Source of the DNA: a virus
DNA: 64,000 bases
Virus record (IMG/VR): IMGVR_UViG_3300046665_000361
Location: 29,011 to 93,010 of that record
Strand: one strand, 5' to 3'
The notes below the pieces were generated by a model. The model was given only the letters and a program-made list of their open reading frames with translations, was not told where the DNA came from and did not search any database. Every line of letters begins with the position of its first letter. The stretch's first letter is position 1. The position numbers and the translations under genes were made by a program. Positions 1 through 64,000 of this stretch are shown in pieces.

Positions 1-1
1 A

Positions 2-1063
2 GGTAGCGATATCGTCCCTCTGCCGTACAACGTCGAGTACTACTACCTGCCTGAAGTGTTCCAACACAGCGCCGGCCGCGAGTACGTTGAAGGTTGGGAG
101 AACTCTCCTCAGGTGTCTTCTCCAGGTTTGGTCAATCTCGGCGCCTACGAGTTTTCGGAGATCGAATCTCTGGCCAAGTTGACTGACGACGGTGGCTTCA
201 ACGATCTGCTGGCAGAACTGCTGGCTGATGACGATAGCGCTGGTTACAAGGCTATCTACGAAGTCCTGTCGGGCCGTACTGACGTCAACAACATCGACGT
301 CAACTTCACCCTGCCACTGGCCATCGTTGTGCGTAACATCGAAGTGCCTAAGCAAGGCGTCACGATGAATGCTGAGCAATACGGCATGAACCGTAGCCTG
401 GTCGCTAACGTCGCTGCCAAGCGCGCCCTGAAGACCATCATCCAGAACTCCCATTCGACCAACACCATGGCTCTGTACCGCGGTGCTGAACGCGCTACCA
501 ACGGCGTGATCAAGGTCAATGGCGATGTCTACAGCGAAATGCTGGATCGTGGCCTGACCATCGAAGCACTGATCGGTAACGAAATCGTCGGCCGTAAGTT
601 CTACGGTAAGGAATTGCTCGAAGTCACCAACATCGAGTTCCTGACCGAAGCCTACGAGCGTGATCGTGCTGTGCGTCAACGTGCCCATGTGGCTGACCTG
701 CAACGTCGTTCCCGTCAGGCGATTCAATCGACCCTGCGCGATGACCTGAACCAGATCGCCACTGCCGGTAACTTCGTTATCGAAACCGACAGCCAAGAGA
801 AGGCCTGGAGCCGTCTGCGTTCGTTCATGGATTCGCTCTTCAAGAACGAGTTCGCGAACTACGAGCCGACTTCCGTCATTGCGGCTGCCGTCTGTTACGT
901 CTGGTACTCGCACACCGATGCGGCGCGTTTCATCGACATCCTGTTCGATGTCGAAAGCCGTAACAAGGGCATGGACAAGAAAGAGCTGGCCACTCTGGCC
1001 ACTCTGCAATATCTCTGCTCGTGGGTGCTGAGTCAGCTGACCTGCTCCAAACCAGACGCTTAA
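2..1063 (+). CDS. Virion/head protein, 5'-truncated (phiKZ gp177 / SPN3US gp243 position)
   Basis: The frame is open from base 2, so the gene starts before the window. Codon bias is strong. Identity comes from synteny upstream of the RNAP beta'-C and protease genes only. Confidence 0.5.
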   Translation, partial: GSDIVPLPYNVEYYYLPEVFQHSAGREYVEGWENSPQVSSPGLVNLGAYEFSEIESLAKLTDDGGFNDLLAELLADDDSAGYKAIYEVLSGRTDVNNIDVNFTLPLAIVVRNIEVPKQGVTMNAEQYGMNRSLVANVAAKRALKTIIQNSHSTNTMALYRGAERATNGVIKVNGDVYSEMLDRGLTIEALIGNEIVGRKFYGKELLEVTNIEFLTEAYERDRAVRQRAHVADLQRRSRQAIQSTLRDDLNQIATAGNFVIETDSQEKAWSRLRSFMDSLFKNEFANYEPTSVIAAAVCYVWYSHTDAARFIDILFDVESRNKGMDKKELATLATLQYLCSWVLSQLTCSKPDA

Positions 1064-1078
1064 TCATCGAGGTGGCTC

Positions 1079-1801
1079 ATGCAGTCGAGTATTTTCAAAC
1101 GCGACAAGGCACGGGTCAATCGAGCATTCAAGAAGGCTGGTGATTCATTGATCGCTTTGGAGCCGCTTCGGATTCATATCCCGGAACGGTTCCTTGAGCG
1201 TGATCTTGCTGTGATCGAGGATGTCTCGTACATCCTTGGTTGCTATGCAATCATTACTGAGGACAACTATTACGCACCTACACTCGTCCCAGCCATGCTC
1301 AAGACTGAGTTCGATCGCATTGGTCGTACTGTAATCAACGATGTTGGTTATGTCGAGTTGGCTTTCGATAAGGGTTCGAAGATCGTTGCTTCAACCAACC
1401 CCGTAGTGCTGGATAACCTGCCCCACCGTATTTATACCGAGTTCCACGGTAAAGGTCGCATTCCGTGGTATTACGACAAAGATGACCTGCCCTTCGTCTT
1501 TGCACAATCGCCGAAATACAATGGTGTGACATTAGGCGCCGATCCTGCCATCTGGGAATACGTTTCTGCTTCCCTGTGTCGAGATCCGGATGATCCTACT
1601 CGTTACTTCCGTCAAATTCCAAACTCCAAGGCTATTTCGAAAACCAAGGAACCTTACTTCGTGGCTTTACGTAACGTAAGCTTCGGTAGTACGAACGTGA
1701 CATCCAAGTTGGGTGGATCGTACGCTGACCCAGGTTTGACCAGTGCGCTGGCTAACCCGTCTGAAAGGCCTGAACGTTTCGAATCGGTATTGAGGGCATA
1801 A
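1079..1801 (+). CDS. Virion RNA polymerase beta' C-terminal subunit (phiKZ gp176 / SPN3US gp244-like)
   Basis: The C-terminal segment VALRNVSFGSTNVTSKLGGSY...LTSAL...FESVLR resembles the beta' C-terminal region. It lies directly upstream of the protease, with SD GAGG. Confidence 0.65.
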   Translation: MQSSIFKRDKARVNRAFKKAGDSLIALEPLRIHIPERFLERDLAVIEDVSYILGCYAIITEDNYYAPTLVPAMLKTEFDRIGRTVINDVGYVELAFDKGSKIVASTNPVVLDNLPHRIYTEFHGKGRIPWYYDKDDLPFVFAQSPKYNGVTLGADPAIWEYVSASLCRDPDDPTRYFRQIPNSKAISKTKEPYFVALRNVSFGSTNVTSKLGGSYADPGLTSALANPSERPERFESVLRA

Positions 1802-1812
1802 AGGACATCATC

Positions 1813-2607
1813 ATGGCTAGTGCCGCTATTGCCACCTCTCCCTCCATGTCGTACGGTAACATTGCGTTACCTTCCAGCGGCAAACAGGGTATCTTGAAAA
1901 AGCTTGACTCCGGCTATGTCGAAATCATTCTCGGCGCGTTTGGAACCTTTGGAAATGGCGACTGGCTGTACGACACCGCTTCAGCGATGAAGGTGTTCAA
2001 CAGCGATCCCGATTTCCGTCGGATGCTCGAAGCTGGGCGTCTGAAAAGTGAGTGGGGTCATCCAGTTCGTCCACCTGGCCTTACTGATGCTGAGTGGTTC
2101 ATTCGGATCTGTACGATCTACGAGCCAAACGTTTCCTCGCACATCCGCCGGGTGACTCCGTCGTTCGACACCATCGTTGATGCTAAGGGCCGTAAGGTCG
2201 TTGCTATCATCGGTGAAGTGAAAGGGTCTGGTCCACATTCTCGTGAATTCAACGAGTCTCTGGAGAACCCTCACGAAGACGTGAACTACTCCATCCGTTG
2301 CTTTGCCGAGAAGAACTTCTCCAACTCGACGAAGTACATGAAGAAGATCGTCAACTGGGACAGCGTAACTGACCCCGGCGTGCCGATTGCCAACAAATAC
2401 GCCACACCGAGCATGGAATCTCGTTTCCAAGTGGCGCGGATGTTGGATGAAGCCGAGTTCGATCTGGACCGTATTCGTGAAGGTCTGATCACTCCGTCTA
2501 ACGACGAGAGCTTCGAATCTTCTGCAAAACCTGCTCGCGCTATTTTCCAATCGCTCTACGAGAGCACCACCACTCGCATTGCGATGCCAGCTGCTCTTGC
2601 CTGGTAA
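1813..2607 (+). CDS. Prohead protease (phiKZ gp175 / T4 gp21-like)
   Basis: Motifs SEWGHP (His), YSIRC (Ser) and WDSVTDPG are present. C-terminal S-x-E sites (SME, SFE) fit autocleavage. Confidence 0.88.
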   Translation: MASAAIATSPSMSYGNIALPSSGKQGILKKLDSGYVEIILGAFGTFGNGDWLYDTASAMKVFNSDPDFRRMLEAGRLKSEWGHPVRPPGLTDAEWFIRICTIYEPNVSSHIRRVTPSFDTIVDAKGRKVVAIIGEVKGSGPHSREFNESLENPHEDVNYSIRCFAEKNFSNSTKYMKKIVNWDSVTDPGVPIANKYATPSMESRFQVARMLDEAEFDLDRIREGLITPSNDESFESSAKPARAIFQSLYESTTTRIAMPAALAW

Positions 2608-2631
2608 CCGCTAACGCCAAGGAATGTTTCC

Positions 2632-4047
2632 ATGTTCAATAACGATTTGCTGAACTACGCCACCGAATCTGGCGTTGTAGAAGAAGAGCAGGTTAGCGGT
2701 CAGAACGACGCGCTGGTCGATGTGTTGGTAAACGAAGCTGCCTCGTCGCCTTCTGAAACCGTTACTTCGGTAATGGATCAGGCTGAATCGACTGCTGAAG
2801 TGGCCGAACAGCTGGAAGACCTGGCTGATCGTGCTGAAGCTGTGGCTGAGAAGGCCCAGGAAGCTGCTCAGGGCACCGGCGTCGTACCTGCCGATGTGGT
2901 GGTAGCCACTGAGAGCATGCACCGCGAATACGCGACTGTGATGCGTGCTTACAAATTGGTCATGCCTGCAACCAGTTTCGAAGCGGCTGGTAGTGACTAC
3001 GAACGTCTGCGCGGTATTGCTACCGATGCTCGCCGTACTGCCAACCTCGCTCGCGGTAGCCGTGATGCGATGCTCGACTACAGCGAAGAAGGTGCGCTGC
3101 TGTCCTTCATTCGTCGTGATGCTTCGAAGCTCGATACCGCTCGTCAAGCCCTGGGCACAGCGGGCAGTAATCTTCAGCGCCATATCGACAACGTTCGTGA
3201 AAAACCGGTCGGCATCAAGAACATGGCGTTTGCCCGGTTCATGACTCGCGAAGGTCAGCCGGTGAAAGATCTTCCTCGAGCTTTGACCGAAGAAGCTACT
3301 TATCTCGGTAAAGTGCACGATGCGGCGCAGGCCGGTGCTGTAGCGCTGGGCGCAATGGCTGATCAGCTGGCTGGCGGTGCTCCAGTTACCACGTTGATCA
3401 ACCGCGCCAATATTTTTGGCGCGCTGAGTCAGCTCGAAACGAACCAAGGTCAGCTGATGGGTAACTTCAGCTTCCGGATCAATAGTGGCAACAACACCAT
3501 GCCTGGTGTCAGCGCTCCAAAGTTCTCCCGAGTCAGCGAGAACAAAGTCAATGGTAAAGACATTGTCTGGGGCATTATCGGTGCGTACGGCGGCGCTTTC
3601 CTCGGTTATAACGCTGGTGCGCTGGTTGTACTCGGCGGTGTTATGGCCGGGATTGCGGTGCCATTGTCGCTGATTACTGCTGCCACAATCGGCGGCACGG
3701 CGGCGCTTAGTAAAGCGACTTACAACAGCTCCGCTGACCACACCGAAGTTAAATCTCAGGCTGGCGTCAAAGATCTCCAAACGAGTATCAATCTCGTACT
3801 GGGCTTCCGTCGTTACCTGGATTACAAAGTCGACTCCGATACCATCCAGGCCAAGATCAAAGCTGCGCGCGGTGCCGGCAAGAGTTTGGCTGGGGAAGAT
3901 CGTAAGCTGCACAACTCGGCATGCGACGAGATGGAAACGAGTCTCTCTCGTCTTGTCAGGTTGGCAGAGTTGGTGTACGAACAAGCGTTCTATGACACCA
4001 CCATGCTGGCTGCTCTGGTCGATGGTCTGGTTAACCGGTCGCATTGA
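2632..4047 (+). CDS. Internal head protein with acidic propeptide
   Basis: Acidic N-terminus with A/S-x-E protease sites (ATE twice, SFE). A Gly/Ala-rich hydrophobic stretch lies near residues 310-358. It follows the protease gene. Confidence 0.65.
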   Translation: MFNNDLLNYATESGVVEEEQVSGQNDALVDVLVNEAASSPSETVTSVMDQAESTAEVAEQLEDLADRAEAVAEKAQEAAQGTGVVPADVVVATESMHREYATVMRAYKLVMPATSFEAAGSDYERLRGIATDARRTANLARGSRDAMLDYSEEGALLSFIRRDASKLDTARQALGTAGSNLQRHIDNVREKPVGIKNMAFARFMTREGQPVKDLPRALTEEATYLGKVHDAAQAGAVALGAMADQLAGGAPVTTLINRANIFGALSQLETNQGQLMGNFSFRINSGNNTMPGVSAPKFSRVSENKVNGKDIVWGIIGAYGGAFLGYNAGALVVLGGVMAGIAVPLSLITAATIGGTAALSKATYNSSADHTEVKSQAGVKDLQTSINLVLGFRRYLDYKVDSDTIQAKIKAARGAGKSLAGEDRKLHNSACDEMETSLSRLVRLAELVYEQAFYDTTMLAALVDGLVNRSH

Positions 4048-4053
4048 TAATAC

Positions 4054-4089
4054 CCACCTACTGGCCGCAAGGCCAGTAGGTGGTCTATG
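4054..4089 (+). terminator. Hairpin followed by TATG
   Basis: CCACCTACTGGCC-GCAA-GGCCAGTAGGTGG then CTATG, just after the stop codon. Confidence 0.65.
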
Positions 4090-4114
4090 TCGTAAATATT
4101 CGTAATCAAAAAAG

Positions 4115-4140
4115 TTACAGTCATACATTGTTGGCATGAA
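4115..4140 (+). promoter_or_regulatory. Putative early (virion RNAP) promoter
   Basis: TTACAGTCATACATTGTTGGCATGAA matches the recurring ACAT(T)-N7-TG motif. Confidence 0.6.
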
Positions 4141-4171
4141 TACAAACAACATATCGACCGAGGAGGTCACC

Positions 4172-4456
4172 ATGCAAACTCTTATCACTCGTCCAACCAT
4201 CGCTGACGTTACTAACCTCAACGACATGGTCGCTTACCTGTGCCTCGAAATCAAGAGCGCTAAGGATAAGCAAGAAGCGCTGTTCAAGAAAGCTCTGGTT
4301 ACTCAGTGCTTCTACAAGCGTACCGAACTGCTGGCTATGATCGATAACCTGAATGTCCAGGAAACCGATCTGACCAAGCACATGCATTCCGTGCACTACC
4401 AAGCACTGGAAGTAATGGGCGACGACGACTTCGTTGTCGCTCTGTTGGCTGCTTAA
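4172..4456 (+). CDS. Hypothetical early protein
   Basis: ORF 4136..4456; start moved to ATG 4172 behind a GAGGAGG SD. Confidence 0.75.
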   Translation: MQTLITRPTIADVTNLNDMVAYLCLEIKSAKDKQEALFKKALVTQCFYKRTELLAMIDNLNVQETDLTKHMHSVHYQALEVMGDDDFVVALLAA

Positions 4457-4487
4457 TCAATCTCGACCAACGACCTAGGAGGTCACT

Positions 4488-4949
4488 ATGAACCGCACTA
4501 CTCATTCTCTGTTCATCGAAATGTTCGACGCTATCACTGTTGAACTCCCTTACAATCATGACACCATGCCGAACGAAACCAATTACTTCAACGGCCTGGT
4601 GGATCTGGACCTCGGCCTGGAAGTCGGTGAGCGCTTCAAGATCAAAACTGCTCCCGGCAATGACCGCAAGATCATTGGCGTCGTTACCCCAGTCGGTAAT
4701 CTGGTGTTCTTTGAACGCTTCACCAACGGCGAATCCGGTGTCGTGATCATCCAGCCGAGTGACAATCTGCGCGGTATCGCATCTACCGGTTCGTCTACTG
4801 TCGAACAGCTGGATTCACTGATGGGCGGTGTCGGTAATTACAACAACATCGGCAAGACCCTGAAGCGCATTATCACCATCTACAATAAACGTGAGAGTGC
4901 TGCCGAAGAGCTGCCTAACGGCCCGGATACTTTCCGCGCCAGCGAGTAA
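4488..4949 (+). CDS. Hypothetical early protein
   Basis: AGGAGG SD and phage-like codon usage. Confidence 0.75.
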   Translation: MNRTTHSLFIEMFDAITVELPYNHDTMPNETNYFNGLVDLDLGLEVGERFKIKTAPGNDRKIIGVVTPVGNLVFFERFTNGESGVVIIQPSDNLRGIASTGSSTVEQLDSLMGGVGNYNNIGKTLKRIITIYNKRESAAEELPNGPDTFRASE

Positions 4950-4965
4950 GCTTCAAACAAACAAA

Positions 4966-4991
4966 TTTCAATCACACATAGTCTACTTGAA
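4966..4991 (+). promoter_or_regulatory. Putative early promoter
   Basis: TTTCAATCACACATAGTCTACTTGAA has the same spacing as the other copies. Confidence 0.6.
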
Positions 4992-5033
4992 TACACAACC
5001 GTGTTCGACTAATTACATTCTGGAGTATTACGC

Positions 5034-5273
5034 ATGTCCGGTGAAGTCCTGGTAACTGTTGCTAAAGCTGGTAGCCTGCTGAGCAAAGCCAAAGCCCTCG
5101 CATCCGCCCATCCTGTTGCAGCCGGTGCTGTAGCCGCTCTGGGTCTCACTGCTGTCGTTGCCGGCAGCTGGTGGGGTGCCAAGAAAGCCTTCGGCGATAA
5201 GCCCGCCGCAGCGCCTGCTGCTAAACCTGCGGAACCTGTGAAACCGGCCGAGCCTGCTCAGCCAGCGTCTTAA
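5034..5273 (+). CDS. Small single-pass membrane protein with Pro/Ala tail
   Basis: Hydrophobic VAAGAVAALGLTAVVAGSWWG followed by KPA/EP repeats. It has a GGAG SD plus its own promoter motif and terminator. Confidence 0.75.
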   Translation: MSGEVLVTVAKAGSLLSKAKALASAHPVAAGAVAALGLTAVVAGSWWGAKKAFGDKPAAAPAAKPAEPVKPAEPAQPAS

Positions 5274-5286
5274 CAGACACAAGGAT

Positions 5287-5325
5287 CAGCTGGGCGCAAG
5301 CCCAGCTGTATCCATTTCTTTTTTT
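5287..5325 (+). terminator. Intrinsic terminator
   Basis: CAGCTGGGC-GCAA-GCCCAGCTG followed by a T tract. Confidence 0.75.
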
Positions 5326-5337
5326 ATTCAAAAGGTT

Positions 5338-5363
5338 TTACAGTCACACATTACAATGGTGAC
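5338..5363 (+). promoter_or_regulatory. Putative early promoter
   Basis: TTACAGTCACACATTACAATGGTGAC. Confidence 0.6.
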
Positions 5364-5452
5364 ATAGCGTCTCACCTAGAGTCAGTTGAGTAAATACTTA
5401 CACAGCTAGGCTCTCATGTGAAAGAATTGTTCACCCACCCACGATGTAAGGA

Positions 5453-5920
5453 ATGCCTTTCATGGCCAAAGAAATCTCCCCCGAGACCAAAAGCTTCGCT
5501 GACGATCTGGAAGCTGACGGTACTGTCAACTCCGATACCGGTCATAGCGAAACCCCGAACTTCAAGACCATCGCCGAGAAGCACCTGCCGGCTGGCCTGA
5601 CTTTTGAACTGCTCGAAGCTGCTCACGACTTCACCATCACTGCCGGCGTTGCTAACACCCTGGCGGCGGGTAACCTGCTGAAGAAAGCCATGGTTGCTAA
5701 CTCCGGCCTGGAAAGCGGCACGCTGAAAAACAACCTGGGCTTTGCTGCACTGGAAACCAGTTACACCCGTCGCAAAAGCGGCAAGGTCGGTGAGAAGGAA
5801 TGGACCCGCTACGGCGTGGCCAAAACCGACATCGTCATGGGCACCGGTCGCAAGAAGGCTCAGCTGAACGCCGTCTACACGCACCTGTCCGAAGAAGCCG
5901 AGTCCGTCTTCAGCAACTAA
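5453..5920 (+). CDS. Hypothetical early protein, probably highly expressed
   Basis: Very strong codon bias. The start may be the later ATG (MAKEI) behind AAGGA. Confidence 0.75.
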   Translation: MPFMAKEISPETKSFADDLEADGTVNSDTGHSETPNFKTIAEKHLPAGLTFELLEAAHDFTITAGVANTLAAGNLLKKAMVANSGLESGTLKNNLGFAALETSYTRRKSGKVGEKEWTRYGVAKTDIVMGTGRKKAQLNAVYTHLSEEAESVFSN

Positions 5921-5969
5921 TGCCTGGCGCCTGTCGAGGGTGGGCCGATCTCTCGACAGTAGTCGACAT

Positions 5970-6000
5970 CATACAGCGGGGCCTCGTGCTCCGCTGTATG
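5970..6000. repeat. CATACAGC...GCTGTATG hairpin family copy
   Basis: CATACAGCGGGGCCTCGTGCTCCGCTGTATG. Confidence 0.7.
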
Positions 6001-6031
6001 CTCTATCTTTATTTTGTATTAGGGGTAAATC

Positions 6032-6442
6032 ATGGTAGGCAAGAAAGCAAAAGACTTTGACCGTAAGACTCCCGTTCCTCAATCTCCGCGCCGAGCGGTC
6101 GAGTTGGTTACCATCCACGGTAATGGGGAAACTCTCGCCGCTCTCGAGAAGAACATCTTCGACTCCATCGGCATCCGTGTGGTCATTCGCATGGGTTCGA
6201 CGCTCGAAGTGTTCTCTGACATCGAGAAGTACTTGTCCGATACATTGTCTCTTAATCACAACGTCGGTGAGTTCAGGGCGCTGCTAAGGGCTATGCTCAA
6301 AACGACTATGCACATCGGTAAGCGGGGTCAGGTTCTGAGCAACCATGATATCGTCATGGGAGATATCGTAGTGATTCGTCCTGATGGGCGAGAAGCTACC
6401 GGACAGATGCTGCTCAAGAACGCAGTCTGGGAGAAGAAGTAA
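6032..6442 (+). CDS. Hypothetical protein
   Basis: ORF with a GGGG SD; its stop overlaps the next start. Confidence 0.7.
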   Translation: MVGKKAKDFDRKTPVPQSPRRAVELVTIHGNGETLAALEKNIFDSIGIRVVIRMGSTLEVFSDIEKYLSDTLSLNHNVGEFRALLRAMLKTTMHIGKRGQVLSNHDIVMGDIVVIRPDGREATGQMLLKNAVWEKK

Positions 6443-7209
6443 TGTCGCGTTCGTGGTTTACGATGATCGATGAGGAAGTGGCATCACTTCATCGATTCAA
6501 GATGGTCATACACCCAGTCGGTGAAGTGATCGTCGCCGACGACAATGTGGTCAAACGCCGTACTGGTTCGTTCGGACACTACGAGGTTACTGTCTTTGAT
6601 CGCGGCGATCAATTTTCCTCTACTGAATTTACGGTAGAGGATAAGTCCAATCTTCTACCTCATCTTCTAGGTGGCCGGGGTGTCAAAGAACTCGTGGCGG
6701 CTGCTGCGGACGATCGGATAAAGACACAGACCCTCATTGACTTTATCGGTGTAGGTCCTCTGGCATTGAGCTTGGGTGTGTTAGGTGCCAGGGTGGAGTA
6801 TTGGGATGATGAAAGTCCCGCCACGTCAATCACCAACGTCTACGATGCTGACGAATGTTGTTGGACCTATGTAGATGGTTTACTGCTTGGTAAGATCCTC
6901 AACCAGTGCTTGTGCGGTATGCCTTGGGAGACATTCATCTTCGTCTTCCATTCCATTGAGCATTTAGGTATGCCATTGCCAGAAAACCCCATGCGCGATC
7001 TTGATAAATCAGACCGTTGGAAGAACCGCATGGCCGCAGTTGCTAAATACGGCGATGGTCCGCTGTACTACATCTGGCACTCTCTTGAACACTACGAGTT
7101 GCTAGAACACGGTAGTTCGGCTCCAGGCCACTTAACGGGTAAAGGCGAACATTTCCTCGAATTGATGAAATACGCCATTCTTGAAGAAATGAAATCGAGG
7201 GATGATTGA
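6442..7209 (+). CDS. Hypothetical protein
   Basis: 255-aa ORF coupled to both neighbours. Confidence 0.7.
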   Translation: MSRSWFTMIDEEVASLHRFKMVIHPVGEVIVADDNVVKRRTGSFGHYEVTVFDRGDQFSSTEFTVEDKSNLLPHLLGGRGVKELVAAAADDRIKTQTLIDFIGVGPLALSLGVLGARVEYWDDESPATSITNVYDADECCWTYVDGLLLGKILNQCLCGMPWETFIFVFHSIEHLGMPLPENPMRDLDKSDRWKNRMAAVAKYGDGPLYYIWHSLEHYELLEHGSSAPGHLTGKGEHFLELMKYAILEEMKSRDD

Positions 7210-7726
7210 AATGACAAAGATACTTGTTCATCACGGCCAGATGTTTATCGATAAGACCTGTTCCAAACTAGCCACACTGGCCGATGAAGAACATCGGGAA
7301 GCGTTCAAGATGAACAGCGCAACGATTTCGCTGCGCCCACCATCTAATCTGTGGGTGGCTAACAATGCCGGTGAGTTTGGGTATTTCGAGCTGGCAAATC
7401 CTGCGTATGGCTACAAGATCCATGTCGTCCTGGTATTCGGTAACGGGAATGCACATTTTCGAATACTGGGTCCTGGAACATTTGATCGGGAGATGTTTGC
7501 GGCATTTGATGCGGCTCCGGTAATGAACACTGATCAGGAGTTTGCCATACTCCGGGACCAGATCCGGTCTGAAGATAAATCATCCATCGTGCTGCAATTA
7601 GGTAGCCATGAAGAGCTTGAACTGGTCACCAACAAGGCGGCGCTCTTTCTCTACAAGTTAGTCCATTACTTCGATCTAATCATCGATGATAGTGAGCTTG
7701 TAGAGATCGCCAACGCGATCATCTAA
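7202..7726 (+). CDS. Hypothetical protein, paralog of 7786..8292
   Basis: Shares MTK(I/L)L, DEEHR, ISL, EE.(E/D)LV..KAA.F.Y.L and F.LI.D with the next ORF. Confidence 0.75.
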   Translation: MIEMTKILVHHGQMFIDKTCSKLATLADEEHREAFKMNSATISLRPPSNLWVANNAGEFGYFELANPAYGYKIHVVLVFGNGNAHFRILGPGTFDREMFAAFDAAPVMNTDQEFAILRDQIRSEDKSSIVLQLGSHEELELVTNKAALFLYKLVHYFDLIIDDSELVEIANAII

Positions 7727-7785
7727 AGACAGGTTCGAAACGACGACGAGTCAAGAAATTGGTTACCTAATCGAGGAGCATTGAG

Positions 7786-8292
7786 ATGACAAAGCTTTTG
7801 GCTACGCGAGGCTACAGCCTCATGGAAAATACGATCGATAAGTTGATGATTCTCGTCGACGAAGAGCATCGTAACGAAGTGATCGACAACGATCATTCTA
7901 TTTCGCTGTCCACTCAAACCGATCTCGGGAAGCCTTCGATCCTGTTCGATATCGATGATGGCAAAGGCGGGCGACATCTCTTAATCTTACTGACAGCAGT
8001 AAAGGGTGACGCCGTACTCTGCGTTACTCCCGGTAACGGATTTTTAGCTAAACGCGATATCCTGAGCGACATTGCCGAAGACACGCTTATCGGTACTGAC
8101 AAACCGTTCACCCTACCCGGTAGTGAAATCCATGGCGCATTCGCCAGGACTAAGAATCTGCGACTAGGTCCTTGGGAAGAGGTCGATCTCGTGTCTAGCA
8201 AGGCTGCATTCTTCATCTATCAATTAGCAACTGAGTTTGAGCTGATCGTTGACGAAGAAGATCTCGAAAGTATCGCTGACCACGATATCTGA
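7786..8292 (+). CDS. Hypothetical protein, paralog of 7202..7726
   Basis: Same shared motifs as the previous ORF; GAGGAG SD. Confidence 0.75.
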   Translation: MTKLLATRGYSLMENTIDKLMILVDEEHRNEVIDNDHSISLSTQTDLGKPSILFDIDDGKGGRHLLILLTAVKGDAVLCVTPGNGFLAKRDILSDIAEDTLIGTDKPFTLPGSEIHGAFARTKNLRLGPWEEVDLVSSKAAFFIYQLATEFELIVDEEDLESIADHDI

Positions 8293-8294
8293 AG

Positions 8295-8336
8295 ACAGGA
8301 GAGGCGTAAGCCTCTCCTGTACTCTTCTTTTTTTTT
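8295..8336 (+). terminator. Intrinsic terminator
   Basis: ACAGGAGAGGC-GTAA-GCCTCTCCTGT followed by a T9 tract. Confidence 0.8.
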
Positions 8337-8528
8337 GTGTTTGTATTGAGCCATCAGGCATAACCATCATCACAACCTCCTGTAACGCTATCCTGGACGT
8401 TACCAGACATTAACTGCATGACGAGTAGGTATGTGATATATCGCAGCTCAGGGAGCTTCTCAGATAGATGCGGCATAAAGGGTGGAACATCGGACACCAT
8501 CCGAAGACAGTGTCCGATGCGCCGCGAG

Positions 8529-9389
8529 TTACGGAGAGACCAGAGTACGTTTGACCGTATTGATCTGCTCGTAATAACCCGTTGGAATGGTGGTGACGTT
8601 GGAGTCGGCCGCCGTGAGGAAGTTGGCTTGGTACATTGGGTCGAGACCGGTTACCCGAACTGCGTCCATGAAACCTTGAGCCAGTTTCTCAACAGCGTAG
8701 CCGGTCTTCTGCCAGCCAGTCCAGTTCAGGTTGTAAGTGAGAGTCTCACCTTCCTGAGTGGTCTGACGGTTACCGGTGTTTTCACCGATGTCCTGGTACG
8801 GCCAGAAGTTGGTGATCAGCCAGGCGCGTTGCACCTTACGGAAAGTCTTATCAGGCTCGAAAGCGATGATAGTGCCGCCGTATACGTCAGCCAGTTGGTC
8901 GGTGAAGTTATCGCTGACGCCAGACAGAAGCGCGTGGCCGCTATCAGGGTCCATGATCAGATAACGAGTCAGGTCCTGCAAGAAGCGCAGTACTGGCATG
9001 TTATCTTTCTCAACGACCGTCGAACTGATCTGCGAGCGTGCACGGGATACACGACTTGGCGTTTGGAACATCTCGCCAGCGCTACCCAGTGCAGTTTCCT
9101 GGACGGCGACGTTGAGGGTCTGGTTGAAGCCAGTCCACGTCTGCATCCAGTTTTCGATCAAGTTCTTGTAGGCCGCGATGTAAGCCGATGCGTTAGGCAT
9201 CAGCGTCAGGCCAGACGGCACTTGCAGTACTTTGATGATCAACGGCTTACGGATATAATCCGTGGCCGAAGGGTAGTACTGCATGTCAGTCAGGTAACCC
9301 TGCTGACCTTGCACCGCCAGGCTGAGCACGTCCAGTTGCGCGCGCTCAGCGTAGCCCTTGTTGGTGAGTGTACCGGAGTAACGAGCCAT
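8529..9389 (-). CDS. Tail tube protein (phiKZ gp30-like)
   Basis: Immediately downstream of the sheath gene; 286 aa; AWLITNFWP is a tube-like motif. Confidence 0.8.
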   Translation of the reverse strand: MARYSGTLTNKGYAERAQLDVLSLAVQGQQGYLTDMQYYPSATDYIRKPLIIKVLQVPSGLTLMPNASAYIAAYKNLIENWMQTWTGFNQTLNVAVQETALGSAGEMFQTPSRVSRARSQISSTVVEKDNMPVLRFLQDLTRYLIMDPDSGHALLSGVSDNFTDQLADVYGGTIIAFEPDKTFRKVQRAWLITNFWPYQDIGENTGNRQTTQEGETLTYNLNWTGWQKTGYAVEKLAQGFMDAVRVTGLDPMYQANFLTAADSNVTTIPTGYYEQINTVKRTLVSP

Positions 9390-11467
9390 TATGCAGCCTC
9401 CACCGTGGATTCATTGCGGCGACGCTGTGCAACGATAGCCAGGTTCTGAACGGTACGGATGTTGTCACCGGCGAACTCGATATCGAGGTGCCACGGGAAG
9501 CCCAGTGCATCATCGAGTGCTGTCATGTACGCTTTCGGCGTGATATCCACGCGGTCGTCGTACTTGCCAGTTGTGCGAGCAATCACCTTATCCCGCACCA
9601 TGTCCAGGAACACTGGATCTGGCAGCTGATCATCGCCGGACATTTCACGCCAGGTGATGTGGCCGATACGAGTCAGGTTGCACGCGATCACTGCGATCAT
9701 GTACGAATGGAAGATCGAGGTCTGATCTTCGTGAATGGTTTGCAGACCAGCCCAGAACTGGCGGCTCATGTCGAAGAACTCAGCGTAGTTAAGGCCATTG
9801 CCCCAATCCACGTTGCGCACTTCAGGATCACGAGTTACCACGTTGTGGTCGCGGTAGCGAGTGATGACGGTCTGTTCGCCGCGGCTGAAGCTTTGACGGT
9901 TCAGCATCTCGCCATTTTCAGCGCCCAGGTACTGAGTAGCCTTGATCGACAGATATTCCAGGAACGGTACGATACCGTCGTAGTCATCATTGATCAGGTA
10001 ACCCGCGTTCGCCATCAAGAAGAAGCGAACTGGACGAGTACCGAACTCAGCCGATTCCTGGGTAGCACGGAACGCAGAGCGCAGCGCCACAGCAATCGAG
10101 GAGTCTTCAGACGGCGTGTTCAGCGGTTTCAACACGTCTTGGGTACAGGCGTGAACCAGTACGTCAGGACGGATGTTGACGAAGGCTGCGAACTTCAGCT
10201 TGGTAGTGAGCGGGAAGCCCGAGTCCCAGACCGAGTCGTACGGCATGCGAGCGATGTCCTTGAACGGAACCTCGGAGTTGCTGAGGTCGCCCAGGAGCGT
10301 ATCAACGGCGGTGTTGTAAGCCGCTGGGCTGATATCGCCATCAGCGCCACCAACCATGTACAGGTTGGACAGTTCGCTGAGCAGGATGCCGCCTTGGCTT
10401 GGACCTTCGATCACGACGGTGTTGTACGGATTACCATTGATGTCAACCCCGGTCAGGAAGTTGAACTGATGGATATCCGCAAACTCGCTACCGGTGAAGG
10501 CAGTTTCGGCCGCGGTCAGTTTGGTCAGCAGGTCAGTGATGTTCTGGTCGTAGGTTGCGACCTTCTCGATCGGACCATAACCAGTGAACGCCTGAGGATC
10601 AACTGATTCGTACGCAGGGCGCAGGATCTTGCCGATATAGAACTGCTGTTCGGTATCGAGGTTGATGGTGTTCTGCTTGAACGTAAAGTCCACGTAGCCG
10701 GCGCCTTGCAGCGTGCGGGTAACGGTGGCAGTGCTTTTGACACTGGCGCGTTCAACAACCTGGAGACGGTAAATACGAGCACCGATTTCATCCTGGACAT
10801 CTTCATCAGCAGGATCGGTGGTCTTGGTGGTCGGCGCCGTCAGACGGAAGCCGATGTTGTTACCGCGAGAACCGTCGAAGCGACCCATGCCATCAGTGAT
10901 CGGAATCAGAGTCGATTCAGCACCGTCGATGCTGGAGACCAGTTGGCCGGTACGGATGGATGCATTACCGAACTCGGCAGTGCCGTCTTCAGCAGTAGTC
11001 ACTGCAATCCAGCGATGCTGGATACGGAAACCTGGAGTGGTATCGCCGGTCGGAATCCGCGCGCCGTTTGCATCGAGCTTCAGACTGTTGTCTGGATTAC
11101 GCTCGAACAAAGGAACGTTATCAGCAACCAGGTCCGTAGCGAGACGGAAGGAGGCTTGCTTGGCGCCGAGTGCCTTCAGACGCAGAAACAGGTTCTTGCC
11201 GCCCGCGGTGTAATGCGAACGAATGAACTGGCTCTGGTGGTTGAAGAAAGGCGATTTTGGGTTGACGATGTCCGCGCCGTACAGAAGCGTAAGGCCCGCC
11301 AGGTTCACGTAGTTGCCTTTCGAGTATTCTCCCCAGGGGGCGAAACTCATGTGCAGCGGAAGACGGATCGGCAGCGACTCGACCGGCATGGTCAAATTCG
11401 CGGCGGTCTCATCTTTGAAACCTCGGAATTCGTTCCGTGGTAGAGAGCTGTAAGTACTTACAGGCAT
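9389..11467 (-). CDS. Tail sheath protein (phiKZ gp29-like)
   Basis: 692 aa with an N-terminal PIRLPL...APWG segment and WDSGFPL.TK. It is divergent from the structural/terminase operon, as in phiKZ relatives. Confidence 0.85.
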   Translation of the reverse strand: MPVSTYSSLPRNEFRGFKDETAANLTMPVESLPIRLPLHMSFAPWGEYSKGNYVNLAGLTLLYGADIVNPKSPFFNHQSQFIRSHYTAGGKNLFLRLKALGAKQASFRLATDLVADNVPLFERNPDNSLKLDANGARIPTGDTTPGFRIQHRWIAVTTAEDGTAEFGNASIRTGQLVSSIDGAESTLIPITDGMGRFDGSRGNNIGFRLTAPTTKTTDPADEDVQDEIGARIYRLQVVERASVKSTATVTRTLQGAGYVDFTFKQNTINLDTEQQFYIGKILRPAYESVDPQAFTGYGPIEKVATYDQNITDLLTKLTAAETAFTGSEFADIHQFNFLTGVDINGNPYNTVVIEGPSQGGILLSELSNLYMVGGADGDISPAAYNTAVDTLLGDLSNSEVPFKDIARMPYDSVWDSGFPLTTKLKFAAFVNIRPDVLVHACTQDVLKPLNTPSEDSSIAVALRSAFRATQESAEFGTRPVRFFLMANAGYLINDDYDGIVPFLEYLSIKATQYLGAENGEMLNRQSFSRGEQTVITRYRDHNVVTRDPEVRNVDWGNGLNYAEFFDMSRQFWAGLQTIHEDQTSIFHSYMIAVIACNLTRIGHITWREMSGDDQLPDPVFLDMVRDKVIARTTGKYDDRVDITPKAYMTALDDALGFPWHLDIEFAGDNIRTVQNLAIVAQRRRNESTVEAA

Positions 11468-11616
11468 GGTGTGCTCCCAGGAGAGTTCTGCGCAGAACTT
11501 TAAGGAATGGTATGTTTGGTCAACTTCGGCGCGGACGCTGTTGTCGACATACTATTTTTTGTTCCTAATACGCATTATTTGTAACTATTTACATATAGAA
11601 AATCAGGAGTTGCGAG

Positions 11617-12516
11617 ATGTTCGACACCCCATATCAGACGACTGCCGCTTCTCGCTACGATTTATCGAAAACTATCGTCGCGGTTCGGAAATTGGAAATC
11701 AATGAAGAACTGATCCCAGCCGTCGGAAGTCTTAGTGGCGTTAAGTTTGTACCACCGGGGGAGGAAACGATTCTTCCTTTCCAGCAGCCCCTTACAACCG
11801 TGGAGATTCCTACACTCGAATCGACCGTGGTGATCGATGGCCGTTCATTGTTGCGCAGTAACGGCAAGCCCGTTCGAGATGATGCGTACAACCACGCCGT
11901 GATGATCGGTGATCTAACCGTACTCTGGTTGCAGAATAAGGATCTCTGGCGCAAGGACTTGCTCGACATCGGCGAGTTCCCAGCCAAAGTATTTGTACGG
12001 TGGATGTCCCAAGCCCTTACTACACGTCTGACATTGGATGCTGTACAGGTGGCGTTGGTTCGTTCATTGCTTTTTATTTACTACATCCAACTGTTCAATC
12101 CTCTCTCGGAACATGCAACCGATGAGGACCGTGACCGTCTACTGACGCGTGCTGCCAGATACATCGTCGGCGTTGATTCTGAAACGCTCAGCGGCATCGT
12201 CGGCAAGGTGCCGGTGTTGAATAACCTGGCCGATCTGGTCAAGTGGATCAAGGAACGGTTGGACAGTCCCCGGACTGAAAAGCTCACCGTAGGTCTTATC
12301 TTCGACGCCATCGGCTTCAGCTACGGTCAGACCTATAAAGAGTCTGTCTGCGTGGCGCTAGAGTATCCGCCTGTCTTTGTAGCGCTGGTCTACAAGACGT
12401 GCCTTGAGCGCAGCTACACTCGATCAGGTCTTGGGCGTGTCATCGAAACCGTTGTGTCTCGCGGTAACGACAAGGACTACGTGAAGTCTCTGGAAAATCT
12501 TCTTCGGGCGAGGTAA
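11617..12516 (+). CDS. Virion structural protein (phiKZ gp28 position)
   Basis: Synteny between sheath and terminase; begins MFDTPYQTT. Confidence 0.6.
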   Translation: MFDTPYQTTAASRYDLSKTIVAVRKLEINEELIPAVGSLSGVKFVPPGEETILPFQQPLTTVEIPTLESTVVIDGRSLLRSNGKPVRDDAYNHAVMIGDLTVLWLQNKDLWRKDLLDIGEFPAKVFVRWMSQALTTRLTLDAVQVALVRSLLFIYYIQLFNPLSEHATDEDRDRLLTRAARYIVGVDSETLSGIVGKVPVLNNLADLVKWIKERLDSPRTEKLTVGLIFDAIGFSYGQTYKESVCVALEYPPVFVALVYKTCLERSYTRSGLGRVIETVVSRGNDKDYVKSLENLLRAR

Positions 12517-12519
12517 TCT

Positions 12520-15147
12520 GTGAATATCACTGACGATTTCCTGATCAACGACGCGTACAAGACAGTGTGGTGTTCGCCGAGTCAGGATCGGCAGCATCGT
12601 GTAGGCCCTGCTCGGATGAGTGGTCGCTCTGGAGCGCTTGGCGATATCAAGATCGGCATGCGTAAATGGAATCTGCCCACCATTGGCGACTATTACCACG
12701 TCTTCATGATTGGCGATCTGCCCCCTGTATTGGTGGGTATGAACACAGTCAAGGATAAGTGGATCTCCGCCAGAGCACATGCGGTCGCGACGTCGCTACT
12801 GATCGACATCTACACGGATAGCGGATTGCACTTCCCGCTGTTCCAAAGTTACTTCCTGTACACCCACAACGGTGCACTGGTCATTGCCATCAAACGTAAT
12901 GACAAGATCGCAAACCTTTCCACTACCCAGCCGTATATCCGCTGGAGAAGCAACGCTTACTTCGATGGCTTTGATGCTGTCCCTACTAACGCAGGGATCG
13001 AGGTTGAAGGTATTGTTCCTAATACCGAAGCGGACTTCTATCGGTTTCAAGCCAAGTGGCGTACAGCGCAGGGTAATCAAGGCTACACGTTTGCTTTCGT
13101 GAACGGGCGACGTGTAAAGAGTCTGAACCTTACGACTCTGAAGCTTGGCGATACCATCGAATACGTGCGCGATGCTTCGGTTAAGGAAGTGCTCGAGATC
13201 TACACCAAAGATCTCAAAGCATTCGACAGTATCCTTGACCATCAAGCAAAGTATTTTCTGCCGCGGCCCGGTCTTGGCGTCACCATCGACTACTGGGATG
13301 ATATCGACGTCTATCTGCTGAACTACTCGATGGCTCAGCGGTACACCGGTTACTACTACCACTTCAACCGCGATGATTCGATTCGGATGGTGACTCACCG
13401 TGACTATTCGATCCCTATCGCTTACCTGATGGGGTACGTGGAACGAAGTCCCGATGGGTGGTACTGGAACCAAGATCTGCGGATTGAGCTGATTATCCGC
13501 CATGGCGGTTGGAATGATCGTGCTCTGCATGATGAGCATCACCGTATCAAGGAGTTGTTCAAACTCCCTGAGCCGCTGCGTATCAAGGCAATGCTCGGTC
13601 CTGACACTACGCCTATCTGGCGTGCTGAAGAACTCGAGAACAGCGCTTACACACAACTGATGCGTACTGAATTCGGTGACGTGACCAGACAGATGGTGGA
13701 AGATGCCTACGGGTATAACGCCATTAGCCGGCTGGTAGGTGACACGCCGATCAAGATCGAAGATGGTCAGAAGTGGGCACGGTTCCCAGTTAGTCTGCGG
13801 CGCCTATCGACTGTCTACGAGTACAACAAATCAGGTCTGTTGCTCGGCTGGTACTACCACGACTATTCTGTCGAGTATCCAGTGCGTAATGAGCTGACCA
13901 AGTATCTCGAAGCGTTTATCGGTACTGGCGATGTTGATCTTTCCACCGTATACGATCAGATGACCACGACTCTTGAACCGGGCGTTGACTATCGGTTCTA
14001 CATCAGCGATATCGCCAATGGGGTGGCCAAGAACAACTGGCGCGACTGCACTGGCGAAACAGCTACCTACACGGTGACTAACGGTGTAGCGACCTGGAAC
14101 GTGGATCTCAAGAAGAAACACGTCGCTGTCAAGAACACGAAAGACTTCCTTGCCAAAACGATCGTGCTCAACTACTACGATGACCTCTTGACTTTCACTG
14201 TCAATGTCGACGAAGTATCGTCAGGCAACATCTTGACGAATGACATCATGGCGATTCCGCCTGGGCAGGTTGATATCTGGTTGAACGGGTTCTCGCTGGT
14301 GAAGGATATCGACTACTTCATCAATTGGCCTCAGATCGGTATCATCAACAAAGCGTTCCTCGTTGATGGCGCCAGCCAAACGGTGACGTTCCGTGGCCGT
14401 GGTTTCTGTACTCGCGACATGAAACTTGAGACGGTGAAGGACTTTGGTTTCGTTAAGTACGGTCAGCTTAGCCACAACAGCCGATTCAACGTTCGAGACG
14501 ACAAGGTGATTCGCATCACCGTGGGTGGTCAGTTGTACACTCGCGATGAGCTCGGCTTTACCGAAGATGGTACGACGATCGTCATGCCTGGTGTTGAGAA
14601 TGGGGCGCCTTACTCGATCACTGATCCGATCATTCCGATTGCGATGGTGACGAACACCGACACCTACACGTTGCGAGACAAGTCTGAGGCAGTGGACGCT
14701 GAGGTGGAAGATTACCTCACCATGGATCTGCCAGAGCCTATCCCGACAGTACCGGACGCCATCCCTACACTGTACAAGGTCTTCAGTCCGTTTACGGCCA
14801 AGTTGATCTACGACATGTTGGGCGGCTATCTACTGATGGATGAGTTCGAAGGCGATTACTCGCTGGACGACGTGAAGAAGAAGCTGGTTGGGTATGAATG
14901 GATTCTGGCTTTCGATCCAGTGATCCAGGGCTATGACAAGGATTACGTCATCGTCCATCCTCATCCAGAGTCGGGCGCTATCATGCTCAACGTCTACCAG
15001 TTCCGGTTCCTTACTCGAGCGGTAGAGGTGTTCCTCAACGGCGAAGTCAACATCAGCCGTCACACGCTGATTGTCGAGCCTGGATTCGAGCACTACACCT
15101 ACGATCATCCACATCCTCATCGCACATGGGCTGAGGTAGGTCAATAA
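12520..15147 (+). CDS. Virion structural, probably baseplate, protein (phiKZ gp27 position)
   Basis: 875 aa beginning with VWCSPSQDRQ; synteny. Confidence 0.6.
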   Translation: MNITDDFLINDAYKTVWCSPSQDRQHRVGPARMSGRSGALGDIKIGMRKWNLPTIGDYYHVFMIGDLPPVLVGMNTVKDKWISARAHAVATSLLIDIYTDSGLHFPLFQSYFLYTHNGALVIAIKRNDKIANLSTTQPYIRWRSNAYFDGFDAVPTNAGIEVEGIVPNTEADFYRFQAKWRTAQGNQGYTFAFVNGRRVKSLNLTTLKLGDTIEYVRDASVKEVLEIYTKDLKAFDSILDHQAKYFLPRPGLGVTIDYWDDIDVYLLNYSMAQRYTGYYYHFNRDDSIRMVTHRDYSIPIAYLMGYVERSPDGWYWNQDLRIELIIRHGGWNDRALHDEHHRIKELFKLPEPLRIKAMLGPDTTPIWRAEELENSAYTQLMRTEFGDVTRQMVEDAYGYNAISRLVGDTPIKIEDGQKWARFPVSLRRLSTVYEYNKSGLLLGWYYHDYSVEYPVRNELTKYLEAFIGTGDVDLSTVYDQMTTTLEPGVDYRFYISDIANGVAKNNWRDCTGETATYTVTNGVATWNVDLKKKHVAVKNTKDFLAKTIVLNYYDDLLTFTVNVDEVSSGNILTNDIMAIPPGQVDIWLNGFSLVKDIDYFINWPQIGIINKAFLVDGASQTVTFRGRGFCTRDMKLETVKDFGFVKYGQLSHNSRFNVRDDKVIRITVGGQLYTRDELGFTEDGTTIVMPGVENGAPYSITDPIIPIAMVTNTDTYTLRDKSEAVDAEVEDYLTMDLPEPIPTVPDAIPTLYKVFSPFTAKLIYDMLGGYLLMDEFEGDYSLDDVKKKLVGYEWILAFDPVIQGYDKDYVIVHPHPESGAIMLNVYQFRFLTRAVEVFLNGEVNISRHTLIVEPGFEHYTYDHPHPHRTWAEVGQ

Positions 15148-15188
15148 TCAACGGGGAGGGCGACCTCCCCTTTAGAGAGTCTGAAGCC

Positions 15189-16904
15189 ATGGCTGTGACT
15201 ATTATCCCTCTACCGGGCGGCGGTCGGGTAGTCTACGAGTTGGATCGTCTCAACAGCTCGTTCAATTTGGCAAACCTGTACATGTATCGTCTGATCGATG
15301 ACAGCAGCGATGTCATCAAGGGTGATGGTGACTTCGTTCCTAACGTGGACGATGTCATCTACGATTTCAAATTGGGCTGGTTCCGGGTAGGTCACGTTGA
15401 CCTGACCTCGTATACCGTTGACCTCGTCTTCTGGGAGCCGCCTAAGAACGACTCTGACGTCGGTGTGGACGACGTACTACTCGGTGTAGGTCCAGGCTAC
15501 AGTAGCGAGAGCTGGCGCGTCCTGCTGGATACTCGTGTCTTCCCTCACCGTCTTGATATCGACATGAAGTTCTTCATGTACGGAGTCGAGGCCAAAGAGG
15601 TGCGCATCTTCCGAGGCGTGAACACGACTGATACTGGCGAAGTCATCAGTGCGTACTACTCGCAAGGTGAATACGTCAGTGATGCGATTCCTCTGGACTT
15701 CGCAGGTCAGCACATCCTGTACAACAAGGCTATCAAAGCGCCTGCCCAAGGTTATACGACCAAGGAAGGATTGCTCGATGGTCAGATCGTAACGGTGGTG
15801 ACTTACAGCAACTCTGGTGCTCCGACGAGCTATGCCAAGATGCTGATCATGAACACCAACCTGACTCGTCACGCCAACGATTCCATGAAGCGTGTCAAGT
15901 CGATCGAAGTGATCAGTCCGTATCTGTCGAAGACCGAGCCGAACACGCTGGAAGTTCCTGTCGATTCGACCATGGAAACTCTGGTCATGCGGGCGAAGGT
16001 CACTTACGCAGACGGCAGTTCTCGCACCATGGATATCGTCGACGAAGACGCCAACGGCAAGTTCAAGCTGTTGGGTCTGAAATGGTGGTCTCCAAGTCAA
16101 ACAGGTCGTCCTCAAGGTCTCAAACTCGTTTACGAGCTCTCTGAGTCCGAAGAGTATTCCTACCTGCAAGGCGAGACAGTCAATGGTAAGGTCATCACCA
16201 GCTACCGCATCATCGGCATCCCTGTCGATCCAGCGCGCAGCCTGAAAGTCTACGCCTTCCCAGTGTGGCTCAACAGCATGCAGGGCTATGGTCTGGAATA
16301 CTGGCTGTACGATCTCGATCGTCAAGTTGCTCGCAGCATCCCTAAAGGTGCTGTTGCTTTGGCTGAGAACAGTCCTCCGTTCGATGGTCTGGAATTCACC
16401 TCCGTTCAGCATCTGCGCATCGGGGTTACTCTCAAGGCAGTCGATGTCGAATACGGCGAAGACGTCCACACTCAGCAGATCCAAGTGGCCTTGCTGCGTG
16501 ATGGTGGCCTGAACATGGCGAACTGGAAAGTCAAGTTCTCCGGTGCTCAGGAAGTCTGGTTCGGTAACGGCACCAACGCGATTGTACATGCATTGACTGG
16601 CGGGATCTCTACAGTCAACGTTAGCCAAGAGCTGACGGACTATAGCGTCTGGCTAAAACAACTGTACTACAGCATCGACCCTCTGTACGATCCACAGACA
16701 GAACTGGCGGGCCTGGAACCTACGCACTTCATCATCACGACGAAGACGCGGGCGTTCAAAGTCCCTATCACCTCATGGCGTCAGGACATCAACTTTGTCA
16801 CTGACCTCGGCGAAGGTGAAACGCTTTATCTGAAGTGGGTCAAGGAGACAGCTTCCGGCGACCTGCAACTGGGTATCTCCGGTCTCCCTCAGCACAGCGT
16901 GTAA
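15189..16904 (+). CDS. Virion structural protein (phiKZ gp26 position)
   Basis: 571 aa, beta-rich, directly upstream of the terminase. Confidence 0.6.
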   Translation: MAVTIIPLPGGGRVVYELDRLNSSFNLANLYMYRLIDDSSDVIKGDGDFVPNVDDVIYDFKLGWFRVGHVDLTSYTVDLVFWEPPKNDSDVGVDDVLLGVGPGYSSESWRVLLDTRVFPHRLDIDMKFFMYGVEAKEVRIFRGVNTTDTGEVISAYYSQGEYVSDAIPLDFAGQHILYNKAIKAPAQGYTTKEGLLDGQIVTVVTYSNSGAPTSYAKMLIMNTNLTRHANDSMKRVKSIEVISPYLSKTEPNTLEVPVDSTMETLVMRAKVTYADGSSRTMDIVDEDANGKFKLLGLKWWSPSQTGRPQGLKLVYELSESEEYSYLQGETVNGKVITSYRIIGIPVDPARSLKVYAFPVWLNSMQGYGLEYWLYDLDRQVARSIPKGAVALAENSPPFDGLEFTSVQHLRIGVTLKAVDVEYGEDVHTQQIQVALLRDGGLNMANWKVKFSGAQEVWFGNGTNAIVHALTGGISTVNVSQELTDYSVWLKQLYYSIDPLYDPQTELAGLEPTHFIITTKTRAFKVPITSWRQDINFVTDLGEGETLYLKWVKETASGDLQLGISGLPQHSV

Positions 16905-16968
16905 TGCGGTGACGACTCTGGGTAGGTTCGCCTGCCCAGCAGTCTATGCCGTTACCTAAGGACACCAC

Positions 16969-19140
16969 ATGGCTATTCTTTATCTTGAAGACTGGGATCG
17001 CTATCCGACCGCTATTGCTGACTTCGACTCACCGAATCGAAGTTGGGTGACGATGGCACTGAAGTATGAGTTGATGGGTATCAAGAACTGGTACTTCATG
17101 CTTGCACTTCAGAACAAAGCGCTGGTGGGAGTTGATCCATATTCCAAATATTTGACCGATGATCAGAAACAACTGATCTTGATGGAGTGCTACAGTAACC
17201 CGTGGTATTTGTTTCGAGAAGTAATCCGTATTCCGGACGGTGATAACAAAATCATGCTGGAGGCTAACCGGGGTAACATTGCCCTGTTCTGGTGTGTGCT
17301 CAATTCCTTTATTACGTATTTGCAACAGATCCGTCAGACCGGTAAGTCGCTGAACACCCGTATCTTGGTGGTGGCGTTCCACGTCTTCTTGACCAAAGGT
17401 GCGCAACACATCCTCTTCACCAAGGGTGACTTGCGTCGAGATGAGATCAAGTATTACAAGAAGTATCGTAAGTCGCTCCCTGAGTGGATGTGGCACATGG
17501 AGCACGGTGATACGGATAACCAGCTCGAATTCACCACCATGATGAATGGTAACTTCACCTACTCGTACGTTCCTCAGGGCAGTCCTGATGACGCGACAGG
17601 TGTAGGTCGGGGTAAGACGCCTGACTTCATCAACGTGGACGAACCGCCATTCTTGGCGAACGCTGACATTTCCATCCCTGCATTGATGGCATCGACTACC
17701 AACTCCTTCGACAAAGCCCGTAAGTACAAGAAGTTCCATGCGATCTTGTACACGACTACGGCCGGTGACTTGTCTACCGATTCCGGTAAATACGTCTACG
17801 AGAAGATCAAGAAGAAGGCGATGTACTTCAGCGAGATCTTGTTCGATGCGAGGAACCGTGCTGAAGCTGTTGACATCATCATGGCCAATAGCAAGTGCGA
17901 AGACAAGTCGGCGCCATATGTCGATATCTCGTTTAGCCACTTGCAACTTGGTTACGACGATGAATGGCTCCGAGGTAAAATGGCAGTAGCCAACGGTACG
18001 ATCGATCAGATGCGTCGAGACTTCTTGGGACAATGGACGTTCGGTAGTTCCCACAACCCTCTGAACGAGAAGTTGTTGAAGCGTATTCGGGATGCGGTAA
18101 ATAACCATCCGTATAACGACAAAGACGATCTCAGACAGTATGTTGTCAAGTATCATCTACCGATGGATGAAGTCAAACGCAGATCGTCTATTCTTGGTCT
18201 CGATACCTCGGAGGCGATCGGCCGAGATGCAATTACAGGCGTGATGATCGATGTGCAGACAGCTGAGGTCTTGGCAACGTTCATGATTGGGGAAGGCTAC
18301 ATCACCCACTTCTCGCAATGGTTCGCCAACTTCATCGAGAAACATCCGAACATGACGGTGATTGCTGAAGCCAAATCTACATGGCGGTCAATCTGTGATG
18401 ACTTGCTCATCGAGCTGCCTAAGCGCGGTATCGATGCCGGTCGTCGTTTGTACAACCGTGTGGTTGATGATGCTGAAGGTACTGAAGCTGAACAAAGGAC
18501 ATACCGCGAGTACAAATCCGGTGCTCCGTCTGAACGTAAGTACTTCCCTTTCCGCCGCCTGTTTGGTTTCCCAACCAGTGGCCCGTTGCGTGAACTGCTG
18601 TACGGGAAGATCTTCAAAGAAGCGACGCGTGAGAACCCGACGCTTATCAGAGACAGTAATCTCATTGATGAACTCTCAGGTCTGGTGAAAACCCGTGATG
18701 AGCGTATTGACCACAAATCGTCAGGGCACGATGACCACGTTATTTCGTGGCTGTTGGCTCAGTGGTTCCTGCGTCAGGGTCGTAACCTTGAGCATTACGG
18801 CATCGACCGCCGCAGTGTTCTTAGTCGCGTCAAAACTGCTGCTATCGAGGAAACTCCTAAACAGCGGATCGCTATGATGAAGCAACAGCGGCTTGAGATC
18901 CAAGTCACTCAGTTGCGTGATCGTCTGTCGTCTGTACAGAGCAGCATCGAACGCAAATATCTGGAATCGAAGATCAAGTCGATCGAATCGGAACTGGATA
19001 TCGATGATGTATCGGATATCGGCTCTGTCGATAACCGTTCTGAGGCAGCGCGAGAAAGTCGGAGAGCTTCCCGCCAGTCTCCAACCAACTCGTACACCAA
19101 CTATCGGTTTGCTCCGTTCAAGTATCGCAAAGCGGCATAA
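16969..19140 (+). CDS. terL: Terminase large subunit
   Basis: Walker A RQTGKS, Walker B FINVDE, and nuclease motifs GLDTSEAIGRD and HDDHVISW. Confidence 0.92.
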   Translation: MAILYLEDWDRYPTAIADFDSPNRSWVTMALKYELMGIKNWYFMLALQNKALVGVDPYSKYLTDDQKQLILMECYSNPWYLFREVIRIPDGDNKIMLEANRGNIALFWCVLNSFITYLQQIRQTGKSLNTRILVVAFHVFLTKGAQHILFTKGDLRRDEIKYYKKYRKSLPEWMWHMEHGDTDNQLEFTTMMNGNFTYSYVPQGSPDDATGVGRGKTPDFINVDEPPFLANADISIPALMASTTNSFDKARKYKKFHAILYTTTAGDLSTDSGKYVYEKIKKKAMYFSEILFDARNRAEAVDIIMANSKCEDKSAPYVDISFSHLQLGYDDEWLRGKMAVANGTIDQMRRDFLGQWTFGSSHNPLNEKLLKRIRDAVNNHPYNDKDDLRQYVVKYHLPMDEVKRRSSILGLDTSEAIGRDAITGVMIDVQTAEVLATFMIGEGYITHFSQWFANFIEKHPNMTVIAEAKSTWRSICDDLLIELPKRGIDAGRRLYNRVVDDAEGTEAEQRTYREYKSGAPSERKYFPFRRLFGFPTSGPLRELLYGKIFKEATRENPTLIRDSNLIDELSGLVKTRDERIDHKSSGHDDHVISWLLAQWFLRQGRNLEHYGIDRRSVLSRVKTAAIEETPKQRIAMMKQQRLEIQVTQLRDRLSSVQSSIERKYLESKIKSIESELDIDDVSDIGSVDNRSEAARESRRASRQSPTNSYTNYRFAPFKYRKAA

Positions 19141-19144
19141 GCGA

Positions 19145-19174
19145 CATACAGCGGGGCGAAAGCCCCGCTGTATG
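19145..19174. terminator. Bidirectional hairpin between convergent genes (hairpin family)
   Basis: Perfect stem CATACAGCGGGGC-GAAA-GCCCCGCTGTATG. Confidence 0.75.
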
Positions 19175-19177
19175 CTG

Positions 19178-20419
19178 TCAGACTGCGCCTACTCGATTAC
19201 CGCCGCGGTAATGCTGCATCGTAAACGCTCTGAGTAGAACGTAAAGCAATACAGCGTTTCGGATAGCTGGGATCAGGACCTTGTTCTTTGACCGTACCGC
19301 TACTACTGCGATCTCTTCAGTGAGTTCCCTCATCTCAAGGATCATTTCGTTGCTGGTTCGGCTGGCCTGGTACAACGACTTCATCTTCCGAAGCAATCCA
19401 GGGATGTCGCTTGACGATGCCATGGTGCTTGGATTACGGCTGATGTAATCGAAAGCATGCTGGATGACAAGCTCGCAGATGCGCTGTACGCGCTTGTCGG
19501 CCTTAGGCGAGGCGTTGTTACTCATGTACGCCAAAGTCTTCACCAGCGCGCTCTTAGGCAGTGTGTTGATCGTTCTGAGGATAACGTTGACCAGTTCGGG
19601 AACAATGAAGTTGTTCTGGTCGTAAATGATCTCCAGAATGTAGCGCATGTACGTACTGACCATGCGAGATCTGTCGCGCAGTTTGAGTTCACCGTCGAGT
19701 TCGATGGTTGCGCTATTGTTCCTGATCTGCATCTCAGGAGAGTTCTGCACCACGGTAAACATGTCACGAATGTTCTTGACGATGTCCTTGATGCGCCCCT
19801 GGGTATCGTTGGCTATCTTGTCGATATCGTGGTCGAAGGTGATCAGGTGTTTATACCAGAGCGTACCTTTACCTACGATATCTTCAGCGCGGTTCTTGAG
19901 CAGATCGCCCCAGTTACCGTGGATCTTGAGGCCAAACCGTTTTGTCAGCGCCGCGTAGGTGGCCTGAGCCACAATCGGATCGGCAGCATAGTGGAACATG
20001 TTGGCCAAAATGGAGGTGATGTACTTGTACTGGAGGACCAACGCTACTGCAAATGCCCCATCGTGCTTGGCCTGATCGTTGAGTTTGTCAGACGTCAGAA
20101 ACTTATGGATCATCCAGAGGCAGGCAAGGTTCATTGTGTCGCTGGATACGTGACGATGCGTCACCACTTCCGGCAGCGCATGGAGATCATCCTCGAGAGC
20201 ATCCTCATCGACGTCCATGATCTCTTCAAACCAGCGGTTGCGGTCTTCGTCTTTAAAACGTACAGCGTCCACTCCTAACAAGTTACCGCCAAAGAAAGAG
20301 ATATGGGCTTCGTTCTTATTGACGAACTTCTGTTCATACGTCTGGACCTTACGGAGCAATACCTGGTCAAATACCAGGTGCTCGCAATGGTGTCCGAACA
20401 CCTCTTTGATATTCTTCAT
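19178..20419 (-). CDS. Conserved protein (phiKZ gp32 / SPN3US gp262 position)
   Basis: 413-aa ORF convergent on the terminase; contains FFGGNLLGV; synteny. Confidence 0.6.
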   Translation of the reverse strand: MKNIKEVFGHHCEHLVFDQVLLRKVQTYEQKFVNKNEAHISFFGGNLLGVDAVRFKDEDRNRWFEEIMDVDEDALEDDLHALPEVVTHRHVSSDTMNLACLWMIHKFLTSDKLNDQAKHDGAFAVALVLQYKYITSILANMFHYAADPIVAQATYAALTKRFGLKIHGNWGDLLKNRAEDIVGKGTLWYKHLITFDHDIDKIANDTQGRIKDIVKNIRDMFTVVQNSPEMQIRNNSATIELDGELKLRDRSRMVSTYMRYILEIIYDQNNFIVPELVNVILRTINTLPKSALVKTLAYMSNNASPKADKRVQRICELVIQHAFDYISRNPSTMASSSDIPGLLRKMKSLYQASRTSNEMILEMRELTEEIAVVAVRSKNKVLIPAIRNAVLLYVLLRAFTMQHYRGGNRVGAV

Positions 20420-20465
20420 GTAGAATCTGCCGTATGGTGCGCCTAAGTCATATCAATCGAATCTT

Positions 20466-20491
20466 TTAAGATCGTACATTCTATCTATGAC
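20466..20491 (+). promoter_or_regulatory. Putative early promoter
   Basis: TTAAGATCGTACATTCTATCTATGAC. Confidence 0.55.
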
Positions 20492-20519
20492 ACAACGTTA
20501 TCCTGGGGAGGAAAACATC

Positions 20520-20720
20520 ATGGGCAATGCAACTGCTAACGAAAGTCAAGTAGGGTATATCCATCATTTGCACCATGCGGATGACTTGGATTGTGACAAT
20601 GATTCGTGTCGATCCAAAGCAACAGTCCGGCTTACTGAAAAATCAGGACTCGGTGTTAGCTACGGCTATTACTGCAAAGCCTGCCTACCGGATATTCCAA
20701 TGCCTGCAAAGGCGTCATAA
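20520..20720 (+). CDS. Small Cys-rich, possible zinc-binding protein
   Basis: CDNDSC...CKAC; start moved to ATG 20520 behind GGAGG. Confidence 0.6.
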   Translation: MGNATANESQVGYIHHLHHADDLDCDNDSCRSKATVRLTEKSGLGVSYGYYCKACLPDIPMPAKAS

Positions 20721-20774
20721 CCAAGACGGGACTCTCGGGTCCCGCCTCTATGCTGTAACCATTAGGAGAAGTAG

Positions 20775-21614
20775 ATGTCTCTGCAAGTAGCGCGTTCTCG
20801 TAGTCTGGAACCACTGTATGTGCATCAAGCTTTTGCTGTACTCTTTCCTGAACATAAAGTGCCTACTTATCCAGAAGTTGATATCGACCCAGTTCTGCTG
20901 GCCGAAGTCTTCGCTGAGGAAGAAGTGCGTTTCCAGAAGGGTGTTATTCCAGTGATGGGGCAAAACATGCAAACTGAAACAAAGAAAGCAAGTCTGGACG
21001 AGCTGGTGGAACTCGGTCTGTTGACCGCCAATCCGCTGCTGCCATTCGGCGAACCAGCTCCACCAGTCGATATGTCTGTAAATGCTGCGGTATTCAGCAT
21101 GACTGTCGACGGTGTATCTCCGGCGCGGATTGCTAAAACACCAATGCCTGAGTTAGGCAATATTCCCACAAGCCTGTACTTCCTTGGCTGGCGTGCGCCT
21201 AAACCGATGACTGAACCCCAGGTCTTTCATCGGCTGCCCGCTGAGCTGAAGGATGCTATCACCCCAAACTCCGAATACCACGAAGAGTTTGAGCGGCGGT
21301 CCTACGACATCTCTGTTGAACAGGCTGCTGCAAACCGTGCTGTTGATCGCCGTATCTTTGATCACGCTACACGCGAGTGGCTGGCAATGATCAATGAGAT
21401 GGATGCAGTCAATGTTGAGCTTGAGGTCATGTCAGGCAATGGCATCAAGATGGCCAGCAATATCGGCGGTATCCTTTACGTCGAAGGTCTGATGAATGCG
21501 GTGGCCAACGAGCTTGAGCGGCTCGGTTACCGCGTGTCTTACGAAGTCGATACAAACACTCTGCTGCTCGATCTGAAGAGCGGTACGTTCCACTGGGGTG
21601 TGCAGGGCGAATAA
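20775..21614 (+). CDS. Hypothetical protein
   Basis: AGGAG SD; 279 aa. Confidence 0.75.
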   Translation: MSLQVARSRSLEPLYVHQAFAVLFPEHKVPTYPEVDIDPVLLAEVFAEEEVRFQKGVIPVMGQNMQTETKKASLDELVELGLLTANPLLPFGEPAPPVDMSVNAAVFSMTVDGVSPARIAKTPMPELGNIPTSLYFLGWRAPKPMTEPQVFHRLPAELKDAITPNSEYHEEFERRSYDISVEQAAANRAVDRRIFDHATREWLAMINEMDAVNVELEVMSGNGIKMASNIGGILYVEGLMNAVANELERLGYRVSYEVDTNTLLLDLKSGTFHWGVQGE

Positions 21615-21616
21615 TT

Positions 21617-21646
21617 GCATAGCGGGGCGTGAGCCCCGCTGTATGC
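21617..21646. repeat. Hairpin family copy
   Basis: GCATAGCGGGGC-GTGA-GCCCCGCTGTATGC. Confidence 0.7.
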
Positions 21647-21670
21647 GTTCTAATAAGTAAGGAGTAGTAC

Positions 21671-22036
21671 ATGAGCAAGACAAGAATGCTGTTTCCTCGT
21701 AACCTGACCGAAGATCGTGTCAGAACACCTGATCAATTGCTGGCTCGTATTCATGAGCAGTTGAATCCTGAGGAGATGAAGCGTTTCAAACTCTTCGCTG
21801 GTTATTTCCACCGTGATCGTTTCTACGTACCCGAGATCGTCGCAGAACGATGGGTAGAAGAAGCTCACAGCGCCATCCCTACTCTTTCCCCCGGTGACCT
21901 GCGTTATGTCGTGTCTGTGCTCAACGGATACGTCAGCTGGCGTCAGATGCACGCTCGTCGCTGTACTTCCAACATGATGCTTACCAAGATGGGCAAAACT
22001 GTTCGGGCAAAGGCTCCAACTGAAGAAACTGCCTGA
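21671..22036 (+). CDS. Hypothetical protein
   Basis: AAGGAG SD. Confidence 0.7.
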   Translation: MSKTRMLFPRNLTEDRVRTPDQLLARIHEQLNPEEMKRFKLFAGYFHRDRFYVPEIVAERWVEEAHSAIPTLSPGDLRYVVSVLNGYVSWRQMHARRCTSNMMLTKMGKTVRAKAPTEETA

Positions 22037-22057
22037 TACCTACATTGAGGAGTCCGT

Positions 22058-22495
22058 ATGAACGCCGAAGAGTTGCACCAATACACTACCCATTGCCATG
22101 ACTTGGTGTGTGACTTCAGCGCCGATGGTTGCGTACTCGGTGACAAGATTGCCACCCTTCTGGAATATGCTGCCACTCATTCAGCATTTACCTTGATCGT
22201 TGCAATCATCGCAGTTATCGATCAGAGCAAGCACCAGTCGGCATTTGAAGACAAGGGTGATGAGGGCCAGTACATCCATCTTCCTAATGGGAAGAAGTTC
22301 TGGCGGGAAGTCAACACCGATATCGATCCTGAAGCTCCTGAAGACGAACGGTGGTTGTATTACAGTTCTGGCTTTAGCCGTCCTGGCAGCTCCTATCTCT
22401 GCGATGATATCGTTCGAGAACTGGATAGTCTGGTTAATGATTGTGATATCAATCTAAACTTACCCGCATTCTGGGACTACGGTCACGAAGAGTGA
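22058..22495 (+). CDS. Hypothetical protein
   Basis: GAGGAG SD. Confidence 0.7.
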   Translation: MNAEELHQYTTHCHDLVCDFSADGCVLGDKIATLLEYAATHSAFTLIVAIIAVIDQSKHQSAFEDKGDEGQYIHLPNGKKFWREVNTDIDPEAPEDERWLYYSSGFSRPGSSYLCDDIVRELDSLVNDCDINLNLPAFWDYGHEE

Positions 22496-22502
22496 CGGTA
22501 CT

Positions 22503-22545
22503 GGACAGTCCTTCGGGGCTGTCCTTTCACCTTTTTTCTTTTGTT
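22503..22545 (+). terminator. Intrinsic terminator
   Basis: GGACAGTCC-TTCG-GGGCTGTCC followed by a T-rich tract. Confidence 0.75.
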
Positions 22546-22961
22546 CGTAAATGAGTACGATCTATTCCCTTATTGTATGTTCCACTCTGTTTCCATCTTG
22601 AGAAAGGGGAAGAAGGGGTGGAGTTTGTGAAACAAACTCCGGGGTAGTTGGGGATAGAGTAAGATACAATCCGAAAGAAACGAGTGTAACGATGATTCTG
22701 AGGATTAACTATTGGCGACGTTAGTCGCCTAGAGATGTAAAATTTCACAGAAATGACAAATGATACCTTAATATCAAATATACCTAAAATAATCAATAGA
22801 TATCAAGGGAATAATCCCCTAATAACAGGATAGGCTTTTAGGGCCTATCCTGGCTGTATACTCCCTATGCTGCTAGCAGCATCCAATGGGAGTCCTGTTT
22901 ATAACTGTTATATATCTACTTCACGGTAAATGATCTGACCTAATTGACTTGGAGATCCAAA

Positions 22962-23456
22962 ATGTCTACCGAAGATAACGATAGCGCAAAGATCAAGGAG
23001 CTCGCTGAGAGCTCACCGCACAGCGCCATGGAGCCCGATGCTAAGCCCGTTGGTAGTGTGATGATCGAACTACCGTATAACCAACCCTTCGATACTGAAG
23101 TGGTCGGGCTGGTATCCAGCCTGGAATCCAGAGGGTGGACAGTACTCCATCGCTGGAAGAGCCTCCTGTCTACTGAAGACAGTAGCGACGGTATGCTGAC
23201 AGGCAAACCTGTCATTGACAACAGTCAGGCTGTCAACAACGTGATCAACGGCGTAAGCCTACCTCTGATCGATGAGACCTCGACCTACAAGGTCGTTCGC
23301 ATCATCCGTCCTGAGGATCGACTGGAAGGTGGTGATTCGGGTATCTTCTACCTGATGAACGGTAATGGGGATGTGAAGGAATACCTCGAGAACGAGGGGT
23401 TCCTGATCATGGACGATGAGCAGAAGCTGCACCATGCTCTCGTACAAGGGACATAA
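22962..23456 (+). CDS. Hypothetical protein
   Basis: ORF 22944..23456; ATG 22962 lies behind GGAG. Confidence 0.7.
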   Translation: MSTEDNDSAKIKELAESSPHSAMEPDAKPVGSVMIELPYNQPFDTEVVGLVSSLESRGWTVLHRWKSLLSTEDSSDGMLTGKPVIDNSQAVNNVINGVSLPLIDETSTYKVVRIIRPEDRLEGGDSGIFYLMNGNGDVKEYLENEGFLIMDDEQKLHHALVQGT

Positions 23457-23520
23457 AGACCGACCGGGGCAAGCCCGATCGATCCAATGATTCTTTGGTA
23501 ATACATTACCCTCATGAAAG

Positions 23521-24354
23521 TCAGTACCTTGGCTTAGCACCCAGGTTGAGTTTCAAGATCTTGCGATACTGTTCTGTATTGTTCATGGTGGTGATCTTCT
23601 TCCACCGCGTCGTCAGAAAGTCCCAGTACAACTGGCCAGCATCTGCATACGAATCGACAATCTCACGAATCCGACCCAACGTCGAACCACCCCTGATTTG
23701 ACCTTCGTCAAGTTCGATGATCAGGATGTTGTAGATGTAGGCCTTACAGGCGAGCGCTACCATTTCAGCAAACTTGTGGTAGTACGCCGGTTTCAGGTCA
23801 TTGAAGTTGGGTTCGTGAGTCAACGTACACCGGATAGCGGCATTGCCGACAATCTGAGTGATATCGTTGACCAGGATAGTATTGACACCTACCAGCTGTA
23901 CGTAGGACGTACCCATCTGGGTAGTGCCTGCTGTAGCACGTAGAATGTCACGACCAACCTGTAGCATCTGAGAGCCACGCGAATCGTAACCCGTAGTCTG
24001 ACCGGAATATCCAGGTTGCATGCCGTAGATGAGCTCATGGACGGTTACAATGCGTCTTCCGCCCAGCTCGTCACGGTTGAACCGATAAACGATGTTCCAT
24101 TGGTCTACATATTCCCGTGCGGCCATCGCTAGTGGCAGAAACATCTCAGTACCGCCACACAGGTTGGCATCGATCGCAACACGTCCTTCGACTACCAGCT
24201 GACGAATCTGGTGATCGATTGAGGTGGAGGTCACGTTGTCAAAATAGCGGTCTTGCCTTGTAGGGTCGTAGCGCTTTGGAAGGAAGGCTTGTTTCAGAAT
24301 ATCAATGGGGATATCCGCTTTACATTTGAGAATAGCAACAGAAATCGGGTCCAT
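23521..24354 (-). CDS. Conserved, probably virion, protein
   Basis: Minus-strand ORF divergent from phuZ; likely start MDPISVAI at 24354. Confidence 0.6.
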   Translation of the reverse strand: MDPISVAILKCKADIPIDILKQAFLPKRYDPTRQDRYFDNVTSTSIDHQIRQLVVEGRVAIDANLCGGTEMFLPLAMAAREYVDQWNIVYRFNRDELGGRRIVTVHELIYGMQPGYSGQTTGYDSRGSQMLQVGRDILRATAGTTQMGTSYVQLVGVNTILVNDITQIVGNAAIRCTLTHEPNFNDLKPAYYHKFAEMVALACKAYIYNILIIELDEGQIRGGSTLGRIREIVDSYADAGQLYWDFLTTRWKKITTMNNTEQYRKILKLNLGAKPRY

Positions 24355-24424
24355 GGGTCTAACCACCCTGCAATTTAGATGAATCATACCACTGTGAATA
24401 TTCACGTAAACCAGGAGTCACACC

Positions 24425-25408
24425 TTGAACGATCTCATTACTGCAAAAGCAAGCACCATCCGTTTCTGGAATTTCGGTGGTACTGCCATTAACTTGGCGC
24501 GCAGCTATCGTCACGATCAACCTGCCAATCCAATCCAGCAGGCAGAAGAGCTGTTCACTTACGTGGATACCAGCTTCTCCAACCTGGCAGGGGCTGCTGA
24601 TGACGACCTGTTCGTGATCAACGGCGGTAAGGGTCTTGGCAAGGATCAGAAGAAAGGTATCGAGATCTTCAAGAAAGAACTGCCAAACATCATGGCCAAG
24701 AACAAGCCTGGCGTGATCAACGTAGTTGTTCTTGGCATCTCCGGCGGTACTGGTTCGACTGGCGGCCGGATGTGCATCGAGAAACTGCTCGAGGCCGGTG
24801 AGGATGTGTTTGCTATTCTGATCTCGTCTCACGATTCCGACCGCAGCACGGCCAACGCCATCGGTTGTGTTATCAATCTGGAAAAGGCCGTCAAGCGTAC
24901 TGGCCGCCCGCTCGTGGCTTATTACTACGAGAACGACCGTACGCTCTCGCTGCCGAAGAACAACACTGCTCCGCTGTTCGTCATGCGTCTGCTGAGCATC
25001 CTGGCCAGCGGCAAGAACCTGCATCTGGACATCAGCGATGTCAGCAACCTCATCAACTACAACCGGGTTACCAAGTACGATCCCGCACTGTCGTTGCTGG
25101 AAGTGTACGCCGGTGAAGAGATGTTGTTGAAGAACAGCAAGAACCTCATCGGCTTTGCGGCGCTTCTGAAGTCGAAAGAAGAAGTCATGCCGCAGGTCAA
25201 GGCCGCTTACGATACTGTAGGTTACCTGCCTGAAGAAGGCCGTGTGTTTGACAACTCGTTCTACTACACGGTCAGCACCACTGGCTTTGGCAAGATTCTC
25301 GAGAAACTGCGTGGCGATCTCGAGGAATACACCCGAGGCAATCAAGGCTCGGAAACAGTCGCTACGCTGTTGACTGGCGAAGAGGATGAGGAAGATACCG
25401 TCCTGTAA
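24425..25408 (+). CDS. phuZ: Phage tubulin PhuZ
   Basis: GGTAIN N-terminal loop, tubulin signature SGGTGSTG, LDISD T7-like loop, and acidic-then-hydrophobic tail EEDEEDTVL. TTG start with AGGAG SD. Confidence 0.9.
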   Translation: MNDLITAKASTIRFWNFGGTAINLARSYRHDQPANPIQQAEELFTYVDTSFSNLAGAADDDLFVINGGKGLGKDQKKGIEIFKKELPNIMAKNKPGVINVVVLGISGGTGSTGGRMCIEKLLEAGEDVFAILISSHDSDRSTANAIGCVINLEKAVKRTGRPLVAYYYENDRTLSLPKNNTAPLFVMRLLSILASGKNLHLDISDVSNLINYNRVTKYDPALSLLEVYAGEEMLLKNSKNLIGFAALLKSKEEVMPQVKAAYDTVGYLPEEGRVFDNSFYYTVSTTGFGKILEKLRGDLEEYTRGNQGSETVATLLTGEEDEEDTVL

Positions 25409-25422
25409 TCCTCAATAACGTG

Positions 25423-25450
25423 CAGGCGGGGGAAACCTCGCCTGTATGCC
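25423..25450 (+). terminator. Hairpin followed by TATGCC
   Basis: CAGGCGGGG-GAAA-CCTCGCCTG-TATGCC. Confidence 0.65.
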
Positions 25451-25485
25451 CTTAACTGAAATACCTACACCGTTGGAGAAACACC

Positions 25486-25704
25486 ATGAGCTTCTGTATG
25501 ATGTTCGCATGTAGTCAGTGCGACAACCTGGATTCTATCCGGGCTACCGAACAGGATGGCGGTAATGATTACCGTTGTCACCGCTGTATCAAAGGTTACT
25601 GGCACATGTACTTCGCTGAGGAGAAGTACGACCCGTACGAGCACGAAGTCATCAACCGACCCAATACTGAATACAAGGGATGGGGCGCTCCGTCATTCGG
25701 ATAG
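25486..25704 (+). CDS. Small zinc-finger-like protein
   Basis: CSQC...CHRC; GGAG SD. Confidence 0.65.
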   Translation: MSFCMMFACSQCDNLDSIRATEQDGGNDYRCHRCIKGYWHMYFAEEKYDPYEHEVINRPNTEYKGWGAPSFG

Positions 25705-25831
25705 ACGGTAGATTACATTAGGCGCAGTTCGATATTGGGAGGAGTTGTTTCCTCCCATGATGCCTGCTTCTTTTTGTGAAATACATCTTTACTAAGTCTA
25801 CCAATCATGTACTTACGTCAGGAGGTGTTCC

Positions 25832-26188
25832 ATGAGTGAGCCTTACGTGATCGTCGATATTTCAGATACATTGAAGTCTCTGAACAGTCGCGGTGAAGAG
25901 ATCGACCTGGCCGTTATGGAATCGTGGTACGCCAGAATCTATAGCAAGCATCATTGCCTGCAAGCTATCGGCTGTCGTGATTTCAAAGGTAAGGAACTGG
26001 GTTTGATGAGTGAGCGCCTGCGATTGACCATCCTCGCCAAACGGCTGGGTATCGATCCTGCTGCGGACTTACCACCACCTTGTCGTATCTGGCAACAGGA
26101 AGGCGTGTGGTTCCTGATCAAAGATCGTTCTATGTTGATGGGGACAGGCCGTGGAATTGAAAAATGCTGGAGACAGCTGTATCCTTGA
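25832..26188 (+). CDS. Hypothetical protein (small-protein array)
   Basis: AGGAGG SD; starts YVIVDIS. Confidence 0.7.
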   Translation: MSEPYVIVDISDTLKSLNSRGEEIDLAVMESWYARIYSKHHCLQAIGCRDFKGKELGLMSERLRLTILAKRLGIDPAADLPPPCRIWQQEGVWFLIKDRSMLMGTGRGIEKCWRQLYP

Positions 26189-26600
26189 TTTTTCAGAGAT
26201 AGCTGGATATGTGTTTGGGTCGATGGTTCGGTATGATGACACGTTGAATCGCAACGATCGGCGGCGGATTACAAAGATCATCGAAGACATGATCAATGAT
26301 TACATCGATCGTAATCTGATCTGGGCACGGTACAACATCAGCCGAGATCTGGAGTCGGACGTAAAACGGTTCTGGCCCATTATCAAACCTCATCCGAATC
26401 CAAAGCCTGTGATGGCTGAACTTAATGACATGATTGCTGACCTGTTCGCAGATGTCCTTGAGATACCTACCTGGAGGTTGGTTTATCTGCAATTCTACGG
26501 TACTTCTGTAGAAGTAGAGCTCGGCGAAGATTTCAGAATCAAAGACTGGATGGAAAAGTTCGGGGCGGACTTCAACTCCAAACCACCGTCTATCATCTAA
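26151..26600 (+). CDS. Conserved hypothetical protein (small-protein array)
   Basis: Starts CILDFS; has a PTW...GEDFRIKDW C-terminal motif. Confidence 0.7.
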   Translation: MELKNAGDSCILDFSEIAGYVFGSMVRYDDTLNRNDRRRITKIIEDMINDYIDRNLIWARYNISRDLESDVKRFWPIIKPHPNPKPVMAELNDMIADLFADVLEIPTWRLVYLQFYGTSVEVELGEDFRIKDWMEKFGADFNSKPPSII

Positions 26601-26625
26601 TCCCTCTAGCTTAACAAGGTGCATC

Positions 26626-27201
26626 ATGAGTAAGAAAGAATCGGCTACCCCGGCCATCAGCGATTTGGTAAAGATCCGGGATGGTGAATACAGCTTCATG
26701 TTCAACAAACTGCGGATGTTCGTGAGTGCGATCCCTGACGGCCAGCAAGGGTCTGTCACGGTCGACGGCGAAACCGAAAACAACCGGAAGTACTTCATCG
26801 TTGACATTACAGGCCTCGGTCTGGAAAGCGTCGAATCCGAAGTCAACGCAGCTCAGGGCGCGGTACTCGAAGCTGTTCTGAAGAGCGAGTTCTACGACAA
26901 CGGCGATGACCTTCAGGTTCTGTGTGGGTACATCAGCAAGGCTGTGCCGGTACACCGTATCGAAGATGCAGCCGCGATCATCGACCGTTGGTTCACCGAG
27001 AAGCGCGATCAGATCCATGAGCTGTTCGACTTCATCACCGATCTGCGTCCTGCGGCCATTACCGGCTGTGAAGTGGTAAATCGTTACGCGCTGTTGGAAT
27101 TCTCTGAAAGTCTGATTGAACAGCCAGAAGACTTCGGCGCTGTGGATCTCACCGATCTCGATGATGAGCCAGAAGACGAAGTTGAGGAGGAAGGTGAATA
27201 A
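26626..27201 (+). CDS. Acidic hypothetical protein (small-protein array)
   Basis: Internal YFIVDIT and an acidic tail. Confidence 0.7.
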   Translation: MSKKESATPAISDLVKIRDGEYSFMFNKLRMFVSAIPDGQQGSVTVDGETENNRKYFIVDITGLGLESVESEVNAAQGAVLEAVLKSEFYDNGDDLQVLCGYISKAVPVHRIEDAAAIIDRWFTEKRDQIHELFDFITDLRPAAITGCEVVNRYALLEFSESLIEQPEDFGAVDLTDLDDEPEDEVEEEGE

Positions 27202-27203
27202 CC

Positions 27204-27620
27204 ATGGCAGGCTTCCTGTCAAATCCGGGTAAAATTATCATCGAAGTAGACCGCGAATCGATGGCGGCTTTGCGCTCAATGGCGGAGAGTATCCGTTTCA
27301 CTGAGCGCGAAGATTTCATTGAGAAAGTGTGCAGTATCCTGTTGTTGTCCTGGGTACTGTTCGGAGTAGTGGACGAAGTGACGGTAGATGCTTTCGAGCG
27401 GATTGTAGGTACGGTCACTATCCGACCCGGCCAGGCGCAGGACAAACTGTGGGGAGAGTTCCTGCTACTGCGTAAAGTCTTCATGAGCAGACATGGCGAT
27501 CAGGATCTGATCCGACGTTCTCTGGAAGAGCTGATAGGTCATTACGATCTAAGGGTCTTCCCGGAAGAAATGTTTCGGGTACAGTTGTCTCCCCAAGGTT
27601 CAACCATGATGGTGTCGTAA
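27204..27620 (+). CDS. Hypothetical protein (small-protein array)
   Basis: Starts KIIIEVD; coupled to the next gene. Confidence 0.7.
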   Translation: MAGFLSNPGKIIIEVDRESMAALRSMAESIRFTEREDFIEKVCSILLLSWVLFGVVDEVTVDAFERIVGTVTIRPGQAQDKLWGEFLLLRKVFMSRHGDQDLIRRSLEELIGHYDLRVFPEEMFRVQLSPQGSTMMVS

Positions 27621-28039
27621 TGGAAGAAGCTGATTTTATTTACGAGATCGATAAAAGCGCTATCAACGATCTGGTACGGATAGCCAATATCCTGTTGGAA
27701 GAGACTGACGCGTTCAGGGACAAGCCTTACAAGTACGTACTGGCCCATGTGTTGGAAGCAGTCCTCCTCGACTGGGCCTTCATGGATAACACCATGATCG
27801 AAGACTTGTTCCTTGAGATCGATTGTATCAGCGACGGCATGCTCCGTACTCTGTGCAAAAAGATCATGGACCAGTTGGTACAGTGCACGTCCGAGGTCTA
27901 CCCGACACTCAACAACACCAAACTTACAATCATTCAGGAGTACCACAACACGGAGATCGACTTCCTACCCGATGACCGTTTCTTCAACCAAACTGTGCTG
28001 AACGAAAAGCACGGCTTCTTCAAAATAACCTTGAATTGA
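27620..28039 (+). CDS. Hypothetical protein (small-protein array)
   Basis: Starts FIYEID. Confidence 0.7.
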   Translation: MEEADFIYEIDKSAINDLVRIANILLEETDAFRDKPYKYVLAHVLEAVLLDWAFMDNTMIEDLFLEIDCISDGMLRTLCKKIMDQLVQCTSEVYPTLNNTKLTIIQEYHNTEIDFLPDDRFFNQTVLNEKHGFFKITLN

Positions 28040-28048
28040 TGGTGTCCG

Positions 28049-28366
28049 ATGCATGATACTGAATCATTTCTATTCTCCATGACTCGTGTCCGCAGCGTCT
28101 CTGAGGACGCTGTTGAGTTTATGCTGTCCGAGTGTGTGACAGCCCTCATCAACGAAGACCTTGGCCGTATCGGCGAGGCTATCCGCATCCTCATGTACGA
28201 GTACAATGTACGTGAAGAAGACATCGATGCTCTGACAGGCTCGTGCCTCGACAGCATCTCCAACTACGGTATCCATCTGGAGGCCATTCGCCGGAGACTG
28301 TCAGTCAAGGATGTACATTGCCTGGTTAAGAATTCCTACGTCCGACTTACAGTACAGTGGAGATAA
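28049..28366 (+). CDS. Hypothetical protein (small-protein array)
   Basis: Tightly packed ORF in the array. Confidence 0.65.
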   Translation: MHDTESFLFSMTRVRSVSEDAVEFMLSECVTALINEDLGRIGEAIRILMYEYNVREEDIDALTGSCLDSISNYGIHLEAIRRRLSVKDVHCLVKNSYVRLTVQWR

Positions 28367-28369
28367 TAC

Positions 28370-28723
28370 GTGACTGCTACTACCCAAACCCTTATCCTGT
28401 ACGACGAACGTTTGAACCGATTCATCAACACCATTGATCTGGATGAAACTATCAAGACTCTGGGTAGCATCATTGAAGAATTCCGCGATCGGTTTCCAAT
28501 TGCTGATTACAACCTCGTATGGCCTCCAGAGAAACTGGTGATCCCCATGGGGCGGGAAGACTCTTCGTTGAAGGTATTATATCGGGTATTGCATGAATTG
28601 CTGGACTTGAGCGGCTGGCCAGTGACTATTCTGCAACGGATGACGGTATCGAACCATGAGCCAAGAAAAACGACTGTGCTACAGTTATCACCCAAAATCC
28701 AAAGACTCGTCAGACTCAACTAA
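28370..28723 (+). CDS. Hypothetical protein (small-protein array)
   Basis: GTG start behind GGAG. Confidence 0.65.
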   Translation: MTATTQTLILYDERLNRFINTIDLDETIKTLGSIIEEFRDRFPIADYNLVWPPEKLVIPMGREDSSLKVLYRVLHELLDLSGWPVTILQRMTVSNHEPRKTTVLQLSPKIQRLVRLN

Positions 28724-29099
28724 GAAAAGCGCCGCAGAAAGTGTCATCATCGACATTACTGCCGCTGTTCGAAAGTTCATGAATGCTGTAGATAGTCAAG
28801 TAGACAATCTGGGGTATGACGTTAGAGGCATCATTCTCGAGTACTCGGCGTATCGAGATGGTGTTGGGGATGAGATAGACTCCACCCCATTGGCGTTTCA
28901 ATTCTACCGGAATATGTTGGTGGAGGATGAACAGGATGCCAGAACCATTGCCGAGCTTGCTGTAAAGATACTATACCCAAGAATTACCAGTCAAATCAGA
29001 GAGTTAGGTTATATCGCAGGTGCAATTACCCACGTTAGTTACAAGAATGTCCGACGAACTAACAGCCTCCACTGTCAGGTGGTCATGATGGTGGTGTAA
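28656..29099 (+). CDS. Hypothetical protein (small-protein array)
   Basis: Contains SVIIDIT. The start is uncertain because it overlaps the upstream ORF by 68 nt. Confidence 0.6.
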   Translation: MSQEKRLCYSYHPKSKDSSDSTKKSAAESVIIDITAAVRKFMNAVDSQVDNLGYDVRGIILEYSAYRDGVGDEIDSTPLAFQFYRNMLVEDEQDARTIAELAVKILYPRITSQIRELGYIAGAITHVSYKNVRRTNSLHCQVVMMVV

Positions 29100-29117
29100 C
29101 ATCCGCTGGAGTATTAC

Positions 29118-29450
29118 ATGGTGAGATATCAGCAAATCGGGTATTCTCCCGAGTTATACCAAGTTATAGAACAAGTAGCATTCGCCCGTTATCCTCACGA
29201 GATGTATCGTGATGATCATCCAGCCTTTCAAGCCAAAGCCGATCGGGAACGCGAAGACTTTCGTAAGAACCTGATCGCTGGCCTGATCGGTAAAGATGAT
29301 CAGAATGACGGCCCAGGCCTTGCAGGTGAATATCTGGAAGTGCTGTATGAAGCCATCGATGATGATGATCTGAGAGCCTTGATCGAATTCGGCACGCTGG
29401 ATGAGCTGCATTTCGATCAGCATGGCTACTATCTGGCAATCATCGAGTAA
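29118..29450 (+). CDS. Hypothetical protein (small-protein array)
   Basis: GGAG SD. Confidence 0.7.
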   Translation: MVRYQQIGYSPELYQVIEQVAFARYPHEMYRDDHPAFQAKADREREDFRKNLIAGLIGKDDQNDGPGLAGEYLEVLYEAIDDDDLRALIEFGTLDELHFDQHGYYLAIIE

Positions 29451-29465
29451 TAGGAGACACGGCTA

Positions 29466-29861
29466 ATGCTGCTCAATTCCGACAGCCTGGACAAGACGAT
29501 CAGCTTCGAGAGTGTTGCTGGCGAGAAGTTCAACAACCTCAAGTTTACAGAAATCTTCAGCGCCTCGACTGTAATGTCGTTCAAGTTCGATGCGCCTGCC
29601 AAGCACACTCAGTACTTCCCCTACCTGACGGATGGAACACCGGATAGCTATACGGCGTACAAGTACGCCAAGTTCCTGTATCCCGATGGTACGGTGTTGT
29701 ACATGGGCATGCCTTGGGTACGTGCGGATTCGATTGTAGAGAACGATTCTCCCACACGAATTATCACTCTGCCTCCTACCGTCACGAACGATCAGTTCGA
29801 GACCATCAAGTCGTTTCTCACGACCCTCAACATCGATGACTACATGGTCTCGGTGCAGTAA
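29466..29861 (+). CDS. Conserved hypothetical protein (phiKZ gp49 position)
   Basis: H...PYL..GTP..Y and GMPWV motifs; directly upstream of the DNA polymerase. Confidence 0.65.
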   Translation: MLLNSDSLDKTISFESVAGEKFNNLKFTEIFSASTVMSFKFDAPAKHTQYFPYLTDGTPDSYTAYKYAKFLYPDGTVLYMGMPWVRADSIVENDSPTRIITLPPTVTNDQFETIKSFLTTLNIDDYMVSVQ

Positions 29862-29870
29862 GGTCGCCCC

Positions 29871-29911
29871 GCCCCCGCTTCGGCGGGGGTGAGATCGACT
29901 TCTTTTTTTTT
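29871..29911 (+). terminator. Intrinsic terminator
   Basis: GCCCCCGC-TTCG-GCGGGGGT followed by a T tract. Confidence 0.7.
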
Positions 29912-29960
29912 GTTACTAAAGTCACCAATGGTACGATAGTTAACTGATGGGACATAGCGC

Positions 29961-32087
29961 ATGACCGCTGAAAACCCTTTTCTGTGGGAACGTGACGAAT
30001 ACGGACGAGACATCGATATCCGTAAAGGTTACATCCAGCAGACTGCTAAATACATTTCGACCAACACAGGTAAGCCATTTGAGGAGTGCGTGAAGTTTGT
30101 ACTCGGTAAAATGAAAGCCAACCCTGAGTTGTTCAAAGACCCGCGTATGCTGCAACTTGTCAAGAAACGTCCTGGCGAGCGGGTAAAGGATGAGACTACA
30201 TTCCTGGGCTATATCGAGGAGATTCGTACCTCTGGCCGGATTGTCTCCCCATCGCTGGTGATTTACGAACGTCCCGAAGTCCTGAAGTCCGTTACTGCCG
30301 AGTGGCAGGAAGATAACATTGCCGCTCGTAAGAAGTCTAAACGAGCCATGCTCGACTTCCAGCAGATCGGCGAGGCTTTGAAAGCTACACTGGCTGACTA
30401 CGACCAGAACGCCCGTAAGATCCGAATCAACTCGGTATCGGGTATGCGCGGTTTTGAAGGTAACCCCCTCTTCTTGGCCACCGGTCACTCGAGCCTTACC
30501 TCTCTGTGCCGCGCTGCTGCCGGGTACGGTAACGCTACTGTAGAACGGTTCCTGATGGGGTCGAGGCATTACCACACTCCAGAGATTGCCAAAGCTAACC
30601 TCATGGCAATGCTGACCATCGAAGACAGCGCCAAGATCGCCAAGATCATGGACAAGTACCAGTTGATCTATCCGTCAGTAAATGACGTGATGGAGATGGT
30701 GCATCGGTCTAGCTCTCTGTACTGGAAGGTGCCTGCTGAGTCAGCACAGATCCTGAACACCGTCAAAGGGTTTACCCCCTTAGAACGGGCAGTAGTTTGC
30801 TATTCCGGCGACATGTTTCACTTGGCTAAGCTAAACCCGCTAGTCATCAAGAAACTGTTTAATGACCTGATGGCGGTAGATACCTCAGACTGTCCAGAGG
30901 TAGACACCTCTGAGTATCTGAAGAACTTCGGTGCTACAGAAATTGCGTATGTAAACTGCTTGTCGGCAGACATCATGCGTGGTACAACGCACAAGAAAGT
31001 GGTGGTAGAGGACCAGAGCGGTTGGGCTCAGATTGGTAAGACCGCATTCAAAGTCCGCAAGGGCCTGAACGATTGGTCAGACTTCATCTCAGCACTATTT
31101 GCCCCAACTCACTTGCCGCCTACCGTTGCCAACCTGAAAGCTATTCAGCGCAGGGCGTGCCTGGCAGCAGATACCGACTCTTCTATCTTTACTTGCGAGT
31201 ACTGGGTCGAATGGTTCACCGGCAGCCTCAAACGCAGCCCAGAGGCCGACAAGGTCTGGTATCTGACTACCTACATGGCGTGTCAGTGTATTGCGCACTC
31301 ATTGGCGATGCTGTCTGCAAACATCGGCGTTAGTAAGTCGATGTTGTTTGACCTTGCCATGAAGAACGAATACAGCTTCCCGGTATTTGCACTGACCAAC
31401 TTGGCTAAGCATTACTTCGCCAGTAAATCGGTTCAGGAAGGTAACGTCTATCCTGAGAACAAGCATGAGATCAAAGGTGTTGAGTTGCGGGGGTCTACTG
31501 CGACTAAGAAGGTACTCGACGCTACTGAGGAGATGATGCTCTACATCCTCAATGCAGCCGAGAATGGTGAGAAGATCTCAGCCTACGACTTGATGAAGGT
31601 CGTTGCACAATTCGAGATCGAGACTATCCAGTCCATCAAGAAGGGCGAGTACACTTATCTTCGTTCAGCGCAGATCAAGCCCGATAGTAACAAGATGCCG
31701 TACTACGAGTTGTGGCAAGATGTATTTGCCCCTAAATACGGCGACAGTATCGAACCACCTATTCCGTGCGTCAAGGTAACCACTGAGCTGACCAACAAAA
31801 CGCTGATGCGTGAGTGGCTCATGAACATGGAAGATAAGGCTCTGGCAGAGCGTATGGCAGCATGGCTCGATAAGTACAACCGTAAGGACCTGAAGACTAT
31901 CTATCTCCCACGAGAAGCAATCAAAGGTCATGGTCTACCTATTGAGATTCAGGACGCTGCAAACGTTCGCAAGCTCGCCTACCAAATCAACTCCGGATTC
32001 TACCGAATCCTGGAATCAACCGGCCTCTACATTGTCGATCGTAATAACTATCGATTGGTGTATGACTTCTTGGGGATGACGGCATGA
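29961..32087 (+). CDS. Family B DNA polymerase, polymerase subunit (phiKZ gp50-like)
   Basis: Motif B-like QNARKIRINSVSG, motif C ADTDS, and KHY...EIKGV. No exonuclease motifs were seen, as expected for the split phiKZ-type enzyme. Confidence 0.88.
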   Translation: MTAENPFLWERDEYGRDIDIRKGYIQQTAKYISTNTGKPFEECVKFVLGKMKANPELFKDPRMLQLVKKRPGERVKDETTFLGYIEEIRTSGRIVSPSLVIYERPEVLKSVTAEWQEDNIAARKKSKRAMLDFQQIGEALKATLADYDQNARKIRINSVSGMRGFEGNPLFLATGHSSLTSLCRAAAGYGNATVERFLMGSRHYHTPEIAKANLMAMLTIEDSAKIAKIMDKYQLIYPSVNDVMEMVHRSSSLYWKVPAESAQILNTVKGFTPLERAVVCYSGDMFHLAKLNPLVIKKLFNDLMAVDTSDCPEVDTSEYLKNFGATEIAYVNCLSADIMRGTTHKKVVVEDQSGWAQIGKTAFKVRKGLNDWSDFISALFAPTHLPPTVANLKAIQRRACLAADTDSSIFTCEYWVEWFTGSLKRSPEADKVWYLTTYMACQCIAHSLAMLSANIGVSKSMLFDLAMKNEYSFPVFALTNLAKHYFASKSVQEGNVYPENKHEIKGVELRGSTATKKVLDATEEMMLYILNAAENGEKISAYDLMKVVAQFEIETIQSIKKGEYTYLRSAQIKPDSNKMPYYELWQDVFAPKYGDSIEPPIPCVKVTTELTNKTLMREWLMNMEDKALAERMAAWLDKYNRKDLKTIYLPREAIKGHGLPIEIQDAANVRKLAYQINSGFYRILESTGLYIVDRNNYRLVYDFLGMTA

Positions 32088-32437
32088 ATGGCAGACCTGC
32101 TAATGTCCAGTACTCTACGGACTATTTTAACAACTTCTTGTCGCCGCTAAAGCCGCAGTGCGAAGTCGTTAAGTATCGCGTGAGTTATAAATGCCTGAAT
32201 CCACCAGGCGCCTATTTGAACTCTGATGGGTTCTACGATCAGAATCCTGTCCGTCGTGTTCGTCCAAGGTTGATGGAAGCCCCAACGGGGTTCTATACGG
32301 TCTACGACGAAAGTAAGGTGGCCGCAGTTTTCGCCAGTTTGATGGCGGCAAATCCTTTCACTACGTTTAACCCTAACTTTTCGATACTGGCACCAGATGA
32401 CGTTAAGTCGAACCCGATGCCAAGGAACTTCCCATGA
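32084..32437 (+). CDS. Hypothetical protein
   Basis: ATGA overlap with the polymerase stop. Confidence 0.6.
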   Translation: MNGRPANVQYSTDYFNNFLSPLKPQCEVVKYRVSYKCLNPPGAYLNSDGFYDQNPVRRVRPRLMEAPTGFYTVYDESKVAAVFASLMAANPFTTFNPNFSILAPDDVKSNPMPRNFP

Positions 32438-32661
32438 CCAGCAATGTGATTGCAGTATGCGTAACCTACAGACTCTCGGGTGACGATAATCGACAACGCC
32501 AAGTTCGTTTCCCAGTACCGCTCGAAAAGACCGAGCACGAAGTACTTACCGAAGCTCTGCGCGACGTCCTTCACCTGGGACCAGTGTGGTTGGAACGTGT
32601 AGAGTTCATCTCGGATGTTGTTCCAGGGACCGACATTACTACCGCCACGATCGGAGACTAG
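32434..32661 (+). CDS. Hypothetical protein
   Basis: ATGA overlap; AAGGA SD. Confidence 0.55.
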   Translation: MTSNVIAVCVTYRLSGDDNRQRQVRFPVPLEKTEHEVLTEALRDVLHLGPVWLERVEFISDVVPGTDITTATIGD

Positions 32662-32662
32662 C

Positions 32663-33106
32663 ATGACTGATAAACGAACATACATCGATGTAACGTACAT
32701 CGATGCTAAAAAGCATGAATTCAAACTACGTTACCTGGCTGCGGTGCTTTCACCAACCGATACTCGCGAAGCCAGGCTAGAAACGTACGATGAAGTAATG
32801 GTCAGGGTCAACGCAGACATTCGTAGCTCATCCTGGATGAGCACCATCACGGGGATGTCTTCTGGAATTTGTCCCCTGAACTTCTATTCTGAAGAAATGG
32901 AAGAATACGTGTGCTATCGAGCGCATGTGGTGTTTGAAACCAAACCAGACTTCTTTTTCAAGAATGGTCCCACTGAGTTCCTCGGCGATAAGGATGAGTC
33001 GCTCGGTAGCCTTCTGGCACGAGTAGCTGATGCCATTAAAGACAAACCTACAGCTGTAGAACTGATCACATCCAGAGTTCGCGTCTTAGCCAAGATCCCG
33101 AGCTAG
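32663..33106 (+). CDS. Hypothetical protein
   Basis: ORF 32615..33106; ATG 32663 lies behind GGAG. Confidence 0.65.
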   Translation: MTDKRTYIDVTYIDAKKHEFKLRYLAAVLSPTDTREARLETYDEVMVRVNADIRSSSWMSTITGMSSGICPLNFYSEEMEEYVCYRAHVVFETKPDFFFKNGPTEFLGDKDESLGSLLARVADAIKDKPTAVELITSRVRVLAKIPS

Positions 33107-33114
33107 CCAATGCG

Positions 33115-33155
33115 GCATACAGGCAGGCGGTCACCCGCCTGCCTGTACTTTATGC
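33115..33155. terminator. Bidirectional hairpin flanked by GCATA/TATGC
   Basis: GCATACAGGCAGGCGG-TCAC-CCGCCTGCCTGTACTTTATGC between convergent genes. Confidence 0.7.
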
Positions 33156-34232
33156 TGCGGGTAGAGCTTGTGTGACCATCCGATCAAATCGCTCTGTCAA
33201 AAACACACTCTCGGCAGTGGTGAGGCCTGACGACAGAAGTTTGCTCTCCTTGATCTCAATCATAGTCCGTTTGACGTGGATGATCTCACTGACCAGCTTA
33301 TCGTACCCGGTGATCTTGCCGAACTGGAGCACGACCGCCATCGGATCGACCTTCTGAGAGATCAATGCCCAGATGACCTGAGAAGTAGGTGTCATACTCG
33401 ACAACGACACGCTGTTCAGATAGCTACTCCCGTAGACGACCGGTATGCTGTCCAAGATCTGTCCTGAAGTAAGACGAGGAATGGATACCTTATCGTAAAC
33501 TTCATTGACAATATCATCAGCGTGTTTGTTAGTCGGTGTCTGAGCGAACGGGAGATTGGTTTTGACCTCCACTGGTTTACGGATACCTAACCGTACCATG
33601 AGCTTATTGAAGATCACCACATTCAGGTGGCTACGCATCATGTTTGGCAATACGATTGTGGTCAGGTAGTTCTCCATCAACTTACCTGGGTTGGCCGTCT
33701 GCCACATCTTCCACTGACCTGCCAGCAAGGGGATGTCAATAGAGATGATAGCGAGGTCATGGCCAGTCATGGTGACCGAGTTCTTTACAGCAGGTTCAAA
33801 CACCGTCATGTCGGTAACGGGGTGTGTCACCACCTCCACAGGCGCCAATGTCTGCCAGCCGGACCACAGGTCCATTGGAGAGTGCTTTGGGTTCCTGGTA
33901 TAGATGATGATCTCCGGACATTCTGGATAGAACAATCCTTCGGTAAACATCCCGCCTGCATTATAGCTGGTGGTAATCCCAAGACTCGAGCAGATTGACC
34001 TAGCTGCTACATCGACATCCCTCATGTAACTGAAGAGATCGCCGGTGAACTTAACAGTCAGGCTGCTCAGGATCTTCATCAACAGATGGGCACTGTCGAG
34101 ACGTCCTGGTGCTTGGCGTCTGGTGTCTACGTACTTCTGGAAGTTCTCATCAACCCTTCCAGTAAGATACGCCATTCGAGCGTATTGAAACGGTGACTTG
34201 CTGAAACTGGTCGGGTTGAGGATATCGTACAT
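33150..34232 (-). CDS. Conserved protein (phiKZ gp52 position)
   Basis: 360-aa minus-strand ORF divergent from chmA; synteny. Confidence 0.6.
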   Translation of the reverse strand: MYDILNPTSFSKSPFQYARMAYLTGRVDENFQKYVDTRRQAPGRLDSAHLLMKILSSLTVKFTGDLFSYMRDVDVAARSICSSLGITTSYNAGGMFTEGLFYPECPEIIIYTRNPKHSPMDLWSGWQTLAPVEVVTHPVTDMTVFEPAVKNSVTMTGHDLAIISIDIPLLAGQWKMWQTANPGKLMENYLTTIVLPNMMRSHLNVVIFNKLMVRLGIRKPVEVKTNLPFAQTPTNKHADDIVNEVYDKVSIPRLTSGQILDSIPVVYGSSYLNSVSLSSMTPTSQVIWALISQKVDPMAVVLQFGKITGYDKLVSEIIHVKRTMIEIKESKLLSSGLTTAESVFLTERFDRMVTQALPAA

Positions 34233-34441
34233 GCGGTAGAGTCCTTCGATAATTCGTAAAAAGTTACACAGTGTATACTACTATATGTAGATACTACACG
34301 GGGCCGTGCGGTCTCGGCTAAGGTCTATAATGCATCTGTTCGCTGATCTTCCCATTTCATTAGTGAAATGAAAGAAAATAGGGCGATACATTATCGTTGT
34401 GCATATGCATGACGCAATGTAGTTGTAGGTAGTGGAAAAGA

Positions 34442-34467
34442 TTACACTGACACATTACCTGCTTGAA
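34442..34467 (+). promoter_or_regulatory. Putative early promoter for chmA (second copy at 34378-34403)
   Basis: TTACACTGACACATTACCTGCTTGAA. Confidence 0.6.
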
Positions 34468-34694
34468 CCCTAAGCAAGGAGATGGACCTTGATCCGTAAA
34501 ACTTAACCGCAGCACCGTCTATAATGACCGATGTGAGTGTGTCTCGGTCACCCACCACCCACATACCCGGTGGTACGCTGGGAAGTTCAAGCCCTAAGTC
34601 CACGACGGTGGGCGATACCGGAAGTCCTGACTGCGATAAGGACAAAAGTACAAACATTATTCGCATCTTTGTGCAGCACAATTAGGAGTAGTAG

Positions 34695-36740
34695 ATGAGT
34701 AACAATGACGACGATTTCGTAACGAACGACGCTCCTGGCGACAGTTCGTCCTCGCAGCGCGATGACTCTCGCCGTGAAGAACGTACTCGCGAGTCCCGTG
34801 ATTCCCGCGACGAGCGCGATAACGATCGCGATCGCGATGAACGTTCCAGCCGCCGTAGCCGCGATGATCGCGACGAAGACGACAAAGACGGTCCTCGTAA
34901 ATTCACCATTGCTGACCTCGGCCGTTCCGTATCCGTGCGCCCCACCGCCGGTGGTCTGTCTGACGCTGCACTGCAAGCGCTACAAACCCAGTTCGACAAG
35001 AACAAGGCGTTCGACAAGCCTTCCGTTCCGGATGCGATCAAGCGTAACAAGTTCCAACTGATCCCATTCGATGGTTCCCTGGCCCGTTCCAGCCTGTCGT
35101 CGCTGTTGATGACCCTCCCGGTCGTCGTCGCCGACAAACAACTGATCCTGGTCTACATCCTGACTGTCGACAGCATCGACGGCCCGATGACTCGTCAGCA
35201 AACCGACCGTGGTGACACGTTCGATGCGATCATCCTGCCGCAAGACCAGCTGGCCACCAAGTACTACAAGGACGCTGTTCGCGAACAAGTCCAAGGCGTA
35301 CTGAAGGGCGCCAAGCCGGTCATCATCGGTAGTCAGACCATCCTGGCTTCCACGCTGTCCAACATCCGCTCCGATGACACCAACCCGACGGTCGAGAAGA
35401 TCTTCGACAACGCGATCGACGCCCTGTGCGGCTATCGTGAAAACGTCATCGACAAGCAAGCCGGTACTCGTGATGCAACCCATCGCCTGAACCCGAAGAT
35501 GATGGCTCGTGGTTCCCGTCTGGAAGCTACCTGGGCAACCGACGGCCGTCCAGGCGTCGACAGCTCTGGTCTGCCGATCCGTTCCGACGTCTGCGCAACG
35601 CTGTACTACAGCGAATCCAGCCGTGATGATGATGAGCGTTACGACCGTACTCCGATTGGCGAACTCCGCGCCGGTCTGGACCTGGTGTACACCGGCCGTA
35701 CTCGCAGTGACAAAGATGGTGGCTTCAACAGCCGTCGCCGTCGCGACAACGATGATGCTGATCCGTTCTTCCAACCGGTACTGAACATCACCTCCCTGGT
35801 GTCGTTCCTGCCGTTCTCCCTGGAAAACGCTCAGCTGCTGATCGCACAGATCGCGCCGCAGACCAACGAATACCGTTGGGCTACTCCGCTGCGCCCTCGT
35901 GCTGCAATCGCCAGTACCGTTGGCAGTACCATGCCGACCATCAGCCACATCGAGAATCTGATGCTCCTGCATCCGACCGATCCGTGCGTGGCTGACGACA
36001 TCACGGCCAACATGCCTGACGAAGAACTCGCGGACTACCTCGAGATGACCGTCAAGGAAACCCTGGCGATCGGTATGACGATTCCGTCGACCAGCGAACG
36101 GGCATGGGTACTGTCGATCTTCGAGAAGATCGCCACATCCGAAAGTCGTGATGAGCAGGACCGTCTGATCAAGACGCTGTACGACAGCGCCGACGTGTTG
36201 ACCGGCAATCGTTTCCGCCGCGCTCTGCGCGACATCGCTGGTAACGTCGACGTAGTTCCGGTGAAAACCACTGGTACTCGTCAGTTCATCGGCACCTGGG
36301 TCGACGACAAAGGCAACGTACGTTCGTTGAGCGAATGGAACACTCTGGCAATGCTGACCGCCCTGGGCGAACGCGGCATCGACAAAGTGCGCGACTTCCA
36401 GTACACGTTCATCGACGATCGTCGCAGCCTGGAATGGAACCTGGCCGAGCGCTACCGCCTGATGCTGCCAACCGTGCCGGGTATCCACCTGGTCGATACT
36501 GCCGAGATGCTGGTACTGAACCCCGACTACGTCGAGGCTCTGTCGGTAGCTCTGGAAGAATCGGGCATGGCGTCGCAGCAAACCATGCAGGACGGTATCT
36601 CGCAACGTCGCGACACCGGCAACACTCGCTACGGCGACTTCGCGACCAAAGATATCGGTCGTGAGCGCAGCCGTGGTCGTGACCGCGATCGTCGCGGTGG
36701 CCGTGGTGGCAGCGTGTTCGACCGCGATCTCGAGTACTGA
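34695..36740 (+). CDS. chmA: Chimallin, the phage nuclear shell protein
   Basis: 681 aa with highly biased codons, immediately upstream of the nvRNAP beta' gene. Contains GLPIRSD, FQPVLNIT and G.W.D..G..R.L segments; both termini look disordered. Confidence 0.85.
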   Translation: MSNNDDDFVTNDAPGDSSSSQRDDSRREERTRESRDSRDERDNDRDRDERSSRRSRDDRDEDDKDGPRKFTIADLGRSVSVRPTAGGLSDAALQALQTQFDKNKAFDKPSVPDAIKRNKFQLIPFDGSLARSSLSSLLMTLPVVVADKQLILVYILTVDSIDGPMTRQQTDRGDTFDAIILPQDQLATKYYKDAVREQVQGVLKGAKPVIIGSQTILASTLSNIRSDDTNPTVEKIFDNAIDALCGYRENVIDKQAGTRDATHRLNPKMMARGSRLEATWATDGRPGVDSSGLPIRSDVCATLYYSESSRDDDERYDRTPIGELRAGLDLVYTGRTRSDKDGGFNSRRRRDNDDADPFFQPVLNITSLVSFLPFSLENAQLLIAQIAPQTNEYRWATPLRPRAAIASTVGSTMPTISHIENLMLLHPTDPCVADDITANMPDEELADYLEMTVKETLAIGMTIPSTSERAWVLSIFEKIATSESRDEQDRLIKTLYDSADVLTGNRFRRALRDIAGNVDVVPVKTTGTRQFIGTWVDDKGNVRSLSEWNTLAMLTALGERGIDKVRDFQYTFIDDRRSLEWNLAERYRLMLPTVPGIHLVDTAEMLVLNPDYVEALSVALEESGMASQQTMQDGISQRRDTGNTRYGDFATKDIGRERSRGRDRDRRGGRGGSVFDRDLEY

Positions 36741-36765
36741 GTTCGATGGTGAGTTAAATTGAGTG

Positions 36766-36804
36766 GAGGCGGGGTAATTCCCGCCTCTTCTTTCTTTTTT
36801 CTTT
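36766..36804 (+). terminator. Intrinsic terminator
   Basis: GAGGCGGG-GTAATT-CCCGCCTC followed by a T-rich tract. Confidence 0.75.
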
Positions 36805-36819
36805 ATCTTCGGAGGACGT

Positions 36820-38319
36820 ATGAGCGACTATGAGTTAATCACGTACGATATCCACGAACCAAGACCACGGTACAAGGGTCGTAAGGGTATCTATCCGATT
36901 ATCGAGGACTACGATCTGTTGTTCAAGCATCTGGATGTTAAACCAGTGCTGGCCAACGATATCGATCTGGAGACTCCTCAAGGTAAAGCCCGGTTCAATG
37001 AACTGGTCTTCTCCAGACACTCGGGTGACGTGTTCTCGAACGTACCGGCCTGTATCTGTCGAAAGACAACTGGCGGTAGTCGAGTCAAGGAAATCTGTGT
37101 CCATTGCGGCTTTGCAGTATTGCCGATCACCGAACAACCGATCGAGCCGATTGTCTGGGTGAAAGCCCCGGATGGTATTCCGGCATTCATGAATCTTACG
37201 GTCTATCGTGTACTGCGCTTGCGGTTCATGAAGTCTGGGTTCAGTACGATCGACTATTTACTCGACCCGAAGTATCAGCCTCCCAAGACTGATAGCAAGG
37301 AAGAGGCAATCGTCAAATTCCTGGTGCCAACGCGCGGGATGACCTACTTTCATGATAACTTCGATGAGATCATGGAGAAGCTGTCTGCGTCGAGACACTT
37401 CCTCACGGCTGCGAAAGGAGCCAGTACAAAACGCTTCCTAGATATCCACCGGCACATCGTCTTCTGTCAGTACCTTCCCTTCCCGTCCAAGATCGGCTTC
37501 ATCATCGAAGACGTCGGGGAAACTCAGTACGTAGATCCAAAGATGGCCCCGGCGTTGTCCGCACTGATCAACTTGGCTAACGTAACGTCTGCCAAGAAAA
37601 TCAGCCGGATGAACCTTGAAGTTCGTGTAGCACGCTCGCACTTGAAACTGCTGCAATACTACTCGAGCACCGAGAAAACCAAGATCTTCGATAAGAAGGG
37701 CGTTCTCCGGAAGTTGGCTTATGGGATGAGTCCTCACTTTACGTTCCGTACGGTGATTACCTCTAACCACAAACCACATGACCACGAGACCTTGGAACTG
37801 CCTTGGGGTGCGTCGGTACTGACGTTCAAGTTACACATTGCCGCTAAGCTTCGGGCAATGAAGAAGTTCACGCCAAACGAGATCCTCTCGCTGATCTACG
37901 ACAACACGTTGCGGACTCACTCGACTATCGAGAAGATCTTTGACGAGCTGATTGCAGAATCACCGGGTGGTCGTGGAATCCCGTGCACCTTTACTCGGTT
38001 CCCATCGCTGAAGCGTGGCTCCACCCAGTTCTTCTACATCTCCCACATCAAGCGTGATCCAACCCAGCTGTCTACCTCGATCAGTGTTCTGACGCTCAAA
38101 GCGCCCAACGCCGACTTCGACGGCGACTACATGTCTGGCCAGCTGGCCCTGGATAACGTTACTGCACGAGCTTTGTCACGAATGGCCCCGTATACCGGGT
38201 TCATGGACTTCAAAGCAGCATTCCGTGTTAGTGACCACGCAGCAATCCCTGCTCCGGTTCTGTCGACGATTAATAACCGTCTGGCCGAAGGGGATGCACT
38301 GTCTGTACCAATGGGGTAA
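36820..38319 (+). CDS. Non-virion RNAP beta' N-terminal catalytic subunit (phiKZ gp55-like)
   Basis: Zinc finger CIC...CVHC, RFPSL, and the catalytic NADFDGD motif. Confidence 0.92.
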   Translation: MSDYELITYDIHEPRPRYKGRKGIYPIIEDYDLLFKHLDVKPVLANDIDLETPQGKARFNELVFSRHSGDVFSNVPACICRKTTGGSRVKEICVHCGFAVLPITEQPIEPIVWVKAPDGIPAFMNLTVYRVLRLRFMKSGFSTIDYLLDPKYQPPKTDSKEEAIVKFLVPTRGMTYFHDNFDEIMEKLSASRHFLTAAKGASTKRFLDIHRHIVFCQYLPFPSKIGFIIEDVGETQYVDPKMAPALSALINLANVTSAKKISRMNLEVRVARSHLKLLQYYSSTEKTKIFDKKGVLRKLAYGMSPHFTFRTVITSNHKPHDHETLELPWGASVLTFKLHIAAKLRAMKKFTPNEILSLIYDNTLRTHSTIEKIFDELIAESPGGRGIPCTFTRFPSLKRGSTQFFYISHIKRDPTQLSTSISVLTLKAPNADFDGDYMSGQLALDNVTARALSRMAPYTGFMDFKAAFRVSDHAAIPAPVLSTINNRLAEGDALSVPMG

Positions 38320-38325
38320 TTAACA

Positions 38326-38946
38326 ATGGCGTATCTGATGGATACGGATGATCGCGATGTCATCCATGCTGCTACCCACGGCATGCTGTCGCGTAACGAT
38401 CTGAACTTCCTACGTGAACGCATGGGTCGTGTAATGAGCCGAGCAGGTGCCGGGGCTTCCGAGTATCTGACAAAGGCAAGTGAGCGGCTGAGCAACTTCA
38501 ATCTCGGGAAATTACGTGACAAGGTTGATGCATTCCGGGACAGGTTCGATACATCCTGGAAAGAAGATCGCATCGTCGAAATGATGGATATTGGCCAAAT
38601 GCAACAAGCCAAGCCAACAATGCGACGATATGTCATGGCTGATCCTCGGATTCAGCGACTCTTCGAATCTGGCCGTACCGACGGGTATGGTAAGTTGTAT
38701 ACAGCTGAAGAGCCAGGCTGCTACGGTCGAGACAACCAAGCCTATCGTGAGTACATGAACGGTGCCCACGACGAAGTGGATGGGGAAGATCGCTGGACTA
38801 CATACCTGGAAATCAGGGATGAGGATGGTGATGAGCCCCTGAAGTTTGAGGAGAAGGTTGCTATTCGCAACTCGATTGAAAACATCCATGCTGAGTTTGA
38901 CCGGGGTAAGCAAGATCCCCTGAGTCCCGTGAAGAAAACGCTGTAA
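38326..38946 (+). CDS. Conserved protein (phiKZ gp59/Imp3 position, tentative)
   Basis: MRRYVMADP...GY motif and C-terminal DPLSP; identity by synteny only. Confidence 0.5.
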   Translation: MAYLMDTDDRDVIHAATHGMLSRNDLNFLRERMGRVMSRAGAGASEYLTKASERLSNFNLGKLRDKVDAFRDRFDTSWKEDRIVEMMDIGQMQQAKPTMRRYVMADPRIQRLFESGRTDGYGKLYTAEEPGCYGRDNQAYREYMNGAHDEVDGEDRWTTYLEIRDEDGDEPLKFEEKVAIRNSIENIHAEFDRGKQDPLSPVKKTL

Positions 38947-38988
38947 CCCACACTCACTGATAGAGGCGCGAGCCTCTATCAGTGTTTT

Positions 38989-39258
38989 ATGAATCCATTA
39001 GGAGATAAGTTAGCTATGACCCGTAGTGCCACACCTATCAAACCAGAAGAAGTGGAAGCTTGGGTAGCCGAGCAAGTCAAACGTTATACCTACCCTACAC
39101 CACAAAATGAACAAACCCCGGAACGATTGGCAACCATCCGCGTCAAGATCACCAACGATTACTTCCGTAGTGCCCCTGTAGGGCTCGTCATGATTCAATC
39201 GATCATCGATCGACTGTTGGTATGGCCAGCAACAGAACAGCGCTCCGCGAGTGCCTGA
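38989..39258 (+). CDS. Hypothetical protein
   Basis: Small ORF between two hairpins. The start may be the second ATG behind AGGAG. Confidence 0.55.
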   Translation: MNPLGDKLAMTRSATPIKPEEVEAWVAEQVKRYTYPTPQNEQTPERLATIRVKITNDYFRSAPVGLVMIQSIIDRLLVWPATEQRSASA

Positions 39259-39261
39259 ATA

Positions 39262-39303
39262 GATGCCCGGTTAACGCCGGGCGTCACCCACTTTCTTTTT
39301 TTT
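39262..39303 (+). terminator. Intrinsic terminator
   Basis: GATGCCCGG-TTAACG-CCGGGCGTC followed by a T tract. Confidence 0.65.
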
Positions 39304-39341
39304 GTTAATATCATGTCAGCCACTCACTTCATGGTACGCTT

Positions 39342-39767
39342 ATGTCGGTCGATGTCATTACACTAGGTCCAGAAGGTAAGCTCAGCGACATCAACGCCAA
39401 GATCGACTACTTGATGTGCTGTTTCTTCTTTTCAAAGGCTAGCCAAAGCACTTTGTTTTACGGGAGTATTTCATCTCTCCCTAAGATCATTCAAGAAGCC
39501 GGATCTGATGAGATCAGGGTGCGAGAGGACCTCCAGACAGGCCTCCAGAAATACCTGGGTATCTATTTTACTCGGGCTACGGTCGATGTTCAGATTGACC
39601 CTGATGTATATCCCAGTATTAGTTTACAACTGAACCTAATAGTAAGCGACGCAGCCAGTATCGATACGGGTGGAGTGAGTGTTGGTTATTCACTACTCGT
39701 AAACGATTCTAAGCTGAAGTCGATCCTGAACATTACAGCAAGCTCCTACATCTACGGGGCTGCTTGA
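39342..39767 (+). CDS. Conserved hypothetical protein
   Basis: 141-aa ORF containing FFFS..SQS. Confidence 0.65.
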   Translation: MSVDVITLGPEGKLSDINAKIDYLMCCFFFSKASQSTLFYGSISSLPKIIQEAGSDEIRVREDLQTGLQKYLGIYFTRATVDVQIDPDVYPSISLQLNLIVSDAASIDTGGVSVGYSLLVNDSKLKSILNITASSYIYGAA

Positions 39768-39791
39768 TTCGCCACCGCCAAGGAAATATCA

Positions 39792-40379
39792 ATGACCTCC
39801 ACTGATACCGCTGCTCCTGCCCTGCCTGAAACCGCTGCTAACGTGTCTGACGATCAACTGGACACTGTTGCACCTGCCGTTACTGACACCACAGCTGACG
39901 CGCCGCAGGAAGAGCTCCGCATCATCCACATGCCGGAGACTCCTGAACATCTGCGTCTGTTCATCATCAGTACCGTAAACCAGATGCTCCAGGACCCGCG
40001 CAATGCTTCCGTGTTCGCAGCGATTGCCGTCAACGGCATGGCCGCTTCCCTGAAGAACGACCAGCAACGCCTGGAACGCGACATGCTGCGCCCGGTTCTG
40101 GTCAAGCAGTACTTCCCTAACTCCATTCGCGCCACTGTCTCGACGCCTGTGACCGAGGAAGAGCACAGCCAGCAACTGACCGTGGTCCTAGAAACTCTGT
40201 CCGCCACTGGCAACTGGGAGCCTCTCAACGCTGTCCAGCAGAAGCAGGACATCCTGATCCGTCTGGTCCTGACTCGCGTTACTGCGCCGGGCGAAGTCTG
40301 GTTCATTACCACCAGCCGCGATATCGAAGAACTGGCTAGCCAGGGCGCCGACATTCTGGCCGCCGCCAACGGCATGTAA
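39792..40379 (+). CDS. Hypothetical protein
   Basis: AAGGA SD and biased codons. Confidence 0.7.
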   Translation: MTSTDTAAPALPETAANVSDDQLDTVAPAVTDTTADAPQEELRIIHMPETPEHLRLFIISTVNQMLQDPRNASVFAAIAVNGMAASLKNDQQRLERDMLRPVLVKQYFPNSIRATVSTPVTEEEHSQQLTVVLETLSATGNWEPLNAVQQKQDILIRLVLTRVTAPGEVWFITTSRDIEELASQGADILAAANGM

Positions 40380-40426
40380 GGCTTTTCGACACGGGAGAGG
40401 GCAACCTCTCCCACTGGAGAACGTTT

Positions 40427-41104
40427 ATGTCCGATGTACCAGAAGTTCCAAAGAAACCAGAGTTAGATCCGGGCAGTAAATACTACCAGCGGCGTATTCT
40501 TGATGGGCTGAAAAGTCTTGATGATGCAGCCGCTGATCTCCTGGTGGGTTTCGAACGCAATTACCGGAAAGTGCCAGAAGCCTACTTCGTGGCTCACCTG
40601 CTACCCATTCTCCGTAAGTGGATCATCAACAACCCACAAGACCTAGCTGAGCCTGGCCTGTGGTTCAATGTTGCGGACGGTCTACACAATCCGATTCTTG
40701 TGACTGATACCAAAGGCGAACTGTTGTTCAAGACGCCGCTGTTGTTTGTCAAGATCCCCGACCGGAACCCGATGGAGAACCATCCTCGGCTGGACTCGGT
40801 ACACCAGATGGTAGCTGTACAAGGCCAGATGTTTGATAACTCTGACCAACGCGCCGCTTACCAGATGGAGCAGGAGATCGAAGATGTCTTGATGCCGACC
40901 CCAGAACAGGCCGCCAAGACAGAAAACCTACTGCTGACTATCGAGATCTACTATCGGTATAAACTGCCGTTAGAAGAGGTTGTAGGGCGTGCTGCTCCTG
41001 AGATCAAGGAGGCACTCGACAAACGTTCCAAGGTGGTCTCCGTAGTTGAGGCGCCACAAACCTCAGGCATTGCTGACGATGAAGAATTCATCTACGACGA
41101 CTGA
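40427..41104 (+). CDS. Conserved hypothetical protein
   Basis: PE.YFV..LLP and W..VA...NP.LV.D..GE.LF..P motifs; GGAG SD. Confidence 0.7.
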   Translation: MSDVPEVPKKPELDPGSKYYQRRILDGLKSLDDAAADLLVGFERNYRKVPEAYFVAHLLPILRKWIINNPQDLAEPGLWFNVADGLHNPILVTDTKGELLFKTPLLFVKIPDRNPMENHPRLDSVHQMVAVQGQMFDNSDQRAAYQMEQEIEDVLMPTPEQAAKTENLLLTIEIYYRYKLPLEEVVGRAAPEIKEALDKRSKVVSVVEAPQTSGIADDEEFIYDD

Positions 41105-42248
41105 TTGGCCGTTCGTTCTAAAGTTCGAAGAGTTTGTACCCAAGTTACCTGAGGCAGATGGCGCAAACGTCCTGGTAATCAGTGATGTCCACCTAGGCCA
41201 TGCTCGGGTACACACTCGAGTGATTATCGCGTATCTGGATGTCATCACATCTGAAGAGCGGTTGAAGACCATCCGGGTGATCGTAATCTCTGGAGATCTC
41301 TTCGATAAGCGCCTGACCTATGACAGTGAAGAAGCCCAGCTGATCAGCCGATGGATGGAGCGTTTATGCCGTAGATGTGGTCGACTGGGGGTTTCGATTG
41401 TGCTGCTGGAGGGAACTCCTAGCCATGATAACCGTCAGTCCCGCTGGATGGTCACTAACAACGAGATGGTAAAAGCTAACGCGGACGTCCGTTACTACGA
41501 AGACATCGCGATTGCTCCGCTGTACGAAGGCGGTCCTCTGACTTTATTCATCCAGGATGAAGTCAACCATGACGCTACCAAGACGTGGGTACGTGTCACA
41601 GAGCTCATGAACTCGCTGGGGATCGATCACGTAGACTTTGCTGTCATGCATGGCATGTTCACGTTCCAAGAGCCTGTGCGCTCTATAGCGTCCCACAGCG
41701 AAGAGCGATACGAGTCTATCGTAAAGCATCGGATCATCATTGGCCATCACCACAAACCGGCTTTCTTCGGCAAGATCAGGGTTCCGGGTTCTGTTGAACG
41801 TCTTCGTTACAATGAAGAACACGACAAAGGTCATTATCAGTTCACCTATTCGCCAACCAAAGGCGTGACTGATGAAGTGTTCCTCATCAACACTGGCGCT
41901 ACAGTCTTCAAGTCGATCGATGTGATCGGCAAGAAGTTCTTTGAGATCGAAGCGATTTTGATGGGGATGGAGGACTATCCGGACGGTAGTCATATCCGGC
42001 TAGAGATGAGTCGCAAAGACGAGACCTATACGGCAATGTCTAAGCTCAAGTCCCTCTTCCCTCACTTCGATCTATCGCCAAAACCAATCGAGGCTGAAAT
42101 GGCTACCGAGAACAGCGACCATCTCGTAGACACTCCAGTCATGACATCCATCAGACCTGACAATATCGCAAGCTTGATGTTGGCTCGTATGGCCAATGCG
42201 CCAGATGAAGTCAGAGCGCTTGCCGCCAAGATACTGTCAGCGGCGTGA
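41079..42248 (+). CDS. SbcD/Mre11-like metallophosphoesterase nuclease
   Basis: SDVHLG, GDLFD, EGTPSHD, MHG and GHHH motifs; likely start ATG 41079. Confidence 0.88.
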   Translation: MKNSSTTTDWPFVLKFEEFVPKLPEADGANVLVISDVHLGHARVHTRVIIAYLDVITSEERLKTIRVIVISGDLFDKRLTYDSEEAQLISRWMERLCRRCGRLGVSIVLLEGTPSHDNRQSRWMVTNNEMVKANADVRYYEDIAIAPLYEGGPLTLFIQDEVNHDATKTWVRVTELMNSLGIDHVDFAVMHGMFTFQEPVRSIASHSEERYESIVKHRIIIGHHHKPAFFGKIRVPGSVERLRYNEEHDKGHYQFTYSPTKGVTDEVFLINTGATVFKSIDVIGKKFFEIEAILMGMEDYPDGSHIRLEMSRKDETYTAMSKLKSLFPHFDLSPKPIEAEMATENSDHLVDTPVMTSIRPDNIASLMLARMANAPDEVRALAAKILSAA

Positions 42249-42262
42249 CTTAGGGGAATACC

Positions 42263-43123
42263 GTGGCTGTTGAAGACTATTCCAGAGGGCTGCTCACAGA
42301 TCGGCCCCAAGGGCAGTTCCCTCTCTCCATTGCGACCAGTTTGGCGATTGAAGGAATGTTGGGAATCATGCCCGATAAACCGCCACCTGCTGACCCTGAG
42401 ATCGATAAGACCGAACTCCTGATGGTGAACGTCAGGACGCTGCTGCGTAATCTATACGGCAGTATCCCGACGGGCGACAGGCCGATGCTCGATGAGTACA
42501 CGATTGCCGAAGCCATCAGCAACGAAATGCGGACTATCGAGTCCATCATCGCTGAGAAGTCGGATGGCCGGTGTTTCTGCCAGTTCTACTATTGCAGCTA
42601 CATTGACTCCAACCGTAAGTTCTCCAAAGGGCTGATCAAGCCACTCCGCACACCCTCTCAACAGTTCTACTGGAAGATGGAAAAGACGGTGATGGGGTTC
42701 CTGAGGGATGAGTTCAAATCGGGTCCAGGGATTAAAGAGTTTGTGACGGAGTTCGAAGATGCGAACTACTCTACGCTCATTATCACCCACTATCCTGTCG
42801 ACCTGCTACAACGGTATAGGTTCAGCTCTCTAATGCTCTTAGAATCGTTCACAGGGGCTATTAAACCGCCTCTTATGTGGAACACTAAGCTGCAAAACGG
42901 CGAGGACATCCAAAACCTCCCATTTGATCGGATGACCCTCCAGATGTTCGGGGATGGTGTCATGTTCTCCCCGATGCCGATCAAGATCAGGGAACGTGTT
43001 CTGCAAGTAGCGTTGAAGGATCGATGGACTCCTGCCAGGACCAAGGATTTCGTCATCGCGTCAATCACCAATCGGCGCGATCCAGCATTAGAAGTACTGG
43101 TCAAAGAGCTGTATCGTAACTAA
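42263..43123 (+). CDS. Conserved protein (phiKZ gp66 position), possible PIN/5'-nuclease-like fold
   Basis: LMVNVRTLLRN, ITHYPVDLL and LLESFTG. The fold assignment is tentative. Confidence 0.55.
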   Translation: MAVEDYSRGLLTDRPQGQFPLSIATSLAIEGMLGIMPDKPPPADPEIDKTELLMVNVRTLLRNLYGSIPTGDRPMLDEYTIAEAISNEMRTIESIIAEKSDGRCFCQFYYCSYIDSNRKFSKGLIKPLRTPSQQFYWKMEKTVMGFLRDEFKSGPGIKEFVTEFEDANYSTLIITHYPVDLLQRYRFSSLMLLESFTGAIKPPLMWNTKLQNGEDIQNLPFDRMTLQMFGDGVMFSPMPIKIRERVLQVALKDRWTPARTKDFVIASITNRRDPALEVLVKELYRN

Positions 43124-43181
43124 TTAAACTGGGAGCTAATATAATGTCAGCTCCCGCACACCCACTGAAGGAAAAGTCATC

Positions 43182-43973
43182 ATGGCTGAGCAACAAAAGC
43201 GCAAACCGCCGCGCGAACCGGATGTATTGAGTGATAACAAACTCGCCCTGTGGGGCGCCGTCCTGCGCGAGGGTGCTCGGTCATCCCAGCTGTGGCTCGA
43301 TAAGGACGAGAACAATCCTGTCATCAACATGGACACGGGCTACAAGACCGAAGGCAAGAACGGCAAAGAAGGCTACGCCGTCAAGGTGCGTACCCCGATG
43401 GCCCCGCGCCCGTTCCGTAGTCTGATGCGTCTGATCATCAAGGTTGCTCAGTCCCGCACGCCGGTGGCGTTCGAAGTTGACAACTGGAACTTCGCCTGGA
43501 ACTTCAACCGCGAACTGGGCAAGAACGAGCGCGCAAAAGAACGTTCCGTTATCTCCCGCTTCCAGATCGAAAAGCGCGAAGACGGCGTAGTTACTTTCGG
43601 CGTTACTGCCAGAGGCGTTGATGGCGTGGTCTTCGAGTTCAAAGAAGACGAGTATCACGTAACTCGCACCAACGGCGCAGCTGTCGATGTCAACATCACT
43701 TCGCCTGAAGCGGCTATCGCCTGGGCCGAGCAGTTGCTCGAAGTTTACTCCAACGACTTCCGTGAACGCTGGAAAGAGCCAGAGTACGCGAAGAAGAAAC
43801 GTATGGAACGCATGGCCAAGTTCGCTGACCGCAGCACCGGCTCTGGTGGCGGTGGTAGTTACCAGCAGAATCGTCCTGCACAGCAAAGTAACAATAATCA
43901 GCAATCGAACTCCGGCGGCCTGCCAGCATTCGATGGTGGTGATGATGCCTTCGACGAAGACATCCCGTTTTAA
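43182..43973 (+). CDS. ChmC-like nucleic-acid-binding protein (phiKZ gp67 position)
   Basis: Directly upstream of the gp68-like gene. Beta-rich core with a G/Q/N-rich disordered tail ending DAFDEDIPF. Confidence 0.62.
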   Translation: MAEQQKRKPPREPDVLSDNKLALWGAVLREGARSSQLWLDKDENNPVINMDTGYKTEGKNGKEGYAVKVRTPMAPRPFRSLMRLIIKVAQSRTPVAFEVDNWNFAWNFNRELGKNERAKERSVISRFQIEKREDGVVTFGVTARGVDGVVFEFKEDEYHVTRTNGAAVDVNITSPEAAIAWAEQLLEVYSNDFRERWKEPEYAKKKRMERMAKFADRSTGSGGGGSYQQNRPAQQSNNNQQSNSGGLPAFDGGDDAFDEDIPF

Positions 43974-44056
43974 CTGCGAGTTAACAGATCGACGTCATTA
44001 GACGCGGATCGCCCAACTCAAGCCTATAAGGCTCAGACAGCATACACCGCTGAATA

Positions 44057-44102
44057 TCCCAATAGTGTCCGTAATGGGCGCTATTGGGACTGGCTTTATG
44101 CC
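44057..44102 (+). terminator. Hairpin followed by TATGCC
   Basis: TCCCAATAGTGTCC-GTAAT-GGGCGCTATTGGGA...TTTATGCC. Confidence 0.6.
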
Positions 44103-44117
44103 GCGTATCGTAACTAT

Positions 44118-44143
44118 TTAAAGCAACACATTATAATACGGAT
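44118..44143 (+). promoter_or_regulatory. Putative early promoter
   Basis: TTAAAGCAACACATTATAATACGGAT. Confidence 0.55.
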
Positions 44144-44172
44144 AGACCAAACGAATCGGAGTTGATGTACCG

Positions 44173-45732
44173 ATGGAATTTAAAATTGCCTCACACACGA
44201 CACGCAGTTTCTCAACCGTGGCAGTCTGCCACAAAGATGAACCTGAGTACACTATCAGTTGCCGAGGCTATTCCAGCGCTAAACCTGGAGCCAAACGCGA
44301 TGATGGTGAACTCGAGATCTTCGAGGAAATCAATGACTTCATAGCAACGCTATCTGAAGCCAAACAGGAAAAGCTGTTCAACCTGTACGGTCGTCTGGAA
44401 TCGGCTATCGCTTCGTACGGTGATCCTACCTTAAAGGAAGATACTCGCCTGACCGATGTGCTGGACGACATCGCTGTGAAGATCTATGAGATCGTGAAGT
44501 TTGAGGATCTCCGAGCGTTTATCACGACTTATCGAAAGATCACGTTCCCAAGTGAGCTGACGGTCGGTTACGAGACAACGGACAAGATCACCCACAGCTT
44601 CAAACAGAAGACATATCTCAAAGACGAGTACATGGACCTCACCGCCGTAATCCTCGGCCTGCGGTGCATGATTCCGATCTGGGGTTCGTTTCTGCCGATC
44701 TCCAAGGTAGAGGATGGTTCCAAATGGAAGGAGTATCGGGCGTATGCGCTGCTCGACAACACCTCCATCAAAGCCACTCCGGTATTCGACCGACTGGAGA
44801 CGTACATCAAGGCCAATACCAAGGAAGAGGATTACGAACTGGCAGTGGTGTTCAACCACCTGTCCGGTGAAGAAATCCCAGCTTACCTGATGGCTCTGGC
44901 AGTTATCCGTAAGTTGTCCGTGGCGCCGCTGTCTCACGTCAATCCGTCGGATCACCTGATGAAGGTGGTCTACAACTATGTCTGTTCCCCCAAGAACAAG
45001 ACGCAGAATATCTTTGGCGATAACATCAAACGTAAGACCGACGACGAAGGCATGGCCAACGATTCGAACGGTAGCGTCTGGGATATCTTCAAGATGAAGG
45101 AATCGATCAGCACTGGCGAGCTGGTGATCTTCGAGGACTACGTCAACAACTTCATGGAAGCCGCACAGGCTATCGATGGTGATGTGGACATTGACCGACT
45201 CAAGGAATGTGTCAAGTACGCGACAGCCATCTCGAACTACGACTATAAAGACTCTCAGATCACCATTACGATCTGGGTGCTTTCTACCGTGATCGCGCCA
45301 TGCGTGGTCGAAATGTTCGATCGTAAAACACTGTTAACTGGAACCGGTATCGCACAAGCGATCCTTTGGAAATGGGGGTTTGTACAACTCGCTGCATTAT
45401 TGACCGCTGAACCAATTAAGCTTGAGAAAGGGCAGATCCACAGCGTCCCGCCTCGAGTAGATATCAACGATGAGAACATGCGTCGTCTGGATATCATCTA
45501 TCCGTATACACTGCCGGATAGTGGTAAACTTGGCATCTCGACTAACGTAGGGGTACGTGATATCGAGATCGTTGCATTGGAGTTGCTGGGCAGTAGCTGG
45601 CAGCCACGTTGCAGCGTTGCACTCGCCAGCGAGTGTGACCGGGCTGATATCCATCGTCAAATAGATCCAACGCCAGATCTGCGGGATGAACTTGCAGAGC
45701 TGTTGTGCGATCTGGACGAATTCAAACGCTGA
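44173..45732 (+). CDS. nvRNAP promoter-specificity subunit (phiKZ gp68-like)
   Basis: 519 aa with TY...EY.DL and MIPIWG motifs; synteny. Confidence 0.7.
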   Translation: MEFKIASHTTRSFSTVAVCHKDEPEYTISCRGYSSAKPGAKRDDGELEIFEEINDFIATLSEAKQEKLFNLYGRLESAIASYGDPTLKEDTRLTDVLDDIAVKIYEIVKFEDLRAFITTYRKITFPSELTVGYETTDKITHSFKQKTYLKDEYMDLTAVILGLRCMIPIWGSFLPISKVEDGSKWKEYRAYALLDNTSIKATPVFDRLETYIKANTKEEDYELAVVFNHLSGEEIPAYLMALAVIRKLSVAPLSHVNPSDHLMKVVYNYVCSPKNKTQNIFGDNIKRKTDDEGMANDSNGSVWDIFKMKESISTGELVIFEDYVNNFMEAAQAIDGDVDIDRLKECVKYATAISNYDYKDSQITITIWVLSTVIAPCVVEMFDRKTLLTGTGIAQAILWKWGFVQLAALLTAEPIKLEKGQIHSVPPRVDINDENMRRLDIIYPYTLPDSGKLGISTNVGVRDIEIVALELLGSSWQPRCSVALASECDRADIHRQIDPTPDLRDELAELLCDLDEFKR

Positions 45733-45761
45733 TCATCACAACGAATATCCAGGAGTAGAAG

Positions 45762-47342
45762 ATGAAGATTGTTAAACTGACGATGCTGGAAAATCGCGGG
45801 ATCGCGGCGCCAGTGATTCGGTCGTACACCACCAAGCTCAAGAAAGAGCATACGGACATCTTTGCAAAAGCGACTGACCAAGGTCGCCGCATCACCGCCG
45901 ACCGTATCTCCAAAGTCACAGCCAACGTGTTCGGTCCATCTTCCCGACATAAACACGTCGCCCACATCGATGGCGGCTGGGACGAAAAGCGGATCATGTT
46001 TGCGATGGTGGTCGAAATGGCCAGCCGTTCTCGCAGCAAGACCTACAACTACATCGTCGGCTATACTGACCATTCTGGCCACAGCCTGATAGGCCGTAAG
46101 GTCAAGTTCGATCGGAAGATGCGGTTGTACTTCAACACCATCACCCAGATCCACATGATCGAATCAGAATGGCGCGGTAGTTCCATCTGGCAGCCTCGCA
46201 TGCAGCGCCATGATCAGATCCTGAACCGTACTGGTATCTCAGGCTTTGGTCGTACCGAGAACCGCGGCGACAATCGTCCAGTAACTACTCGTCCAACGGA
46301 CCTGTTCCGCCGGGGCGGTTCCGACAAGTCGTTCGGTGCAATGCTGAAGTCCGATGGCGGTACTACCAACCTGACTGGTGTATTCAGCGGTATTCTGCGA
46401 GCATCGAGCCGACTGAACAACAGTCCTACATCGATGCTGACTCGTAGTCTGCAAGCACTGGCTGGTGCAGGGGCCAATCCAAATGACGCCTACATGGGTG
46501 ATGCGGACGATGCGGAGACCCTGGAAGCGGCGCAGGATAAGGTTGAAGAAACCATTATCACCGAAGATCCACTGATGGAGCAACTGAAGAAAGAGAGCAA
46601 CATCATCTCTTCGGGCTACATCACGTTCGGTGAACTGATGGACATGAACCCAGATTTCGATGAAGATCGTCAACTGGGCTTCAACCTGTACAAGCCAGCT
46701 CGCGATGAGTTCCAGTCCAACGCAAGCTTCAACGAAGATACCAACGAGACCATTGCGGCTACCATTATCGCAAACCATCTACCGACCATCATGATCGGTT
46801 CGATGTACTCGAAGGTGGCTGACCTGGTGCTGCGTAGCAATCCTCGCCCTGGAGATCCGGTGGTAGAGAGTGCTCACCCGTATCCATTCGTGGATGGGAT
46901 GGACATCGATGCAAGCTTCCCGTACTTTGAAGATCAGATCACCCACGTCATGATCAACGAAGTTACCAACGGCGGTGTCTTTGATGTGATCGCGCACATT
47001 GATGCCAACATCGATACAGAAATAAACATCAGGATCCGCATCGACGGCGGGGAAGAAGCACGCTACACCTTCCCAGCTTACGCTGACGGTCTGTTGGCGC
47101 CAACCATGGACAACTCGCTGAAGTCTCTCGGCATCTTGTCCAAAGGCGTAATCGATCTGGCGGCTGGTTTGCACGAAGCGCGTTTGGATGCTTCGCCGAA
47201 CCACACCAAAACACCGAACATTCTGACCTCGTCAGACGTGGCCGGTGCTCGCGACGATCGGGATCGCCGTTCCAGCAGGGATGAAACTCGCAGCCGCGAC
47301 GATCGTAGCGGTAATCGTTCACGGGGTAAGTCTATCATCTAG
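45762..47342 (+). CDS. Phage nuclear import factor PicA/Imp1-like (phiKZ gp69 position)
   Basis: Follows the gp68-like gene; contains I.GGW...R..F, GYTD and LYFN segments. Confidence 0.68.
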   Translation: MKIVKLTMLENRGIAAPVIRSYTTKLKKEHTDIFAKATDQGRRITADRISKVTANVFGPSSRHKHVAHIDGGWDEKRIMFAMVVEMASRSRSKTYNYIVGYTDHSGHSLIGRKVKFDRKMRLYFNTITQIHMIESEWRGSSIWQPRMQRHDQILNRTGISGFGRTENRGDNRPVTTRPTDLFRRGGSDKSFGAMLKSDGGTTNLTGVFSGILRASSRLNNSPTSMLTRSLQALAGAGANPNDAYMGDADDAETLEAAQDKVEETIITEDPLMEQLKKESNIISSGYITFGELMDMNPDFDEDRQLGFNLYKPARDEFQSNASFNEDTNETIAATIIANHLPTIMIGSMYSKVADLVLRSNPRPGDPVVESAHPYPFVDGMDIDASFPYFEDQITHVMINEVTNGGVFDVIAHIDANIDTEINIRIRIDGGEEARYTFPAYADGLLAPTMDNSLKSLGILSKGVIDLAAGLHEARLDASPNHTKTPNILTSSDVAGARDDRDRRSSRDETRSRDDRSGNRSRGKSII

Positions 47343-47381
47343 ACCTGCCGTACCACTTAATAGAAAGAAAGGACCAACACC

Positions 47382-48671
47382 ATGGCTTCAAAGTTGGACA
47401 AGCTGTTGGACTTCTATCGGAAGCAGCTGCTGGATGTCAACGTCTTTGACGAAGGCGATTCCGGCATGATGTGCTATCTGAAGAAGACCAAGAAAGATAA
47501 GGTCGGTAAGATCGAACCCGTCACGTTGAACAAGACGCGTCTCGTATTGCCGATGCTCCAGTTCTGTCGTGAAGGCGACTGGTCTGACCGTACAGCGTTC
47601 CACCCGCTGGCAGAACAGATCAGCGAAGGCCCAAGTCCAGTGCTCAATGCCTTCAAGAGCTACGTACGCCTGCGCTTCAAGGTCACCATCATCGAACTCT
47701 GCAACTCCCTGGCCAAGCTGGCAGTGGAAGTGGATCGTCAGAAAGGCATGTCGGCTGAAGCTGGCAAGTACATGCTGGCCCTGGCCGAGATCGACGAGAA
47801 AGCCGTCGACATGTTGAAAACTGTCCTGGACTCATCGACCGATGCTCCGGAAAAGCAGATCATCAACTTGTTCCTGAAGAACAAGACCACCGACGGCTCG
47901 CTGCGCGCCTGTCAGGTCTCGTTCCCGATCATGGATGACGCCGACAGCGGTGACAACAGCAAGTTCTTCGGCGTAGACAAACTGCGCAAGACCAAAGACA
48001 AAGCTCTGATTGTCGCGGTCCTGGACTACGTGCTGGGCGATGCGGCGCAACGGGAAACTTACAGCTCCGGCTCTAAGAACACCAACTCTCCGTATTACCA
48101 CAGCCTGCTGCTGTCGTTCCGTAAGTTCGCCGAGCATCTGAACAAGCTGATCGATCTTCACTCTGCGAAGTGTGAAAATCTGGCGGCGTTCAGGTTCAAT
48201 CTGGACTGGACCGAAGAACTGGATAACTTCCAGGAATTCGCCAAGCAGAACGGCGTAGCTGTCCCAGCACTGCCGGGTAACACCGGCCTGGAAGAAGACA
48301 AGATCGGTGAGTTCGAAGCCTCTGGCGATGATCTCGGCGGTGCTGATCTTCCGTGGTACAAGGACGAAGACGAGAAGCGCCGTGACCGGGAATCTCGCAG
48401 TTCCCGTGATGATGATCGACGTCCAAGCGATCGAGAGGAAAGTAGCGGCAAGCGCAGCTTGTCTGAAATCCTGAACAAACGCCGTGAAGGGCGTGATGAT
48501 CGCGATGACGATCGTGATCGTAACTCTGACCGTGACCGTGACCGCAACTCCAGTCGTCGCGATGAGCGTCAACCCAACTGGAAGCGTCACAGCAGCAGCT
48601 CCCGTGATGATCGCGATCGCGATGATGACCGGGGTGGTCGTAGCCGTAGCGGCCGTCGTTCGATGTTCTGA
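47382..48671 (+). CDS. Conserved protein (phiKZ gp70 position) with an R/D/S-rich tail
   Basis: RLVLP, FHPL.E...G.SPV and PYYH.LL motifs, plus a roughly 100-aa mixed-charge C-terminus. Confidence 0.65.
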   Translation: MASKLDKLLDFYRKQLLDVNVFDEGDSGMMCYLKKTKKDKVGKIEPVTLNKTRLVLPMLQFCREGDWSDRTAFHPLAEQISEGPSPVLNAFKSYVRLRFKVTIIELCNSLAKLAVEVDRQKGMSAEAGKYMLALAEIDEKAVDMLKTVLDSSTDAPEKQIINLFLKNKTTDGSLRACQVSFPIMDDADSGDNSKFFGVDKLRKTKDKALIVAVLDYVLGDAAQRETYSSGSKNTNSPYYHSLLLSFRKFAEHLNKLIDLHSAKCENLAAFRFNLDWTEELDNFQEFAKQNGVAVPALPGNTGLEEDKIGEFEASGDDLGGADLPWYKDEDEKRRDRESRSSRDDDRRPSDREESSGKRSLSEILNKRREGRDDRDDDRDRNSDRDRDRNSSRRDERQPNWKRHSSSSRDDRDRDDDRGGRSRSGRRSMF

Positions 48672-48673
48672 AC

Positions 48674-48721
48674 GGCATAGAGAGCGGGGAGGAAACTCCC
48701 CGCATTCTCTTTCTTTTCTTT
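48674..48721. terminator. Bidirectional hairpin with a T tract on + and TATGCC on -
   Basis: GGCATAGAGA-GCGGGGAG-GAAA-CTCCCCGC-ATTCTCTTTCTTTTCTTT. Confidence 0.7.
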
Positions 48722-48722
48722 G

Positions 48723-49064
48723 TCAGCTTGCGACCAAAGCGGTACGATAGATCTGCTTCAGACTCGCTACCAATTGGGCCTGAGGTACAAAGATCGCCTT
48801 GATGTTCTCATCGATAGCATTAATGGAAGTAATCCCGTTCATTACCTGAATCAGGTAATGGTCTTCCAGCGCTACGTTCTGTTGCAGCAAAAACTGTGTC
48901 AAATCGAAACGGTAAAGATATCCGTCCTCTGCCGGGATATCGACAATCCGGGTGCCTGGGTCGTCTCGCAGGTATTTGGCAAGGGAATAAATGAAGGTGC
49001 GGTAAGTATCTTCCGTTGTGTACGCATCAGGCTGCGCAATCAGGTAAGAGAGCATGCTGGCCAT
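48723..49064 (-). CDS. Small protein, possibly LysM/T4 gp53-like baseplate component
   Basis: YRFDL..FL...HY.I..MNGI.S pattern; a lone minus-strand gene. Confidence 0.5.
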   Translation of the reverse strand: MASMLSYLIAQPDAYTTEDTYRTFIYSLAKYLRDDPGTRIVDIPAEDGYLYRFDLTQFLLQQNVALEDHYLIQVMNGITSINAIDENIKAIFVPQAQLVASLKQIYRTALVAS

Positions 49065-49082
49065 GTAGTTTGTCCCACTTGT

Positions 49083-49108
49083 CTAAGATCACACATTATC
49101 TAAGTGTA
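49083..49108 (+). promoter_or_regulatory. Putative early promoter
   Basis: CTAAGATCACACATTATCTAAGTGTA. Confidence 0.55.
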
Positions 49109-49136
49109 ACAGAAACCCACCTAGGAGCTCTGCTGT

Positions 49137-51305
49137 ATGAGTTCGTTTCAACTACCAGAAATGCTAACACCGCCAGAAATGGTGCCTGTTAGCGGACTCA
49201 ATCCGTATTGGCCTTATGTCGCTGGTGCGCGGCAGGTAATGTTTACTGGCAACCAGGCTCAGATGTTGGTGATCACTGGTGCTGATCGTAAACGGCAACA
49301 ATCAGGCCTTGAGCGTGAGCATGCTCGTGGCACATTCTCCCACAAGTTCCGCAATGACGTTATTGTCCGCGCGGTAATCCCAAGGTTTGCATCTGTACGT
49401 TTCGGAGAGAAGTTTGAAATCAATCCCCTCGACCTGGTAATTGTCGAAGATTGGAAAACGAATGAACTGGATGTTATCGAACTGAGCAAGTTCCACGTAA
49501 TGCACCAGCACTACGGGTTCGAGTTCAAGTTTGATGACGATGTCTATCACCGGCTGATGACCGAGAAGAACGCCCGCTTCACCGCAGGCACCATCATCGC
49601 CAACTCGCCGAACGTGACTCCCGACGGGGACTATACTTACGGCGTTGAAACAAACGTTGCTTACATTTCCGATCCGGCAGGTACTGAGGACGGTGTAAAG
49701 TATTCGACCAGCTATGCGCAGAAGATCACGTCCACCGGTTTTGAAAGCCGGGTGATGTCATTCGGTAAGCGGTTCTATCCGGTTAACATCAACGGTACGC
49801 TGGACATCTATAAGCCATTGCCTGATGTCGGTGAGTTCATCGGCAGTAACGGTCTGTTGGCTGCCAGTCGTCCGTATGATCAGAAGTACGATGCAGTCTG
49901 CATGACTCGCAACAAACTCCTGAAGCAGGTCTACGGTCTCGATCAAACCACCTGGGCTATCCCCGGCGCTCGTGTTGTGGACATCAAGGTGCTGCACAAC
50001 GATCGGGTGAAGAATCCGAAGTTGCCTGAAGAGATGACTCGTCAGTTCCGTAAGTATTACGAAGCTGATCAGCGCTTCTATTCGGAACTGATCAAGGTGT
50101 GTCTGTTCCGTAAAGGCAAGTACATGGCTGAAGATGTGAACATGACCCCCCGGTTATGGGCACTGTTGTACGAAGCCATTGCTCGTGCTGGCGAAAGTCT
50201 GGTAGATCAAGGCCTGTGGCCTCGTGAGCAGATTGACCTGCTGCGTATCGCCAAGAACTTCCGTGGCGAGAAGCTGGATGAGTGGCGTGTTGAAGTTATC
50301 TTTCAATACATCACCTCGGTCAGCGAAGGTCGGAAAGTTACTGACATCCAGGGTAGTAAGGGTGTTGGTGCTTCGGTAGTGCCTGACGAGGACATGCCGG
50401 TAGATGATTTCGGTAACCGTGCCGATGTGGTCATCTTCTCCAACTCTGCCGTAAACCGTTTGAACACTGGCCGTCAACATGAGGCTGTGGTAGGCGCTGC
50501 TGGTCGTGACGTCATCAAACGCATCCGTCGGAACTTCGGTTTGCCAGACGTGGGCTTTATCCCAGAGTCCCAGATCCGCAAGACTGTGTTGAACCAGGAT
50601 CTGAATGCGTTGGCAATGAAGAGCTTTGGCTACCTGATGGGCTTCTACCAACTGGTCTCGCCAAAACTGTTTACGCTGATGAGTCGCCCTAACGTGATCC
50701 CGGAAGGCCGCCACCTGAGTCACCTGATCAAGGTCATTCAAGACGGTGAGCATCCGTACGGTCTGTTCATCCACCTGCCGTCGAACTCTGGCGTCAAGAT
50801 GGACCACGTTATCCGGACTATCAAAGATGGTCCTTACATGCCAGAGATGAGTCCACTGACCTTCCGAGGTCTGGATGGGCGGATGAAGCGCACCAAGCGC
50901 AACGAACTCATCGGTCCGAACTACTATCTGTGTCTTGAGAAGACGGCAACTGACTGGTCGGGCATCAGTTCTTCGAAACTGGGGCCGTTCGGTACACCGT
51001 CCAAACTCACGAATGCGGATAAGTTCTCGTCACCTGGTCGTGAAACCGGCACTAAAACCACCGGTGAGTCGGAATGGCGTAACCTGGCAGCTGCAATGGG
51101 CGCATGGCCTTTGGCGCACATTGCGGATCTGAACAACAACCCGGTACATCACAAGGAAGCGTGTATCTCGATCTACACTTCGGATACTCCGACCAACCTC
51201 GAATCGGTCATCGATCGTGAGAAGTTCAAGTTGGGTAACCACAGACCGCTCCAGTGGGTCATCCACCAGCTGATCTGTTCCGGCAAGAATATCTCCAGGG
51301 CGTAA
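49137..51305 (+). CDS. nvRNAP beta subunit, C-terminal part (phiKZ gp71-73-like), uninterrupted
   Basis: TEDG, G.KVTD.QGSKGV, RADVV...NR.N.G and GESE beta motifs. Confidence 0.9.
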   Translation: MSSFQLPEMLTPPEMVPVSGLNPYWPYVAGARQVMFTGNQAQMLVITGADRKRQQSGLEREHARGTFSHKFRNDVIVRAVIPRFASVRFGEKFEINPLDLVIVEDWKTNELDVIELSKFHVMHQHYGFEFKFDDDVYHRLMTEKNARFTAGTIIANSPNVTPDGDYTYGVETNVAYISDPAGTEDGVKYSTSYAQKITSTGFESRVMSFGKRFYPVNINGTLDIYKPLPDVGEFIGSNGLLAASRPYDQKYDAVCMTRNKLLKQVYGLDQTTWAIPGARVVDIKVLHNDRVKNPKLPEEMTRQFRKYYEADQRFYSELIKVCLFRKGKYMAEDVNMTPRLWALLYEAIARAGESLVDQGLWPREQIDLLRIAKNFRGEKLDEWRVEVIFQYITSVSEGRKVTDIQGSKGVGASVVPDEDMPVDDFGNRADVVIFSNSAVNRLNTGRQHEAVVGAAGRDVIKRIRRNFGLPDVGFIPESQIRKTVLNQDLNALAMKSFGYLMGFYQLVSPKLFTLMSRPNVIPEGRHLSHLIKVIQDGEHPYGLFIHLPSNSGVKMDHVIRTIKDGPYMPEMSPLTFRGLDGRMKRTKRNELIGPNYYLCLEKTATDWSGISSSKLGPFGTPSKLTNADKFSSPGRETGTKTTGESEWRNLAAAMGAWPLAHIADLNNNPVHHKEACISIYTSDTPTNLESVIDREKFKLGNHRPLQWVIHQLICSGKNISRA

Positions 51306-51332
51306 AGCCCTGGATGTTGGATAGGGGTAACC

Positions 51333-53315
51333 ATGCGTATACACAACCGATACCACGCAAGAGATCTATTGAAAGCTCCACGAGAGATCTGGCCCTGTCA
51401 GCCACTCGAAGAGTTTGTACTGGTATTTGACAATGGGGAAGAGCAGGTCACCAACACCTACCGGGTGGAGATCTCCAGGAAGATCTGGCATATCCACGAA
51501 CATTACCCGGAACTGCCGTTGCTGCCAGCTCACCACATTGGCGTCGGTCCTCTCAGCCAAGAGCGCATCCAGGATGTGCAATCGGCTATCATGGAAGATG
51601 TCCACATCACCTTCGGGGAAAATGGATATAACCGTGAGGAAGCCTGGCGTACGGGTTACTATTCTTCGAACAGGCTCTATAACGAGTCCATCGTCGAATA
51701 CGGGGAATACATCTGCGGCAGTAACTCGTTTGACTACCAGGAGATCTACGACTATCCGCCGGTAGCAGCTGCTCGCGAGGAGGCTATTGAAAAGGCCACC
51801 AAGCTTGCCATCGAGAAAGCGTACGATACGGTCAAACTGATCCTCGAACGCGATCCCTTCCTTGCTCGAAATCCGATCATCATGGATATCAGGGCAAAGA
51901 CGATCAAGATGGAACAGTTGTTGCAGATCATCGTGGTCCGTGGGTTCAACACCGACATCGACGGTTTCGTATATAAGCGCCCGATCCTGGGCAATTATTA
52001 CGCAGGGATTCACGATTCTGCGGAAACCATGATGGAGTCGACACTGGCTGCTAAAGCGATTATCCACACCGGTGCTCCTCTTGAGCAGACGGAATACGGT
52101 AACCGCAAGATGCAGTTCACATCGGCGCAGGTAGACCTGCTGATCATGAACGATTGCCGGTCGAATGTACTGGCACCTATCCACGTCACTAAGGCCCGGC
52201 TGAAAGGCATGGACGGTCTGAACTATGTGGACGATAAAGGTAAGCTGAAGGTCTTGCGTCGCTGGGATACCGCTCTGATCGGTGAGACGCTGAACTTCCG
52301 CCTGCCGTTCAACTGCGCGTATCGTCACCACAACTGTGTGTGCCGTACCTGTTACGGTGAACTGTCGTACAACATCCCGTATGGCGCCAACATCGGCCAT
52401 ATCGCCTCCACCATGACCCAGTCTGAGATCTCTCAGCAGGTGTTGAAGGTGAAGCACTCTGAAGCATCGGCCTCCGCCGACCCGATCACGATTGGCCAAG
52501 AAGAACGGCCGTATATCCTGCCGGGCGCTGAGAACAACATGATCCGTCTCAACCCGCGTCTTGCTACCAAGGGTATCAAACTCTTGCTGCGCGCGCAGGC
52601 TAAGGATGGGGTGATCAATGCCTCCAAGCTGCCGATCATCAAACGTGCTGATGTAAAGGAAGGGATGTCGACTCAACGGTTCAGCCAGTTCCGTGATGCA
52701 ACCTTTGAAGAACCACGCATTGAAGGTAAGCAACCATCTCGCTACCACGTATCGGTATCTCGTGGTACGCGTACGGCGTTCCTGAGTCCTGAGTTCCTGC
52801 GGTTCTTCATGAACCACAAGTTCCGGATCAAGGATGATGGCTATTATCACATCGACCTCGACGACTGGAACTTCGACAACCCAGTATTCGAACTGCCTAA
52901 CCGCCACACCAGCATGAAAGACTTTGCTGGTGAAGTGGAAGCGATGATCCGCTCTACACGGGATTCTTCGAACAAGCATCTGGGACGCATCAAGCAGCTG
53001 GTAGGCTACGATGATCCGGGAGAAGCATTGCTCGACCTGTATGAGCTGATCTCGTCTAAGGTAGGCGTACACATGACGCACGTCAGTGTCGTGATGTTGT
53101 CGATGATGGTCTCCAAGACAAGGACTGGCGACTACCGCATTCCTCCATTGGGCGAACCTACCCGGTTTGCGAAGTACGACCATGTAATGGGTGGCCGATC
53201 CATGGGCCCATTCTTCGCCTACCAAGGTGGAGGTAAGCTCCTGGAAACTCTCGAAGCGTATCTGGTCGAGAACAGACCGCCGCACCTGCTGGACCCGTCA
53301 CTCATGCCGACGTGA
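51333..53315 (+). CDS. nvRNAP beta' C-terminal subunit (phiKZ gp74-like)
   Basis: EYGNRK bridge-helix-like segment, DC, zinc site C....VCRTCYG, and SQQVLKVKH trigger loop. Confidence 0.88.
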   Translation: MRIHNRYHARDLLKAPREIWPCQPLEEFVLVFDNGEEQVTNTYRVEISRKIWHIHEHYPELPLLPAHHIGVGPLSQERIQDVQSAIMEDVHITFGENGYNREEAWRTGYYSSNRLYNESIVEYGEYICGSNSFDYQEIYDYPPVAAAREEAIEKATKLAIEKAYDTVKLILERDPFLARNPIIMDIRAKTIKMEQLLQIIVVRGFNTDIDGFVYKRPILGNYYAGIHDSAETMMESTLAAKAIIHTGAPLEQTEYGNRKMQFTSAQVDLLIMNDCRSNVLAPIHVTKARLKGMDGLNYVDDKGKLKVLRRWDTALIGETLNFRLPFNCAYRHHNCVCRTCYGELSYNIPYGANIGHIASTMTQSEISQQVLKVKHSEASASADPITIGQEERPYILPGAENNMIRLNPRLATKGIKLLLRAQAKDGVINASKLPIIKRADVKEGMSTQRFSQFRDATFEEPRIEGKQPSRYHVSVSRGTRTAFLSPEFLRFFMNHKFRIKDDGYYHIDLDDWNFDNPVFELPNRHTSMKDFAGEVEAMIRSTRDSSNKHLGRIKQLVGYDDPGEALLDLYELISSKVGVHMTHVSVVMLSMMVSKTRTGDYRIPPLGEPTRFAKYDHVMGGRSMGPFFAYQGGGKLLETLEAYLVENRPPHLLDPSLMPT

Positions 53316-53323
53316 CACAAGAC

Positions 53324-53353
53324 TACAGGCGGGGTGATCCCCGCCTGTATGCC
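53324..53353 (+). terminator. Hairpin family copy followed by TATGCC
   Basis: TACAGGCGGGG-TGAT-CCCCGCCTGTATGCC. Confidence 0.7.
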
Positions 53354-53374
53354 GTTAATTACTGGGGATTTGTA

Positions 53375-54070
53375 ATGAAAGATTTAGAACTAGCTGAACA
53401 ACAAACTCGTGAATTCATGGCAAACGAGTTCAAAGAATACCACGACCTTACGGGACTTACCGAGTTCAAACACTATCAAAGTGGCCCGCACGAACGTAAT
53501 CAGCATTATCTGGAAGTGAAAGGTAATGTCATCACACTCGGCCATATCGGTGAAAACCTGGTCCTTTACAAAGGGACGATCGACGGTAAGGAAGGAGAGA
53601 TAGATAAGACCTTCTTCCGGGATAAGCTGAATTCATTGCGCGAACGCCACTCCAGCCCTTTGCTCGCCGATACCAATCTTGAACTTAGAATCCACGGCGA
53701 TCTTCGTCGTATAGCTGCAAAGATCAATTTCAGAGCAAGAGACATTTGGAATGCGCGCTTAATTCTGACCTGTGATCACGACGCAGGCGTCACTACAGCG
53801 CCACCGGACATTGATGACGACCATCCCGCCGCATCACCGCTTCCTCCAATAGTGCTTACTCTCTATAATCCAAATAACCCTCATGTCAAAGTAAAACTGG
53901 ATTCGATCTGGACCAGGGTAGATGGTAATGAATACCATCTAACCCCTACAGAAACGTCGTTTGTAATCCACAAAATAGAAGATACTTCCGGCGCACTTAC
54001 TCCTGTCACGCAGTTGATTGTGGCGTATGACCACACGATTCGCGCCTACATTTTCTACCGGTTCAAATAA
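53375..54070 (+). CDS. Hypothetical protein with atypical AT-richer codons
   Basis: ORF 53312..54070; likely ATG 53375 after the hairpin. Confidence 0.65.
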   Translation: MKDLELAEQQTREFMANEFKEYHDLTGLTEFKHYQSGPHERNQHYLEVKGNVITLGHIGENLVLYKGTIDGKEGEIDKTFFRDKLNSLRERHSSPLLADTNLELRIHGDLRRIAAKINFRARDIWNARLILTCDHDAGVTTAPPDIDDDHPAASPLPPIVLTLYNPNNPHVKVKLDSIWTRVDGNEYHLTPTETSFVIHKIEDTSGALTPVTQLIVAYDHTIRAYIFYRFK

Positions 54071-54136
54071 TAATTATCCGCCTAACGGACGACCTCGCGC
54101 TTTATTGTGTGGGAATACCGTCCGTTAGGTGTCGAT

Positions 54137-54946
54137 ATGCAAACTAAAGAGAAATGTTGGGTGTTTACCCTGACGCACCTCCCTACTGGGAATTTTTTTG
54201 TAGGTATCACAGCACACCCCAATGTCCAACAAGCCACATTCAAGAAGCTCTTGGAAAGCGGAAAGTATAACGATATCCGATTCCAGAAGCTGTTCAAATC
54301 CTGGAGTGAAATGGAGTACGGCCTAGACCAGTACCCTGACGAAGAACAGGCGAATGTAGAAATGCAAAATACCCTCTTATCATGTAAGGGGAATCCTAAG
54401 TGCTTGAATAACCCCGTGTTTCCAGCAGGCGGTTACATCATGGCAGACCACCCGCACTTCAACCAGTACATGAATCGGTTCGAAGGTATATCGTGCGTCT
54501 ACGTCTTGAAGAACAAGCGTACAGGACATTTCTACATCGGGAGCACCAAGTCTGTCTCTACCCGTACCAAGACTCACTTGCGGGAATTGAAGGAAGGTGT
54601 TCACCACTGTTACAAACTTCAGAAAGACTATCGCGGTCTCTCTGGAATTGAATTTGGTGTATTTCCAGCAGGAGAAGTCGCTGATGCCAGAAAGCTCGAG
54701 CAGAAGATGCTCGATATGTTCCATGGCAAAGACGGCTGCTTAAACTCCTCCAACTCAGCGTACAGCAATTACAATGAAGTGCCTGAAGAATGGAAGCACC
54801 GCTATTACAAAGGGTCGATGCGTGACCCCAATGTGAAGAAGCGTCCAAAACCTGCGTCGAGACCTAGCCAACCGTCTAGCGTCACTAAACCTTCGTATGC
54901 GTTCAAACAGCCGCTATTCGCAAAATCCAGGAGTGCGTTACTTTGA
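54137..54946 (+). CDS. GIY-YIG endonuclease, probably a free-standing homing endonuclease
   Basis: CVYVLKNKRTGHFYIGST...R...H...E...N, plus a second degenerate copy WVFTLTHLPTGNFFVGIT. Confidence 0.82.
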   Translation: MQTKEKCWVFTLTHLPTGNFFVGITAHPNVQQATFKKLLESGKYNDIRFQKLFKSWSEMEYGLDQYPDEEQANVEMQNTLLSCKGNPKCLNNPVFPAGGYIMADHPHFNQYMNRFEGISCVYVLKNKRTGHFYIGSTKSVSTRTKTHLRELKEGVHHCYKLQKDYRGLSGIEFGVFPAGEVADARKLEQKMLDMFHGKDGCLNSSNSAYSNYNEVPEEWKHRYYKGSMRDPNVKKRPKPASRPSQPSSVTKPSYAFKQPLFAKSRSALL

Positions 54947-56463
54947 GAATCGACGTATACAGCCACTCCTACATCGTGAGTGAGCTAAATGATCGGCAGT
55001 TAAAAGCGATCATGAAATTCGCCGGTATGTTTACTGAGTATGAGTTAACGTTCGAGGGCGGTAGACGCGAACGAGTAGCCAAACGCAGCTTCGTTACAGG
55101 TAATGTTCACAGCGGTATCTTCCACTTCCACATCAACTCCAGAAGCATGTTCTTCAAGACCATGGCGTATGAACAGATTGGCGTGGAGGAGATGAAAGTT
55201 GTCAAGCATGAGTTCCAGCTTGACGACAGCTACAAGGTCACGTTCCGTCCAACCGCTCTGTTGTACCCGCCGCGTGAGGATCAGCCTGAGATCATCGCTA
55301 AGGTCCTCTCACCGGGTGCTAACAAGATCGTGACAGCCCAACCGGGGTTTGGTAAGACTCTGGTCACTATGCACTGCATGAATCAGATGCAATTGCGTAC
55401 TGCGGCGTTCATGAAGTCAAGCTATCTCGACCGATGGGAGCCTGACCTTGAAACCATGTTTGACATCAAGAAGCGAGAACTGTTGATCATCCGTGGTGGT
55501 CAGTCTCTGCGTAACTTGATGGAGATGGCGATGGATGGTGATAGCATCGGGGCGATTAACATCATCTCGATCAACACCTTCTCGCAATATCTCACCGACT
55601 GGGAAAAAGAAGGTAAGGATTGCAAATACCCGATTGCCCCAATCGACTTCTTCAAGAAGTGCAAGATCGGGTTTGGCGTACTCGATGAGGCGCACCAGAA
55701 CCCGCATCAGGTCATGCGGATGTTCAGTTTCATGGACATCTACAAGTTCTTGAGTTTGACCGCCACACCGAACTCCAGCAATACGTTCATCAATTCGATC
55801 ATGAAGATGATGTACCCACTTGCTGAAAGGATCTGCCCTGCGGTCTACAAACAGTTCATCAGGGTAACGGCCATCCGGTACGGGCTGAGTAAGCCAAAAG
55901 CTGTTCGATACAAAGGTTGGGGCGGTGCCTATAACCACGTCCAATTCGAACAGTCGCTGATGACCAAGAAGAATAAGGAACTGTTGATTTCCTATGTCCA
56001 CATGATCGACTATTACGTAGATCGTGAGTACATCTCGGTAAGAGAGCAGGGCCAGAAGGCTGTGGTGTTCTGTGCTACGGTGAATATGTGCATGCACATC
56101 GTCAAGTTCTTCAAACGCAAGTACCCTCACCTGAACACGGTGAAGTATACCAGCGAAGATGAAATGACGGTGTTCAAGGATGCTGACATCGCGGTCAGTA
56201 CAGTACTCTCCGCCGGTACGGCAGTAGACATCCCTGGGCTGAGGTATAACCTGATGACCACTGTAGTTGACTCTCAGCAGTCTAACGAACAGACCATGGG
56301 TCGTACTCGGCCATTAAAAGACTGGCCTCACATCGATCCGGTGTTCCATTACTTCGTATGTAATGACATCGAGAAGACCATCAAATACCACGAGAACAAG
56401 AAGGACTTCTTTACTGGTAAGGTCAAGAGTCACGGTAGCGAGTTTGCTCCGTGTAGAGTGTAA
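54943..56463 (+). CDS. SF2 helicase (phiKZ gp75-like)
   Basis: AQPGFGKT, DEAH, TAT and QTMGRTR motifs. Confidence 0.9.
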   Translation: MRIDVYSHSYIVSELNDRQLKAIMKFAGMFTEYELTFEGGRRERVAKRSFVTGNVHSGIFHFHINSRSMFFKTMAYEQIGVEEMKVVKHEFQLDDSYKVTFRPTALLYPPREDQPEIIAKVLSPGANKIVTAQPGFGKTLVTMHCMNQMQLRTAAFMKSSYLDRWEPDLETMFDIKKRELLIIRGGQSLRNLMEMAMDGDSIGAINIISINTFSQYLTDWEKEGKDCKYPIAPIDFFKKCKIGFGVLDEAHQNPHQVMRMFSFMDIYKFLSLTATPNSSNTFINSIMKMMYPLAERICPAVYKQFIRVTAIRYGLSKPKAVRYKGWGGAYNHVQFEQSLMTKKNKELLISYVHMIDYYVDREYISVREQGQKAVVFCATVNMCMHIVKFFKRKYPHLNTVKYTSEDEMTVFKDADIAVSTVLSAGTAVDIPGLRYNLMTTVVDSQQSNEQTMGRTRPLKDWPHIDPVFHYFVCNDIEKTIKYHENKKDFFTGKVKSHGSEFAPCRV

Positions 56464-56465
56464 CG

Positions 56466-56494
56466 CAGCCGGGGGTTATCCCCGGCTGTATGCC
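56466..56494 (+). terminator. Hairpin family copy followed by TATGCC
   Basis: CAGCCGGGGG-TTAT-CCCCGGCTG-TATGCC. Confidence 0.7.
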
Positions 56495-56512
56495 CAATGG
56501 AGATTTATCGAA

Positions 56513-56716
56513 ATGACACTACAAATGAAATCAGAATACACTATGCCATTACTTCCATTTCAAACATTAGTTGCGCAGCAGAAATCTTCGAGAGCGTATA
56601 TTCGTGAACGGAATGAACTACTAGGTATCCCACAAATACCTGAAAGCGAACTTCCCAAACTACTCGAAGATCCAAGCCAGTTGCTTGGAATAACAGGTGT
56701 CGAACTTCGACAGTGA
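56513..56716 (+). CDS. Small hypothetical protein (67 aa)
   Basis: 3' part of ORF 56363..56716; GGAG SD; AT-rich. Confidence 0.55.
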   Translation: MTLQMKSEYTMPLLPFQTLVAQQKSSRAYIRERNELLGIPQIPESELPKLLEDPSQLLGITGVELRQ

Positions 56717-56720
56717 ACAA

Positions 56721-56766
56721 CATACAGCCGGGGCGTGAGCCCCGGCTGTAGTAGCTTCTTTTTTTT
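56721..56766. terminator. Bidirectional hairpin family copy
   Basis: CATACAGCCGGGGC-GTGA-GCCCCGGCTGTA followed by a T tract. Confidence 0.72.
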
Positions 56767-56769
56767 GTC

Positions 56770-58329
56770 TTATTCTGGAGTGTAGAAGTGGATGATGTTG
56801 CTGCGCTCTTGCTCGTTGGTGACGTAGCGCAGGATGGTGTTCAGGTTGCAGGTCCCTGGGTTGGAACGAGCATTCGGAGCACGGGTCTCGACCATCAGGG
56901 TCAGCAGGTACTCGTAAGTAGTCAGCGCCGACTTGGACAGGGAGATCATCGACCAGCCGCGGTGACGACGTTCCATCAAGAACAGGGTGTTGTAGTTGTC
57001 GTTCACGAAGTTCAGAACGATGTTCCAGCCTTCGTGGAACTCGGCCGGCTCACGGCGAATGACATCGCGCAACGTTTGCCACAGCGCTTTGTGGGCATCA
57101 CCAGCGCTCTTCTCGGTGAGATGTACCGCCGGTTTGATCATGACGGTACGAAACTCTTCCAGTTTCGATTTCAGTAGGGTGTTATTCATGTTTGCCTCAG
57201 TGGGTGATTCTTCCAGCGTATCGAGCAGACGACGAGCGCTGAAGGTGTCTTTCAGGCCGAGACGCTTGCGCAGGGCATCGACCATCTCTTCTTTCGAGTG
57301 AGGACTTCCGATCTCATCCAAGAGCGCGCTACGCAGCTCCAGGTGGGTCCAATGAGATACCGGCGCACCATCTCGCATAGAATCCTTGATCAGGACTCCG
57401 TGTTTCGTGTAGCCCGGTTTCTTGCCGGTCTTCACGTATTCGATAGCGTCTTCACGACTCCAGTTGCCCGGCAGTTTGTTACGACGATACAGCTCAGCGT
57501 AGATGTCGTCTTCATCCACGCCCTTCGGAGTCTTGATGTTACCATCGACCCAGTCGAGCAGAGAGTTGGCGGTCCATGCCTTGATGTTACGCTTGCGACG
57601 GATATCGACCGGCCATTCACCACGAGGAGTACGATGCGGTAACACCTGCTTGGTTTCAAACAGATAGAGCGAGTCGTAGTCCCAAGCTTCGAGAGCATCA
57701 TCTTCCAGAACGCCCTTCAGCTTCCGGCGCAGCTCTTCGTCGCTATAGCGAACAGCTGGAGCTTCAGGTTCAGGCTCGGCGCTATCAGCTGGCTCTTCTT
57801 CGGTGTCGTCAGTCTCGTCCTCGGGTCCAGGTACTGGAGCCTCAGGGATTTCAGGCGCAACGAATTCAGGGATCTCGATCTTGTCGATACTGGCCGGCGG
57901 CAGGTCGATGACGTTGATATCACCGCCTTCACCACCGCCTTGAGGGACTTCAGGATCGGCCTGTTCATCGACTGGAGGTTTATCTCCTTCACCGCCGTTG
58001 GTAGCGTCAGTAGCCTCTCCAGCGGTATCAACGCCGATGGCAGTGCCAGTAGGGTCGATAACCTGCTTCAAATCAGCCAGATCGGCAGGAGGGTTAGCGA
58101 TCACCTCACCTTCGATCTCCAGCTTCTCAGCATGGATGGTAACACCGCTGCCGTCAGGACCTTCTGCATGACCCTCTTTCAAGGCGGCCAGTTCTTCTTC
58201 GGTCAGAATGCTGTCGGATTCATCGGCGGTGTTTTCTTCCAGAGCGGCCACCAATTGATCTTGCAGAGAAGGAGCCTGTTCATTAACAGGAGTTTCGCTG
58301 CCAGTGTTCCGATTTCTATTCTTGCCCAT
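56770..58329 (-). CDS. Acidic protein with a disordered N-terminus and Trp-initiated repeats
   Basis: E/D/P-rich first ~190 aa, repeated W-[TS]-x-x-[ED]-L units, and a helical C-terminal domain. Confidence 0.7.
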   Translation of the reverse strand: MGKNRNRNTGSETPVNEQAPSLQDQLVAALEENTADESDSILTEEELAALKEGHAEGPDGSGVTIHAEKLEIEGEVIANPPADLADLKQVIDPTGTAIGVDTAGEATDATNGGEGDKPPVDEQADPEVPQGGGEGGDINVIDLPPASIDKIEIPEFVAPEIPEAPVPGPEDETDDTEEEPADSAEPEPEAPAVRYSDEELRRKLKGVLEDDALEAWDYDSLYLFETKQVLPHRTPRGEWPVDIRRKRNIKAWTANSLLDWVDGNIKTPKGVDEDDIYAELYRRNKLPGNWSREDAIEYVKTGKKPGYTKHGVLIKDSMRDGAPVSHWTHLELRSALLDEIGSPHSKEEMVDALRKRLGLKDTFSARRLLDTLEESPTEANMNNTLLKSKLEEFRTVMIKPAVHLTEKSAGDAHKALWQTLRDVIRREPAEFHEGWNIVLNFVNDNYNTLFLMERRHRGWSMISLSKSALTTYEYLLTLMVETRAPNARSNPGTCNLNTILRYVTNEQERSNIIHFYTPE

Positions 58330-58335
58330 TGTAAG

Positions 58336-59673
58336 TTACCTCAAGAAATTGTCGAGATCCAGCGGAGTGGTCCGGAGTTCCTTGGCGTGAGCCGAACCCA
58401 TCATAACCGCCATCATCTTGGAAGGGATGTCAGATACCATCGAACCTAACGAGTTAGGGAACGCGGCAAGTTTATCACCAATGCAGACTTTGCAGATATC
58501 GTTAGCACCTGCCAGACAGTACATCGGAGAGAACATCCCGTAGACTTGACCTTTGTATTGGTCAAGGTTTTCTTTCGTGACCTTCACAGCCTTACCGGCG
58601 TCGATGATAGTGCGACCGACAGCGGTATCTGCGATGGTTACGTCCAGGGTATCTTTCGTGCCGCAGAAGTCATCCACGATCCTGGAGTTTTGGAAGATAC
58701 GCCCCATGAGGTCAACGTCTTCTCCCGCAAGAGCAGTCAGAGCGCCCCGGTAGTAGGAACCTGCACGAAGCGAGTTCACCATGTCCGGATAGTGATCGAT
58801 ATCCAACCCTTCTTCAAGGGAATTGGTAATGAGTTTAGCCTGCCCCCCTTCAGAGAATCCAGACTCTGGACCGTGAATCAAGAACATGCGTTTCAGAGCA
58901 GTGTTCAAGGATTTCTTTTTGTACAGGAATCCTTCGGACGGATCGCCCTTGAGCTGCTCTTCAACATAGTTGGCGACCAACGTGTTCTGTACCTTGGCCT
59001 GAGTCACCGGGTCGTTGAGCGTTTCTTTGTTCTCATCGAGCTCTTTAGCCCGTAGCGCAGCATGGTTAGCTGGAGCTTGCAGAGACCGTTCAGTCACCGA
59101 TGGAACGAAGAACTCATACCCGGCGATATCGCCCACTGCCTTACCAAACCTCAGGTAATGCATGACGTAGATTTGTTTCGGATCTACGGCAGGACTAGTC
59201 GCCATATCGGTAGACGACAGGTTACTACCGCCAAGATAAGGATCATCGATCATTCGATCGACAATGAATTTCTCATCGGCCCCAAGATCAATTGGGTAGA
59301 CACGAAACGGCATCCTGTCCCCAACTGCGTAGACGATGATGCGGCTATTGTAGAGCAACTCACCCCAAGTCGAATCAGGGATGTCGGCGAACAAGTTCTC
59401 TACATCGCCAGCCTTCACAGGCCCAGAACTTTCGTGGTAGATGAAAGGGATCTCGTAGGGACTCACGCCCTCCAATTCCTCCCAGCCCCACTTGTCGCCG
59501 TGTTTAGCATAGACCTCTACCCGGTCCGGGGTGTGTCGTAGAGCCCACTCGATATTACCTGAACTCACTTCGTCGAGGACTACCGAGAATGCTCGCAGCA
59601 TCCAGCCCCGATGGTAATGAGCCTTGGCCTTCATCGAGTTGATGAAGTAATCGTATTTACGCATCTGCGCCAC
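58336..59673 (-). CDS. Virion RNAP beta' middle subunit (phiKZ gp80-like)
   Basis: RAGSYYRG..TA..G bridge-helix region, DFCGT, and zinc site SPMYC....ICKVC.G. Confidence 0.85.
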   Translation of the reverse strand: MAQMRKYDYFINSMKAKAHYHRGWMLRAFSVVLDEVSSGNIEWALRHTPDRVEVYAKHGDKWGWEELEGVSPYEIPFIYHESSGPVKAGDVENLFADIPDSTWGELLYNSRIIVYAVGDRMPFRVYPIDLGADEKFIVDRMIDDPYLGGSNLSSTDMATSPAVDPKQIYVMHYLRFGKAVGDIAGYEFFVPSVTERSLQAPANHAALRAKELDENKETLNDPVTQAKVQNTLVANYVEEQLKGDPSEGFLYKKKSLNTALKRMFLIHGPESGFSEGGQAKLITNSLEEGLDIDHYPDMVNSLRAGSYYRGALTALAGEDVDLMGRIFQNSRIVDDFCGTKDTLDVTIADTAVGRTIIDAGKAVKVTKENLDQYKGQVYGMFSPMYCLAGANDICKVCIGDKLAAFPNSLGSMVSDIPSKMMAVMMGSAHAKELRTTPLDLDNFLR

Positions 59674-60547
59674 CGAAGATAGGCTTGTAAGTTTCCGACA
59701 AACGAATCCTTACTTGTTCGGCTTCACGCCGCTGTTCAGGTTCGTAAAACAGATCATCGATACACCTGGAGACAGACTCCATGGCGACCTCATACCTTTC
59801 GTTAGAGATCACCGACAACGAGAAGACATCTTCTACAGCAGCCGCAATGGGCTTGTGGATGATGTTGCCGACATGAACTCCGTACAGCGATTCCGTAGAG
59901 ACACCCATGCCGGTGTTGTTTTTACCAAGCTCAGCACCGATGGTCTCACCGTTAGTACGTACCAGACGAGACAATCGTTTGAGAAGTTCCTGACCATGTG
60001 CGGGATCAATCTCCACCGTTTCATCCGCATCCGCTGTTTCTTTAAGCGAACGCAGAACGGTAGATGTGAAGTTAGGGCTGATCTCAAGGATCTCAGCGAT
60101 CCAATCAGTTTCCTCGAAGGTGCCCTGATATGACATTAACAACGCAAACGCGCTGTCTGCGTCTTCAGCAGAATTCAGTACGTCGATGAGTAGCGAAGGC
60201 GTGTCGGTAGGGTCGAAGTTACAAATCACGTCGACAGCTTCGCACAACATCACCAACGAGACTTCAGACTGCAACTCAACGCCGCAGATGTTCAACGAAC
60301 GCTCTGCTGCAACACGAAGTTCCTCATCAACACCAGGCACCACTTCTTCTGGAGAGATGTTGAGATCGTTGAGAGTAGCAAGCAAATTGTCGAGTGCATC
60401 AAAGTGCATCCGGCAACCAGCTTGTTCGAGAGCTGCGTTCAAACGAACGTACAGTTCTTCAAGTTCTGGAGAGCATCGATCGCGGACCAAGGTTCGAATA
60501 GTCCACTCCACAATGTTGTCAGGCGAACCTGTAAATAAAGGTCCCAT
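59657..60547 (-). CDS. Conserved hypothetical protein
   Basis: 296-aa acidic ORF overlapping the RNAP gene start. Confidence 0.65.
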   Translation of the reverse strand: MGPLFTGSPDNIVEWTIRTLVRDRCSPELEELYVRLNAALEQAGCRMHFDALDNLLATLNDLNISPEEVVPGVDEELRVAAERSLNICGVELQSEVSLVMLCEAVDVICNFDPTDTPSLLIDVLNSAEDADSAFALLMSYQGTFEETDWIAEILEISPNFTSTVLRSLKETADADETVEIDPAHGQELLKRLSRLVRTNGETIGAELGKNNTGMGVSTESLYGVHVGNIIHKPIAAAVEDVFSLSVISNERYEVAMESVSRCIDDLFYEPEQRREAEQVRIRLSETYKPIFGGADA

Positions 60548-60637
60548 TCGAAGTTTCCTCAGTTTTAAGTAACTAGTTAAATTTCTGACCCTATATATGG
60601 ATCAGTTCTGGCGTCATACTAGAAAGAGGTTTCTACC

Positions 60638-61108
60638 ATGCCCTCCCAAGAAAATGAAGGGTTCCGTGCAAGTGGCAGTAAAGTAGCCGATAATTGCACG
60701 GAACTCGAAAACGACACGCGTCGACAGCGCGCGCTTCTCAATAAGTCCATCAGTACCGCTTCGACTCCAATCGTTGACCTCCCTGAAACGCTCAGCAAGC
60801 TGAAACGCGAAGGTCGCCATCTGGACGCCGTAACGATCGGCAACCTCGTCAAGAATCTCGCTCGTGATGTAGATGCACTCATCAAAGAGCGTAACGACAT
60901 CGACAAGGTGTTCGACGAAATTATTACACAGCGTCCGCGTAAGTTGCGTCAGTTGTCTGATTATCATAACCGATTGATGGTTTGCGGTAGTCAGTATCTG
61001 GCGCTCAACCAGCGGGCGTTCAACACGGTCATGCGCGACTTCGATGATTATGTCGATCTCGTCGAACCGCCGCTCAGCCGACAACCAGCTTCTGCCGGGG
61101 TGATTTAA
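60638..61108 (+). CDS. Hypothetical protein
   Basis: GAGG SD; helical character. Confidence 0.65.
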   Translation: MPSQENEGFRASGSKVADNCTELENDTRRQRALLNKSISTASTPIVDLPETLSKLKREGRHLDAVTIGNLVKNLARDVDALIKERNDIDKVFDEIITQRPRKLRQLSDYHNRLMVCGSQYLALNQRAFNTVMRDFDDYVDLVEPPLSRQPASAGVI

Positions 61109-62926
61109 GTGAGTGACGATACAGTGGACGACCAACGTCCGTCCGAAGAAACAACGCTGCCACAACCTCTGGCACCGGCTCCTGTTGAAGCGACGTTCAA
61201 CGATGATGACGAGGTCCTTCCTGTTGAGCTCGTCGGTACTGACCCGCATCAGCATCAGGAAGTCCCGCAGGAAGTTCCGACTGAAGAGTTCGTTGCTGTT
61301 AAGGTATCTTCGCCAGTAGCTGATGACGAAGAAGCTCACTCTGAAGCGCCGGCGGACGATGCTGATGACGAAGCCGATCCTGAACCCTGGGGCGGTGAGT
61401 ACAAAGGCAACCCGAACGTCAAAGAAGATCTCAAGATCATCGAACCGTTGAGTGACGAAGAGCTCAAGAATCTGGCGAAGAACGGCAGCCTGCTGCTGTC
61501 CAACTTGTCGGTATCTGAACTCAACCTCATTCATGATGCGATCCAGGTCCAGATCAGCGCCAAACAGGCCGAACGTCAGGAGCTGGCTGAGAAGGGCATC
61601 GCCCAAGGCTATTATGCCATTGAGGCAGATTTGCCTGATGGTAGCAAGAATATCATCTTCGTTACCGAACATGAGCGGCGTGCCCTGACGATCCTCAGCG
61701 AATACGAAGCGACCCTGCGTCAATCGGCAGATGACGATCTGTTCGACGACAGCGAGTGGACCAACCGTCCTACTTACGGTGATGTTAAGGTCATCCCTGG
61801 GCGGCTGGATCACAGCAAGCATAAGGACCCGGTTCTTCGTATTCAGGGTAAGCTTGGCTTGGCTACGTCGTACAGCACCCCATTCTGGGGTAGCGGTATC
61901 CATCTGGTGATCGAAGGTGGTGCAGCGCTCGATGAGCTGAGTCTCAACGAACGTATCCTGCAAGAGAAGTCCGAGAGTGGTCGTCTGAGCTCTGGCTATA
62001 TCTACGGCGCCGGTGCTCTGTATCTGGTTCGTCCTGTCGTTGATTATGTCCTCGGTCAGGTCAAGAGTAGCACTGCCGGGGTTCAAGATCCTGACGAGCT
62101 CAAGAATCTGATGTTGATCACTGACATCGAACCGATGGCTACCGCAATGGCAGCCACGATGTATCCGGACGGTTATCTGTTGGAGCGGCCGTGCCTGACC
62201 ACCCAAGGTGGTTGCGGTAACATCGAACGCGGCAGAATCAACCTGCGCCGAATGGTGATGGTCCGCCGCTCGAAGATCACCGATGATCAAATGCAGTTCA
62301 TGACCAAACGGTCTGGCTACGTTGATCCATCGCGTATCCGTGAATACCAGAAGTCCATTCGTGCTGAAGTGAGTCGTCTGGTAGAGTTGGATGCTGGTCT
62401 GTTCTTGCGTCTGCGTGTACCGACTATTGCTGACTACGAACGTCTGGCCGATTCCTGGTTACAGACCATGGATGCGCGTGCACGTCAGGTGAGTCGTTCC
62501 GGCGGTTCCTTGGCTCAGCGCCAAGCGTACATGCTGAAGGCTCAAAACGTAGCGGTGGTAATGGCCTACGGTCACTGGATCGACGGTGTCCTCGAAAAGG
62601 ATGACGAAGATGGTCAGTTGGTCGCTACCGTGGAGCGGTACTACGGCGAGGATGCTGAAGAGCGCTTCAAGGCCGATAAGCAAATGGACCGTGTCCTTGA
62701 GTCACTTGCCAAACGTCCTGATCTGACAGACAAGATCAGTAACGCTCTGCGCAAGTTCATCTCTGACATGACGCTGTCGACACCGACGGTGCCAAAGACC
62801 ATTTGCAGTCAGTGTGGCAAACCTGTGTCCGGCGATGAAACATCGACCCACCCACACCTGGTCAATGTTAACTCACTTGAACTTTTTTTTACCCTTCTCC
62901 ACCAACGAATCCTGAGGCGAAGTTAA
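61109..62926 (+). CDS. Putative tail/baseplate assembly chaperone
   Basis: Acidic N-terminus, C..C zinc pairs (PCLTTQGGC, CSQC) and LRVPTIADY. It ends ...ELFFTLL over a T8 run. Function is inferred. Confidence 0.55.
   Translation: MSDDTVDDQRPSEETTLPQPLAPAPVEATFNDDDEVLPVELVGTDPHQHQEVPQEVPTEEFVAVKVSSPVADDEEAHSEAPADDADDEADPEPWGGEYKGNPNVKEDLKIIEPLSDEELKNLAKNGSLLLSNLSVSELNLIHDAIQVQISAKQAERQELAEKGIAQGYYAIEADLPDGSKNIIFVTEHERRALTILSEYEATLRQSADDDLFDDSEWTNRPTYGDVKVIPGRLDHSKHKDPVLRIQGKLGLATSYSTPFWGSGIHLVIEGGAALDELSLNERILQEKSESGRLSSGYIYGAGALYLVRPVVDYVLGQVKSSTAGVQDPDELKNLMLITDIEPMATAMAATMYPDGYLLERPCLTTQGGCGNIERGRINLRRMVMVRRSKITDDQMQFMTKRSGYVDPSRIREYQKSIRAEVSRLVELDAGLFLRLRVPTIADYERLADSWLQTMDARARQVSRSGGSLAQRQAYMLKAQNVAVVMAYGHWIDGVLEKDDEDGQLVATVERYYGEDAEERFKADKQMDRVLESLAKRPDLTDKISNALRKFISDMTLSTPTVPKTICSQCGKPVSGDETSTHPHLVNVNSLELFFTLLHQRILRRS
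62884..62890 (+). other. Candidate -1 ribosomal frameshift heptamer T TTT TTT
   Basis: In-frame codons CTT TTT TTT ACC. The -1 frame is open from 62881 to 63375 and is closed by TGA at 62878. Confidence 0.6.
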
Positions 62927-62964
62927 TTACGGACGCTGGCGTTTTCAGCCACCACACAGGCAAC

Positions 62965-63375
62965 ATGTGGTTCGGTAGAGACGTCAACCCGTATGAGCCA
63001 GGGAACCCAATCTACAATTTGATCATGAACGAAAACATCAAGGACGATTGGACTCAGAACCTCGCATTCATGGAAGCCTACGACACGGCATTCAAAATCC
63101 ATGACCACGAGAACTCTGACCATCCGTTCTCGATCATCGGCATGCACCCGGCAGAAGATGCAACCACAGGCGATAGCATATCCCACCTGATGGCTGAGTT
63201 GATCTCCTGTCGGATTCCTGAGGTGACTAACACTCCATTGTTGCAGTTGATGGAGCAGTACCCTCGCTGGCGTCTGAACAAGCTCATTGAGCAAGGGAGG
63301 AAGGCTAGGAACAAGGAAGAGAAGGCCCTCGAAGGTGTTGAGCGGTCTATCGATAATGCAATGCCAGATGCGTAG
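62965..63375 (+). CDS. Hypothetical protein, probably the frameshift extension of 61109..62926
   Basis: Lies in the -1 frame of the upstream gene and is open back to the slippery site; its SD is weak. Confidence 0.65.
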   Translation: MWFGRDVNPYEPGNPIYNLIMNENIKDDWTQNLAFMEAYDTAFKIHDHENSDHPFSIIGMHPAEDATTGDSISHLMAELISCRIPEVTNTPLLQLMEQYPRWRLNKLIEQGRKARNKEEKALEGVERSIDNAMPDA

Positions 63376-63388
63376 CGTTGGGTGGAGA

Positions 63389-63424
63389 CAGCATACAGCG
63401 GGGCTTGCGCCCCGCTGTATGCTG
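63389..63424. terminator. Bidirectional hairpin family copy
   Basis: 16-bp perfect stem CAGCATACAGCGGGGC-TTGC-GCCCCGCTGTATGCTG between convergent genes. Confidence 0.75.
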
Positions 63425-63427
63425 CAC

Positions 63428-64000
63428 TCAGTTGAAGATAGAAGCCAAGGACTTGCGTTGACGCCACAGCAGGTTCTGTTCTGCGATGGTGAACTTTTCC
63501 TTGTTGGCAACCACGTAGGCATCCAGCTTCTTCACAATACCGGCCGTGGCATTGTAGATGTTGCCGCTGACGTTGTTGCGGTTGTCAGTCAGATGACCAA
63601 GGCATTGCTCGATAGCCGTAAAGCCGCCGAGAGTCGAAGACAGCAACTTCAGGAAAGGAGTCAGCAACTTCAGGTAGACTTCTTCCAGACCTGGGTTCAA
63701 ACTACCGCCTGTGAACTCCTTGATCTTCTTCAGAGCCGGTTCAGTACGACCCTTAGCCCAACCTATCGTCTCGCTGATATCGCCAGCCCAAGGAGCGATG
63801 GTGTAGTTGGTCATCAGAGTGTTGAACTGCTGACGGTCAAGTGTCGACCGGTCATTGGTCCAGCTCTTGTACTTGCTGCGAATCACGCCAGCCTGTGCCT
63901 GGAAGTCGGTCAGGCTTGCATGGTTGACAGCGCCTGTCGGATTGTAACCGTAGTCACGAGCCAACTTCATCAGCTTGACGCTAGTCATGTCAACCAGTTT
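63428..64000 (-). CDS. Hypothetical, possibly virion, protein; probably 5'-truncated
   Basis: The frame stays open past ATG 63988 to the window edge. Confidence 0.6.
   Translation of the reverse strand, partial: KLVDMTSVKLMKLARDYGYNPTGAVNHASLTDFQAQAGVIRSKYKSWTNDRSTLDRQQFNTLMTNYTIAPWAGDISETIGWAKGRTEPALKKIKEFTGGSLNPGLEEVYLKLLTPFLKLLSSTLGGFTAIEQCLGHLTDNRNNVSGNIYNATAGIVKKLDAYVVANKEKFTIAEQNLLWRQRKSLASIFN

Follow-up and report, generated by a model that had tools for sequence, protein, structure and literature searches.

A conserved putative −1 frameshift site at the 3′ end of core gene gp77/cg18 in phiKZ-like phages

Near one end of a 64,000-nucleotide stretch of viral DNA (the window; positions 29,011 to 93,010 of IMG/VR record IMGVR_UViG_3300046665_000361) we examined a long gene and the small open reading frame (ORF) that follows it, the features of which are collected in Table 1. 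A megablast search of the region against phages gave no match, and tblastn with the 605-aa product of the long gene recovered PHIKZ077 of phiKZ, whose gp77 is only ~24% identical to it. The two parts match phrog_4585 (E = 1.3e-62) and phrog_12109 (E = 1.7e-13), respectively, and the locus shares with its relatives the gene order vRNAP beta, gp79, gp78, gp77, small ORF; the profile matches together with this conserved synteny identify the gene as a member of gp77/cg18, a family with 1,736 representatives at E ≤ 1e-3. The core-gene table that includes cg18 (PMC10299810, supplement) lists the upstream gene only. The phrog_4585 alignment extends to profile position 541 of 551, and the frame-0 end is thus the normal end of the family.

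The 605-aa protein (AF2 model, pTM 0.73) has a disordered acidic N-terminus (residues 1–99), then a folded core, and a C-terminal helix (589–604) that holds the motif FFTLL. It also has a four-Cys site (C362, C369, C566 and C569), which the sequence-only reading had described as CxxC pairs; C566/C569 is indeed CxxC, but C362/C369 is Cx6C. Beyond the small ORF lies a perfect hairpin that probably marks the end of the transcription unit; it has no T tail and was therefore not called by a terminator scan.

Table 1. Coordinates of features at the gp77/cg18 locus of the window
Feature	Position	Strand	Basis or remark
Frame-0 gene, 605 aa	61109..62926	+	phiKZ gp77 homologue, Chimalliviridae core gene cg18
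TGA of the −1 frame directly 5′ of the slip site	62878..62880	+	upstream open = 1 codon
Putative slippery heptamer T_TTT_TTT, Leu-Phe-Phe in frame 0	62884..62890	+	sequence; X_XXY_YYZ phase
Predicted dual-coding overlap: frame-0 TLLHQRILRRS-stop / −1 Pro-rich linker YPSPPTNPEAK	62890..62926	+	sequence
Predicted −1 extension, 161 codons + stop: linker, then helical domain	62890..63375	+	phrog_12109
Stretch that would be intergenic if there are two genes; −1 peptide ..LITDAGVFSHHTGN	62927..62964	+	family-wide H-x5-FG motif region
ATG with AGG four bases upstream (weak)	62965..62967	+	possible secondary internal start, this phage only
Perfect 15-bp hairpin, 4-nt loop	63390..63423	.	between extension end and convergent minus-strand gene 63428..

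The 3′ end of the long gene reads GAA CTT TTT TTT ACC, with 11 codons from the second Phe to the stop, and its T8 run (62883–62890) is phased CT/T TTT TTT in frame 0. The −1 frame is stop-free from 62881 to a TAG at 63373–63375, and the TGA just upstream closes it, so that the downstream domain has no source in a longer overlapping gene. A −1 slip here would give a product of 594 + 161 = 755 aa with the junction LELFF/YPSPPTNPEAK. The in-frame heptamer 11 codons from the stop, the closing TGA, the open frame to 63375, and the 755-aa fusion with its junction peptide had all been proposed by the sequence-only reading, and each was recovered from the sequence as described. Among the runs of at least seven T in the 64-kb window, this T8 is the sole one inside a long conserved gene, and the nine remaining Phe codons of the gene are all TTC. 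Positions 62881–62895 (ACTTTTTTTTACCCT) are invariant throughout the window's clade despite protein identity of 48–59%, and a 22-nt stretch of the overlap (GAACTTTTTTTTACCCTTCTCC) is unchanged in L004, a relative that is 52% identical.

The claim that this arrangement reflects recoding predicts conservation across Chimalliviridae, and conservation is seen for the heptamer, the relative frame, the open −1 frame, and the domain it encodes. We examined 83 related loci, from isolates and many unrelated metagenomes, and found an in-frame T_TTT_TTN in 72, A/G_TTT_TTT, whose first base is non-canonical, in 10, and T5 only in one (pVa-21, CTT TTT); the recurrence in all 83 puts the pattern far beyond chance. 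The run varies from T5 to T8, is often T6 or T7, and has 6–8 T in nearly all loci; the second Phe codon is TTC in 26, including SPN3US and Lh1B. In every complete locus the −1 frame is open for 149–201 codons past the site, compared with mostly 1–20 for the +1 control, and the downstream domain sits in the −1 frame in 28/28 lineages that are <50% identical. All 28 lineages have TTT as first Phe codon, whereas in the remainder of these genes TTT accounts for 29% (log10 P = −18), and the codon before it has T as its last base in 25 of the 28 (P = 3e-12) with a variable amino acid (L, T, V, I, A, G, Y, or F); because the lineages are not phylogenetically independent, these P values are indicative only. 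At that indicative level, codon usage at the heptamer points to selection on the nucleotides themselves.

The −1 peptides align from just past the slip site, with an H-x5-FG motif 5′ of all annotated starts of the small ORF. Substitutions counted by −1 codon position in the 62927–62964 stretch are 42:25:105 across the family, and those in the window's clade are 43:58:89, most of them at third positions; judged by these patterns, purifying selection acts on a conserved polypeptide encoded in the open −1 frame. A tblastn search of phages with the window's extension gave no match, its sequence being too divergent. Its AF2 model (pLDDT 73, with C-terminal helices above 84) places helices at residues 96–157 of the extension, and its top BFVD matches, all eleven at a probability of at least 0.99, are small uncharacterised proteins, the named ones coming from the jumbo phages Psa21, Phabio, RP12, Eowyn, and Goslar; these are presumably the orthologous downstream ORFs. 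In structure searches (Foldseek against PDB, VIA-align) the extension comes out as helical, and we do not count its matches to MerR-, bHLH-, and sigma4-like helices (Z ≤ 5) as evidence.

In phiKZ itself, PHIKZ077 and PHIKZ076.4 form an orthologous pair in like synteny, with T_TTT_TTT at FFTL and an open −1 frame that covers the entire 218-nt 'intergenic' gap. The two phiKZ products would have 533 and about 687 aa. Other cg18 loci include Goslar gp081 and the pairs RAY gp267/gp266 and 201phi2-1 gp136/gp135. The phiKZ and cg18 records give two hypothetical proteins as distinct entries, whose starts differ and are not homologous, and the slip site is unmarked in all 15 annotated GenBank records examined.

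We conclude that gp77/cg18 probably uses a programmed −1 ribosomal frameshift. The majority of ribosomes would stay in frame 0 as far as the stop at 62926, yielding the 605-aa protein with its last helix ...FFTLLHQRILRRS, and a minority would slip with both Phe codons in the P and A sites, where on U_UUU_UUU both tRNA-Phe could re-pair one base back. Slipped ribosomes would then read UAC CCU..., pass through the Pro-rich linker, and add a helical domain of ~150 residues, such that the 755-aa form would share residues 1–594 with the short form and carry the new domain in place of its terminal helix. A downstream stimulatory structure is unsupported (fold z of −1.5 to +0.7 in eight lineages), the consensus fold of the window's clade has 0 covarying pairs downstream, and we saw no SD-like motif upstream of the slip site. 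Stimulatory elements are absent from some known frameshift sites; with no stimulator found here, we infer that slip efficiency would be low. By analogy with other phage long/short pairs, the likely purpose would be to keep the long form at a constant low proportion, with its extra domain anchored to the gp77 body.

Weaker alternatives to a ribosomal frameshift are transcriptional slippage and independent initiation. In the former, the phage or host RNA polymerase would add one U at the T run in some mRNAs, and the same long protein would be made. We regard this as unlikely. The site is a T homopolymer in nearly all loci (6–8 T), neither folding in the eight lineages nor covariation within the clade revealed a ribosomal stimulator, and the multisubunit RNA polymerases of phiKZ-like phages are unusual, so that their tendency to slip could be a factor; however, the runs are short (T5–T8) and have not been lengthened by selection, and appreciable slippage by bacterial RNA polymerases requires runs of about nine or more. 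The TTC that serves as second Phe codon in 26 loci suits tRNA re-pairing, yet it shortens the run.

If instead the locus held two separate genes, the downstream domain would initiate on its own start, here the ATG at 62965 and in other phages an odd or unannotated codon, or by termination-reinitiation, and the T run would be there merely for Phe-Phe. Several observations are in keeping with this arrangement, which we consider very improbable: the small ORF is annotated separately in 15/15 GenBank records, an FF at the C-terminus can be a feature of the protein itself, as in T4 gp26, and among the best 150 of the 1,736 family representatives there is no in-frame fused form, all ending at the frame-0 stop. 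In the window, the ATG at 62965 could also make most of the domain separately, although its Shine-Dalgarno sequence is weak, as had been claimed for ORF 62965..63375, consisting of AGG alone. That start is not conserved: inside the window's own clade, the closest relatives carry GTG, CTG, TTA, or CAC at this position. Between the preceding −1 stop and the conserved H-x5-FG motif, no ATG, GTG, or TTG occurs in most lineages, among them phiKZ, Xoo-sp14, PCH45, Moabite, and two relatives of the window, L082 and L083, and the annotated starts fall at differing depths within the domain. Separate genes would also leave unexplained the invariant TTT (28/28) and the T that precedes it (25/28), as well as the constant −1 frame and a stop-free stretch that begins right at the heptamer.

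Homopolymers are error-prone in some sequencing chemistries, but a length error (a true T9 and one continuous gene) or a decaying pseudogene is refuted by the comparative data and almost certainly wrong, because the T8 recurs in five independently assembled sequences of the window's clade, the identical frame relation holds in the 83 loci, and the frame-0 tail past the run is itself conserved, extending to where the family profile ends.

A separate question is what the two products of a ribosomal frameshift might be. The sequence-only reading took them for a tail assembly chaperone pair of the G/GT type, citing the FF and the PLLQLMEQ segment as chaperone-like, and suggested comparison with T4 gp26/gp51. 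In its general form, the pair would be a missing lambda G/GT-type tail chaperone or a T4 gp26/gp51-type hub chaperone, with the extension bringing in a tube or hub partner, a reading to which we give little credence. There is a formal analogy, in that a −1 slip near the 3′ end would give a long form. The DT01 record names its homologue gp26-like, an ESM Atlas row at 0.90 carries PF12322 on 24% of its members, and the 201phi2-1 record flags the neighbour gp138, not gp136, as a virion protein by mass spectrometry. With hhalign, two collinear local matches were found (E ~1e-3), including CxxCG..H.H..FFxLL at both C-termini, and a gp26 HMM touches the C-terminal part of 5/171 family members in a consistent place, against 4/513 shuffled sequences in scattered places.

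However, the profile-profile probability for gp77 versus gp26/gp51 is 11–20% in the local comparison (E 1e-3) and 0.3–1.6% with other alignments, the deeper comparison giving 0.3%. TAC and PF12322 profiles have no match at E ≤ 1 in 21 members, and Pfam searches with all 21 members of each alignment at that threshold returned no TAC family and no recurring family. Pfam searches with the single proteins found nothing for either part at E ≤ 0.1, an NCBIfam scan of the gp77 part gave no relevant family, and the PHROG matches of both parts are listed as function unknown. In the whole records of phiKZ, DT01, Xoo-sp14, 201phi2-1, SPN3US, and the window's own record, PF12322 has no match at E ≤ 10. 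A sequence search of PDB returned only noise, Foldseek against PDB and VIA-align found no solved structure above background for either model (the 605-aa model being used unsplit), a search for shorter relatives found none, and a 'near' search gave at least 8 hits. The body is 605 aa rather than ~130, and its neighbours are the RNA-polymerase, gp79, and gp78 genes. Identity with lambda G/GT or P2 E/E′ is thus unsupported by profile, gene context, size, or fold, and nothing bears out the chaperone-like look of the FF and PLLQLMEQ segments. What the comparison with T4 gp26/gp51 yields is a faint C-terminal resemblance, which is unstable and which neither the deeper profile nor PF12322 confirms.

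The locus has features in common with several known systems. A −1 frameshift in the tail assembly chaperone genes (lambda G/GT, P2 E/E+E′) is conserved among long-tailed phages. As there, gp77 has an X_XXY_YYZ sequence near the 3′ end of the upstream gene that would give a minor, C-terminally extended form, and the arrangement is kept despite weak sequence conservation; unlike there, we find no sequence, profile, or fold relation to these chaperones. Lambda G/GT-type genes lie between the tail tube and tape measure genes and have a G part of about 100–150 aa, whereas the gene for gp77 is larger by a factor of four to five and does not adjoin tube or tape-measure genes, and the heptamer is U_UUU_UUY rather than the G_GGA_AAG of lambda. 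The capsid gene of phage T7 (10A/10B) ends with a −1 frameshift, likewise at a U-rich Phe-codon site near the stop of a long gene and yielding a low-abundance longer isoform; the T7 capsid extension is short, but the one predicted here is a conserved domain annotated as a separate gene. T4 gp26/gp51 (PF12322) and gp77 have CxxCG...H.H...FFxLL at their very ends, and T4 gene 26 also yields two products (26 and 26′), in its case by internal initiation. T4 gp26 has 208 aa, and its FF is encoded by TTC TTT, with neither a T run nor a frameshift. The T4 proteins are baseplate hub assembly chaperones (Leiman et al. 2010, PMC3004832). We speculate, with considerable doubt, that the long and short forms of cg18 could be an unrecognised essential assembly or regulatory device of nucleus-forming phages, perhaps the missing tail or baseplate chaperone pair on a non-TAC fold. 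The ratio of the forms would then be fixed by the frameshift, and the extension would count as an additional, so far hidden domain of the core.

Phages related to phiKZ are among the most studied giant phages, serving as models of the phage nucleus and as therapy candidates, and a 68-gene core has been catalogued for them. The searchable literature on them, including the core-genome paper and a 2025 review, contains no description of a gp77/cg18 frameshift, in agreement with the sequence-only reading, which knew of none. If the proposed frameshift is correct, cg18, a core gene without a known function, makes two proteins, and a conserved domain of ~150 residues, absent from the core list, has been entered throughout GenBank, wrongly, as a small gene whose starts are arbitrary. 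Annotation would be corrected in well over a hundred genomes, and mutants of the slip site or making the long form only would offer a handle on cg18 function. It would also be a large, deeply conserved −1 frameshift outside the tail chaperones, apparently operating without a recognisable stimulator.

The alignment of the 605-aa protein to phrog_4585 (E 1.3e-62) extends to position 541 of the 551 in the profile, which makes the frame-0 stop the normal end of the family; the downstream ORF matches phrog_12109. A tblastn search returned 134 jumbo-phage records at ~20-26% identity, PHIKZ077 included, and the gene order is as in phiKZ: virion RNA polymerase beta (gp80), gp79, gp78, gp77, and a small same-strand ORF. 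In their table of core genes, Prichard et al. 2023 (PMC10299810) list phiKZ gp077, Goslar gp081 and RAY gp267 as cg18, 'hypothetical protein', and do not include the downstream ORF. The source IMG/VR record is 93-kb and 37% complete, the window being its positions 29011-93010.

A tandem slip on Phe-Phe is predicted to join 594 + 161 residues into a 755-residue product, with LELFF followed directly by YPSPP at the junction. The sequence-only reading had described an in-frame heptamer, a preceding -1 TGA and an open -1 frame, together with a weak SD for the separate ORF, and the sequence bears all of these out; the 755-aa fusion that it proposed is what a slip would give. There are six other runs of T>=7 in the 64-kb window, intergenic, at gene edges or in a putative ORF, and the slip-site run is the only one within a long conserved gene; A>=7 runs are absent from the plus strand. 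Five of the other runs share a context of (C/T)TTC, then T7-9, then GT or AT, which may mark a signal for phage transcription, either a terminator tail or a promoter element. An inverted repeat separates the extension ORF from a minus-strand gene, 63428..63988, that converges on it.

Features of the proposed slip site and other sequence elements in the window
Feature	Position	Strand	Remark
605-aa ORF	61109..62926	+	ends GAA CTT TTT TTT ACC, ten further codons, stop
-1-frame TGA	62878-62880	+	then 165 open codons to TAG 63373-63375
T8 run	62883-62890	+	read from sequence
Frame-0 heptamer T_TTT_TTT	62884-62890	+	within T8 run
ATG of downstream ORF	62965	+	AGG alone upstream
T7-T9 run	5319-5325	+	intergenic/gene-edge
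T7-T9 run	8328-8336	+	intergenic/gene-edge
T7-T9 run	29903-29911	+	intergenic/gene-edge
T7-T9 run	39296-39303	+	intergenic/gene-edge
T7-T9 run	56759-56766	+	intergenic/gene-edge
T7 run	54193-54199	+	putative ORF, 287-codon stop-to-stop frame
Inverted repeat	63390-63423		perfect 15 bp, 4-nt loop, no T tail

We compared 83 loci: the window, 63 IMG/VR loci, 4 metagenome loci and 15 annotated GenBank isolates (phiKZ, DT01, Xoo-sp14, PCH45, Halocynthia JM-2012, Moabite, Asesino, Desertfox, Yong MS32, vB_pir03, 201phi2-1, SPN3US, RAY, Lh1B and pVa-21). The expected conservation across Chimalliviridae was found, with T_TTT_TTT, T_TTT_TTC or T_TTT_TTG in frame 0 at an invariant FF(T/I)L motif in 72/83 loci, A_ or G_TTT_TTT in ten, and CTT TTT only in pVa-21. 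Every locus that is not truncated by a contig end has 149-201 open -1 codons from the site onward, whereas the +1 control frame mostly reaches a stop within 1-20; in phiKZ the open -1 frame covers the entire 218-nt gap annotated as intergenic (L001, 4171-4388). pVa-21 (L079, around 2600) reads GTA CTT TTT ACG and is the sole locus without a T6+ run; its -1 frame is still open for ~150 codons, opening just three codons before the site, and it has either a weaker slip site or another route to the domain. PCH45 (L067) and Moabite (L069) have frame-0 tails of 44 and 37 codons after FF, versus 8-21 elsewhere, and hence a dual-coding overlap of ~110-130 nt.

The -1 peptides can be aligned family-wide from immediately behind the slip site and have an H-x5-FG motif in common, located upstream of annotated starts; in RAY (L077, 2610) and Desertfox (L071, 2412) an annotated overlapping ORF begins 28 codons upstream of the site. 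Records disagree on where the downstream ORF starts, the annotated start of phiKZ gp76.4 lying ~85 codons into the conserved domain. In most lineages the -1 frame holds no ATG, GTG or TTG from the stop that precedes the heptamer, often by just 1-4 codons, to the motif. In the stretch from the frame-0 stop to the motif, related loci differ by 42:25:105 substitutions at -1 codon positions 1:2:3, a pattern that marks translated sequence. Within the window's clade (four relatives, 48-59% identity) all members carry GA(A/G) CTT TTT TTT ACC CT, and the window's ATG is replaced by GTG, TTA, CTG and CAC; we found no canonical start for the downstream domain in two of them (L082 and L083). A homopolymer length error is ruled out, because five independent assemblies carry T8.

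Codon usage points to the nucleotides rather than the residues. In 28 lineages less than 50% identical to each other, the first Phe codon is TTT in 28/28, against 29% of other Phe codons in these genes (log10 P about -18, indicative given shared ancestry), and the window gene uses TTC for all nine of its others. The codon before Phe-Phe ends in T in 25 lineages (P = 3e-12, likewise indicative given shared ancestry) while its amino acid varies (L, T, V, I, A, G, Y or F); synonymous sites at this divergence are long saturated.

The phase of the heptamer and the short runs of 5-8 fit ribosomal slippage, and so does TTC as the second Phe codon at 26 loci (24 plus SPN3US and Lh1B), because the run is shortened yet the same tRNA reads TTC. 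Transcriptional slippage at the T run is improbable, keeping some weight because phiKZ-like phages use unusual RNA polymerases. For ribosomal slippage, eight lineages fold no better downstream than shuffles, the window-clade consensus fold has no covarying pairs, and no SD-like motif was seen upstream of the site; since no stimulator was found, we infer low slip efficiency, as at other unstimulated phage frameshift sites. None of the 15 GenBank records has a joined CDS here, and a frameshift is mentioned neither in the core-genome paper, nor in a 2025 review, nor in the other literature searched, which agrees with the view that it had not been described for phiKZ-like phages.

An AF2 model of the 605-aa protein, built with a 21-sequence alignment, has a confident core (residues 100-605, pTM 0.73) behind an acidic, predicted disordered segment (residues 1-99, pLDDT <50). 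The first ~100 residues (window 61109-61400) are Pro/Glu/Asp-rich and differ greatly in length among relatives. The terminal helix, 589-604, holds FFTLL, so in the model the slip would replace it. The extension model is helical (pLDDT 73), with its last 60 residues confidently predicted, and the eleven top BFVD matches (probability at least 0.99) are all uncharacterised proteins of small size, and the ones with available names come from the jumbo phages Psa21, Phabio, RP12, Eowyn and Goslar; presumably these are the orthologous downstream ORFs. Neither model matches a solved structure above background, neither part has a relevant Pfam match, and the gp77 part, which was scanned against NCBIfam, has none there.

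A possible link to the T4 gp26/gp51 chaperones has several weak signals in its favour. The DT01 record annotates its homologue as gp26-like, one ESM Atlas row carries PF12322 on 24% of its members, a gp26 HMM gives a faint, consistently placed signal in 5/171 gp77-family members, and hhalign returns two collinear matches at E about 1e-3, one aligning CxxCG..H.H..FFxLL at the C-termini of both proteins. However, searching six whole phage records with the PF12322 HMM gave no hit, and a deeper profile comparison of the gp77 family with gp26/gp51 gives a probability of 0.3%. T4 gp26 (L075, 7803-8429, minus strand) ends CPECG..H.H..FFELL, much like the gp77 family. Its FF is encoded TTC TTT, unlike the T run; should this motif be ancestral, the T run would be a Chimalliviridae addition. 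The start of T4 gene 25 overlaps the gene 26 stop (TAATG) and is in the -1 frame. Profile, size and gene position do not support the proposed lambda G/GT-type tail chaperone pair. What stands most firmly is the architecture: a 594-residue body common to both predicted products, with two alternative C-termini.
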